NCBI GenBank assembly: GCA_044347345.1
Contig: JBIKUX010000008.1
Location: 32,027 to 96,026, forward strand
Reading direction: 5' to 3'
DNA from: Bdellovibrionota bacterium
GTDB taxonomy: Bacteria; Bdellovibrionota_C; UBA2361; JBIKUX01
Length of the DNA stretch: 64,000 nucleotides
Position numbers and translations under genes: made by a program. Positions 1-64,000 of this stretch are shown one piece after another; the stretch's first letter is position 1; every line of letters starts with the position of its first letter. The notes under the pieces were generated by a model. It was not told the DNA's origin. It made no database searches and saw nothing but the letters and a program-made list of their open reading frames with translations.

Positions 1-1
1 A

Positions 2-430
2 CAAATTGTTCTGTCAGGTTCTAGCTCAGATATGACAAAAATTATCGCCGAGCTCGGCAAGGGTAAATATATCCCACTTCCTGTTAGTGCTCCATTTCAC
101 TCTCGACTCATGCGCCCCGCCGCTGAACGGCTCACCGCTGATATCCATGCCTTAACTATCAAAAGTCCAAGATTTCCAATTATTGCCAATGTAACTGCTA
201 CTCCTATTTCAAGTCCAAGCGAAATTGCTTCTTTACTAATTAAACAAGTTTGTGGAAGGGTGCGTTGGGTAGAATGTATTCAAGCAGCCAGAAGTCTGGC
301 TTCACCTGACAGTATTGTTATTGAATTTGGAGCAGGAAACGTATTAGCAGGTCTTTGCAAGCGCATAGATAAAGAATTGCAAATTTTTACAACAGGTAGT
401 GCAGAGGAAATTGGACGACTTTATCAATAG
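2..430 (+). CDS. fabD: Malonyl-CoA:ACP transacylase, 3' part (runs off the left edge)
   Basis: LPVSAPFHSRLM, PIIANVTA, VRWVECI and IEFGAGNVLAGL motifs. The frame is open upstream of the ORF-track ATG (QIVLSG from position 2). Confidence 0.93.
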   Translation, partial: QIVLSGSSSDMTKIIAELGKGKYIPLPVSAPFHSRLMRPAAERLTADIHALTIKSPRFPIIANVTATPISSPSEIASLLIKQVCGRVRWVECIQAARSLASPDSIVIEFGAGNVLAGLCKRIDKELQIFTTGSAEEIGRLYQ

Positions 431-491
431 TACATTTATTCATAAGAAGATACTTCAGATTATTTTTTAGTTATTAATTAACAAAAATTAA

Positions 492-1163
492 GTGATTATA
501 TTCAAACCTGACGAATTAACTTGGCGAAACATTCTTGCAGAAGAGCTTGGTAAACCTTATTACTCGCGCCTAATTTCGTTTATTCAACAACAACGCACTT
601 CTGGCCAAACTATTTTTCCGGAAGAACACCATATGTTCCGCGCCTTTGAGCTTACACCTCTTAAATCACTAAAGGTAGTTATTCTTGGGCAAGATCCTTA
701 CTCTAATGAGGGACAAGCAAATGGTTTATGCTTTTCAGTTAAGCATGGTCAACCAATCCCTCCATCCTTAAAAAATATCTTTGTTGAATTAAAAGATGAT
801 GTAGGGACAGCTTGCTTCCAAGATGGGGATCTTTCAAATTGGGCAAATCAAGGGGTTTTGCTTTTAAACACCATTCTAACCGTAGCTAAAGGGAAGCCAC
901 TTTCCCATGCTCATCAAGGTTGGGAACAATTTACTGACTGCGTAATATCTTGTATCAGCAAATTCAAAGAAAATGTGGTTTTTATTCTGTGGGGCACTGC
1001 GGCTAAAAAGAAGGAACTACTAATTGATAAAGGAAAGCATAAAATACTAATTGCCTCTCATCCCTCTCCATTATCTGCATACAGAGGTTTTTTTGGTTGT
1101 CGACACTTCTCAAAGACTAATGACTATTTGGTTAAGCACTCCTTATCAGCAATTTCTTGGTAA
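492..1163 (+). CDS. ung: Uracil-DNA glycosylase, family 1
   Basis: VVILGQDPY, GLCFSV, PPSLKNIF, WANQGVLLLN and HPSPLSA motifs; GTG start. Confidence 0.97.
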   Translation: MIIFKPDELTWRNILAEELGKPYYSRLISFIQQQRTSGQTIFPEEHHMFRAFELTPLKSLKVVILGQDPYSNEGQANGLCFSVKHGQPIPPSLKNIFVELKDDVGTACFQDGDLSNWANQGVLLLNTILTVAKGKPLSHAHQGWEQFTDCVISCISKFKENVVFILWGTAAKKKELLIDKGKHKILIASHPSPLSAYRGFFGCRHFSKTNDYLVKHSLSAISW

Positions 1164-1183
1164 GGCTTATCAAGAGCTTTAAT

Positions 1184-1948
1184 TTATTCCCTCAATTTTT
1201 TAGACCCAAATAAACGGGGGAAGAAGTAAGGAGTACTCTTTTGATATTCCGCAAAATCTTGACCGAAATACTTAGTATATCTAGCTTCCTTTAATAAAGG
1301 AGCAGCTAAACAGTAACATGACCAAAGAACAGCGAGGAAAAGATGGTCGGCTGTCCACACTGGACTCGTCCAAAGAGTACAGAGAAACGCTAAGTATATC
1401 GGTTGCCGACAACACCGAAATAATCCTTTATTCGGCATACCAGGATATTTAGGCTTCTCTCCTGTAACAACCGCTAGCCAACCAAGAATACCCGTTTGAA
1501 ACAAAAAGCCGGCATCAAAAATAGCCTTCCCCAGTAACATCCATCCCCCAACATATAGTAAACTTAACAATACTCGTAACGCTCCATGAGGCTCCCATAA
1601 AGTACTTGACGACGGGGACCATGCAAGAAATACAAATGCTAATTGTAGCCCAGCTATTAAGGTAAAGATGGTAGATACTTCAAACGGATGAGGAGAAAGA
1701 CGCTTTAATAAACCATGCCCCCGTTCACTAGCTAAATAGGAATGAAGAATGGGAAATTGAACTAAAAGACTAAAGTTAGCTATCCATCTCCATACACCAG
1801 ATGCAGTACCATAACCGCAGTGTAGCCCATAGTACAAACCTCGAATCATCAAAACAACGCTAAATATATAGACCGCTCCGTTAACTAAGCCTAATGCTAC
1901 AGCGGCTAAGCCCTGCCCAGTCGGAGCCCATTGTTTAATTTTTTGCAT
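1184..1948 (-). CDS. Membrane methyltransferase-like protein (ICMT/nurim/MddA-like)
   Basis: Multiple TM segments; C-terminal LFRCCRQPIYLAF...LWTSP..T.DHLFLA...KEARY...FGQDFAEYQKSTP resembles the MddA/nurim C-terminus. Confidence 0.7.
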   Translation of the reverse strand: MQKIKQWAPTGQGLAAVALGLVNGAVYIFSVVLMIRGLYYGLHCGYGTASGVWRWIANFSLLVQFPILHSYLASERGHGLLKRLSPHPFEVSTIFTLIAGLQLAFVFLAWSPSSSTLWEPHGALRVLLSLLYVGGWMLLGKAIFDAGFLFQTGILGWLAVVTGEKPKYPGMPNKGLFRCCRQPIYLAFLCTLWTSPVWTADHLFLAVLWSCYCLAAPLLKEARYTKYFGQDFAEYQKSTPYFFPRLFGSKKLRE

Positions 1949-1981
1949 AGGATAGGATTAAGTCAATTTATTAGAGTAACC

Positions 1982-2626
1982 TTAAAGGTGAGTAGGAATT
2001 TCAACCGAAAAACGCACTCGCACCTCTTTATCAAGCTTTGCTATTAGAATAGAAGGGTCTTCAACACCAAACTCAGCCCAATTTAACTTGCCCTTACCTA
2101 CTAATTTTATTCTATCAGGAGCTACTCGTTTAAAAGTGCCACTAAATCTTAGCGGCTTTTTAACCCCTCGAATTGTAACAAATGCGTCAATAGAAGCTAG
2201 ACACGGTTTAATTTCTGTAATCTCACTCAGCTTGCAAAGCTCTTTACTGTGCTCTCCGCTCACACCCTGCTCTCCACTAATCGAAGCTAACGAAAAATGT
2301 ACTGAAGGATATTTATCAGCGGCCATAACTTTGTATAGCTCCCTATCTCTCATGCCGAGACCTGTTTTAAAGCTCTTTACCTCTCCGTCTATTTCAGCTC
2401 GAAAGCCGCCACTGTTATTCTCGCGCCATACCTCACCCTTAATTGCCTCTATAGAGCCACTAACTGTGTGCCAAGTTGATTCTACTTTAAAAGAAACTTG
2501 AGCCGAATTCTTTGTAATCGAAAGAGGTAAGAGGAACTCTTCTTGTGGATCTGCAATAACCGACCTGGAAAAACCAAAAAATGAAGATAAAAGTATAATT
2601 TTAATAACAGTACTCACTAAATTCAT
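1982..2626 (-). CDS. YceI-family periplasmic lipid/polyisoprenoid-binding protein
   Basis: Signal peptide; VSFKVESTWHTVSG, FKTGLGMRDREL, KYPSVHF, VTIRGVKK and LNWAEFGV motifs. Confidence 0.88.
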   Translation of the reverse strand: MNLVSTVIKIILLSSFFGFSRSVIADPQEEFLLPLSITKNSAQVSFKVESTWHTVSGSIEAIKGEVWRENNSGGFRAEIDGEVKSFKTGLGMRDRELYKVMAADKYPSVHFSLASISGEQGVSGEHSKELCKLSEITEIKPCLASIDAFVTIRGVKKPLRFSGTFKRVAPDRIKLVGKGKLNWAEFGVEDPSILIAKLDKEVRVRFSVEIPTHL

Positions 2627-2673
2627 AATAAGTCCCTAAATTATCTAACTAACAAATGTAGCCAGTAATAAGA

Positions 2674-3384
2674 TTAATTGCATTCCGCTCTGAATCTGGT
2701 TGTAATCTCTATTCCAACCACATAAACCAACATCGAACCACAATTAAATGTTAAAAAAGCTGGTTGAGTAATAATAAAATTGCTTTGCCCGTCCCTACTC
2801 CCCCAAACGAGTGATTCCTTAAAGAGCGGATATTTCAGTCCTTGAGTAGAGATATTAAGAGCCGAGCTAAACGACAATAGCGAGACAGTCGTGCCTACGG
2901 GAATTTCATCTAACGAACAAACGACCTCTACATCATTTGTCGCGCAAAGAAAACATCCAAATCCTTCATCGTGAGCCAACCACAAACTAAAAATATGGGC
3001 ATATTTATGCACAACTCCTAAATTAGTTGCAGCATGATCAAAACGGCCACCACTTATACCAATAATTATGACATCAGTTAAGCCAGACCCCTTGAGGTAA
3101 TCTAGGGTCTTTTCAAAATCCGTAGAATACTGACAGGGATTCTTGATAATCTTCGTGTCAGAGGCACAAATAGATCGTGTATGATCACTCAGAGAATCTA
3201 GGTCGCCAATTATTACGTCTGGCTTTATTCCTTTAGTTACAAGACAGTTTGCAGCTCCATCGGCACAAACTACCAGATGCGCGGATGCACACAACTTGTT
3301 AACCAAAGTGACGGACGGAAGAATACCGTTTAAAACAACTACAGCATATTTTGAATAACGCATCAGAAAAGTATAAAAATACAA
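2674..3384 (-). CDS. thiN: Thiamine pyrophosphokinase
   Basis: CADGAAN, IIGDLDS, STDFEKTL, GGRFDH and GLKYPL motifs. Confidence 0.93.
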   Translation of the reverse strand: MYFYTFLMRYSKYAVVVLNGILPSVTLVNKLCASAHLVVCADGAANCLVTKGIKPDVIIGDLDSLSDHTRSICASDTKIIKNPCQYSTDFEKTLDYLKGSGLTDVIIIGISGGRFDHAATNLGVVHKYAHIFSLWLAHDEGFGCFLCATNDVEVVCSLDEIPVGTTVSLLSFSSALNISTQGLKYPLFKESLVWGSRDGQSNFIITQPAFLTFNCGSMLVYVVGIEITTRFRAECN

Positions 3385-3404
3385 ATCAATTGTTGAGGAT
3401 CATA

Positions 3405-5750
3405 TTAAAAATTTCCTTTTACACCAGCAAGAAAAGCTCTTCCTCTTTGTGGGAAGAGGTCTTTGGTGAATGATATATGATTTCTAATTTCCTCATCAGT
3501 CAGATTAGTCCCCTGTACAAAGGTTGTAATACTGGCTTTCTCAAAGGGAAACGTATAACCGCCCTCTATATTTAGTTGTTGGTATGAATCAGTTGGTAAT
3601 TCAAAGGATGCTACTCGACGTTGCGCTTCAGCAAAAATCTGACTTAACTGTAAATTCCAATCGTTGTAATCATAGTTAAACCCTACTCTCGTAATGCTCG
3701 GAGGCATCCGAGGAAGCGGGTCATCCTCTACTAGATTACGACCTCGCACCAAATCAAATGAAGAAACAAAATCGACTAAATGGCCTCTAAGGTTTACCAA
3801 GTTTATCTTACCTTCAATCTCACCGCCAAAAAGCTGAGCTCTAGTCATTTGATAAGCAAAGACGGGTAATTCATCCTCCTCCTCTCCAGTAGGAGCCAAG
3901 TTCAAATAATCATCGTAATGCTGAAGAAATGCTGAGGCTGAACCGGAGAATCTGCCAAATTTTTTCCGTAATGTTAGCTCTCCGCCAATTGCTCTCTCCT
4001 TTTCAAGAGAAGAGTCTCCTATTTCAAAGGTGCGGGTGGCTGTATGAGCTCCATTAGCGAAAAGTTCCGCATTATTTGGTGCTCGTTCAGAATAAGCTAG
4101 GGAAAGACCATAGACGAAAGGGTTGCTAGATCTAGCCTTATTAAATGATCCTGAGAGTCCAGTAGAAGCACTCACTAAATGAAAATTTCTGTTTGAATAA
4201 TTAATAACATGCCCCCTATCCTTCATCGTTCTAATAGAGGAATGACCATCTCTCTCACTCGTCCCGACACCCGGGTCAATGTTACTCCACTCATATCGTC
4301 CACTATTTTGCCAAACCAAAGACTCACCAAGCTCAAGCTCCTCTAATAAAAACAATGCAGGAGACGCTACTCTACTGTCAGGCAAGTAAGCCTCATTACC
4401 GGCGGCTTGGAAAGATTCAAGATTAATCTGCAAACCTCCGCCCCCAGAAAGCTTACGTTGAGAGTCACCAATCGCGACAGGAGAGTGCTGAAGTTGTAGG
4501 CGAGTCTCAACTGTATCATTTTGAAATCTTGTACCTACCTCGGCACCCTCAATCTCATTGTGGCTATAGGTACTAACGGCTCCGTTAACTTTTATTTTAT
4601 CAATACCGCGAGCAACATCCTTTGTCTCATTATGAAATGCTAAACGCCACTGATCTAGGTTAATCGCTACGCCAGGTTCATCCCCCTCATTCAATGAGGA
4701 CGATCTAGACTTCAAAAATCTAAAATCTTTGGAAAAATCCTTATCATGTTCTTCATGGTGCTCGTCATGGTCATGGTGCTCGTCATGATGATGATCTTCA
4801 TTTTCACCATCTTCATGTCCTTCATCATGCTTGTGCCCATGGTGAACATGACCGGGAACTCCGTACTGAGACTCAAAATAACGGAGTGATACACCATAAT
4901 AACCTAAAGAGTGTACTTTGGAGCCACCAACAACAAAGCCCTTACTGAGTGTATCACTATTAGGTAAACGACCTTTTATTTCCTCCTCCTCCTCACCATA
5001 TTCTCCCTCCTCCTGATGATGGTTGTCTTCTTCATTTATTCTGTAAGGCTCAGACTCTGCCAGTCCAGGAATGGCGATATTTCCTGTTCGGCGATAAAAT
5101 GAGCCGATACGCCACTGAAATTCTCCTACTTCTCCGGTTAAGTCAGCGCTTCCTGAAGAAAGATCACTTGCGGAATCTCCCTTCTGGACAAGAACAGAAC
5201 CTCTTACTTCCTCACCAATTCTCTCAGAGGGAATGTCATTATCGATAAAATTAACCAAACCTCCTATAGCAGAACCTCCGTACAACAGAGTTGCAGGCCC
5301 CCTAACAACTTCAGCCCTTTCGACTAATGAGGTATCAATAGCTACACTATGATCATCACTATTAGCACTTATATCACCAATTGCAACGCCATTATTAACA
5401 ACTCTAACTCTTCCTCCTCCTTGCCCACGAATTACCGGCCTGCCCACGCCAGGAGCAAAAGAAGACGATCTTATTCCCACAGATTCGTTAAAAATATCAG
5501 AAATATTTGATGAAAAAGAGCGATCTAAATCATCCTTTGTAATAAGGGTATAGGGCATATTATATGATTCAAGCGGCTTTGGAGCCAGCGAGCCACTAAC
5601 AAAAACCTCTGTAGCTGGTGCCTCACTTGTTTTTGATGTCGTACCGCTCTCAGATCCTAACTCTGCATAAAGAGGGGGAACCCGAAACAAAAGAATACTA
5701 AAAACCAAGAAACTTGTGCTTAAGCCTCGCATGAGTGCCATCCTTAACAA
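3405..5750 (-). CDS. TonB-dependent receptor, ZnuD-like, with His/Asp/Glu-rich insert
   Basis: TonB box EVFVSG; plug motifs GVGRPVIRG and EVVRGPATLLYG; ANGAHTAT..FEIG; C-terminal Phe (VKGNF); His-rich loop. Confidence 0.9.
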   Translation of the reverse strand: MLRMALMRGLSTSFLVFSILLFRVPPLYAELGSESGTTSKTSEAPATEVFVSGSLAPKPLESYNMPYTLITKDDLDRSFSSNISDIFNESVGIRSSSFAPGVGRPVIRGQGGGRVRVVNNGVAIGDISANSDDHSVAIDTSLVERAEVVRGPATLLYGGSAIGGLVNFIDNDIPSERIGEEVRGSVLVQKGDSASDLSSGSADLTGEVGEFQWRIGSFYRRTGNIAIPGLAESEPYRINEEDNHHQEEGEYGEEEEEIKGRLPNSDTLSKGFVVGGSKVHSLGYYGVSLRYFESQYGVPGHVHHGHKHDEGHEDGENEDHHHDEHHDHDEHHEEHDKDFSKDFRFLKSRSSSLNEGDEPGVAINLDQWRLAFHNETKDVARGIDKIKVNGAVSTYSHNEIEGAEVGTRFQNDTVETRLQLQHSPVAIGDSQRKLSGGGGLQINLESFQAAGNEAYLPDSRVASPALFLLEELELGESLVWQNSGRYEWSNIDPGVGTSERDGHSSIRTMKDRGHVINYSNRNFHLVSASTGLSGSFNKARSSNPFVYGLSLAYSERAPNNAELFANGAHTATRTFEIGDSSLEKERAIGGELTLRKKFGRFSGSASAFLQHYDDYLNLAPTGEEEDELPVFAYQMTRAQLFGGEIEGKINLVNLRGHLVDFVSSFDLVRGRNLVEDDPLPRMPPSITRVGFNYDYNDWNLQLSQIFAEAQRRVASFELPTDSYQQLNIEGGYTFPFEKASITTFVQGTNLTDEEIRNHISFTKDLFPQRGRAFLAGVKGNF

Positions 5751-5770
5751 AAAACTCGCGCCGCATCTTA

Positions 5771-5787
5771 ATGCGAATTAATTGCAA
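5771..5787. promoter_or_regulatory. Candidate Zur/Fur-family operator
   Basis: Imperfect palindrome ATGCGA-ATTAA-TTGCAA about 20 bp upstream of the ZnuD-like start. It resembles the TGCAA-N5-TTGCA type Zur box as I recall it for deltaproteobacteria. Confidence 0.5.
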
Positions 5788-5816
5788 TAGCAACACATAG
5801 CAGATGCTAGAATTTA

Positions 5817-6668
5817 TTACCTTGAAGCTAACGTTGGGGATAAATCTTGAGTACCGGATTGAGCCTCACTCGCACTGTCTTGAGTATTGTGGCCGATAGT
5901 ATGTGCATCTTTGTCTTTGTCGCGCAGCGCACTTATGGTGCCCAGAGATGCGTTTACTTTTCTAAACGCATCATTCCCTAAATAATCGAGAGGAGACGCA
6001 GGAGGAAGTGGTATCTCTTCTGCCTCTTTGTTGCGTAATTCCTCAGCCTCTTGATGAGTAACAACAACTTGGTTGTTAATCTCGTCAGTTATGGTCGCTA
6101 TTAAAACTTCCTGTCTGCGCTGAATTTGATCTTGTTGTTTTTGTTGAGCCTCTTGTTTCTGCTTTTCAGGGTCGTTATCAATGGCACGCTCACCGATACT
6201 CTTATATTTTTGCTGTTCAGACTCTTCCTGAGGATTAGGTGGTGCGATATTGCCCTTAGGATCCATGCTCGCCGGACGAAAATCACGCATATCGGCAGCA
6301 ACTAGCGGATTATGACGGTCTTCGCGAACAGTGGTTTCAGCTTTCACCGAATTATAAACCCTAAGGCGATGCAACATTTCGCCCTTTGATAGCTGACCCA
6401 ACAAATAGAGCTTCATGAGTCGGTTGGGCTCATACTCTCCTGTTTTATTCTCATAAGGATTTAGCTCCGCCTTGAAGCCCTCCTTACTGGAACTCTTGTA
6501 CGATGCCTCTCCTAACTTAACTTCAGGAGACTTGCTGAGAGCTGAACGCAAACTGTCGGTAAGGTCTTTTGAATCACCAGTTTTTACTTTAGCAGAAAGG
6601 AGATCTGTTCCAGACTCTCTAGAACTTAGATTAGGATCGTAATTTTTTTGTAAGTCAGATGAAGACAT
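5817..6668 (-). CDS. Hypothetical hydrophilic Q/E/S-rich protein
   Basis: 283-aa ORF with a coiled-coil-like QKQQEAQQKQQDQIQRRQE stretch; no recognisable motif. Confidence 0.7.
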   Translation of the reverse strand: MSSSDLQKNYDPNLSSRESGTDLLSAKVKTGDSKDLTDSLRSALSKSPEVKLGEASYKSSSKEGFKAELNPYENKTGEYEPNRLMKLYLLGQLSKGEMLHRLRVYNSVKAETTVREDRHNPLVAADMRDFRPASMDPKGNIAPPNPQEESEQQKYKSIGERAIDNDPEKQKQEAQQKQQDQIQRRQEVLIATITDEINNQVVVTHQEAEELRNKEAEEIPLPPASPLDYLGNDAFRKVNASLGTISALRDKDKDAHTIGHNTQDSASEAQSGTQDLSPTLASR

Positions 6669-6978
6669 AAGTCAGATATACTCACAAACTGGGGCATACC
6701 TTAAATACTTGGGCGACAATACTTTAGGTACCAATACTGATGGGGGAAACAATTTGAGTTTACACCAAATTGCTATTGCCCTGCATTATAGCTTGTATTT
6801 ATTAGAGCCCGTCTTTACTAGCGCCTTTATTATTGTGAACCTTGCCGATTTTTTCAAGAAAAATTATACTTTACGCACTTTTATAAAAATTACTTTTGCG
6901 AGTCTATAAAATAGATCATGCTTAGAGACCTAATTGCTTCAATTTTAGTCAAATCGTATTAACTAAATTTCTTTCGAT

Positions 6979-9900
6979 GTGAACTCAAACCTCATTTTCC
7001 TTGGATGGCAAACCCCTCTAGTCAGATTAGCCGCTACCAAGGTGTTTGACCTTACATCGTCAAACACAAGAAACAGTGCACTACGTAATCACTCATATAA
7101 TAACGATGTGCAAGATAATCCCAACAATAGCAAAACTAACGAAGCTGCTTATTTGCGTTGTTGTGAAAATTTAAGCGAATCTGTGATTTTGGTACCAACA
7201 GAAAAGAGTGGTAGAAAATTTTTAGAATTACTTTTAGCCGAAAAAATTAAGAGTAATGCTGTACCCAAACATGTAACCCATTCGCATTTCCTTAATCCTC
7301 CCATTGTGATTACGCCAAAACACTTCCCACGAATGGTTTTAAACAAGACTTTCACGCCTACCAATAATATCTTGGCAGAGCAAAGCGGAAATATCTTGCC
7401 CATAGCATCAAACTGGGAAAGGTATATGGGATGGCGTAAAGCCTTACAATTAACCTCTACTTCAACGCTAAATCAGCTAACTGCCAATAAAATTGTGCTT
7501 AACACTCACAGTGAGCGCGTACTTGCTACAACCATTGCAGAGCTTCACACGACCGTAACTTGCAGTCTCCATAGTTTTAAAGATGTTTATCGCATAATCT
7601 CAGGCGGACTGATCTCAGATGAAGAATATGGTATTCCCGATAGTGAAACTGCTAGATGGGAGGCTTTATCGCAGATTGAAGAGATTTATTTCAAGGTTTT
7701 AGCTGAAGTAGTTCAAAAAACCGACGAATTCGATGCAATATGCAGACTACTTAAATCAGAAATAAAAATTCCATTTAAACAACTGTACGTTATTGGGTTA
7801 ATTGAACAATCAAACGTTATTAAGCAATTACTTGAGTTACTTAATCCAACTCCAATCATTTTAATTGGTGCACCTGAATCATACAAAAATGCTTTCACCA
7901 ATACAGGTGCACTCAGACCAGATATTGGGGCACAAATTTGCTTACCTTCCGAGCAATGTAAAAAAGTCCGGATTAAAACTGCAAGTAGCCCTCTAAATGA
8001 AGCAGAGTTATCAATTGCATGGCTAAACAACTTAGCAGCCAACAGTGAGAAGGATATTAACGACAAGCACTACGATAAAAACAAAAATAACCAAAAAGCC
8101 GTCTTTGTATTTAATGATGAAGAATCTTCAGCCACCTTTACTCAGATTCTTAATATGGCCGGAATCCCCACTCATCTAGGAGCTATTTTGCCATTTAGAC
8201 AATCCCGTCTCGGTTTACTCACGGATATAATCGTAAAGCTAGCTGACAAATTTTCATCTGATGTTATAACTTCTGCAATTCGCAATCCTTTTATTTTTTC
8301 ATGGATTAGCAGGCAAGTAGAAACCAACGCCGATAATCTAAGCATCATTTCAGCTTTTGATTACATTGCTACAAAGCATGTTCCAGACATTTGGCACCCA
8401 GATGCAATTTATCTTAGTGCTTCAGATAGTAACAAGGAAAAGAGAATATCACCGCAATTAATCGTTAAGCACACGCTACAAGCTTTACAAAAGTTAATAT
8501 CTCCACTTGTAGTTAACACTAAAATTTCGCCAATTGAAGCATGTGAAATTCTTTTAGCCATACTTTTTGAAATTATCGAATCTGAGACACTTGACGCAGA
8601 AGAATATAGCGCATTAGTTCAACCTTTGATTAATCTAGGCAACCTTTTACATAATGCTTCTAAAGAAACTTTAGAACTCTCCTCATGCGCTGAACACATC
8701 GGAGATATTTTGCTATTACTTGAAAATTCAGCAGCTTTTCCTGTTGACTTACATGGCGAGGGTCTTGAGGTTATAGGTTGGCTAGAACTACCACTCAATG
8801 ACGCAACGAATGTAGCCATATCGGGAGCAAATGAAGGGCTTTTGCCAAAAAAGTCCGCGATATCTACCGACTCCTTTTTGCCAGACAGTTTAAGACGGCG
8901 CCTAGGATTACCCAACGATACTTCTCAACTTGAAAGAGATGCCTTTATCCTAAAGCAAGTATGCAATAGTCGTGATTCAGTCTTGATAACAGCACATACC
9001 CGGTCTTTAAATGATACCCCAAGGCTTCCATCACGACTTATTGTACAAGGCTCTGCCTCACAAGCAGCACAGCGTTACCTTGAATTTTTTTCTCTTTCAG
9101 AAAATTCTGAACATACTCTGTCCATACCCAACGGTACCATTTTCGATGCATCGAACTTACTTCAGTGGCAAACTCCTCTCCCTGAAGAAGGGGCTGTTTT
9201 TTTACGACCACTTTCAGCGTCAAGCCTTAAACTCTATCAACAATGCCCCTACAGGTTTTATCTGAGATATATTCTCAATCTCAGAGGTTTTACCGACTCC
9301 TTTATTGAGCTTAGTCCGCAAATATACGGAAATCTTATTCACTCAATTCACTATGAAGCGGGCAAAAAAGAACTTAGTGGCGATGTTAGCCCTGAATCTC
9401 TTGAGACATTATTTACTGAAACAGGGGAAACAATATCAGAAGCTCAATTTCTTCCGTATCCGACTGTAGCAACTAAAGTACAACTAGTTCACTTAGCCGA
9501 TAGCATCCTCGCTATGGCAAAAACTTTTAATACATTCCGTTTGCAAGGATGGAAGCCCTGGGCAGTCGAACTTAAGATTACCAGCTTAATCGAAAATATC
9601 CCGTTTTTAGCCGTTATAGACCGCGTGGAATATCATCAACAAACAAAATCTTTTCGGATTATCGACGTTAAAACTGGCTATACAGGAGGCGGTAGTCTCA
9701 GTAAACATTCTTCTCTAAAAAAACGAGATGGTTCTTGGAAAGATATTCAGCTTCCAATGTATGCAGTGTTACTTAGAGATTTTTTAAAAGAGCAGAATGT
9801 TGAAGTACAAAATATTGAAAGCTGTTACCTGACTTTTTCATCCAACTCACATCCAATTATAATTAACTTCTCCGATGAGGAACTTGATGATGCTCTCAGT

Positions 9901-9996
9901 TTCATTCTAACAATCGCTAAAAAAGCTCGTTATGGACCGTACATGCCTCCATCAACGTTACCATTCAATGATGAATTTAAGAGACTTATAATTTAA
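6979..9996 (+). CDS. addB: AddB/RexB-like protein with C-terminal PD-(D/E)XK nuclease
   Basis: LSASSLKLYQQCPYRFY, AVIDRVE...IIDVKTG and IQLPMY motifs; directly upstream of an AddA-like helicase. Confidence 0.82.
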   Translation: MNSNLIFLGWQTPLVRLAATKVFDLTSSNTRNSALRNHSYNNDVQDNPNNSKTNEAAYLRCCENLSESVILVPTEKSGRKFLELLLAEKIKSNAVPKHVTHSHFLNPPIVITPKHFPRMVLNKTFTPTNNILAEQSGNILPIASNWERYMGWRKALQLTSTSTLNQLTANKIVLNTHSERVLATTIAELHTTVTCSLHSFKDVYRIISGGLISDEEYGIPDSETARWEALSQIEEIYFKVLAEVVQKTDEFDAICRLLKSEIKIPFKQLYVIGLIEQSNVIKQLLELLNPTPIILIGAPESYKNAFTNTGALRPDIGAQICLPSEQCKKVRIKTASSPLNEAELSIAWLNNLAANSEKDINDKHYDKNKNNQKAVFVFNDEESSATFTQILNMAGIPTHLGAILPFRQSRLGLLTDIIVKLADKFSSDVITSAIRNPFIFSWISRQVETNADNLSIISAFDYIATKHVPDIWHPDAIYLSASDSNKEKRISPQLIVKHTLQALQKLISPLVVNTKISPIEACEILLAILFEIIESETLDAEEYSALVQPLINLGNLLHNASKETLELSSCAEHIGDILLLLENSAAFPVDLHGEGLEVIGWLELPLNDATNVAISGANEGLLPKKSAISTDSFLPDSLRRRLGLPNDTSQLERDAFILKQVCNSRDSVLITAHTRSLNDTPRLPSRLIVQGSASQAAQRYLEFFSLSENSEHTLSIPNGTIFDASNLLQWQTPLPEEGAVFLRPLSASSLKLYQQCPYRFYLRYILNLRGFTDSFIELSPQIYGNLIHSIHYEAGKKELSGDVSPESLETLFTETGETISEAQFLPYPTVATKVQLVHLADSILAMAKTFNTFRLQGWKPWAVELKITSLIENIPFLAVIDRVEYHQQTKSFRIIDVKTGYTGGGSLSKHSSLKKRDGSWKDIQLPMYAVLLRDFLKEQNVEVQNIESCYLTFSSNSHPIIINFSDEELDDALSFILTIAKKARYGPYMPPSTLPFNDEFKRLII

Positions 9997-10022
9997 GCGA
10001 TATAGCCTTATTAATAATTGAT

Positions 10023-13000
10023 ATGTGGTCATCATCTCACTCTTACGCTCAGTTGATTAAGGCTTCTGCTGGCTCTGGTAAAACTTTTCAACTCACCGCG
10101 CGGATGATCTCCCTACTTCTTCTCGGAGAAGACCCTTCAGCAATTTTGGCTACAACATTTACGCGCAAGGCTGCCGGTGAAATCCTTTCACGTCTTTTCG
10201 CCAAGCTTGCTGCCGCAACTGTAGACGAATCTGAAAAACGGTCACTCATAGACTCTCTCAAAAAACTTGACTTTCTCCAGTCCAATTCTGTGTCCAATGA
10301 AGCTCCTGACAATGCCTTACTACGATTGATAGCAAGGCAACACAAGTTAAATGTTTGTACTCTAGACTCATTTGTTTTGATGGTGGCACAACTTTACCAT
10401 CTGGAAGGAGGATTGGTTGAGGTACCTAAAATAATAAGTTCTGATGAAGAGGAAAAAATTACCCTTGAAGCATTAAACCACCTTATTGAGCTTGAATCAC
10501 CACAAGCAATATGTAGTGCGCTTTATTTAATTGAAGGTCAAACCAAATCCAGTTCAGTCCTTCGTCCGCTAAGATCTCTCGGTGTAGTTTTAAAGCACAC
10601 TCATGCTGAAATTAATGATTTATTATGGCAGGAGGCAAAGGAGACTCTTACATCCTCAACATTAAGCTCAGAGGATATTAAAAAGCTAGTAAGTAGATTC
10701 TTAGAAACCCCCGTACCAGTCACTACACAAGGAAGACCAAATAGTCATTGGATTAAAGGCTGTGCGACACTCTCACAAAAAATTTTAGAGAGAAAATGGC
10801 AGGAAGCATTAGGTAGTTCCATCATTAAGGCTTTGAGAAAAAAAGAGAGCTTTTATAACAAAGAGGCTCCGGATAATCTGATTGAAGCGGCTTCACCACT
10901 TATTGACTATGCAATTCAGATGCTCAGATACGAAATGTATCAACGGGCACAAGCCTTTATCAGCCTGGCAAAAAAGTATAGTCAAATTTTGACTGGCATA
11001 AAGATGGGGAAATCCCTATTTTCGTTTGACGAGCTCACTAATCATTTGGCTCGTAGCTTATCGTCTGAGTCCCTCAATACAGTTTTTTTTCGTCTTGATA
11101 CCGTTTACCGTCATTTAATGTTAGATGAATTTCAAGATACAGCCCTTACTCAATGGCAGCTTATTGCCCCACTTGCTGAAGAAATTCTCTCATCTGTTAG
11201 TCCAGAACGAACATTTTTCTGCGTAGGAGACACAAAACAAGCTATCTATGGGTGGAGGGGTGGCGTCTCCTCACTATTTTCTTTTTTAGAGGAAAGTTAC
11301 AAAAATGTTCTAACTACCAAACCACTTACTACTTGTTTTCGGTGCTCCCCAGCGATTCTTAGCTTTACTGACACTCTGTTTTGTAATTTAAGTAAAGCCG
11401 AGTCAATAAAGAGTGTTCTACCACTCGCTAAGCCGTGGCTTGATAAATATTCTCTTCACACTTCAGCTAAATTACCTGACGCCACCAGTGAATATAATGG
11501 ATTTGTAGCAGTATGCACACTAAGTGATGATAAGGAATCTATTGCTTCATCTGGATTATTTACAATAAATGCCATCAAAACAATTCTTTCCATTTATAAC
11601 GATAATTTTATTCCTTCAATTGGGATTCTTACAAGAACCAATGAGACAGCTAGGTATCTTCAAGGCTTCATAAAATCAGAAATAGGCGCAGAATCTTCTT
11701 TAAAAGATGTAATTAAAATTGGCTCTGAAGCTGGGGCTCTTCTTGCCGATATTCCTGCTGTTAAGTGTCTTTTATCGTTTTTGCAATTTCTTGATCATCC
11801 TCATGATTCTATTTCTCGTTATCATTTAGCTACAAGCCCCATGCATGTTTTAGTTGGTACTAATAACTACAAAGATGATAAAACTTTTGAGCATTTATAT
11901 CAGAGTATCAGGCGCGAATGGACAGAGCGCGGGCTTGCCAACACCCTTAGAAACAGGTTAACCGTATTATTTAAAAGCCTTGATCACTCACAGTATTTAG
12001 CGCTTAATGCGTCACTCCTCATTATTGAAAATATTGAAAAGCGAAACTTTTGCTCCAGAACTAGCCCCTTCCAATTCGCTATTCAAAAGGCTGCCTCTGA
12101 GGGGATTGCCAGCACTCAAGTGAGAGTTATGACCATACACAAATCAAAAGGCCTTGAATTTGATTATGTAATTCTTCCTGAATTAGACGTACCTCTTATA
12201 AATCTAAGAACAAGAACAGGTCCGATAATAACCCAGCGAGACCAACAGACCTTTTGTCCTCTGCGTATATTCCCGAGGATTCCGAAAGAATTAGAATGGC
12301 TTTTTCCAGAGATACCGAGTGCTCAAGTAAGGGAGCATCAGGAATTAAGAGCTTTAGAAGATTCGCTATCCCTTCTATACGTAAGCCTTACCAGAGCGCG
12401 TCTCGGATTATTTCTCCTTGATCAGGAAGAGAAAGATAATACTTCTCCAAATAAAGTGACATATCAATCAGTCATTAAAGATATATTTGTCGATAACATT
12501 GACCCTCTCGACAATAAGCTGGGCTTTGTAGAAGTTCGGTATCTTGAAGGACAAAGGCCTGTTGATTTGCAATCGGTAGTAAATAAACCCATAAGCCAAA
12601 ACACTGTGAATCAATCGATAGAGCCAACTGTGCACGAAGTTCAGCCTCCAAAACTATCGGTTAGTAACTTTGATCAAAGTAAGTTTCTACCCCATCAACA
12701 AATTTCGTTACACATCAAAAATAAGTTAAAACATAAAAATTTTCTTAGTGAGCTGTCATTACTAAAGAGTTATGAAAATGTATTAAGAGCTATTGATTGG
12801 TTAGAGTTTGATAAGCCAATCATTTTAAATGATACTTATAGCGACATCAAAGAATCTGATAAGCCAAAAGTTTTAGATTGGCTTTCTCGTCAGGAAGTAC
12901 AATTTGTTCTTAATTACAAACAATGTCAGAGCTATTTTTTTAACTCTTTTGAGTCTGATCTAATTTTACAAAAAAATAAACGTTTCCTCATTCAGCAGCC

Positions 13001-13184
13001 TACATGTTTTTTATCAGGTACGTTTTTACGATTAGTTACTGGAACGATGAGTGACGATAGTAAAGCCGTACTTCTAATCACATTTGATAATGACGAAAGT
13101 AATCTTACCAAATACAGACAGGCACTCAGTATAATAAGTGGGATTGATGACCAACATATCTTTAGCTATTCGCTTCCATGGTAG
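10023..13184 (+). CDS. addA: AddA/UvrD-family SF1 helicase
   Basis: ASAGSGKT, TFTRKAAGE, LDEFQDT, VGDTKQAIYGWRG, MTIHKSKGLEF and LYVSLTRAR motifs. Confidence 0.88.
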   Translation: MWSSSHSYAQLIKASAGSGKTFQLTARMISLLLLGEDPSAILATTFTRKAAGEILSRLFAKLAAATVDESEKRSLIDSLKKLDFLQSNSVSNEAPDNALLRLIARQHKLNVCTLDSFVLMVAQLYHLEGGLVEVPKIISSDEEEKITLEALNHLIELESPQAICSALYLIEGQTKSSSVLRPLRSLGVVLKHTHAEINDLLWQEAKETLTSSTLSSEDIKKLVSRFLETPVPVTTQGRPNSHWIKGCATLSQKILERKWQEALGSSIIKALRKKESFYNKEAPDNLIEAASPLIDYAIQMLRYEMYQRAQAFISLAKKYSQILTGIKMGKSLFSFDELTNHLARSLSSESLNTVFFRLDTVYRHLMLDEFQDTALTQWQLIAPLAEEILSSVSPERTFFCVGDTKQAIYGWRGGVSSLFSFLEESYKNVLTTKPLTTCFRCSPAILSFTDTLFCNLSKAESIKSVLPLAKPWLDKYSLHTSAKLPDATSEYNGFVAVCTLSDDKESIASSGLFTINAIKTILSIYNDNFIPSIGILTRTNETARYLQGFIKSEIGAESSLKDVIKIGSEAGALLADIPAVKCLLSFLQFLDHPHDSISRYHLATSPMHVLVGTNNYKDDKTFEHLYQSIRREWTERGLANTLRNRLTVLFKSLDHSQYLALNASLLIIENIEKRNFCSRTSPFQFAIQKAASEGIASTQVRVMTIHKSKGLEFDYVILPELDVPLINLRTRTGPIITQRDQQTFCPLRIFPRIPKELEWLFPEIPSAQVREHQELRALEDSLSLLYVSLTRARLGLFLLDQEEKDNTSPNKVTYQSVIKDIFVDNIDPLDNKLGFVEVRYLEGQRPVDLQSVVNKPISQNTVNQSIEPTVHEVQPPKLSVSNFDQSKFLPHQQISLHIKNKLKHKNFLSELSLLKSYENVLRAIDWLEFDKPIILNDTYSDIKESDKPKVLDWLSRQEVQFVLNYKQCQSYFFNSFESDLILQKNKRFLIQQPTCFLSGTFLRLVTGTMSDDSKAVLLITFDNDESNLTKYRQALSIISGIDDQHIFSYSLPW

Positions 13185-13430
13185 TAAATCGTTAATCAGT
13201 TAGTATAAAAAGGATACATTTTTAATAAAGTTAAACAGCGTATTTTAAACTTTGGTTTATATCGATTAATTAAATTAAGGTCTGTCCTACTAGTAAACTG
13301 CTTTGATTAATTATCTAATCACTTAACAAATTAGTAATGGCTAGGGAGAATAAAGCCGACCGACTATAATATATATATAGTATAACAAAGTCAGTGTTTG
13401 ATTTATCAAAAATTAGCATTATAAAATTTT

Positions 13431-14441
13431 ATGACAACAAACGAGCTGTCATCTAAACTTCTCTCTATTATTGTGCCTTGCTACAATGAGTCTGAAGTTA
13501 TTGATCAAACAGTCAATCGTCTTAAGGCAATTTTCGCCAACCAAAAGGATATCGCGGCTGAACTTATTTTTATCGATGACGGAAGTAAAGATCAAACTCA
13601 GCAGATTTTAAGAAAGTATGCAGATGAAGATAAAAGAATTAAGCTTATCTGCTTTTCAAGAAATTTTGGTCATCAAATGGCTGTTACCGCTGGTATAGAT
13701 GCGGCTGCAGGGGATGCAGTAGTCTTAATTGATGCTGATTTACAAGACCCACCGGAAGTGATTCATGAAATGATTGAAAAGTGGCGAGAGGGCTATGATG
13801 TTATTTACGGAACCCGTACAGAGCGTTTAGGCGAATCCGTATTAAAAATTGCTACTGCTCGAGGATTCTACAGACTATTAAATAAACTATCTGACGTACC
13901 AATTCCTTTGGACACTGGCGATTTTCGACTGATGAGTAGAGCGGTAGTTGATACATTAAAAGCCATGCCTGAACGTGACCGCTTTATAAGAGGCATGGTA
14001 AGTTGGGTAGGATTTCGGCAAACATCTCTACCCTATAAAAGACAAGAGCGCTTTGCTGGATATTCTAAATATCCTCTAGCAAAAATGGTACGGTTTGCCT
14101 CAGACGGTATTCTTTCTTTTTCAACAAAACCGTTGCAGATAGCCGTTGGTCTTGGCCTTTTAGCAGCAGCCTTAGCACTGATCGGAATTGTATATGCCCT
14201 AATTCTGAGGATTTTTACAAGTATTTGGGTTGAAGGATGGACTGCTTTGATAATTGCAATTCTGTTTATCGGCGGTATCCAACTAGTCTGTATCGGAATT
14301 TTAGGCGAGTATATCGGTAGGATATATAACGAAACCAAAAGGCGACCACTCTACGTAGTAAAAGAATACGTTGGCTTTGTTCGAGAAACAGATACGCCTA
14401 CCTTTTCCCGCAGTCCGATAATTTATAAAGATAATAAATGA
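13431..14441 (+). CDS. GT2 polyprenol-phosphate glycosyltransferase (GtrB/YkoT-like)
   Basis: IIVPCYNE, IDDGSKD, FSRNFGHQ, IDADLQDPP and TGDFRLM motifs; two C-terminal TMs; GEYIGRIY..TKRRPLY. Confidence 0.93.
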   Translation: MTTNELSSKLLSIIVPCYNESEVIDQTVNRLKAIFANQKDIAAELIFIDDGSKDQTQQILRKYADEDKRIKLICFSRNFGHQMAVTAGIDAAAGDAVVLIDADLQDPPEVIHEMIEKWREGYDVIYGTRTERLGESVLKIATARGFYRLLNKLSDVPIPLDTGDFRLMSRAVVDTLKAMPERDRFIRGMVSWVGFRQTSLPYKRQERFAGYSKYPLAKMVRFASDGILSFSTKPLQIAVGLGLLAAALALIGIVYALILRIFTSIWVEGWTALIIAILFIGGIQLVCIGILGEYIGRIYNETKRRPLYVVKEYVGFVRETDTPTFSRSPIIYKDNK

Positions 14442-15430
14442 AAAAGTTTATCCGTTTCTCTCTAGGAGTAAGCATAGCTAGTTTTTTTATTTGGCTTTGC
14501 CTGAAAAATATTGATTTTAACCTTCTGCTTACTATCTGTAGTGAGGCAAATATTAGCCTTATAGCATGTGCTACAGTTTTATTTTTTGTGGGCTATTCCT
14601 GTAGAATTGAACGTTGGCGACTAATGCTCGTTCGAGACAACACAAATCTTAAATGGTCTGAATGTATTCTTCCTTTTATTACAAGTATAGCAACCAATAA
14701 TGTTGTACCTTTTCGAGCTGGAGACCTTTTACGAGCCTTTGGTTTTAATGACAAACTCGGCGTAAGTGCTGCTACATCAATTACTTCCTTACTTGTAGAA
14801 CGGTTACTTGATCTACTGATGGTGATGATGTTTTTAGCTATAGCATTAGCTTCTTTTGACTTAGAGTCGACCAGTATTGTTGGGGTAGGAAGAAACTTTC
14901 TTGTTGCTTGCGTCATTTTAATTTTAGCACTCTTACTTTTTCCTAATCTCATTAAACCAATCACGTTCAAAATTAATTCTATTTTGTGCCGTATGCTACC
15001 GCGTATAGGATTACTGATTTCTAAAGAACTATCAAAGATCTTTTTAGCTCTAGAACATACGTCAAACAAAAATACTATGATTAAGTTAATCGTATGGTCA
15101 TTTTTATCATGGCTTTTAGAAGGATTAGTATTTTGGTTTGTTGCTTTTTCTATTCCAACTATTTCAAATGACTTAGGTGCTTGGATTGCACTACCGCTAG
15201 GAACCTTAGCAACAATCCTACCGAGCACACCAGGATATGTTGGGACTTTTGATTATTTCACTGCACATGCTATGACCTCTGTGGGAAATTCGCTTCCAAG
15301 TTCGACAGTCTATGCATTCATGGTTCATACAGTGCTTTGGCTTCCCCCAACTATCTTTGGTGGGCTGCTCTACCTTTGCACCAAAATATTTCGAGTTGGC
15401 TCACCCTCTAGTACTAAATTGAGTTCATAA
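14438..15430 (+). CDS. Lysylphosphatidylglycerol-synthase TM-domain/flippase-like protein (UPF0104)
   Basis: RIERWRLML, NNVVPFRAGDLLR, VERLLD and PSTPGYVGTFD motifs; ATGA overlap with the GT2 gene. Confidence 0.85.
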   Translation: MKKFIRFSLGVSIASFFIWLCLKNIDFNLLLTICSEANISLIACATVLFFVGYSCRIERWRLMLVRDNTNLKWSECILPFITSIATNNVVPFRAGDLLRAFGFNDKLGVSAATSITSLLVERLLDLLMVMMFLAIALASFDLESTSIVGVGRNFLVACVILILALLLFPNLIKPITFKINSILCRMLPRIGLLISKELSKIFLALEHTSNKNTMIKLIVWSFLSWLLEGLVFWFVAFSIPTISNDLGAWIALPLGTLATILPSTPGYVGTFDYFTAHAMTSVGNSLPSSTVYAFMVHTVLWLPPTIFGGLLYLCTKIFRVGSPSSTKLSS

Positions 15431-15622
15431 TGGGGTAGCTCGGCGTATCTCATTTGAATAGAGTTCACTAGAATGAAAACTTATTTTAGATAAAAGGGTA
15501 TAAATAAGACTCTAACCTATCTGGGAAAAACTTGACCGAAAAAACTTATAAAAAAGCCAAAAAAATAGGGCTCAAATGATCGGGTAAGTAATAGGCTCTC
15601 TGCAAAACTCAGAGCTTAAATC

Positions 15623-15652
15623 GAAAAACAGAAACTAGAAAAACAGAAACTA
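15623..15652. repeat. Perfect 15-bp tandem duplication GAAAAACAGAAACTA x2
   Basis: Read directly from the sequence. Confidence 0.9.
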
Positions 15653-16180
15653 AAAAGTCAGAGACTAGATCGAAACGCTTTCAAAAAGGCAGCAATAGAC
15701 AAACAATTGACCCCAGTTTCTAAATGATTTTCGTGTGCAACTAATTATTTAAAATTTTTATAATCTTTTAGTCTAAGAATTATGAAGTTGCAAAAATAAA
15801 TATAGTAACTAATACTTTACTGTTAGCAAACCAAGTTAAAGTAGCCGTACGCTATATATCCCTAATATATATCTTTATATTTACCTTTGAATTGCATACT
15901 CTTTATTTTTCAAAAAATAATTCTAAAGCAGCTTAATACTAATATAACAAAAGTAACAACTATTTAAAAATGCTCCATTACAGAGTAAACATTAAGTTCT
16001 ATATTCAGGGGTGATGTTAATTAATGAGAGACAACTTCGTAGGATATTACAAACAAACCGCTACAGCTATAACTCTTTAACCCACTATTTGCTTTGGCAC
16101 TAAAACATGGGGTAACTCCTTTTGATGATTTTGATTAGTGATAAAGAGAGTAACAAATAGACTTTTTAAAACGAAGAAAG

Positions 16181-16675
16181 ATGCCACAGATGGGAGATGA
16201 TAAGTCGCATATTACACAAAACTCAAATTCAGCAGAAGTATCGGAATGTATACTGAACGCTCAAAAAGCTACTGAAATCTTTTCACGTGCCTTTGAATCA
16301 CTTACCAAAGACCCGAGTAAAAATTACAAGAACCAAGAAAGTTCAATTCTTGCGCAAGCAAGAAGCAACGTTACAGCAAACTCTTCTCTTGGTGAACTTC
16401 TTGATATTTCTAAGGCTAGGCCTCCTCAAGATGATGGGGATGATATAAATGAAATGAAACTTAAACTTCTATATGATGTTTGGCTCGCTATTAGACAACA
16501 ACTTGTTAAAGAATCTTATGTCATCCAAAATGAAGATAGGAAAGAGCTCTATCATTTCATGTCGCCAAATTTTGGGCTGATAGTTCCTGTAGAATTGGCA
16601 GATAAATATCACCACCCTTACGATCTAACGCCTACAAATCTTCTCAAAATGCAGTTTTCCACTGAAACCGACTAA
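16181..16675 (+). CDS. Hypothetical protein
   Basis: 164-aa ORF preceded by a purine-rich RBS-like stretch; no recognisable family. Confidence 0.6.
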   Translation: MPQMGDDKSHITQNSNSAEVSECILNAQKATEIFSRAFESLTKDPSKNYKNQESSILAQARSNVTANSSLGELLDISKARPPQDDGDDINEMKLKLLYDVWLAIRQQLVKESYVIQNEDRKELYHFMSPNFGLIVPVELADKYHHPYDLTPTNLLKMQFSTETD

Positions 16676-16951
16676 TACCACCTACCACTTCTCTCACGAC
16701 AAGACCGTGCACCATCTATGTTACAGCGACGCACGGTCGCCTGCGGTTGTTCGTTACAGGTCGACAGCGCACTTATGGCACAAAGTAAACTAGTTACAGT
16801 AGTGCAGGTGATCAGCCCCCCTTCTTCGCTACGATCAGAGGTGCATTAACAAAATCAGGCGGGAGCTTATCTTGATCTTGGTATCTCACTGCTTTGCTAA
16901 TAACAAACCATGCTCGTATTGAGCTCTTTATCGTTGCTTAAAATGGAGGCG

Positions 16952-18145
16952 TCAAATCGGCATATCGTGCGACGCACTCTCAGAGGTAGTCCGCCGCCGC
17001 TTATCGTAGATCTGGGTAGTGGTGATTCGTTTATGCCCCAGAAGCTCTTGGACCTTGGTAATATCAACCCCTGCATCAAGGAGAAGCGTTGCGGTGGTAG
17101 CCCTGAGCGAATGGGGCGAGTAGATGCACCGCTCAACCTCGATAGGCTTTCCATCTTCCCCCAACACCAGATTCCCAGCCTCATCTTTTACCTGCTCTTT
17201 GACCACAGCCCCTGGCAACTGCTTTAGGTAGCAAACGATCTTCCGCCATAGAGTCGAGGTATCTGCCCGCGCTAGAGCTAGCCTACTAGCATCCCTTGGA
17301 GCAGCTTGCGCCCGAAAAAGTGGGCCACTAGTAAGCTCAGCCTTGGCAATATGCTGGCGAATCGATTCAGCCGCAGCAAAGTGAATACCGATACGGCGCT
17401 GGGTACCCCCTTTTTCGCGAATTTTAAGCGTTGCATCGTGCTCATCATTGTAGAAGTCAGCGACATCAAGGAGCCGTAGGGTGTTAATCCGAATGCCTGT
17501 GTAGAGCAAAGTTTTGAGCATTGCTCGATCCTGGTAGTCCAGCACCCCTTCACCTGTTACAAGCCCCATAAGCTGCCTTGCTCGGGTGGCATTAAGGCTT
17601 AAGGTTTCTTGAACTGGAGAGCTTGCCAGCCGTCTAATAAACTGCACATGGGCTGGATTAGGCACCGTGATAGGTAGCCGCGCTTCAGCTGCACAGCCAG
17701 CCACAAACTGGTAGAAGGACGAAACGGCTGCCAATCTATGGTTAATGGTCTTAGGGGCTTTGTCTTGCTCAAGCATTATCTCGCGCCAGTAGGCTACATC
17801 ATGAATGGTGCCAGTAAGAAACCGATATGCTTCCTCTGGCCATACCCACCCCATGAACTCGATAAAGGCCATAATCCCACGGCGATACGATCTTTGGGTA
17901 TGGATGCTCTCTGACCTCTTTACCCACCGCTCAAAAATCTCGCCAATAGACTCATAAAACGACTGCACCCGGTTTTGTTGCGCTCGCTCAGACTCAAACC
18001 CCGCCAAAATTGGCGGCATGGCTACCCGTTGGTCATCGTCAGGCAGCAGCACCGTTGTTTTTACTGTTACCTCACTTACATCCCCCATAGGCTCCCTTAA
18101 CTTTATCTCCCCACACCTTTTGTGCAAGATAAGCTCTTTTATCAT
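16952..18145 (-). CDS. Tyrosine recombinase/integrase
   Basis: Catalytic set TGIR, HSLR, LGH, TTQIY; N-terminal SAM-like core-binding region (TQRSYRRGI, KTINHRLAAVSSFY). Confidence 0.95.
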   Translation of the reverse strand: MIKELILHKRCGEIKLREPMGDVSEVTVKTTVLLPDDDQRVAMPPILAGFESERAQQNRVQSFYESIGEIFERWVKRSESIHTQRSYRRGIMAFIEFMGWVWPEEAYRFLTGTIHDVAYWREIMLEQDKAPKTINHRLAAVSSFYQFVAGCAAEARLPITVPNPAHVQFIRRLASSPVQETLSLNATRARQLMGLVTGEGVLDYQDRAMLKTLLYTGIRINTLRLLDVADFYNDEHDATLKIREKGGTQRRIGIHFAAAESIRQHIAKAELTSGPLFRAQAAPRDASRLALARADTSTLWRKIVCYLKQLPGAVVKEQVKDEAGNLVLGEDGKPIEVERCIYSPHSLRATTATLLLDAGVDITKVQELLGHKRITTTQIYDKRRRTTSESASHDMPI

Positions 18146-18175
18146 GCATTAAGACGAAGATCTATTGACTATTTA

Positions 18176-18216
18176 TTACCCAGTAATTACGCTGTGTAAA
18201 TGTAATTACTATGTAA
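18176..18216. other. Inverted-repeat site between the divergent recombinase and coiled-coil genes
   Basis: TTACCCAGTAATTAC-N11-GTAATTACTATGTAA; the arms are 13/15 complementary. Confidence 0.75.
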
Positions 18217-18220
18217 CTTT

Positions 18221-19219
18221 ATGCCTATGAATGCTCCTTCCCTCCGAGAATCGCCCCAATCTCTAGAATATCAAGCCGCCTACGCCTGCTTCCAAGCCGC
18301 TGTCACCCTCAAGCGCGATGGCAGGCTAGTAAATGGTCCCCGCATCAGAGCGCTAGTGGGTCGAGGCTCTCACTCCACCACTAAAAAGTACGCCGATATC
18401 TGGAAAGCTCTTGAAGCTGGAGGAAGCCCGGATCTCTCCCCCGATGTCGAAGCCGCCTACGAAGCCGTCAAAGCCGGTAGCGAAGATCCAGCAGCCTTTA
18501 CTCCCCCACCCCCAGAGGAGCTAAAAGACCTGCTTAACCAGCTCTGGGAGATGACCCAAGAGTGGATAGCCACTGGGTGCCGTAAGACCGAAGAGATGTG
18601 CGGTGACGAGTTGGCAGAGATGGAAGACAAGGTCACAGTAGCCAACGCCGCTCGCGACAAGGCAAAAGCAGAACTTGCTAAACACGAGTCAGAGCGCGTC
18701 AAACTAGCAACCCAGAACAGTGAGCTAAAGCAGCTTACCTCCAAGCTAACCGGGCAGATGGAAGCCTTAGAAGCTAAGCTCAACGACCTAACCGATAAGA
18801 ACGCCACACTTGAGCAAACCATCAATGAGCAATCCAACCAGATTGTCCGCTTAACAATGGAGGCACAAATCACCCAAGAGCGCCTCACCGAGAGCAAGCG
18901 ACGGGAGGGAGAGGCACACGAGAGGGTTAAGACTACGCAGGAGCAACTTGAGAACCTGCGGGAAGCAAAGGAGCAGATTCAGGAGCGAGTCGCCCGGATG
19001 GAGGAAACAGAGAAGTCGCTCACCTCCCAGCTTGAGCGGGAGCGCACGCGGGTAGAGGCCTTGGATGGCAAGGTTTATGAGCAGGCCAGAGTTATTGCAG
19101 CCCTTACCGGGGAGGCGAAAGCTGCAGAGGAGCGGGCTAAAGCTTCCGAGGAGACGGTATCTTTACTTAGAAAAGAACTGCAACATAATGGAAAGACAAG
19201 CTTACCCTACATTAAATGA
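18221..19219 (+). CDS. KfrA_N/TnpT-like DNA-binding coiled-coil protein
   Basis: N-terminal AAVTLKRDGRLVNGPRIRALVGRGSHSTTKKYADIWK matches the KfrA-N pattern and is followed by about 200 aa of heptad repeats. Confidence 0.8.
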   Translation: MPMNAPSLRESPQSLEYQAAYACFQAAVTLKRDGRLVNGPRIRALVGRGSHSTTKKYADIWKALEAGGSPDLSPDVEAAYEAVKAGSEDPAAFTPPPPEELKDLLNQLWEMTQEWIATGCRKTEEMCGDELAEMEDKVTVANAARDKAKAELAKHESERVKLATQNSELKQLTSKLTGQMEALEAKLNDLTDKNATLEQTINEQSNQIVRLTMEAQITQERLTESKRREGEAHERVKTTQEQLENLREAKEQIQERVARMEETEKSLTSQLERERTRVEALDGKVYEQARVIAALTGEAKAAEERAKASEETVSLLRKELQHNGKTSLPYIK

Positions 19220-19228
19220 TTCATTGAT

Positions 19229-19400
19229 CTAAAATCGATATACCTCAAAGAATTGCTCACCGAGGCGGTAGATTGAACCGGAATGAGTCCCAACTGTAGT
19301 AACTCCAGCATTTCAAGTAGCTTTTCGCTATCGACAAGCTCGATCAGTGATACTCCAGCCCGTATACGACTTCTTTTCTTGCGTCGGTGGTTAATCCGTA
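19229..19400 (-). pseudogene. Frameshifted 3' remnant of an Mrr-family (type IV) restriction endonuclease
   Basis: Manual translation across two frameshifts gives TTDARKE / IRAGVSLIELVDSEKLLEMLELLQLGLIPVQ / YRLGEQFFEVYRF*. This matches the Mrr C-terminal pattern T.DA..EA.RDG..PIELVDGEKL..M...L.LGL.P...Y..D..FF. Confidence 0.7.
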
Positions 19401-19582
19401 TTTAACTACACTAAGCTGTCTAAAAAGACTTGCGAGTACATAGACACTAACTCGTTTTTAACTTAAACGAGCACAAAAAAATTTTTTTACTACTATATAT
19501 ACATTTTTTTTGTATCTTTTGTTGATTACCTAAACTGCTGCTGGTAGTTTTTTAAAAAAATGTTTTGTAATTTAGCTTAAAC

Positions 19583-19930
19583 TTGAGAAATGCAGATATG
19601 CCAAGCACCAACACTAGCCCATCACAGAAATCAGACCCACAACAAGGAGCCCAGATTACTGCAGACACTTTAAGTGGTTTAAAAGATAAACTGAAGGAGT
19701 TGGTTAAGGTTGGGTTCATAATTGAGATGAATGAGTATCAGGAAACGCACTATGTACCCCCATTTTCAATACAGAAATTTACCACTCCAGAAAAATTAGA
19801 AATAAATGTTAAAGATGAGCAATGGCCAAGGACGTTTAATTTACAGGTAATTAAGAATGAGATTAAGATGGACTCCCAGTCTTGCACACTATATGAAAGA
19901 GTCAGCGCACAACCTCAATCCAGTAACTAG
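19583..19930 (+). CDS. Hypothetical protein
   Basis: 115-aa ORF in AT-rich surroundings; no recognisable motif. Confidence 0.5.
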   Translation: MRNADMPSTNTSPSQKSDPQQGAQITADTLSGLKDKLKELVKVGFIIEMNEYQETHYVPPFSIQKFTTPEKLEINVKDEQWPRTFNLQVIKNEIKMDSQSCTLYERVSAQPQSSN

Positions 19931-20119
19931 TAAAAAAAATTTAAGATCATTGTAAATTTAACCGCACCCTTTTTTTTAAAAAATCACAAAAATTTATCAG
20001 TTTAAATCGTTCTAGCTGATTAATTGCCTATCTTCTTGTTAAGTCTATTAAACAATTTAGCTAAATCTTGTAGTGCTTCAGGGGTTTTTAATCATTTAGA
20101 CCCCTTAGTTTTGGTTTTT

Positions 20120-20617
20120 TTAATTAAACTCAATATCTTCTGCTTTAATGTACTGCTGCCCTCTAGGGTCATTTTCGCCTCGTCCACACGGGTAACGGCG
20201 CCGAATCGGGTTTTTGTCTCTCCCGCCGTCAAGATGCCAAATTGTTGTACTTGGAGGAGTTTCTAAAATGGCAAATTGAATAAATGGCCCAAATTCTCCT
20301 TTTCCATCTCTGGCACAAAGCTCTATTATATTATAACTCCGAGGGTTTATTTTCCTTCTGGGATTATACTGGTCTTCTGTAAAAATTCTAACCTGACCTG
20401 AGTTAGCATTATCGTACCAAATATATATGTTATTGTGTGCAGTTTCTGGCTGCCGGTTAGAAAGCCCATAAAGACTAAAATTTTGATAAGTTATGACTGT
20501 ATCACCCACCCTTAGGTAGGCCGCTGTAAAACAATCTGGCAGTCTTTGTATCGGTGACTGTTGGTTACCTTTTGGTTTTTCTAATGGAAGGTCATGAGCA
20601 GATAGATGGAGATGCAT
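20120..20617 (-). CDS. Hypothetical protein
   Basis: 165-aa ORF with ATG start; no recognisable motif. Confidence 0.5.
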   Translation of the reverse strand: MHLHLSAHDLPLEKPKGNQQSPIQRLPDCFTAAYLRVGDTVITYQNFSLYGLSNRQPETAHNNIYIWYDNANSGQVRIFTEDQYNPRRKINPRSYNIIELCARDGKGEFGPFIQFAILETPPSTTIWHLDGGRDKNPIRRRYPCGRGENDPRGQQYIKAEDIEFN

Positions 20618-20819
20618 TATTATTAGATGGAGTATTAGCTCTATTAAAAAAATTCAACACAAATTTCCTTATTAACTAAAGACAAAGTCTAATTTCATTT
20701 ATTAAAAATAAGTAGAGAGAAGCGACATAAATAGACGAGTAAACAAAACTATTAAATCCGCAGCAGTTGCCCATCCTTAACAATGCTCAAGCTGGTGTCT
20801 TCTGTCTAAAAGCAGCCCG

Positions 20820-20898
20820 CCTAGGTTCCTTCTCCTAGGTGGCCTCTCCTAGGTCATAGCAGCTCATCTGCGCTGATCTAAATCTGATCTGAATCTGA
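20820..20898. repeat. Short periodic repeats: CCTAGGT x3 (14-bp period), then CTGATCT(A/G)AAT x2.5 (11-bp period)
   Basis: CCTAGGT at 20820, 20834 and 20848; CTGA(TCT) at 20873, 20884 and 20895. Confidence 0.75.
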
Positions 20899-21011
20899 GA
20901 TTAGCACTGGTCATTAGCAGAGTATTTCAGCGCACCAGCGCGAAATGCTACTCGATTCTAAGGTATGAAATGGTTGTTAAGACGAATATCTTTTTTAGCT
21001 ATAATATCCAT

Positions 21012-21569
21012 TTATAGCCCATCACCTTGCTTTTTTGCCAGACTTTCTAATAGTTCCTTTACACGCTTTGGATGCCTTACACCACCAATTTTTATGTAGC
21101 CCAAATCTTTTAAAGTCATTCCAACTTGAACTTCGCCCACATCTACAAGATGCCCCCAATACGACTGCTTTACATTAAGAGCTCTAATTGAGTGGTAAGC
21201 AATCTCTTTGCGGTCACTTATAGGGGAAAGTATTCCCGAGTAATGCACAACATGGTTACGCTCGAGCATCAGCTTTTCGTTATAAAGGGAATAGGCGGCT
21301 TTTAATACCAAAGCAAGAGGTAGTAACTGAAGTACAGGAAAGTCGTATTCAAAAAGCCTACCTGCAAGATAAAAGGAAAAAAGTGATAGATTGGTACCGG
21401 GAAAATAAATAGATATAAACGTAAAAATTACTCCTAGTAACACAGCCAAAGCTAAAAGTGGTCCCTGAGACAATAAATGTGGCCTAATTGCATGCCCTTT
21501 TTGTTGTTGCTGGCTTATCTTTTTTCGAAAGCGAGAAACCTGAGCTATTTTTTTTTCAGACGGATCCAT
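21012..21569 (-). CDS. Membrane protein with bacterial PH domain (bPH_2/YdbS-like)
   Basis: Two TMs followed by EIAYHSIRALNVKQSYWGHLVDVGEVQVG. Confidence 0.75.
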   Translation of the reverse strand: MDPSEKKIAQVSRFRKKISQQQQKGHAIRPHLLSQGPLLALAVLLGVIFTFISIYFPGTNLSLFSFYLAGRLFEYDFPVLQLLPLALVLKAAYSLYNEKLMLERNHVVHYSGILSPISDRKEIAYHSIRALNVKQSYWGHLVDVGEVQVGMTLKDLGYIKIGGVRHPKRVKELLESLAKKQGDGL

Positions 21570-21609
21570 ACCTTTCTATATTCCTCAACTTTTAGTACCT
21601 CTACTTTAG

Positions 21610-22866
21610 TCAAAAAATTTTTGAGATAAAGTAAAGACTAAGACCGACTAAGCCACCTACTAATGTGCCATTGATTCGAATGTATTGCAGATCCTTAGAT
21701 AGGTAAGATTCAAGGCGACCCACCAAAGTGGGTGTATCCCACGAATCTATCGTTCGAGCAATTGTGTCAGATATCTCATGGCGATGCTTTCCAATAACCA
21801 TCTCTCCAATAATCCTCAAGGTACGATTCAGGCGCTCGCAAAATTCTTGATCCTGATTAACTGATAAACTGACCTTTTTTATGAAACGGTCAATTGGTTC
21901 AATGAGCCTAGGAGACTCTTTACCTAAATCAGCCACAACAGCAGATACAATTGCATAACCGATAGAACTAATAGACGACAAAAGCCGATCGTTAGTTACA
22001 AATGCATGGGTTATCTGAGTAATCATAACTTTTAACTTGGAATCTTGCTGAGCTTGCAAAACAAACTGCCCAACAGATTCACGAAACCGTATGCGCAACT
22101 CATGAGAAGGATCTGTTAGAGCGGCTTCAATTGTATCATTAATCTTATTTATAATCGCTTCTACAATTGTTCTATCAATAAAAGAGGGCACAAACCACGG
22201 GCTCGCATCACGGATTTTATCTTTAATCCACTTCTGATTGGCGAGTAAATATTCTCTACCTAATTTTGCAATTTCATCGAAAAACACCTCATGATTGCTC
22301 GCTTCAGCGATTGTCTCAATTAATGCTCCAAGCAACTTTGGTAGCTCAATATGCCCAAGCTCCTCCAGAATAACTTCACGAAAAAAGACACGATATTCTG
22401 GGTCGTGAGCTACATCAACTAAACGTTCCATTACTCGCTGGATGCGGTTAAGAATAAATGTACGATTATCGTCATCTGCCAGCCACCTAGATAATGGGCC
22501 TGCTATATCGATACGCTGCTCCGTAAGTATGCGTTCAGATATTAGGTACTGCTCGATAAATTCCCCTAGACTCCGCCCTATTCGTTCCTTGTTTCGGGGG
22601 ATAACCGCAGTGTGAGGGATTGGAAGACCAAGTGGCTTGCGAAAAAGAGCCGTAACCGCAAACCAATCGGCCAAAGCTCCGACCATAGCGGCTTCACTAA
22701 ATGAACGAATTATGTCGATTGATGGATAAAATTGCTCCAGAGCACTGCTACAAAAAAATAACAATGCCATACTTAATAAAAGCACAGTTGCAAAAAAACG
22801 CATTGTGCGGTCACCATGCTTGGGTTCAGTGTGGGCAAACATAAACACAATTCTTGTTACTGACAC
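21610..22866 (-). CDS. DUF445 (YjiN-like) membrane protein
   Basis: EAAMVGALADWFAVTALFRKPLGLPIPHTAVIP and DLQYIRINGTLVGGLVG motifs. Confidence 0.93.
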   Translation of the reverse strand: MSVTRIVFMFAHTEPKHGDRTMRFFATVLLLSMALLFFCSSALEQFYPSIDIIRSFSEAAMVGALADWFAVTALFRKPLGLPIPHTAVIPRNKERIGRSLGEFIEQYLISERILTEQRIDIAGPLSRWLADDDNRTFILNRIQRVMERLVDVAHDPEYRVFFREVILEELGHIELPKLLGALIETIAEASNHEVFFDEIAKLGREYLLANQKWIKDKIRDASPWFVPSFIDRTIVEAIINKINDTIEAALTDPSHELRIRFRESVGQFVLQAQQDSKLKVMITQITHAFVTNDRLLSSISSIGYAIVSAVVADLGKESPRLIEPIDRFIKKVSLSVNQDQEFCERLNRTLRIIGEMVIGKHRHEISDTIARTIDSWDTPTLVGRLESYLSKDLQYIRINGTLVGGLVGLSLYFISKIF

Positions 22867-24026
22867 TCAAATACGTTCAAACCATCACTACACTTTGTGG
22901 ATCTATGAAAAATAATTCTAGTGGCAATATTCAAAATATCTTGCCCCCTCCATGGATTTCAGTAATTCTTATTCTTACTGGGCTTACTTGGATCATAGTA
23001 AAACTTAGAGAGCTCTGTTTTTTTCTTCTTCTCGCCTATCTTATCAGTTATCTAATCCATCCATCGGTAAGTTGGCTAGAACAAAAAAAAGGTGTTCCAC
23101 GCTGGATGGGATGTATAGGCGTTGTTGGAGGTGTATGCCTTGTCGCTCTGCTTCTACTTCTTTCAGTTCTTCCCTATATTCTTAATGAGGTAATCAGACT
23201 AATTCAGCACTTACCATCATCATTCAGTCAAGCACAGGAGGTGATAACAAACTCGCTAAAGAATATTCCCTTTATCAATCACCTACCTTGGGATCAACTT
23301 ATAACGGGCAGTAAAATTTCCGAGTTTTTAAAATCGCGACTCATTAATGATGGAACACTTAAAACCGTAACTGCGGCATTAGGGAGTGCTCTTTTGGGAG
23401 GTTACTCCTTCGGAATGACAGTAATTAACCTCGCACTACTACCTTTCTTTGTGTTCTACATAACCATTGATTTTATCCCACTTCATAAAAACGCTCTACT
23501 TACAATACCCAGTAGATACAGACCCAAAGTCACGCAGATCATAACCAAAATTAATAAAATTATTCGAGAATTTTTAACGGGACAAATAATCGTAGGAGCC
23601 ATTCTATCAGTACTTTATCTTGTAGGACTACAAATTGTTGGTCTACAACTCTCTGCCGCTATTAGCATCATCTCTGGATTTGGTAACCTAGTGCCGTATC
23701 TTGGAGGAATATTAGGTGCCTTTTTAGCAACATTAATCTCAATTTCATCTGTTGGCTCATTAGGCCACGTCCTTGGCGTTTGGACTGTATTTATTGTAGT
23801 GCAACTGCTCGAGAGCTTTTTAATTACCCCAAAAATTGTTGGTGACCAGGTAGGAGTGTCCCCCCTTACCGTTTCAATTGCGCTGATAGCAGGAGGAACT
23901 TTATTTGGTCTACTGGGAATAATGATAGCAGTTCCGGCTACCGCGGCCTTAAAAATATTGCTCTGGGAACTTTTAGTTTACCTTAAAGCCGATGTAACTC
24001 TTGCTACTGATGCAAACAAGAAGTAG
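22854..24026 (+). CDS. AI-2E/PerM-family transporter (probable start ATG 22905)
   Basis: LLAYLISYLIHP, PFFVFYI, LVPYLG, QLLESFLITPKIVG and GGTLFGLLGIMIAVP motifs. Confidence 0.92.
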   Translation: MLLTLKYVQTITTLCGSMKNNSSGNIQNILPPPWISVILILTGLTWIIVKLRELCFFLLLAYLISYLIHPSVSWLEQKKGVPRWMGCIGVVGGVCLVALLLLLSVLPYILNEVIRLIQHLPSSFSQAQEVITNSLKNIPFINHLPWDQLITGSKISEFLKSRLINDGTLKTVTAALGSALLGGYSFGMTVINLALLPFFVFYITIDFIPLHKNALLTIPSRYRPKVTQIITKINKIIREFLTGQIIVGAILSVLYLVGLQIVGLQLSAAISIISGFGNLVPYLGGILGAFLATLISISSVGSLGHVLGVWTVFIVVQLLESFLITPKIVGDQVGVSPLTVSIALIAGGTLFGLLGIMIAVPATAALKILLWELLVYLKADVTLATDANKK

Positions 24027-24987
24027 TAATCAACTGAGCTAACTCTGATTTGGTTTGCTCGTAAATAACTACTAACTTAGCGATGTCTTCTCGACTGGGC
24101 ATAACTAAAGGTAGCCTACACTCACCGACATCTTCAGAAACCTCGTTCATAAGAGCCTTGATGGGAACTGGATTTGGGCCAATCTTAAGCAATGCCCTTG
24201 CTAGCGGATACATTACGTACATTACCTGAGCGGCAAGCTCAGTATTTCTTGATATCCAAGCGTTATACAAGGTGACCATTCCCTCCGGCAAAACATTCGC
24301 TAAAACTGAGACTACTCCGCACCCACCTACGCTGAGTATTGGAAGAGTAAGCGAATCGTCGCCGGAAAGAATTGCTAACTTTCTTCCGCTTTTGCTGAGT
24401 AAAGCGGCAACTTCAGTGATCTCGTCAAGGTCACCGTTAGATGCCTTAAGCCCAATTACATTGCTACATTCTTGCGCAATCTTTGTAAGAGTTGCGGGCG
24501 AAATATTTATACCAGAGCGTCCTGGTATATTGTATACAACTAAAGGAACACCAATTTCATTAAGGGCACTAAAGTGCGCTATCAAACCTTGAGGCGAGGG
24601 CTTGTTGTAATAGGGGCACACAATTAGACATGCATCAACTCCGGCAAGTGCGGCTTGAGCAGTTAGTCGCACTGCCTCAGCTGTCGAATTTGACCCAGTA
24701 CCCGCAATAGTTGTCATACCAAACGACTTCGCAGTACGAGCCACTAATTCTACAATCGCCTCATGCTCCTCGTGGCTAACGGTAGGCGATTCTCCAGTGG
24801 TGCCACATGGTACAACTCCGTTAACACCAGCTTGAGCCTGAGCCTTGATGAGCTCTTTAATGCGGTCATAGTTAACCTCACCTTGCCGATTTTTAAATGG
24901 TGTGACTAAGGCAGTAGTAACGCCAGACAAATTAAGAGTATCCTGGTGGCCAACTTTTTTACTTGTATCGGTATTTTTAGAAGTCAT
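24004..24987 (-). CDS. dapA: 4-hydroxy-tetrahydrodipicolinate synthase
   Basis: TALVTPF, GTTGESPT, GTGSNST, PYYNKP, YNIPGRSG, GLKAS, LSGDD and NPVPIK motifs. Confidence 0.96.
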   Translation of the reverse strand: MTSKNTDTSKKVGHQDTLNLSGVTTALVTPFKNRQGEVNYDRIKELIKAQAQAGVNGVVPCGTTGESPTVSHEEHEAIVELVARTAKSFGMTTIAGTGSNSTAEAVRLTAQAALAGVDACLIVCPYYNKPSPQGLIAHFSALNEIGVPLVVYNIPGRSGINISPATLTKIAQECSNVIGLKASNGDLDEITEVAALLSKSGRKLAILSGDDSLTLPILSVGGCGVVSVLANVLPEGMVTLYNAWISRNTELAAQVMYVMYPLARALLKIGPNPVPIKALMNEVSEDVGECRLPLVMPSREDIAKLVVIYEQTKSELAQLITTSCLHQ

Positions 24988-25147
24988 TTATTTACTGTGC
25001 TAGACAAAATTAACTAATCCCACATTAATTACGAATCCTAGTTTAAATATTGCGGGATTTAATATTCGTAACTCTTTAAGCTTATGATTAACACCGTTAA
25101 CTATTTAACATACTTTATTACCAGAGCTGAACAGCTACCGCGATGCT

Positions 25148-25197
25148 AAAACGGACAATAACAAAACGGACAACGCCACAATGAGCAACGCCACAAT
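25148..25197. repeat. Nested 15-bp-period duplications (AAAACGGACAA x2; CAACGCCACAAT x2)
   Basis: Copies at 25148/25163 and 25171/25186. Confidence 0.7.
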
Positions 25198-25361
25198 CGA
25201 AACGATGGCTGAACTAAAAAAATCCCAAAGAAATAGCTCAATAAACGAAAAGGGTACACTACGAAAAAAAACAAGTCATCAAAAAATCTGTAAAGCCGTT
25301 TTTAAAATTACCACTTTTCCCGTAGTTTCTCCCTGTCAAACCACTTAATAGATCTAGTTAC

Positions 25362-25961
25362 ATGAATTTCCTTGACGGAATCTTTTCATTTCATATTGCC
25401 CTATATAATGCCCAGCAAAATTCGGAAGCTATTATTCGGCTCAAAGCGCCACGACACGAGCAAGAACCGGTGCTATTTTTTTACGCAAAAATTATAGCTT
25501 TTATTCACTCTTATCACGAAAAACTTCAATTTCAGTCAAATATCCGGTCAAGTGAAGAAATAGTAGCATCCACTCCCGAGGACTACTCTGGCCTAATGCC
25601 ACAAAAATTATTTATTGGCGCTCCCTCTACACGAGCCTTAAAAGCGTTCGCAAGGCAAGGAAAAGAATTAGGTTCAAATGCAATGAGAGGATATTGTTTT
25701 GAATCAGTACAAGTTGAGGCCATCTGCACCGCTCTAAAAGGTAGTGGCAGTAATTGGATTGAACCAGTAACCTTTTTTCGAATAGATCACAGATTTTTAC
25801 ACCAATTAAGTGAACTTGAGACAGGTAAGCAGCGCTGGGAAGTGACTATAGTAGAAAATAATCACCTGTACCTATCAACTAACCACCGACAACTGGAAAC
25901 TGATATTGCCGCAATCGATATTTGGGCTACTTTTCAGCACCTAATTGCCAATAAGACATAA
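25362..25961 (+). CDS. yaeQ: YaeQ-family protein
   Basis: IRLKAPRHEQEP..FYAKIIAFIHSYHEKLQF and a C-terminal WEVTIVENNHLYL fit the YaeQ pattern. Confidence 0.7.
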   Translation: MNFLDGIFSFHIALYNAQQNSEAIIRLKAPRHEQEPVLFFYAKIIAFIHSYHEKLQFQSNIRSSEEIVASTPEDYSGLMPQKLFIGAPSTRALKAFARQGKELGSNAMRGYCFESVQVEAICTALKGSGSNWIEPVTFFRIDHRFLHQLSELETGKQRWEVTIVENNHLYLSTNHRQLETDIAAIDIWATFQHLIANKT

Positions 25962-26181
25962 AACCTTGGTACACCCTAGAATTATTTAACAGTGTTTTCA
26001 GCTATATAACTCGCTTTTAATTCTACGATGTACCAAAATTTAACGAACGTTTTAATATTCCGGTTCTACAAAACGAACACCAAAAGTTTTAGCCAAGATA
26101 GTTAAGTACGGTGGCGAGATATACCAGGACGTTGCTAGCTACACAGAAACTATCATTAAGAGAGACCAGAACCTCTTAGCG

Positions 26182-26664
26182 TTAAAGTAACTTTGGTTGA
26201 TGAGAGCCCGATACAGCTGCCAGAGACATCACGGCACTGCATGCCAACTCAAGGGCTAGAAGGTCACGGCTGCCTAATTTTATTCGGCGACGCTCCTCTT
26301 CTGTTCTACCGGTCACAATCCTTAACCAAGATGTTTCATTAGCGGATGGTTTTTGACCTTTCACCGTCTTATCTCGATATAATTTTATTAAAATGTCTGG
26401 AGTGTTATTCTCGTCACTACCCTGAAGAATAATATTTTCGTCAAGAGACTCAAACTCGTAGAGAAACGCCCGAGTAGTAGCCCATAAGCCTCCGACTGCA
26501 TCAAGAGGAAGTAAAATATCAGCAGCTCCAGCTGTAGACGGAGCTTGAATACCCTCAACTATGGGAATGTAAAGCAGTCTAAGACCATTGGCCTGAGGAA
26601 CAAGTTGCAAACGCCCAAAAGATTTGTTGATAAAAAATGTGATGCCACCGAAATACATACGCAC
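26182..26664 (-). CDS. Hypothetical protein divergent from the T4SS cluster
   Basis: 160-aa ORF with ATG start and GGAG RBS; beta-beta-alpha-like alternation; no certain family. Confidence 0.65.
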   Translation of the reverse strand: MRMYFGGITFFINKSFGRLQLVPQANGLRLLYIPIVEGIQAPSTAGAADILLPLDAVGGLWATTRAFLYEFESLDENIILQGSDENNTPDILIKLYRDKTVKGQKPSANETSWLRIVTGRTEEERRRIKLGSRDLLALELACSAVMSLAAVSGSHQPKLL

Positions 26665-26938
26665 TCGCTCCCTTCAAAAAAAACACCTTAACGCTGTAAC
26701 CTCTGTTCATGCCGAGTTAACCAAAAACCCTAGCGCGTGTCTTAGCAGCGTGCTCCCAAACTAAATTAGTCACTAATACTCAGTTATTACTGAGGAGTTA
26801 GAACATGCGTCATTTATTTTTAGTTATTTTATATTGCGGTGATACCAATCAGCTTTAGCCTGAGACTATATATTTTTTGCCTCATAAAAATATATACCTT
26901 GACTAGATAAGTGAAGAGGCCGAAAAAAAAGTTTAAGC

Positions 26939-26980
26939 TATTTATTACAGACAACAGATATTTATTACAGACACTAGATA
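26939..26980. promoter_or_regulatory. Direct repeat TATTTATTACAGACA x2 (20-bp period) upstream of the T4SS cluster
   Basis: Copies at 26939 and 26959, about 100 bp upstream of the 27073 start. The regulatory role is inferred. Confidence 0.5.
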
Positions 26981-27072
26981 TGATTGTGCCTGAGGCTTAT
27001 TAGCGTAGGCTCTCTTGTTAAGTTAGCGCAAAAAGCATTACCCGTAGCCAAAAATGGCAGGAGCAACTCAGT

Positions 27073-27765
27073 ATGAAAGGCCTTCTTTATTCAAACTCTC
27101 GCAAATCAACAAAGAGCTTAGTATTGAGTAAGACGATGATACTACTGTCTATCATCATAAATTCACTATTTTGCGGATTAACGTTGGCAGATGGGACCTC
27201 TAGTTTTGGTACTTCAGAAACTAACTCAAATGACCCTTCGGCTCCAGACGAGTATTTTGATAACACCAAAAAAGAAGTATCGGCCTCAGATTCCCAAGAA
27301 CCCAAAACATCATCTCCTATCGCAGATAGTGGCTCCTCAAATACTGAAAATCAATTAGGTGACTCAGAAATAAAAGATGCTGCGACGGTAAAAAGTTCAG
27401 TTGCAGTCCAAGAATCAGATACTGCCCAACAAAATTTACCCACATCGGAAAAGAAAAATTCTCCCAACGCGCAGAAAGGTGCCAGAGCCTCGGTCTCTAT
27501 AGCTACAGCCTCTAGCGAACAAATGGCCGCAGCTATTGGTCATTATGCCCGAGCTCGCTCGCTCCTAATAGCTGCAGTAAGAGAGTTCGATAAAGGAATG
27601 TCCAAGGCTGATGCTTCGCCCCTTCTTGACACTTATGTGTGGAGGGAGTCAATGATAAGTCACGCCGCTGAACTAGAGAGAATACTCAGTCCAAAACCAC
27701 GAGAATCAAAAACTGGAGTTCAATTTGAACCAGATCCTAGGCTTTTAGGTGAAGCAACAAAGTAA
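27073..27765 (+). CDS. Exported/membrane-anchored hypothetical protein, first gene of the T4SS cluster
   Basis: GGAG RBS; hydrophobic N-terminus; S/E/D-rich linker; helical C-terminal domain. Confidence 0.75.
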   Translation: MKGLLYSNSRKSTKSLVLSKTMILLSIIINSLFCGLTLADGTSSFGTSETNSNDPSAPDEYFDNTKKEVSASDSQEPKTSSPIADSGSSNTENQLGDSEIKDAATVKSSVAVQESDTAQQNLPTSEKKNSPNAQKGARASVSIATASSEQMAAAIGHYARARSLLIAAVREFDKGMSKADASPLLDTYVWRESMISHAAELERILSPKPRESKTGVQFEPDPRLLGEATK

Positions 27766-27847
27766 CTTAGGTCGATAGAAAAAAGTACCGACAAAGCCTA
27801 AAGAAATTTAGGAATGGAGGGATAAATACCTAAACGGTGGTTTGTTG

Positions 27848-27881
27848 ATGGTGGTGCTTTTCATGGTGGTGCTTTTCATGG
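27848..27881. repeat. 15-bp tandem duplication ATGGTGGTGCTTTTC x2 plus ATGG
   Basis: Read directly; immediately upstream of the TraL-like gene. Confidence 0.9.
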
Positions 27882-27890
27882 GTAAATTTT

Positions 27891-28313
27891 ATGGATAGTG
27901 GTGAAGAAATTCCCGGATTAGGAGATTCTTGGACATTTTTAGGTGCAAAGCCTTTTGAGTGGCTATCTGGCCTCCCTACTTTTTTAATAGTTTCTGAGTT
28001 CTTTTTTAAAGGCTCTGCCGCTAAAAATATGCCTATCCTACTTATTTGTATGATAGGAACTACAATTACCCTTGCAACTCTCAGACAACGGTTCCCAGAT
28101 GAGGAGCGAGGTCTCCTAAATTTACTAGCTGTTAAGTGCGGTTTTCCGCCTCCAAACATCCCTATTCCTGCTGAGTTACAGCCTATTTGGAGCGGCGCAC
28201 CAATAAGAGAGTTGCCGGCGGAACGCGAGTTTGTGCAACTCGGATTAGACAAGGTGTTTGATACAACCCCGTGGGATGAAAGTGACCCGAATCACAACAC
28301 TAAAAATGCGTAA
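27891..28313 (+). CDS. TraL/VirB3-like small membrane protein
   Basis: EIPGLGDSWTFLG followed by two TMs and a Pro-rich tail; occupies the traL position before traE-K-B-V. Confidence 0.6.
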   Translation: MDSGEEIPGLGDSWTFLGAKPFEWLSGLPTFLIVSEFFFKGSAAKNMPILLICMIGTTITLATLRQRFPDEERGLLNLLAVKCGFPPPNIPIPAELQPIWSGAPIRELPAEREFVQLGLDKVFDTTPWDESDPNHNTKNA

Positions 28314-28474
28314 ATATTTAAGTTTATCTGTCTAAAAAGTTACTCAAGTCGTTAAGGTCGTCAACCGTAGCATTAAGTAGAGAGAAGACGAACAAACGAA
28401 AGAAAAACTTTAAAACCAGTGATATAAATAAACTGGTAAGTAGCAAGAATTTGAACCAAAAGAGAAAGTAAAAA

Positions 28475-29134
28475 ATGGCAAAAAGGCCAAAAGAAGCAGT
28501 CTCACAGCTACTAGAGGCAAGTAAGGTCTCAAGCCTTGGTGAGACAAGTGATACGCTTAGAGTGTGGGATCAGTATCGTGATGAAGCTCTGCTCTGGAGA
28601 TCTGTCGCACTTTTTCAGGCTCCGGCTTCACTACTTCTCATAATTTTCTGCTTTTATCTTTGGAGTAGCCGACACACTACGCTTCATGTCCCAGCTAAAC
28701 CAGCACCCGGCATTTATTCTGCGGAAGAAATCCCTGATATAGTTTTTATTGATACCGCTACCGAATTTGTCAACCTCATCGCATCTTATCAACCAATAAT
28801 TGCTCGAAGACAATTTGAATCAGCTCGCGAGTTACTCGCTGAACCAATGCTCACAAGTTTTAGTCGGGAAATGCTTGAAACAGAATTAAGTGCTATCGAA
28901 ACTACCAAAAGAACCCAGCTATTCTTTACAGACCCGACTAAAACAACAGTAAAACGAGACCGAGATCAAGTGACAGTAAATTTTGTAGGTGAAAGATTAA
29001 AAATAGTAGCTGGACGTGAGTTACCATCTGTAACTTCAGAATATAGTATTATCCTGTCATCTATTCCTCACAACAAACTTAACCCCTACGGTATAGCTAT
29101 CGTGGGAGCAAATTTTAAAGATATAGTGCGATAA
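28475..29134 (+). CDS. traE: TraE-like (VirB8-like) bitopic protein
   Basis: Single TM, then an NTF2-like periplasmic part (TQLFFTDP..TTV...VTVNFVGERLKIVAG, NPYGIAI); gene order. Confidence 0.7.
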   Translation: MAKRPKEAVSQLLEASKVSSLGETSDTLRVWDQYRDEALLWRSVALFQAPASLLLIIFCFYLWSSRHTTLHVPAKPAPGIYSAEEIPDIVFIDTATEFVNLIASYQPIIARRQFESARELLAEPMLTSFSREMLETELSAIETTKRTQLFFTDPTKTTVKRDRDQVTVNFVGERLKIVAGRELPSVTSEYSIILSSIPHNKLNPYGIAIVGANFKDIVR

Positions 29135-29156
29135 TTTAGGAGCAATATTTTAACTA

Positions 29157-29990
29157 ATGAATACTCTGAGTCGGTCATCTTTCTTCGCTCGTATCAAACT
29201 AGCTCTTTGTTTTGTTGTTATCTGGGCGTTTGTTTTAGTCAGTGTGGGCTTACCGGAAATAGCTAGCGCCAGAACTCTCGAATACGATCAAAGCGAAGTA
29301 GCTGTATACGTAAATCCTGGAGAACCTACCCAAATTAGGTTCCCCGGCACCATATCTGGAGGATTTAAAAAGAAAAAATCTTCTATCGCTTTAGACCGAA
29401 AACAATCAGATTTAATCGTTTTTGCCAACGAGGCAATAGCTTCTGAAGGAGAAGCCATTATAGTAAGACTAAATGATGGTCGATCGTACTCTTTACGCAT
29501 TCAACGGGCTGGAGAAAATACTCCACCGCGTGACGATGTAGTACAAATCGATGATCTTAGGTCACCTGTAACACCTCTAGGAGAGGAGGAAGAAGAACCT
29601 CCTTTTAAAGAGCGAGACTTTCAATATGCTCCTCCAACACAAATTAGTGGCCTAATGCGTGAACTAGTCCTTCACGCTGAATTTGCTAAATCTAATATTC
29701 CGGGCTACCGAGTCAGTGAAAGATACAAGGGTGAAACAATTTTGAATGATGGAACATTGCTCGCTACTATTGAAAAAATATTTATAGGCCGAGCACTTTG
29801 GGGGTATGTACTTACAGTTGAAAATCAACTCGATGTCGCTCAAAAGCTTAATCCAGCCACATTTAGAATAGATGGAACTCGGGCAATATCTGCAAATTAT
29901 TGGGAACTCTCTCCACGACCACTTACTGTAGAACAACAAATAGCAGGTCGGCACAAATCTAAAGTGTACATTGTAACAAGAGCAAAGTGA
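29157..29990 (+). CDS. traK: TraK-like (VirB9-like) core-complex protein
   Basis: Signal peptide; VNPGEPTQIRFP; ISGLMREL...IPGY; WGYVLTVENQ....LNPATF...RAIS. Confidence 0.8.
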   Translation: MNTLSRSSFFARIKLALCFVVIWAFVLVSVGLPEIASARTLEYDQSEVAVYVNPGEPTQIRFPGTISGGFKKKKSSIALDRKQSDLIVFANEAIASEGEAIIVRLNDGRSYSLRIQRAGENTPPRDDVVQIDDLRSPVTPLGEEEEEPPFKERDFQYAPPTQISGLMRELVLHAEFAKSNIPGYRVSERYKGETILNDGTLLATIEKIFIGRALWGYVLTVENQLDVAQKLNPATFRIDGTRAISANYWELSPRPLTVEQQIAGRHKSKVYIVTRAK

Positions 29991-30015
29991 GTAAGGTAGT
30001 AGCAGTAGTAACAAC

Positions 30016-39328: not shown

Positions 39329-41539
39329 TCATCCACCCTCAAATCGTTGCGCACCTGAGGTAATTCGTCCAAGCATCAGATAGACAGCACGATTACCATC
39401 CTCTGCCATACCATATCCTATATAAAGCGGCAAAATGGGAGTATTGGCTCCCAAGAACACTGAGCTAGCAACTACAGACCCCTCATCTACTAAATTAGGA
39501 ATATCAGATTGCAAATTTGCTAACTCAAGAGATATTCCGCCAAATAGTTTATATCCTAACAGAGCGCTTGCACTATCTAATTCTTGTAACATTACAAATT
39601 TATGAACCTTGTAACTTGAAGCAACAAGAGAATTTTGTACAAAGCCCGAAAGATCAAGAAATCCACCTAATGTAAAGCTTCTTCCAGTCGGCCTAACGCC
39701 CTCTGTAAAACTAAATTCACCTCGATAAATAAAAGATAGAGAGCCCAAGTTTATTGGTTTAACTATTTCTCCACTTAATTCCGTAAAATCTCTGCTAGCT
39801 CCAACTACTTCAGCGGAACGAGATACAGAGAATCTACTAAGCAAACCATTCTGGGGAAAATCTAGGTCATCAAGAGTATCAAAAATAGCTCTAGTATAAA
39901 TATCACCTATCTTAAAAGAGGTTTCAGCTAGGCTAGGGTCCCCTACTCTTCTTTGAACGTCGCCATTACCCAAACGATATCCGACCAAAGCTTCCCATGA
40001 TTCATAAAAACCGTAGCCTAGACTCACTCCTCCCTGAGCTCTTGTTCTCTCATATTCAGCTATTAAATCTTGACCATTACGAATATATAAATTTCTCTGA
40101 TCAAGCAGACCTTGCGCCGCATAAAAAAAGTTACTGCCAAAATTGATAGGGTCTTCATACTCTATACTCAGCGAGTTTACCCGACCAAGACGAACGCCAA
40201 CATCAGCATAACCGCTGTGCAAACCTACGTCATTTATCCGCAAACCAGCACCTAAATTGTAAAAATTATCGCTCTTAAAATCGCCCTCAAGAGCTAAACC
40301 AAATCTAAGATACTGCTCATACCAATCTTTTTCTTTAGTAAGAAATTGAATTCCAGTAAGGTCACCTTGCTTTAAAACTTCACTCGAAACCTGAGAAAAA
40401 GCGCCAAGAGAATAGATCTTACCGACTGAGGAATCTATGGCAGGGTCGTTAATACTATCCCCAGCCTTAACTTCTATTCGTTCATGAATAACACTATCAG
40501 GCACAGATGAATCATTCTTTATCTTAACGAAATCAATTTTATCGTAAGCTGAATTAACCTTAGTTCTTTTTGCTTCCCAAACGCTGTACTCTTGCTCTGA
40601 AATAGAGAGTTTTTTTAACTCAGACATTTTAGCTCTTGCTGCATCCTCTCCCCGCTTAATAAGCTCTCTGGCTTTATTAAAATCAGTTGCCGAAAAACCT
40701 TTAAGGTCTGGTTCGATTAAAATATCTCCCACTTTAAGCTTTTGGCGTTGATATGCAGAATTTTGCGATAATAAAAGAGATAACATCTGACCAGATATTG
40801 CTAGTGGGTTATTTAATGCTTCTCTCTTTGCCAAATCAGCATAAAGCTCAACAGCAATTATCCTTTTTGCTCCCATCTCTTGCACAACACTTATGGGAAG
40901 ATTGTTAGCTATACCACCGTCAACCAATAACTTTCCGTTCATTTCAACCGCAGAAAACACTCCTGGAACTGCCATACTCGCTCTTGTAGCAATTGATAAA
41001 TCGCCACGATCAATTACTTCGGGCAAACCAGTTTCAATATCTGCGGCTATCGCTCGGTATTTCAGTGCCAGATTATCAAAAGAGCCGCTCTCTGGGTAAC
41101 GATAGAACAACTTTTGCAGAACTAGTCTAATTTTTTGGCCTTGTAGAATACCTGTTGGAACAACAAGTTTTCCTTTAACTATTCCAAATTTTACATCACC
41201 TAAGATTTCTCGATTACGCCCAGTCTTATCTTTTAATGGAACATCACTACGAGAAGGCCCATCACTAAAAAGCCTCTCCCAGTCGGTATTAGAAATAATC
41301 TCCTCTAATTCAGTAATACTTGCTCCCGCGGCATAAGCTGCTCCAACAATAGACCCCATGCTCGTGCCAGCTACATAATCTATGGGAACAGATGCCTCGT
41401 TAAGAACTTTTAAAACTCCTACATGAGCAAAGCCTAAAGCCCCTCCGCCAGCTAAAGCTAAACCGTTTTCCCTTGCTTGAGAGTAAGCAACAAAAGGGCA
41501 AACCAGACTTACAAATACATAGATTAAAAGCTTCTTCAT
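39329..41539 (-). CDS. Patatin-like phospholipase with POTRA and outer-membrane barrel (PlpD/type Vd-like)
   Basis: Signal peptide; LAGGGALGFAHVG, GTSMGS and DGG motifs; POTRA-like IEVKAGD..IYSLGAF; alternating beta-strand C-terminus. Confidence 0.88.
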   Translation of the reverse strand: MKKLLIYVFVSLVCPFVAYSQARENGLALAGGGALGFAHVGVLKVLNEASVPIDYVAGTSMGSIVGAAYAAGASITELEEIISNTDWERLFSDGPSRSDVPLKDKTGRNREILGDVKFGIVKGKLVVPTGILQGQKIRLVLQKLFYRYPESGSFDNLALKYRAIAADIETGLPEVIDRGDLSIATRASMAVPGVFSAVEMNGKLLVDGGIANNLPISVVQEMGAKRIIAVELYADLAKREALNNPLAISGQMLSLLLSQNSAYQRQKLKVGDILIEPDLKGFSATDFNKARELIKRGEDAARAKMSELKKLSISEQEYSVWEAKRTKVNSAYDKIDFVKIKNDSSVPDSVIHERIEVKAGDSINDPAIDSSVGKIYSLGAFSQVSSEVLKQGDLTGIQFLTKEKDWYEQYLRFGLALEGDFKSDNFYNLGAGLRINDVGLHSGYADVGVRLGRVNSLSIEYEDPINFGSNFFYAAQGLLDQRNLYIRNGQDLIAEYERTRAQGGVSLGYGFYESWEALVGYRLGNGDVQRRVGDPSLAETSFKIGDIYTRAIFDTLDDLDFPQNGLLSRFSVSRSAEVVGASRDFTELSGEIVKPINLGSLSFIYRGEFSFTEGVRPTGRSFTLGGFLDLSGFVQNSLVASSYKVHKFVMLQELDSASALLGYKLFGGISLELANLQSDIPNLVDEGSVVASSVFLGANTPILPLYIGYGMAEDGNRAVYLMLGRITSGAQRFEGG

Positions 41540-41674
41540 TATTAATTTTTAAAAATTGGGTCCTGACAGCTTCAGCATAGTTTAATCGAAAATTTTAACA
41601 CGTAATGCAATCTAGCTATACGCCATTTCACCTAGAGCCACTTCTAGCACTGGCAGAGTTTTAGTTGTATACTG

Positions 41675-42454
41675 ATGAGTCATATGCGAGTAGCTTTAAT
41701 TCAAACTAACCTTTTCTGGAATGATGTTGCTGCAAATAGTAGACATCTTTTGTTATTGGGTCGTGATGCAATTGCAAGAGGTGCAGACCTTATAGTTCTA
41801 CCAGAGATGTGTACCACAGGGTTCTCATTTGCCTCGGGAGAACTAGCCTATCAAGCGGAAGTTGGAGCATCTGAGCTACTAAAATCTATAGCTGGTATTC
41901 GTGAAAATATCTACGTAGCTGGAAGCTCTCCTGAAGCATCTGATGGAAATTATAGCCAACCTTATAACAGCCTTAAGGTTTTTAGCTCAGCTGGGCTCAT
42001 TGGTGAGTATCGAAAGATTCATTTATTTAGTTACGGTGGAGAGCATAAATTTTACCGAAGCGGTAATCAGACATTAGTAACTGAACTTGGAGATTGGCGC
42101 GTCGGATGGTTTATATGCTACGACCTTCGCTTTCCTCAATCTTTCGCCAAACTCGCCAATAGAGTCGACCTTTTTGTTGTTGTAGCAAATTGGCCAGCTA
42201 GTCGGCGTTTACATTGGCGTACTCTGCTACAAGCACGAGCGATTGAGAATCAAGCTTATGTTGTGGGCGTCAACAGAATTGGTGAAGGTAACGGCCTTGT
42301 CTACAGCGGCGATTCGCTTGTTGTGAGTCCGAGAGGTGAGATTTTATTAGATATGGGTGAGGCTGATGCTGTCGATGTTTGCGATCTTGATCTAGCAGAA
42401 ATAGCTCGTTACCGAGCGGAATTTTCATGTTTAACGGATCGTCGAGATATCTAA
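41675..42454 (+). CDS. Carbon-nitrogen hydrolase (YafV/Nit2-like amidase)
   Basis: E-K-C triad in VLPE, YRKIHLF and ICYDLRFP; ANWP..R..HW..LL.ARAIENQ. Confidence 0.93.
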   Translation: MSHMRVALIQTNLFWNDVAANSRHLLLLGRDAIARGADLIVLPEMCTTGFSFASGELAYQAEVGASELLKSIAGIRENIYVAGSSPEASDGNYSQPYNSLKVFSSAGLIGEYRKIHLFSYGGEHKFYRSGNQTLVTELGDWRVGWFICYDLRFPQSFAKLANRVDLFVVVANWPASRRLHWRTLLQARAIENQAYVVGVNRIGEGNGLVYSGDSLVVSPRGEILLDMGEADAVDVCDLDLAEIARYRAEFSCLTDRRDI

Positions 42455-42545
42455 AGATAGAATCGATAACTCTTAAACGATTCAAAAACCTAAACCAAAG
42501 TCAATCAGGCTTTTTCAAAATTAATCCTAATTTCTCTGACTTTAT

Positions 42546-42635
42546 GCACTACAATCCCTACCCCGAAATCCCTGAGACTTAGTAAGTTGAGCACTACAAT
42601 CCCTACCCCGAAATCCCTGAGACTTAGTAAGTTGA
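42546..42635. repeat. Perfect 45-bp tandem duplication
   Basis: GCACTACAATCCCTACCCCGAAATCCCTGAGACTTAGTAAGTTGA at 42546 and 42591. Confidence 0.95.
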
Positions 42636-43202
42636 GGCTATATAGTTGTAAATATTGTAAATAAATTCTACGGTGTACCATATGATATGGTACTAGAACT
42701 ATGTCATTCTCGATCAGATGCTTTAGTGGAGACTCGATCCGTTACCTTTATTTGAGACTATGGAATATACCGATTAGCTTATAAAACTTGGTACAGCCTA
42801 GAATTCTAGACTAACTATATACCTGGAAATATTTGAAAATAATTCTAGGATGTACCATATAGAAACCATATAGACTGCTAGGTGGCTGGCGTCGCCGATG
42901 TGACGGTTAAGGATTATTATAATTTGCTGGTTGGCACTTTAGTCGCTCATTATCATTAGAAATAGTACCGAAGCGTCTTTAGCCTCAGTTCTGACACAAA
43001 ACTAATAATTTTCGCTGCTTACCATGTAATTTTTTGAATTTGGAATATAATTTACAAAAGTTCAATAGTCCAGCACCAAGCGTCTTGGCTCTAAATTCAT
43101 TTAATTCAGACTTTAAGCGAGCCAAAACAATAAAAAAGTTAAAGCAATATTTCAAATATTGGCACCCGATCTAGCCTTTATTGTGGCTGACGGGCAAACT
43201 CT

Positions 43203-44186
43203 TTGGGTAATAAGAGACGCTCCGGAGATACTTTAAAGATGCGAGAACGATTCCGAAAATTCTTTCCCCTCCTCCAAGAAGAATCAACCACGCCGGAATT
43301 TGTGTTACCTTTGTTTGTTACGGATGGTCGGGATGTTAAAGAGCCCATTCTATCTATGCCCGGTTTTTATCGTCTTTCTCCTGAAAATATCGTAGCTCAA
43401 GCTACAAAAGCTTACAAATCTGGAGTTAAAGGCGTTGCACTTTTTCCAGTGCTCCCTGAACATAAGAAAGATGCTTTTGCCTCAGAAAGCACCAATCCGG
43501 CCGGACTTTTTCAGCAAACTATCAAGAGATTAAAAGATCAAGTGCCTGAGCTTGCTGTAATTACCGATGTAGCTATGGATCCCTACTCAAGTGACGGTCA
43601 TGACGGGCTAGTTGTTAACGGAAATATATTAAACGACCCTACATTAGAAATTCTGCAAGCTATGGCTATAAGCCAAGCTGAAGCTGGTGCCGATATAGTA
43701 GCTCCCTCAGATATGATGGACTACCGGGTGGGAGCCATAAGATCTGCTCTTGATACTAATGGACACACTGCAGTTGGAATTTTGGCCTATTCAGCCAAAT
43801 ACGCTTCGTCCTTCTATGGGCCTTTTCGTGACGCGCTAGATTCAGCTCCACGATTTGGAGATAAGAAAACCTATCAAATGGATCCTGCAAACAGCGATGA
43901 AGCTATCAAAGAAGTTCTCCTCGATATAGCAGAAGGCGCCGACATGGTAATGATTAAGCCAGGATTACCTTACCTAGACATAATAAAAAGAATAAGCGTA
44001 ATTAGCTCAGTTCCAGTTGCAGCCTATCAAGTAAGTGGAGAATACGCTCTCATCAAAGCTGGAAGTGCCGCTGGGATCATAGATGAGTTAGAATCTATAA
44101 AAGATAGCACTAACGCTCTATTTTGTGCCGGAGCAAAAGTAATACTCTCTTATTTTGCCATTCAAGCAGCAGAATCCCTAAAGTGA
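43203..44186 (+). CDS. hemB: Porphobilinogen synthase
   Basis: LPLFV, DVAMDPY, APSDMMD, YSAKYAS.FYGPFR.A, YQMDP, MVMIKPG and AYQVSGEY motifs. Confidence 0.96.
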   Translation: MGNKRRSGDTLKMRERFRKFFPLLQEESTTPEFVLPLFVTDGRDVKEPILSMPGFYRLSPENIVAQATKAYKSGVKGVALFPVLPEHKKDAFASESTNPAGLFQQTIKRLKDQVPELAVITDVAMDPYSSDGHDGLVVNGNILNDPTLEILQAMAISQAEAGADIVAPSDMMDYRVGAIRSALDTNGHTAVGILAYSAKYASSFYGPFRDALDSAPRFGDKKTYQMDPANSDEAIKEVLLDIAEGADMVMIKPGLPYLDIIKRISVISSVPVAAYQVSGEYALIKAGSAAGIIDELESIKDSTNALFCAGAKVILSYFAIQAAESLK

Positions 44187-45082
44187 AAATTAAACAATCT
44201 AACCTATTCGTATCCTTTATTTTACTCTTTGTGGCAGTTATTTGGGGCGGAGGGTTTGTCTCGCAAAAAGTTGGTGCTGCCTATCTTGGAAGCAGTTCTT
44301 TTAACTCGCTTCGATTTGGTCTGGCTGCGCTAGCCCTTACCGTCCTGACGGGAAGAATAACCAGAATAAAGCAAATTGCTAACCTAACATTACAAACCCC
44401 AGTTTTTTCATTATGCCTTTTCCTCGGTGCCCAATTACAACAAAAAGGCTTAGCTTTAACTACGGCTGGAAAAGGGGCTTTTATTACAGGCTTATACATT
44501 GTGATAATACCACTTTTTCATGCCATTATATTCAAAGAGCGCCCCTCTAAGTATCACTGGCTAGGTGCGCTCATTGCTTCACTTGGATTAGCCGGAGTTA
44601 GTGGAGTAACTTTTGCAACAGTCCTACAAGGATCAGCTACAGGTGACCTTTTAATTCTTACGGCAGCAATAATTTTCGCTGCTCATTTTGTTTTAGTTGA
44701 ACGAAAAGGTTCGTATTGGGACTCAATTGATTTATCAATATCTCAATGTATAGGTTGTGCTACATTATCTTTAATTTCAGCTATTTTTTTTGAATCATAT
44801 TCGTTACAATCCATAATGCATGCGACTCCTTCAATCCTGTATCAGAGCCTGATTAGCGTAAGTTTAGGATACACCCTGCAGATTTGGGCTCAAAGAAAAA
44901 TTCCTGCCGGACAAGCCTCGCTAATTTTAAGTCTTGAGTCTGTTTTCGGTGCTATTGCAGGAAGTTACTTACTCGGTGAAACCTTTGATAACTACCAAAT
45001 TATCTGCGCGATAATCATGAGCTTAGGAGTTGGCATAGCCCAACTACCTATGTTTTTGAAAAAGGTAGAAGCTACTATTTGA
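44123..45082 (+). CDS. EamA/DMT transporter (probable start GTG 44183, overlapping the hemB stop)
   Basis: IWGGGFV, RFGLAAL, LQQKGL..TTAGKGAFITGLY, GYTLQ..AQ and LESVFG motifs. Confidence 0.92.
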   Translation: MCRSKSNTLLFCHSSSRIPKVKIKQSNLFVSFILLFVAVIWGGGFVSQKVGAAYLGSSSFNSLRFGLAALALTVLTGRITRIKQIANLTLQTPVFSLCLFLGAQLQQKGLALTTAGKGAFITGLYIVIIPLFHAIIFKERPSKYHWLGALIASLGLAGVSGVTFATVLQGSATGDLLILTAAIIFAAHFVLVERKGSYWDSIDLSISQCIGCATLSLISAIFFESYSLQSIMHATPSILYQSLISVSLGYTLQIWAQRKIPAGQASLILSLESVFGAIAGSYLLGETFDNYQIICAIIMSLGVGIAQLPMFLKKVEATI

Positions 45083-45157
45083 TTAAATTACACCAATCAT
45101 TAACTTATCTCAAAAACTACCGATGAACTCTCTGTTGTTCACTAGGCCTAAGGTTTT

Positions 45158-47005
45158 ATGAAAATAAGTAGTTGTAATTTATCACAATCCTCTTTGGTAC
45201 GGTCTTTAGTTTTAATAACCTTATCCTTCGGAGCTACTCATGGGATGGCCGAGGATAAGACCCAATCACCAAGGCATTTAGTACTACACTCAGAACCACA
45301 AGAAACAAAAAGACTAAGTAGCACAAGAAGCTTTTCAGAAACAGTGAGGCTTTCAGCAGCTCTTAACGGTAGTGCTCAATTACGTTTTTTCTTAAAATCA
45401 ATCGATGAACTACCAACAGAAGATTCTCTCAATGACTCAAACAAACGGTACCAAGGCACTGTTTCAGTAAGAAGAAGAGGGCAACGAATCAAATCATTAG
45501 CCTCCGCCGTCTCTTTTGAAGAAAAAGGTGTAAAACAATTAATAATAACTTTTTCACTACCAATTCGTTCTTCTCTCTCCAAAACTAAACATAACGCGCA
45601 ACAAATATATTACCGAGCTACAATAAAAAAAGGTGATAAATCTGTTGAAGTAAACCGTGTGCCATATTTTGCAATACCAAAAAATGATGGCTGTACAGAA
45701 CTTCATGCCCCTCAAGATATCAAATCTAATACTAATCAAGAATCAGTTAGTTTAAACGAAAATTTAAAAAGCGCTCTTACGACAACTTTTAAAGTTGTTG
45801 AAGTATATACCGATGCAGATGCACAATTTGTCTCAAGAAAGTCTGGCGCTGATGGAAGCAAGATTGCCACAATGTCTTACGTAAACGCTGCTGATCAAAT
45901 ATACCGACGAGATTCCCAACTAATACTGAATCATAAAGTAGTTAACGCTACGGGTGAAGATTATCAGACAAATTCTTCTAATACTATTCTTCAATTGTTT
46001 AGTGGAAAATCTCTTTCACCTTCAAGTGATGCTTATCTTTTATTCTCAGGGAGAGACTTTGACGGCTATACTATCGGACTTGCTTGGATAGGTGGTGCTT
46101 GCAACACAAAAGGTTATGCAACTGGATTAGTACAGGAGTTAAATCCCGCTGTTACCCATATCATATTTGCTCATGAACTAGGGCATTTACTGTCTGCACA
46201 ACATGACAATGTATTTAGCACCAGACCCGAATGTCTATCAAATTTCATCATGGGTACCACACTGGGGCTAAATCCTCCCTCAACTTTTTCAACTTGCTCA
46301 CGTTCGTCATTTTCTTCTTTCGTAAATGCTCGACCTGCATGTTTCTCGAGTCAAGAAGCAGATGTACAACCAACTCCCACAACATTACCGACTATTTCAC
46401 CCTCTTCTACACCAACTATGACTCCAACAACTATTGTAATCACTCCTACACCAACTAGAACCCCTACTGTGGCTGCTACACCGACTAATACCCCAGTACC
46501 TACGGTCGTCACAACTCCCATAAGCACGCCAACTACTCCAATAACTCCATCCCCTACGATTGTAGTGACTCCATCTTTAACGCCAACATCAATTTTACCA
46601 CCGGTGGTAATCAGCGTAATACCTTCACCTTCTTTTACAGTAAAACCTCCTATTGCACCTACTGCTACATTATCACCTACTCCTAGACAGCTTAGTGGCA
46701 AAATAACAGTAACTAACAATATCTTTAAAACTATGATGGTTAAAACAGAGTTAAGCTCAAATCCCCCTCAAAATTGTAGAATAGCATTTTTTCGAAGCAC
46801 CAATTTAGAAGACTTATTTAATAGACAACCCACTCTTACCACAGCAATAACAAGAGCTACCTCGAGCTTTTTGATATCCCGTCCACCACGAACTAACCCA
46901 GGTCAGATTGTACATGTCGGAGCTACTATTTCATGTAAAAATGGGACTAACTTAAAACTTACTTCAAGCCTTCGTGCCGCTGATATAAAAAATTTTCGTA
47001 AATAA
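45158..47005 (+). CDS. Secreted reprolysin-like (M12B) zinc metalloprotease with Pro/Thr linker
   Basis: Signal peptide; GRDFDGYTIGLAWIG..C; HELGHLLSAQHD; Met-turn FIMG; about 130 aa of PT/TP repeats; C-terminal domain. Confidence 0.88.
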   Translation: MKISSCNLSQSSLVRSLVLITLSFGATHGMAEDKTQSPRHLVLHSEPQETKRLSSTRSFSETVRLSAALNGSAQLRFFLKSIDELPTEDSLNDSNKRYQGTVSVRRRGQRIKSLASAVSFEEKGVKQLIITFSLPIRSSLSKTKHNAQQIYYRATIKKGDKSVEVNRVPYFAIPKNDGCTELHAPQDIKSNTNQESVSLNENLKSALTTTFKVVEVYTDADAQFVSRKSGADGSKIATMSYVNAADQIYRRDSQLILNHKVVNATGEDYQTNSSNTILQLFSGKSLSPSSDAYLLFSGRDFDGYTIGLAWIGGACNTKGYATGLVQELNPAVTHIIFAHELGHLLSAQHDNVFSTRPECLSNFIMGTTLGLNPPSTFSTCSRSSFSSFVNARPACFSSQEADVQPTPTTLPTISPSSTPTMTPTTIVITPTPTRTPTVAATPTNTPVPTVVTTPISTPTTPITPSPTIVVTPSLTPTSILPPVVISVIPSPSFTVKPPIAPTATLSPTPRQLSGKITVTNNIFKTMMVKTELSSNPPQNCRIAFFRSTNLEDLFNRQPTLTTAITRATSSFLISRPPRTNPGQIVHVGATISCKNGTNLKLTSSLRAADIKNFRK

Positions 47006-47322
47006 GATGCCGAAAGGGTGAAAGCCTTAGAGAATTCAACGAAGTGCAAAATAGATTAGTGATAAGGACTACACAATAACTATTTTTGCACCTTTGCACG
47101 CAACAAAATAAGACTCTCATCGACTATGTTTTATTAAGAAAGGTTGTTTCAGTTGAAAACAGCCTATTTGAAGCGTCATCTGTTATTTTTCTTTAGTTTT
47201 ACTCATTGACTTTTTTGTAGAAAAAAAAGTTTGGTATAGGGTCAAAATTCCCTTATTCAACGACTAGAGTTTTAAAAGATGACTTAAAATGCAATAAAAA
47301 TCGTACTTTAAGGAAAATTACT

Positions 47323-47622
47323 ATGAGCTTACCAATAGCAGGACTTCTTCAAGGAGTTGTTCAAGGGGTTGGCAGTGGCATACTCAGCTCTGCACTTAAT
47401 CTTATCTCAAAAAGTGGAACATTAGGTAATGCGAGCAACTTGGCTAATTCGCAGAATAACTACGCTAATTTAATTCAACAAAACCAACAGCAACAAAATC
47501 AGATGATGGTATTTCAGATGATTTCACAAATGGTTATGCAAGAATTTTCAACAAAGAGCACTCTTTCAAAAAATGGCCATGAAGGAGCTATGACTATAAT
47601 TAGAAATTTAAAAGTAGCTTAG
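47323..47622 (+). CDS. Small G/S/N/Q-rich protein with needle/HrpA-like C-terminus
   Basis: AAGGA RBS; own transcription unit; C-terminus QMVMQEFSTKSTLSKNGHEGAMTIIRNLK. The family call is tentative. Confidence 0.6.
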   Translation: MSLPIAGLLQGVVQGVGSGILSSALNLISKSGTLGNASNLANSQNNYANLIQQNQQQQNQMMVFQMISQMVMQEFSTKSTLSKNGHEGAMTIIRNLKVA

Positions 47623-47651
47623 AGAGCTTTTGAAAATAAATTAGGTTAAAG

Positions 47652-47684
47652 GGTAGTTAACCGTAATAAATGTGGTTAACTATC
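47652..47684. terminator. Hairpin between convergent genes
   Basis: GGTAGTTAACC-N11-GGTTAACTATC stem. Confidence 0.55.
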
Positions 47685-48845
47685 TTACATTTTTTTCGAC
47701 AAACGCTTAAGCGCTTGTTTAGCTATCGCTACTCCTAAACTTAAGAACGTAGTATACTTTGCCGCAAGAACCTCAAGATAGTAATCTGAGATCCAGTTAA
47801 TACGAGCTTTATTGATTGGTAAAGGTGTCTTGCTCGCTGGCTCGCGAGGAAGTATGCCCCACTCAACTGTAAATTCATCTGAGTGAGTTAACGTTCCCCC
47901 GGGGAGAGCACTTTCTAATTCAAGCATAAAAGGCTCAATATCCTCCTCACTTAGTAGCTCGCTTGCTTCAGGACGTTCAAGAGAAACATAACCAGTTCCA
48001 ATAGCAGTATAATTCTCTTGGAGCAAAGTTTCTCCGTTAAGCTTAGTAGTAACACGAGGCACCAAAAAGAATAAACGACCAGATGGAGCAGGGATTCCTA
48101 TAGCATGACTAGAAACAAGTGGCTTACCAATAATAATGTTAAACGCGCGAACCCATGATATATTTTGAAAGCAGGGTTGGTCGTTAAACTTAAGCGAAGA
48201 ATGATGTCCTCCAGAGGCATTTATTACCAAACGAGCGGCCATCTGGCCTCTCGTTGTAGAGGTAATGGCATACAAGCCATGGCCTTCAATTGATAAAGCC
48301 TTACAATCTTCTTCAATTATAGCGCCACTATTTTTGCATTCTTCTCTAACTCTTTGAATCAACTCTGAGTGAGATTGGAGTAAGGCATCATGCCATAATA
48401 ACCCTCCACAACCGCGTTGATGATGATTCCTAAATAGAGGAGCAATAGTTTTTAACTGGTGTTCAGATAATACTTTTGCTGATAAGAGCGGAGATTTAGC
48501 CGCTAGGCGAAATGTGTCAAAAAAACGGGCACCAAGCCAAACTGGAATTCTCTTTTCAAAACCCTTCCCACTTAATGGCATTACACATGGTAGAGCGGTC
48601 ACTAAATCTGGATATAACCTAAGAAGCTCCGTTTGAGCTAACATAGAACGCCATAATCTAAAAATATCTCCTTTTACTAAGTAGCGAAAGCCACCATGCA
48701 TTACCCTTAAACTATGACCTGATGTTGCTGCTCCTAATTTATTTTTTTCTAATAAAACGACCCTTACACCTCTTTCAGCTAACGCTCTAGTAATTCCTAG
48801 GCCAGTTACTCCTCCACCGATAACAAGTACTTCACAGGCTTCCAT
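47685..48845 (-). CDS. FAD-dependent oxidoreductase (GlpD/DAO-like, short form)
   Basis: VIGGGVTG...VVLLEK, ATSGHSLRVMHGGFRYL and VINASG motifs; lacks the GlpD C-terminal domain. Confidence 0.85.
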   Translation of the reverse strand: MEACEVLVIGGGVTGLGITRALAERGVRVVLLEKNKLGAATSGHSLRVMHGGFRYLVKGDIFRLWRSMLAQTELLRLYPDLVTALPCVMPLSGKGFEKRIPVWLGARFFDTFRLAAKSPLLSAKVLSEHQLKTIAPLFRNHHQRGCGGLLWHDALLQSHSELIQRVREECKNSGAIIEEDCKALSIEGHGLYAITSTTRGQMAARLVINASGGHHSSLKFNDQPCFQNISWVRAFNIIIGKPLVSSHAIGIPAPSGRLFFLVPRVTTKLNGETLLQENYTAIGTGYVSLERPEASELLSEEDIEPFMLELESALPGGTLTHSDEFTVEWGILPREPASKTPLPINKARINWISDYYLEVLAAKYTTFLSLGVAIAKQALKRLSKKM

Positions 48846-48865
48846 TGCTATTTAATATGCTACTA

Positions 48866-50110
48866 CTACTGTGCACTTGCTCGTGCTGCTTGTGGAGAGT
48901 TTATTTGACGCCATGCGCTATCCAGAGAGTCACCACGACTCAATAATGATATAAGTGTGGCAGGTTTAAGTGCCTCCTCCTGCAGTGCAGGTATTACGGA
49001 GATTAAATGTTCCTTGATTAGAGCACGAGATTCCCAGCCGCTTTGAAGATATTTATATATTTCTTCGCTGGAGAAATTGGCAAAGCTCATACACCGCTCT
49101 GGAAGACCTAGAAGCTCGAAAAAATATCTCACTTTTGGCTGATATTCGATACCTAATGTCGGGAGCAAAGCGCTGGCACCAAGTATGGTAGCATGTAACC
49201 GCATTCCAAATAATAATGAAAGCCTTTGCATAACTCCTTTAATATCATGATGGTTATAAACAGTATTAGCTAGTAACACTTTTTTGACCGGTGCTGAGAT
49301 CCTTTCCATTAACGCTTTAGTAATAGCTACATCATGGTGCTGAGTAGCGATAAAAACAAGTGTAGCACCCGTAGAGCGCGCAAACTTTGAAATACCTTCG
49401 GCATAGGCTGCTAAAAAGCGCTCCCGTCCCATAGAAGGTCTTTTTGGCCGTACCCATGTATCGAGATAAGCATTTATATTTATGCCCAGGAGATGCTTTT
49501 CATTATTAATACCCAGTGAACGCATAATACTTGATATGCGGATGTCATCAGCAGGACGTAGAGTTAGAGCAGCATCAGCTGTTACCATTACCCTTGGATT
49601 GGTGACTCCAAGGTCTTTTATTGCGGCCAGCCCACTTGGTTCTCTAACCGTGATGAAATCCATCATTTCTAAAATATCTCTAAGCATGCGCTGTCCCATA
49701 CTCGAGTCTGCTGGACCAATTCCGACGTTATAACATCCAAGGAGCTTGCCCGCCTTTTTGATCCGCGGCAACATTAACCATAGTGACGACATATAATTAA
49801 AAAGCGGATTATACAAAGCTCTATCAAATAATATAGCGTCAAAAATGAGCGCAAGATCGCTCCGCAAAAGTGACCGATAAGTTGGGATTCCCAACATCTT
49901 TAACGAAAATTGCCACGGCATCATTCCTATGGGCAAAGTACGATTGCGATAGTTGTTCCGAATAAAATCAGGCCTAATAGTTGGAATCTCATATAAAAGT
50001 TCAGATTCAGTAGCTTCATCTATAGCATCCATAATGCCGGCTATAAGGGCGGCATCTCCGGCATTTCTTCCTGAAGATGATCCTAGTAATGTAATCCTTT
50101 GAATAGTCAT
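48866..50110 (-). CDS. Polysaccharide pyruvyl transferase family protein
   Basis: GRNAGDAAL, NVGIGP, ITVRE..G, ADAAL, GMRLHATI and IEYQPKV motifs. Confidence 0.88.
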   Translation of the reverse strand: MTIQRITLLGSSSGRNAGDAALIAGIMDAIDEATESELLYEIPTIRPDFIRNNYRNRTLPIGMMPWQFSLKMLGIPTYRSLLRSDLALIFDAILFDRALYNPLFNYMSSLWLMLPRIKKAGKLLGCYNVGIGPADSSMGQRMLRDILEMMDFITVREPSGLAAIKDLGVTNPRVMVTADAALTLRPADDIRISSIMRSLGINNEKHLLGININAYLDTWVRPKRPSMGRERFLAAYAEGISKFARSTGATLVFIATQHHDVAITKALMERISAPVKKVLLANTVYNHHDIKGVMQRLSLLFGMRLHATILGASALLPTLGIEYQPKVRYFFELLGLPERCMSFANFSSEEIYKYLQSGWESRALIKEHLISVIPALQEEALKPATLISLLSRGDSLDSAWRQINSPQAARASAQ

Positions 50111-50154
50111 TTCAATGCCTCATACTCGTAAAATACGCTTAAAAGTAACTTAAA

Positions 50155-50949
50155 ATGCTTCTTGTTGATACCCACGTCCATTTCTATCAAGAGAGTAGAA
50201 ATAAAAAAATTCTCGCTCAAATTTTAAAAAGGATGATTACCTTAACTCCCGAGCAATACCACGGTGAACCAATCTATGCTTTATGTATCGTTGAGAGGAG
50301 TGGGAACCGCGATTGGGAGGGAATCATGCCGTTTACTGATTGTCATGAGCCAAGCCTCCGTTCCTTTACATTGGAGGAATTTCTACCTAAACTTTGGCTA
50401 ATTCAAGGATTCCAAACCGCCACATCGGAGCGTTTAGAGGTTCTCTCCCTAGGGTCTAGTAAACCGCCTCCTGAGAACCTGCCCCTGCTTGACACTCTTC
50501 AGGCCGTTAACGAAAATTCAGGCATTCCCGTTATCCCATGGTCATTCGGGAAATGGATGTTTAAACGAAAAAAAATTATTATTCAAGCTCTACAAGAAAA
50601 TCCATTTGTGATTCTCGGAGACATCCCTACCCGCCCAATTACAAAAATAACAACCAAAAATAACAAAGGGGAAACACAAGTTCTTCCTTCTTTACTGAAT
50701 CTACCTCAAACTCATAGGGTCTTGCTTGGTAGCGACCCACTACCACTCGCAGGCGAATCTCAACGAATCGGCTCATCTTGTTCTGTGTTGGAACACAATA
50801 GCAAACAGTGTAGCCTGAACTCCTTATGCCACAGCCTTCGTGAAGGTGCTTTGATTAAACAAATTGGTTATCAGCACAGTTATTCTAAAACTCTCGGTAA
50901 TTTGATAAGGCTTAAGCTAACGACGCATCACGGGAGGAGAAAATCTTGA
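50155..50949 (+). CDS. Hypothetical protein with PHP-like N-terminal metal motif
   Basis: DTHVHFY, EVLSLG, VIPWSFGKW and GSDPLP motifs. Confidence 0.6.
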   Translation: MLLVDTHVHFYQESRNKKILAQILKRMITLTPEQYHGEPIYALCIVERSGNRDWEGIMPFTDCHEPSLRSFTLEEFLPKLWLIQGFQTATSERLEVLSLGSSKPPPENLPLLDTLQAVNENSGIPVIPWSFGKWMFKRKKIIIQALQENPFVILGDIPTRPITKITTKNNKGETQVLPSLLNLPQTHRVLLGSDPLPLAGESQRIGSSCSVLEHNSKQCSLNSLCHSLREGALIKQIGYQHSYSKTLGNLIRLKLTTHHGRRKS

Positions 50950-52007
50950 TATTCACAAAAATTTTTAAAGCAATACTTTTGCCTCTTTTATTGAGCATTG
51001 TTGGTTTTGTTATTAGTTTAATCGTTGTAGAAGTTATATTTCGAGTAGCTCAACCTTTACTCGTCCGTCAAGCACCAACATCTGATAGACCCAGTTTTTA
51101 TTATGCTCATGAAGGATCTGTAACACAAGAAGGCGCAATAACACTGCAAGATTATCCACACAACATAGAGAAAGCTCAATCAATTTATCGCATAGCTATT
51201 GTGGGGGATTCATACTCATTTGCCCCGTATATGCAGTTTACAGATGCTTTCCCCAAAATATTAGAACGTATGCTTAACCTACGTCTTGGCCCAAGACAGG
51301 TGGAAGTCATTAACTACGGAGTACCAGCTTATTCCAGCAATCATGAAATCCAAGTAGTACAGCAAGCTTTAAGAGAGAGCGCCGACCTAATTATATTGCA
51401 GATAACCCTTAATGACCCTGAAATTAAACCTTATCGCCCAATTGGAATCACCCATTTTGATACTTGGGGGAAATTAAAGGTCACGGGCTGGAAAAAAACT
51501 TTACTGAATAATTGGCAATCTTTAGGTTTTTTCCTTACTCGTATTCACAATGAAAAAACTCGTAGAGATTATATTCAGTATTTTATTAATCTTTTTGAAG
51601 AAAAACGCACTTGGAATCACTTCAGTACTAGCGTTGAGAAAATGGTACAAATAACTCGTGAAGCTAAAACACCGCTTATAGCGGTGGTGCTTCCCCTATT
51701 TGGAGTTCCGTTAGATGAGAATTATCCATTCCATGGAGTACACGAAAAAATTAAACAATTAATGAAGCATAATCAGGTTCCTTTTCTTGATACTTACTCA
51801 AAATTTCACGGCATACCCCTTGAGCGAATACAAGTAATACCTGGAGAAGACCGTCATCCCAACGAAATAGGTCACCGAATCACAGCTGAGGCTATTTACG
51901 ACTGGTTGGAGCAAAATAATTTTGTTCCAAGCGAATTTTTTATTATTAGAAAATATAAAAAAAGGACTCAGATTCGAGATGAAATACCTTTCGTAAAGGA
52001 TAATTAA
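50946..52007 (+). CDS. Membrane-anchored SGNH/GDSL hydrolase
   Basis: TM; IAIVGDSYSF, EVINYGVPAYS, ITLND and DRHPN motifs. Confidence 0.88.
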   Translation: MIFTKIFKAILLPLLLSIVGFVISLIVVEVIFRVAQPLLVRQAPTSDRPSFYYAHEGSVTQEGAITLQDYPHNIEKAQSIYRIAIVGDSYSFAPYMQFTDAFPKILERMLNLRLGPRQVEVINYGVPAYSSNHEIQVVQQALRESADLIILQITLNDPEIKPYRPIGITHFDTWGKLKVTGWKKTLLNNWQSLGFFLTRIHNEKTRRDYIQYFINLFEEKRTWNHFSTSVEKMVQITREAKTPLIAVVLPLFGVPLDENYPFHGVHEKIKQLMKHNQVPFLDTYSKFHGIPLERIQVIPGEDRHPNEIGHRITAEAIYDWLEQNNFVPSEFFIIRKYKKRTQIRDEIPFVKDN

Positions 52008-52087
52008 TTATTAATAAATCAAGCCTTACGGTACAAAAGATTTATTTCATAGCTTGATGACGGTGGATTAATCTTCGCTATTATATT

Positions 52088-53680
52088 CTAACGAGTAATT
52101 TTTACATTTACTGGACCCAATGACGCACTTGAACCAAAAGCACACCGCACTTGAGCTTTTACCTGTATTTGCGGTAGTGATTTAGGGATTTTTCGTGATA
52201 CTGGTATCCTAAAAATCTGCCTTTTATTTGAAATTAAACGATTAAAACTCACCGTTGTGCCAGAGTCAGTAAAGGTACGATAAAGAGTAACTTCACATAA
52301 ATTGCCAGGGATTGACGATAATTTTACCGTAACATTTATATTCCGTCTGTTTCTAGACATATTAGCATTTATCCCACCTGATAAATTTATAGAAGTAGGT
52401 ATAGTCGGTACATTCGTTGGGAAATCAGTACTAGGTGGAAGTGATGGTTTCGCCGTTGGTGTAGTATCCGTTGTAATTGTAGGAGTGGGGGTTGCAAGAT
52501 CAAGGGATGAAAAACATTCAGATTTAGACCTTACAAAATTTGCGATATCATTTTTTGAGCATGATGAAAATTGAGTTGGAGGTTTATCGCCTAAACTTGT
52601 TCCCATCACAAAATTTTTACTACACTCAGGCCGGTTCACAATCTGTTGATCATGCACAGCTCCCAAGAGATGTCCAACTTCGTGAGCAAAGACAATATGA
52701 GTGACAGCGGGATTAACTTCTTGGACAATACCTGCTGATAAACCACCCTGCGCGCAAGCACCGCTTAACCAGGCTAGGCCGATAGTCGCTCCATCAAAAT
52801 TTCTACCTGAAAAAAGAATATGAACATCACTTTGAATCTTAGGTATGTTCATACTAAACCTCTCGTGTATTAACTCTGGATTGTTACTCCCAAAATCATC
52901 CCCACTGGTTTCAGCATTCTTATGATCAAAAGAGAGAGAGAGATCTTTGCGATAGATACCATCAGCCGCATTAACGTATGCTAATGATGCAATACGGGCA
53001 TCATTGCTGCCTCCCTTCTTATTTACAAATTGACGGTCTGCTTCAGTAACAACTTCAATAACTCTTAATTGACTAGATGATACTTTGGGTAATTTAGAGG
53101 CTGTATGTTTAAGTACATAATTGTTGCTTCTGATACCGCAGCCATCTAATGGAACAGCAAAATAGGGAGCACGATTTACAATTATTTTTTTATCATCTCT
53201 ATTGAATAATGCCCGATAATACACCACTCGCTTATCACTATGACCGTCTTGTACTGCTTTTCTTACCGGTAATGAAAAATTTAATACTAAAATTGTCTTG
53301 CCATGGCTATACGATGAAACCGCCGTCGCCGGATTCCTGATTTGCTTTCCTCCTCTTCGGCTAAATACAAAACCTTGGTATTTTTTTTCAGTTGAGTTGA
53401 TCTGTTTATAGTTTACCTCAGATAAAATAAAACGAAGTTGAGTATTGCCGAAAACTTTAGCAAAAATTTTCAGTGTGTTTTTACTGAATTTTTCATTGGG
53501 TCTACTAGCTTTACTACTTAAAACAGTTGAATGAATACTCATATAACGCGGAGAGCGAACTAATTGCTCACCTAAAACAGGCGAAATAATTAAGAAAAAA
53601 ACAAGTACTATAAACGTTAGAGATGCTAGTAACTTATAATACACTCCAACTTTATAAAGACTCGCCCTTACCTGCCTCAT
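52088..53680 (-). CDS. Secreted reprolysin-like (M12B) metalloprotease, paralog of 45158-47005
   Basis: GRNFDGATIGLAWL..AC; HEVGHLLGAVHD; FVMG Met-turn; short PT linker. Confidence 0.88.
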   Translation of the reverse strand: MRQVRASLYKVGVYYKLLASLTFIVLVFFLIISPVLGEQLVRSPRYMSIHSTVLSSKASRPNEKFSKNTLKIFAKVFGNTQLRFILSEVNYKQINSTEKKYQGFVFSRRGGKQIRNPATAVSSYSHGKTILVLNFSLPVRKAVQDGHSDKRVVYYRALFNRDDKKIIVNRAPYFAVPLDGCGIRSNNYVLKHTASKLPKVSSSQLRVIEVVTEADRQFVNKKGGSNDARIASLAYVNAADGIYRKDLSLSFDHKNAETSGDDFGSNNPELIHERFSMNIPKIQSDVHILFSGRNFDGATIGLAWLSGACAQGGLSAGIVQEVNPAVTHIVFAHEVGHLLGAVHDQQIVNRPECSKNFVMGTSLGDKPPTQFSSCSKNDIANFVRSKSECFSSLDLATPTPTITTDTTPTAKPSLPPSTDFPTNVPTIPTSINLSGGINANMSRNRRNINVTVKLSSIPGNLCEVTLYRTFTDSGTTVSFNRLISNKRQIFRIPVSRKIPKSLPQIQVKAQVRCAFGSSASLGPVNVKITR

Positions 53681-53784
53681 AGCTTTAGACCTATCCTTTT
53701 CTAGTAGCGCAAATTTAAAAACACGCTATATAGTTTAAGGTCGGTCGGTAAGCGCTTTTATACTCTTAAGAATTTTCTTTAATA

Positions 53785-53816
53785 AATTTTAAGATATGTT
53801 TAGATATCTTAAAATT
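53785..53816. terminator. Perfect 13-bp inverted repeat (terminator or operator)
   Basis: AATTTTAAGATAT-GTTTAG-ATATCTTAAAATT, just after the stop of the 53823-54845 gene and upstream of the protease gene. Confidence 0.55.
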
Positions 53817-53822
53817 ATTAGC

Positions 53823-54845
53823 CTAATGTGACCGTTTACTTACTACATAAAAACGTTCACGAATAGGGGCTACTGGCGAAGGCTCAAGCACACATGAGCT
53901 GGTGATATTACCAAACTGTAACATTTCTTCCTCTAGATCTTCGTCTGAAAAGAACATTAAAGAACATGGGAATGGGCGTACTACTGGATTATCGATAAAA
54001 TGTAAGTTAGTTACATCATGCATCACTAGGTCGAGTAGCGCATTTGTTAAGTGACAATAGATATCGTCTCTTTTATGCGTAGTTTCAATTAATATAAGGG
54101 TTCCATTTGCTGCCAAAACTCGAAAAATTTCTCGTAAAGTCCGGCGAGCTTTTCCAAGTGAGGTAAAATGATGGAATGTATTGAAAGCTAGCATAGTCTG
54201 AATGCTTTCAGATGGTTCAGTCTGCAAACTACATATACGGTGAAGCTCGTTTGGTGACACTCCTTTAATGAATTTAACTAGACCTGTTTGTGCCTGTGGG
54301 GCTAAGTAATCTTCCACATCACAAAATTGTAAACTCTCGCCACAAGGAATTATTGAATCCATTACTACCGGAGAATGTGCAGCATCAACCCCAGTACCTA
54401 CTTCAAAAACATGCAGAGTTTTATTCGAATATTTGTTTGCAATGTTTTCTAATGTCTCCTGCAAAAGTGGCACAAGGGATCTCTGATAGTGCTTATCCTT
54501 ATCTACTAAAATCTCAAAAGGTTCATTACACGGAATATTAGCAAGGTCTAAAAACTCTGGCCTTAACCTTAAGATATCACCAAAATGTTCAATAGTTTCC
54601 TCAGGCGAGGCTGACCGAAGAAGAGAAAAATATCGCTCTAAAGAGAAACTATCCTTTACTCTTTCTAGAGAAGCTTGTAGAGAATATCTGATGTCTCGGT
54701 CAAATCTAAATTTATGAGACCCACGTCCAGAAAGTCTTCCCTCAAATAATTGATTAGCGTAACGAATAATATTTAAATCAAAATTAGCTAAGTAACTTGG
54801 TGCGAAAATCTCTGCGGCCATGATATGTCCCCCTATTTCACCCAT
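53823..54845 (-). CDS. Class I SAM-dependent methyltransferase-like protein
   Basis: VFEVGTG, FCDVE, AFNTFHHF and IFRVLAANGTLILIE motifs. Confidence 0.7.
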   Translation of the reverse strand: MGEIGGHIMAAEIFAPSYLANFDLNIIRYANQLFEGRLSGRGSHKFRFDRDIRYSLQASLERVKDSFSLERYFSLLRSASPEETIEHFGDILRLRPEFLDLANIPCNEPFEILVDKDKHYQRSLVPLLQETLENIANKYSNKTLHVFEVGTGVDAAHSPVVMDSIIPCGESLQFCDVEDYLAPQAQTGLVKFIKGVSPNELHRICSLQTEPSESIQTMLAFNTFHHFTSLGKARRTLREIFRVLAANGTLILIETTHKRDDIYCHLTNALLDLVMHDVTNLHFIDNPVVRPFPCSLMFFSDEDLEEEMLQFGNITSSCVLEPSPVAPIRERFYVVSKRSH

Positions 54846-55028
54846 TTAACTCTTTACTCATTGCTACTTTTACTTCAAACAAAATTCAAATAAATTCGTA
54901 CAATTGAATCCTAGGACTAAGGAATTCGCCTGATAGTTGAAATTATAGCTTTTATTGAATTTGCGAATTATTATTTATGGGATAGGTGAACTTAGTAAAA
55001 AAACGATAAAATACAACTTTGAGTAAAT

Positions 55029-56081
55029 ATGAATTCTTCTTTTTCTGCCGGAATTATTGGAGCCTCTGGATACACCGGCGCTGAGCTTCTACGCATTCTA
55101 GAGGGACATCCGCAAATAAAAGTAGTAGTAGCGACCGGAAATTCAGATTCCGGAAAATCGATTGACGAGATTTTCCCTCATTTAACAGCTTTTAAAGGCA
55201 TTAATCTAACAAATCTTAAAGATCAAAAAGGAGAATTAGATAAATGCGATATTGTTTTTTCTTGTCTACCTCACGGTGAAGGCATGGATGTTCTACCAAC
55301 GATAAAAACAAGGGTCATAGATCTCGCCAGTGATTTTCGCTTACGTGATCCCAGTCTTTATATTCAGTGGTACGGTAAACCTCACTCAAATCAAGAATCA
55401 CTTGCTAGTTGGGTTTATGGTCTTCCTGAGTGCTTTAGAAGTTCAATATCAAATAGGGAGACCAGGCAGATTGCAAATCCTGGTTGTTATGCAACGGGTG
55501 TAATTGTCTCTTTGGCTCCAGCTGTAGCACATGGACTCATTGATGGTGCGATTACAGTTGATGCTTGCTCTGGAACGTCAGGGGCTGGCAAAAAAATGAG
55601 TTTTAGCACTCATTTTTCACATCTTGGTGAAGGCATGAATGCCTATAAGGTCGGATGCCATCAACATACGGGAGAAATTGAACAAGCACTTAACGAAATA
55701 GCTAGCATTGGCAACTATAAACCGGTTGTCGTTTCAATGACAGCTCATCTAATACCGGTAGCCAGAGGCATTCATGCAACTTGCTCTGCCTCTCTATCAA
55801 AAGCAATAAATACTGAAGAGTTAAGAGAGTTGTACCGTGAGTGGTATATTGATGAGCCATTTATAACTATAAGCAGTAATCCTCCTCATACTAAAATTGT
55901 TCGAGGCACCAATCGAATTGTTGTATCGCCGACAGTAGACAATCGAACTAATCGTCTAATAGTAACCTCTGTGCTTGACAATTTAGTGAAGGGCGCTGCC
56001 GGCCAAGCTATCCAAAATGCCAACATTCTTTTAGAAATTCCTGAAACTATGGGTCTTACGGCTAGCGCAATTTACCCATAA
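55029..56081 (+). CDS. argC: N-acetyl-gamma-glutamyl-phosphate reductase
   Basis: IIGASGYTG, DLASDFRL, IANPGCY, SGTSGAG and DNLVKGAAGQAIQN motifs. Confidence 0.97.
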   Translation: MNSSFSAGIIGASGYTGAELLRILEGHPQIKVVVATGNSDSGKSIDEIFPHLTAFKGINLTNLKDQKGELDKCDIVFSCLPHGEGMDVLPTIKTRVIDLASDFRLRDPSLYIQWYGKPHSNQESLASWVYGLPECFRSSISNRETRQIANPGCYATGVIVSLAPAVAHGLIDGAITVDACSGTSGAGKKMSFSTHFSHLGEGMNAYKVGCHQHTGEIEQALNEIASIGNYKPVVVSMTAHLIPVARGIHATCSASLSKAINTEELRELYREWYIDEPFITISSNPPHTKIVRGTNRIVVSPTVDNRTNRLIVTSVLDNLVKGAAGQAIQNANILLEIPETMGLTASAIYP

Positions 56082-56169
56082 GTGCAATAGATTTATTAAA
56101 CCAACTTTGCCCTTCTTAGGTTCCATGACACTAGTTAGTTAAAGAAGAACTAACCTCTAATTTAGCCCT

Positions 56170-56199
56170 AACTACTTAGTAGTCCAAACTACTTAGTAG
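56170..56199. repeat. AACTACTTAGTAG x2 (17-bp period)
   Basis: Copies at 56170 and 56187. Confidence 0.75.
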
Positions 56200-56213
56200 C
56201 CATGAGCTACCAA

Positions 56214-57227
56214 CTAGACTAATGCCATCGCAGTCTTTTTAATCCCTTCAGCTACGGTACATGACGGCTGAAATCCTAAAAGATTGCGGGCTCGTTCTAT
56301 AGAAAAGTAATGGTCAGTTGACATTTCTTTTACTAAAAAACGAGTAATTCTAGGCTCACCCAAAAATGGAAAAAGCCGGCAGGCTACTTCACACAAAGAG
56401 GCTACGCTATACGCAACCTTTACGGGAATCTGCTTAGTAATCGCAGGCTGATTATAGATGGCAATAAAGGCATTCACCCAATCCCAAAAAGGGGTAGGCT
56501 CACCCTGACTAATAAAATAGGCCTTACCAGCTACTAAATCTGGAGTATTCAGTAAGGCTCTAGCCCCAACTAAATGTGCGTCAACACAATCATCAATATA
56601 AGTAAAATCAACTAGAGGATTCCTAGAACCAAGACGCACCAACGAGCCAGCTTTAGCACGCGCTAAAATTGCCGGTCCTAAACTAGTATCACCCGGACCA
56701 AATATCAAATGAGGACGCAATGCCAATGTCCTCATGCCACCCACTTTATCCGCCGCTAACACAAGGCGCTCCGCTATGGCCTTCGTTTTGGGATATTCTG
56801 CCAAGTAATGCTTAGGATATGGATAGGTCTCATCGACTCCCTTTAAATCTTCCCCACCAGCTATAACACTGGGGGAACTGGTATAGACGAAAGCTTTTAC
56901 ACCAGCTGCGGCGGCTGCATGTAAAACCATTCTGGTGACGCCTACATTTTGTTTTTCAAAATCCTCTGAATTTCCCCACATCGCAACTTTTGATGCAACA
57001 TGAAACACTACATCACATCCCTCAAAAAGACGAGGTGTTACAGCATCTTTGGAGCTAAGATCAACTAACTTTGTTTGTAAGTGAGAAGAGCTATGTATCG
57101 TCAAAGGTCGCCGTGCGATAGCTCTAATATAATTGGAATGCTCGACACCTTCATCTTGAGAAAGTAATTTACGAACAATGGCACTACCAACAAAACCACC
57201 GGCTCCCGTTACTGCTGAACTAAACAT
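56214..57227 (-). CDS. oleD: 2-alkyl-3-oxoalkanoate reductase (3-beta-HSD-like SDR)
   Basis: VTGAGGFVG, VFHVAS, YTSSPSV, YPKTK (YxxxK), LRPHLIFGPGD and YIDD motifs; operon context. Confidence 0.88.
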   Translation of the reverse strand: MFSSAVTGAGGFVGSAIVRKLLSQDEGVEHSNYIRAIARRPLTIHSSSHLQTKLVDLSSKDAVTPRLFEGCDVVFHVASKVAMWGNSEDFEKQNVGVTRMVLHAAAAAGVKAFVYTSSPSVIAGGEDLKGVDETYPYPKHYLAEYPKTKAIAERLVLAADKVGGMRTLALRPHLIFGPGDTSLGPAILARAKAGSLVRLGSRNPLVDFTYIDDCVDAHLVGARALLNTPDLVAGKAYFISQGEPTPFWDWVNAFIAIYNQPAITKQIPVKVAYSVASLCEVACRLFPFLGEPRITRFLVKEMSTDHYFSIERARNLLGFQPSCTVAEGIKKTAMALV

Positions 57228-57248
57228 AAATGAATTTCACTTAGACAG

Positions 57249-64000: not shown

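Follow-up and report, generated by a model that had tools for sequence, protein, structure and literature searches.

A tyrosine recombinase gene and a gene for a coiled-coil protein with a KfrA_N domain stand back to back in the chromosome of a member of the Bdellovibrionota, within the 64-kb stretch of DNA that was analysed (hereafter the window). The question they raise is from what kind of element they came and whether they still have a role in this host. The first-pass annotation regarded the pair as a stranded cointegrate-resolution module with the TnpS/TnpT architecture of Tn4651-type transposons. The features of the locus are as follows.

16676-16951, no strand: left GC-rich flank, beginning at a step in GC content, with three direct GTTACAG repeats and an inverted part-copy of site B
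16952-18088, minus strand: Xer-like tyrosine recombinase, 378 aa, from Pfam matches and a homolog-supported start, with the ATG at 18088 preceded by AAGGGAG
18123-18148, no strand: site B, TGCAAGATAA-GCTCTT-TTATCATGCA, dif-like palindrome of 10-6-10 geometry, ~35 bp upstream of the recombinase start codon
18165-18193, plus strand: putative partner promoter, with a -35 TTGACT (18165-18170), 17 nt and a weak -10 TACGCT (18188-18193)
18176-18216, no strand: site A, TTACCCAGTAA-TTAC..GTAA-TTACTATGTAA, an inverted repeat of TTAC-N3-GTAA units beside the partner start codon
18227-19219, plus strand: KfrA-type protein (the partner), 330 aa (332 aa from an alternative ATG at 18221), KfrA_N head and coiled coil
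19220-19445, no strand: right flank, 41-48% GC in the composition profile

Together these features form a 2.8-kb island (16676-19445) with a GC content of 51.0%, compared with 39.9% in the rest of the window, which agrees with the earlier description of the module as GC-rich relative to its host. In the composition profile the GC step starts directly after the stop codon of a host ORF (16181-16675), and the right flank stops before a hairpin (19451-19471) and an A/T run, beyond which the DNA is AT-rich and host-like. The island DNA is foreign and its composition is unameliorated. DNA homology to the closest relative, L013, spans exactly 16952-19137 and thus ends within the 3'-terminal part of the partner gene. 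The two flanks (16676-16951 and 19220-19445) have no homology to the flanks of relatives or to plasmids in blastn, tblastx and plasmid searches, and since they match nothing in the relatives the fragment is not traceable to a particular parent. Within the left flank GTTACAG occurs three times in 80 bp (at 16720, 16753 and 16793) and 13 times in the whole window. This flank also carries, at 16863-16874, a 12-nt inverted copy of one site B arm plus 4 nt of the spacer, a match which arises in 0.9% of shuffles. An invertible switch operating between site B and this half-site was rejected, as all contigs have one orientation and the half-site was not found in relatives. An Rfam search of the window gave no match. 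A diverged F-type T4SS gene block lies 10-16 kb from the island.

Both genes of the module are intact and match Pfam HMMs, so that the first-pass annotation was correct in describing a tyrosine recombinase transcribed divergently from a KfrA_N coiled-coil gene. The longest ORF of the recombinase (16952-18145, minus strand) encodes 397 aa, but gene calls and 16 homologs put the start at M20 (18088). The protein matches Phage_integrase (E 5.5e-20) and Phage_int_SAM_1 (E 6.9e-07). Its best NCBIfam models are XerD, XerC and XerA at ~100 bits, far under the equivalog cutoffs, and it is therefore not XerC, XerD, XerS or XerA itself. The nearest solved structures in the PDB are XerD, XerA and a XerC-like protein, and the R..HxxR..H..Y motifs of the catalytic region are invariant in 17/17 homologs. 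More than 2300 homologs were found at E <= 1e-10, the closest with 89% identity. The wider family, at ~50% identity, extends over several phyla, is plasmid-borne and occupies 2-4 loci in single MAGs; the top plasmid match is on the MOBF plasmid pK2D_1. The recombinase gene is intact and under purifying selection, with a dN/dS of 0.12 against L013 and equal branch lengths to the outgroup L012, indicating no acceleration in rate.

The partner scores 30.3 bits against KfrA_N, which is marginal relative to the Pfam cutoff of 26.1; its closest relatives score 34.0 and 27.4 bits, and more distant relatives fall under the cutoff. An AlphaFold model (mean pLDDT 80.9) places helices at residues 13-30, 37-44, 49-63 and 72-82 followed by a single helix at 96-321, and the partner as modelled is a small helical DNA-binding head with a coiled-coil tail of ~225 residues. 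Homologs at 88, 74, 52, 32, 31 and 23% identity are all encoded divergently from a recombinase. The family is rare, as a search with a profile of four partner sequences returned ~12 clusters among 1.84 billion representatives. The dN/dS of the partner is 0.17, again with branch lengths equal to the outgroup. ORFs without decay are not expected of a long-idle relic, and so either the acquisition was recent or some function is under selection.

The gap of 75 bp reported in the first-pass annotation applies to the longest ORFs only; the homolog-supported starts (18088 and 18227) give 138 bp. The inverted repeat noticed in this gap is present (site A; 18176-18190 and 18202-18216, with 15-nt arms that are 87% complementary), and a second one, site B, had been masked by the over-long recombinase ORF. 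The two repeats occur together in 0.5% of shuffles of the 138 bp, and A-like inverted repeats in 1%. Site B, the candidate core recombination site, has the inner geometry of dif-type sites, ATAA-N6-TTAT. L012, L013/L015, L108, L109, L114, L115 and L117 each have a single copy, 25-45 bp upstream of where the recombinase starts; the copy in L110 is degenerate (TGTCGATAAATTCTCTTATTTACA) and misses the exact pattern. Among the distant members of the recombinase family, GATAA-N6-TTATC was observed 64 times in 1.25 Mb from 80 loci, compared with 1.2 expected, and is located within 300 bp upstream of the recombinase gene in 46 of 72 loci, mostly with the spacer AATCTG and in a fixed orientation.

Site A may serve the KfrA_N protein as an operator or accessory site. 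Equivalents occur at the same position in L013, L012, L114, L115 and L110, each with lineage-specific sequence and a spacer of 9-13 nt, while in L108 and L109 the position is taken by repeated motifs and not by an inverted repeat. Site A thus varies by lineage and site B is constant, which mirrors the fast evolution of the partner and the slow evolution of the recombinase. The two sites are ~27 bp apart. The putative partner promoter overlaps site A, and its block AGTCAATAG (reverse complement CTATTGACT) is kept in the window, L012, L114 and L115; L013 has TTGCCT there. A consensus scan for promoters and terminators did no better than on shuffled sequence, and it missed the putative partner promoter because the -10 fits at only 3/6 positions.

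The contexts in which relatives occur are informative about the parent element. The expectation that the same pair would be found elsewhere held, as the divergent layout recurs in 8 further lineages with gaps of 130-176 bp and identities to the window of 89-58% for the recombinase and 88-23% for the partner. Genes for a T4 coupling protein and a TrwC relaxase come after the pair in L012 and L013-16. In L117, parA-parB takes the partner's place, divergent from the recombinase, and site B is kept. These contexts (T4CP with TrwC, or parAB) indicate that the parent was a plasmid or conjugative element and not a Tn4651-type transposon. Homology between lineages stops exactly at the recombinase stop codon and the contexts differ in each. 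The pair has a higher GC content than the remainder of its element in every relative, and it is better conserved (recombinase 77%, partner 52%) than the transfer backbone (T4CP 41%, TrwC 30%). The partner was not found when all ORFs of ~80 distant recombinase loci (~50% identity, several phyla) were searched with a profile, and clustering of the neighbours of distant loci revealed no conserved neighbour. Related elements are found together in the same metagenomes. Near-identical recombinase variants in other contexts occur in the same lakes. A phage origin was rejected, as there are no relatives in 2.9 million viral contigs.

The comparison with Tn4651 was made with tnpS and tnpT taken from pWW0. 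TnpT (332 aa) possesses a KfrA_N domain, at 93 bits, and a coiled coil, and TnpS is a divergently transcribed tyrosine recombinase; the presence of KfrA_N in TnpT means that the architectural analogy is real. Published work describes two palindromes between tnpS and tnpT, one the core site of TnpS and the other an accessory site of TnpT (PMC4619425, PMC4337579). Shared with the TnpS/TnpT/rst system are a tyrosine recombinase divergent from a ~330 aa KfrA_N coiled-coil protein and an intergenic region of 140-190 bp that holds both promoters and two palindromes. This rst-like layout is present in the 138-bp gap of the window as sites B and A and is kept in relatives, the assignment of proteins to sites being predicted. 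Two further points of agreement are that the partner and TnpT are both 332 aa as longest ORFs and that the 10-nt sequence TTACATAGTA is common to site A and the tnpT-proximal palindrome of Tn4651. The proteins, however, differ. The recombinase belongs to an Xer-like family, unlike the Cre-like TnpS family: BLASTP against pWW0 TnpS gives an E value of 0.04, the family profile aligns with TnpS over the catalytic domain alone (hhalign E 3.8e-7), and the XerD/XerC/XerA models give TnpS ~39 bits compared with ~100 bits for the window recombinase. The partner and TnpT have only the HTH motif of KfrA_N in common (hhalign E 8.7e-4, probability 23%; BLASTP not significant). The TnpS/TnpT/rst system belongs to Tn3-family transposons, whereas the present pair is found on a chromosome and on MOBF-type conjugative or plasmid-like elements, without TnpA or terminal repeats. 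A Tn3-family transposase accompanies the pair neither in the window nor in any of 9 relatives, and among the window ORFs scanned there is no transposase, relaxase or rep gene, as the first-pass annotation had noted for the Tn3 transposase, terminal repeats and rep gene. The TnpS/TnpT claim is therefore partly supported, in its layout (divergent genes, two palindromes); membership of that system is not supported (Xer-like recombinase, no Tn3 transposase).

Other recombination and maintenance systems offer closer parallels for parts of the module. In single-recombinase Xer systems the site is adjacent to the recombinase gene (PMC5357621), and the plasmid-borne xerL of Coxiella likewise has an adjacent dif site, with a plasmid-derived xerL retained in the chromosome (PMC9765430). 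The window module resembles XerS/difSL, XerH/difH and Coxiella xerL/dif in combining an Xer-like recombinase of ~360-380 aa with a gene-adjacent, near-palindromic dif-like site in a transferable unit (PMC5357621, PMC9765430). It differs from these systems in that it is not at the replication terminus, has a 6-bp spacer and, in its sub-clade, has an additional KfrA-type neighbour, and in that the wider recombinase family is multi-copy, plasmid-borne and spread across phyla at ~50% identity. As with cer/psi (XerCD with PepA and ArgR/ArcA) and RK2 parCBA, a core site is joined to an accessory protein-binding sequence in a stability region with divergent operons (PMC5357621). Unlike in these systems, the element itself encodes both recombinase and putative accessory protein, and the accessory region is short, a single palindrome ~27 bp from the core. 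KfrA-type proteins, which consist of a globular head and a coiled-coil tail, regulate their own expression and interact with partition proteins (PMC7821693, PMC7783346). The partner shares with KfrA of IncP-1 and IncU plasmids a DNA-binding head at the N-terminus, a tail formed by a long coiled coil, and a putative operator of repeated or palindromic sequence in its own promoter (PMC7821693, PMC7783346). It differs from these proteins in its marginal Pfam score, its very small family and its neighbour, which is a tyrosine recombinase rather than korA-incC-korB/kfrC.

The island is intact and fixed in the lake population. Each of the 19 population contigs (L003-L011, L017-L026) is 100% identical to the window where it overlaps the island, with the same orientation. 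No empty site was found, as each contig with the exact host UvrD-like protein carries the island, and a metagenome scan for an empty site with the flanking DUF445 protein returned two short contigs only, the next homologs being <=49% identical and lacking synteny. Junctions diagnostic of excision, circles or inversion were absent from the assembler contigs of 8 runs, in which rare forms would be missed. Two metatranscriptomes contained no RNA contigs over 16887-19422 though the flanks were covered, which is weak evidence because these data are contig-based and of low depth.

The best reading of these observations is that the module is an ordinary, neatly organised plasmid stability/resolution cassette and not a relic of a Tn4651 transposon. 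More specifically, the island is on balance probably a fragment, acquired recently, from the stability region of some plasmid or conjugative element, combining multimer resolution with a KfrA-type protein. We infer the pairing of proteins with sites, the direction of the reaction, the autorepression and the role of the partner as follows. The cognate site of the recombinase would be site B, and two direct copies of it in a dimer or cointegrate of the native circular replicon would be recombined, resolving the multimer. Site B is probably also the recombinase operator, as it sits between any promoter and the start codon and binding there should repress the gene. The HTH head of the partner would bind site A, overlapping its own -35/-10, and so repress its own synthesis. 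The partner could serve as an accessory or architectural factor for the core site, as do TnpT in Tn4651 and PepA/ArgR at cer, or else function in segregation or maintenance like KfrA proteins. This chromosome has one site B only and hence offers no intramolecular partner site, so that the module is probably idle. The chromosomal copy would then be an intact, fixed and tightly autorepressed hitchhiker.

Alternatively, the two genes could be independent neighbours, a multimer resolvase and a KfrA-type segregation or regulatory protein which are clustered as plasmid stability genes, with the partner taking no part in recombination. This is possible but, in our view, unlikely. The parA-parB genes of L117 stand exactly in the partner's place beside a retained site B, and with the partner missing from the ~80 distant members the recombinase family as such does not need it; that KfrA proteins interact with partition proteins and autoregulate (PMC7783346, PMC7821693) fits such an arrangement, and the partner's link to recombination may be only positional. 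Adjacency and constant spacing are nevertheless kept over deep divergence, down to 23% identity in the partner, the two sites are close together, and TnpT, which alone among KfrA_N proteins has had its role next to a tyrosine recombinase tested, helps in resolution (PMC7157771).

It is also conceivable, if improbable, that the island is a minimal integrative mobile element in which the recombinase acts as an integrase and the 2.8-kb unit excises and reintegrates, alone or mobilised by related conjugative elements. The sharp composition borders of a discrete GC-rich unit would suit this, as would the end of inter-lineage homology at the recombinase stop codon with a different context in every lineage, a pair that is GC-richer and more conserved than the transfer backbone, two intact genes under purifying selection, and the near-identical recombinase variants in other contexts in the same lakes. 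The sole full recombination site, however, is internal and intact instead of being split into attL and attR. The island has no flanking direct repeats beyond chance, no terminal inverted repeats were found, and the window has no tRNA gene as an integration target. The contigs of the 8 runs yielded no excision, circle or inversion joints, and contigs with the host flanks all carry the island, 100% identical, at the same place. The first-pass annotation had left the choice between a relic and a minimal mobile unit; the lack of direct repeats, of excision or circle junctions and of an empty site, with the recombination site intact in the middle of the island, favours the relic.

Equally doubtful is domestication by the host, either as a gene-linked Xer/dif system for chromosome dimer resolution, as with XerS/difSL and XerH/difH, or as a docking site for reversible integration of plasmids that carry site B. 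An Xer-like recombinase with a gene-adjacent dif-like palindrome is the hallmark of single-recombinase Xer modules (PMC5357621), the Coxiella chromosome provides a precedent in its plasmid-derived xerL (PMC9765430), related elements are present in the same metagenomes, and the intact island, with no relaxation of selection, is clonal and fixed in many lake metagenomes. Cumulative GC skew, however, declines steadily both before and after the island and shows no inflection or sign switch at 18 kb, so that this is not the terminus. The unameliorated foreign composition, the occurrence of the wider family on plasmids and in several copies in single genomes, and the missing RNA contigs over the island also speak against a host function. 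As for a true TnpS/TnpT cointegrate-resolution module left by a Tn4651/Tn3-family transposon, the matching layout (PMC4619425) is outweighed by a recombinase that is not TnpS-like, a partner that resembles TnpT over the HTH motif only and relatives placed with T4CP and TrwC or parAB, and this reading is very improbable and largely refuted.

To the host genome the island itself probably matters little. There is a small chance that the locus represents something broader, a large and apparently undescribed class of Xer-like modules (a recombinase with a gene-proximal dif-like palindrome) which spread horizontally over Planctomycetota, Acidobacteriota, Cyanobacteria and other phyla. In that case the sub-clade of the window would have recruited a KfrA-type accessory, convergent with or deeply homologous to TnpS/TnpT, and the chromosomal copy would serve the host, for example in docking of conjugative plasmids or back-up dimer resolution. 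For the recombinase family, with its over 2300 members (E <= 1e-10) in phyla that have been little studied, the analysis provides a precise site prediction, GATAA-N6-TTATC upstream of the gene. The KfrA_N domain in TnpT corrects the statement of reviews that TnpT is without homologs. The design of a tyrosine recombinase, a KfrA_N coiled-coil helper and two palindromes, hitherto described for Tn4651-type transposons alone, now extends to an Xer-like recombinase on conjugative or plasmid-like elements, suggesting that site-specific recombination may repeatedly have KfrA-type proteins as partners.

The GC-rich island at 16676-19445 (51.0% GC versus 39.9% elsewhere in the window) is compositionally foreign, and the remainder of the window is chromosomal, with housekeeping genes that include asd, hemB, dapA, AddAB-like genes and a TonB receptor gene. 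The window contains no tRNA gene, and Rfam finds no match in it. The island is most economically read as a recently captured piece of the stability region of a plasmid or conjugative element. Both the ORF listing and Pfam bear out the first-pass annotation in its description of a tyrosine recombinase gene and a divergent KfrA_N gene (hereafter the partner) in DNA that is GC-rich relative to the host, and the inverted repeat it placed between them is present as site A, together with a second palindrome, site B. The features are as follows.

16952..18145, minus strand: recombinase gene, longest ORF, intact
18221..19219, plus strand: partner gene, longest ORF, intact, divergent from the recombinase gene
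18176-18216, no strand: site A, palindrome in the 138-bp intergenic region, the one seen in the first pass
18123-18148, no strand: site B, TGCAAGATAA-GCTCTT-TTATCATGCA, palindrome of 10-nt arms around a 6-nt spacer

According to gene callers and an alignment of 16 homologs, the recombinase starts at M20 (coordinate 18088), which is preceded by the Shine-Dalgarno sequence AAGGGAG, and the intergenic region is therefore 138 bp rather than the 75 bp originally given; the over-long ORF, which runs to 18145, had masked site B. The recombinase matches Phage_integrase (E 5.5e-20) and Phage_int_SAM_1 in Pfam. Among curated models it matches XerD, XerC and XerA best, with scores of about 100 bits that fall far short of the equivalog cutoffs, and the nearest solved structures are those of XerD, XerA and an XerC-like protein. 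The partner matches KfrA_N with 30.3 bits (cutoff 26.1), followed by coiled-coil noise matches. Its AlphaFold model (mean pLDDT 80.9) has a small head made of helices 13-30, 37-44, 49-63 and 72-82 and a tail formed by a single unbroken helix of residues 96-321, the same head-and-tail build that has been described for KfrA-type proteins (PMC7821693).

The two palindromes are separated by about 27 bp, and only 0.5% of shuffles of the 138-bp region contain both. Site A is made of TTAC-N3-GTAA units and lies 4-10 nt from the partner start codon in the window and in L013, a close relative. A conserved TTGACT occurs 17 nt upstream of a weak -10 within site A (18165-18193), and since this arrangement overlaps site A, binding there should repress the partner gene. 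KfrA proteins are known to repress their own genes (PMC7821693, PMC7783346). Site B stands between any promoter and the recombinase start, so by the same logic its occupancy would repress the recombinase gene. Site B shares the inner ATAA-N6-TTAT geometry of dif-type sites, and a gene-adjacent site is a hallmark of the single-recombinase Xer modules XerS/difSL and XerH/difH (PMC5357621); the site of the plasmid-borne xerL of Coxiella likewise adjoins its gene (PMC9765430). For these reasons site B is assigned, from its conservation and geometry, as the candidate core site of the recombinase. The sequence of site A varies by lineage while site B is nearly constant, a pattern that mirrors the fast evolution of the partner (23-88% identity) and the slow evolution of the recombinase. 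A perfect 12-nt inverted copy of one site B arm plus 4 nt of spacer (16863-16874, matching 18125-18136) occurs 78 bp past the recombinase stop codon; it arises in 0.9% of shuffles and is specific to the window, being missing from the relatives. The GC-rich left flank also holds three direct repeats of GTTACAG (16720-16799, 33 and 40 bp apart), a heptamer that occurs 13 times across the 64-kb window.

The first-pass annotation interpreted the pair as a stranded resolution module of the TnpS/TnpT type found in Tn4651. The Tn4651-bearing plasmid pWW0 (L027) carries tnpT (332 aa; 29463-30461) and tnpS (323 aa). Reviews describe TnpT as having no homology to known proteins (PMC7157771, PMC4337579). 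In our searches Tn4651 TnpT scored 93 bits on Pfam KfrA_N, and the architectural analogy is therefore well founded. The Tn4651 rst region, too, has two palindromes, an accessory one for TnpT and a core one for TnpS (PMC4619425). Membership in the Tn4651 type fails, however, as the recombinase finds TnpS with a BLASTP E value of 0.04 and a profile comparison that aligns the catalytic domain only, the partner aligns with TnpT only over the G-x-GS-x-TT-x-KY helix-turn-helix (E 8.7e-4, probability 23%), and neither a Tn3 transposase nor terminal repeats turn up in the window or in the relatives. The architecture and the stranded state thus stand, and the family and the parent element do not. Site A and one Tn4651 palindrome have the 10-nt string TTACATAGTA in common.

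At E <= 1e-10, homologs of the recombinase number more than 2300. The partner belongs to a very small family: a word-index search gives 5 matches, and 1.84 billion representatives contain about 12 real clusters. The search for the pair elsewhere found it, divergently arranged with a gap of 130-176 bp, in 8 other lineages.

Identity of relatives to the recombinase and partner of the window
L013-16: recombinase 89%, partner 74%
L115: recombinase 80%, partner 62%
L114: recombinase 77%, partner cut by contig end
L012 (cyanobacterial MAG): recombinase 77%, partner 52%
L108: recombinase 68%, partner 32%
L109: recombinase 67%, partner 31%
L110 (Lusitaniella coriacea): recombinase 58%, partner 23%
P0122 contig: partner 88%

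The carrier in L012 and L013-16 is a MOBF conjugative or mobilisable element, in which a block common to both comes after the pair: unknown genes, a TrwB/TraG coupling protein gene and a TrwC relaxase gene. The top PLSDB match lies on a mobilisable MOBF plasmid of a planctomycete (50.7% identity), and neither protein has relatives among 2.9 million viral contigs. In every relative the GC content of the pair exceeds that of the carrier element, and the pair is better conserved than the transfer genes. The window itself contains a diverged F-type type IV secretion block of host-like GC content (29157-35023), comprising genes for TraK-like (29157-29990), TraB/TrbI (30016-31191), TraV (31145-31654) and TraC/VirB4 (32309-35023) proteins; no coupling protein or relaxase gene is seen in the window, and dapA, an AI-2E transporter gene and a DUF445 gene, all housekeeping, stand between the block and the island.

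At the DNA level the island aligns with its closest relative (82% identity) exactly from 16952, the recombinase stop codon, to 19137, and the GC-rich flanks of the island match nothing. Purifying selection acts on both genes (dN/dS versus L013 of 0.12 for the recombinase and 0.17 for the partner). Measured against L012, the branches leading to the window and to L013 are of equal length (dN 0.166 versus 0.164 for the recombinase, 0.377 versus 0.373 for the partner), and thus there is no sign of decay. All of the population contigs retrieved from metagenomes of lakes match the window at 100% identity wherever they overlap the island, and each contig bearing host flank also has the island. Junctions indicating excision, circles or inversion were not observed. 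The search for an empty-site genome found none, because the host lineage is isolated. Two lake metatranscriptomes have RNA contigs on both host flanks and none over 16887-19422, which is weak evidence, consistent with tight repression. The same lakes hold variant copies of the recombinase in other contexts, and one metagenome yields both L013 and a relative of a host gene at 82% identity; donors are therefore at hand.

Other variation and gene content were noted in the window. At ~20602 in ORF 20120-20617 (minus strand), some of the population contigs have a 21-nt insertion, TAGATCGGGGGGGGGGGGGGG, that alters the called length of a hypothetical protein (129, 165 or 172 aa); either variation in poly-G length or an assembly artefact could account for it. 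The copy number of a 15-nt tandem unit (GAAAAACAGAAACTA) at 15558-15640, in AT-rich intergenic DNA to the left of the island, varies in one run. Two reprolysin-like (M12B) metalloprotease genes, paralogs of each other and oppositely oriented (45158-47005 and 52088-53680), have a patatin-Omp85 fusion (39329-41539) and an alpha/beta-hydrolase and AMP-binding-enzyme fusion (57249-59993) nearby, and together these are unusual host genes for a bacterium from fresh water.

At 80 reference-genome loci, spanning Planctomycetota, Acidobacteriota, Binatia, Myxococcota, Verrucomicrobiota and other groups, the recombinase shares about 50% identity with that of the window; many of these loci are on Mb-scale chromosomal contigs, and some MAGs have 2-4 of them. 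Neither a partner homolog nor a conserved neighbour gene is found across these loci. Site B, by contrast, is retained: its exact pattern, GATAA-N6-TTATC, occurs 64 times in their 1.25 Mb (1.2 expected). In 46 of 72 loci the pattern stands within 300 bp upstream of the recombinase gene, at a median of 46 bp, and about ten more have it at 365-1074 bp upstream. Most spacers read AATCTG, in one orientation. In six loci (L063, L064, L070, L074, L080 and L100) a second such site is found downstream, 2-9 kb from the recombinase gene, and these sites might bound resolvable or invertible segments. At L036 and L056 the divergent upstream neighbour starts with what we take to be a motif typical of Mu/Tn7-type transposase N-termini.

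The captured fragment would thus consist of an Xer-like multimer resolvase, its gene-linked core site and an adjoining autoregulated KfrA-type protein. It is possible that the partner aids recombination as TnpT does, a role suggested by that precedent, by the deeply conserved adjacency of the genes and by the spacing of sites A and B. Alternatively, the partner could be an independent maintenance protein, given that the wider recombinase family lacks it and that in L117 (recombinase 64%) parA-parB occupies its position with site B kept. Domestication by the host, whether for docking or as a reserve system for resolving dimers, is disfavoured by the foreign composition, by the missing transcripts and by a GC skew that does not switch at this position. 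The chromosome has just one site B, which leaves the captured module with no intramolecular substrate, and it is probably idle there. The main value added here is the family-wide prediction of a recombinase site and the link through KfrA_N to TnpT.
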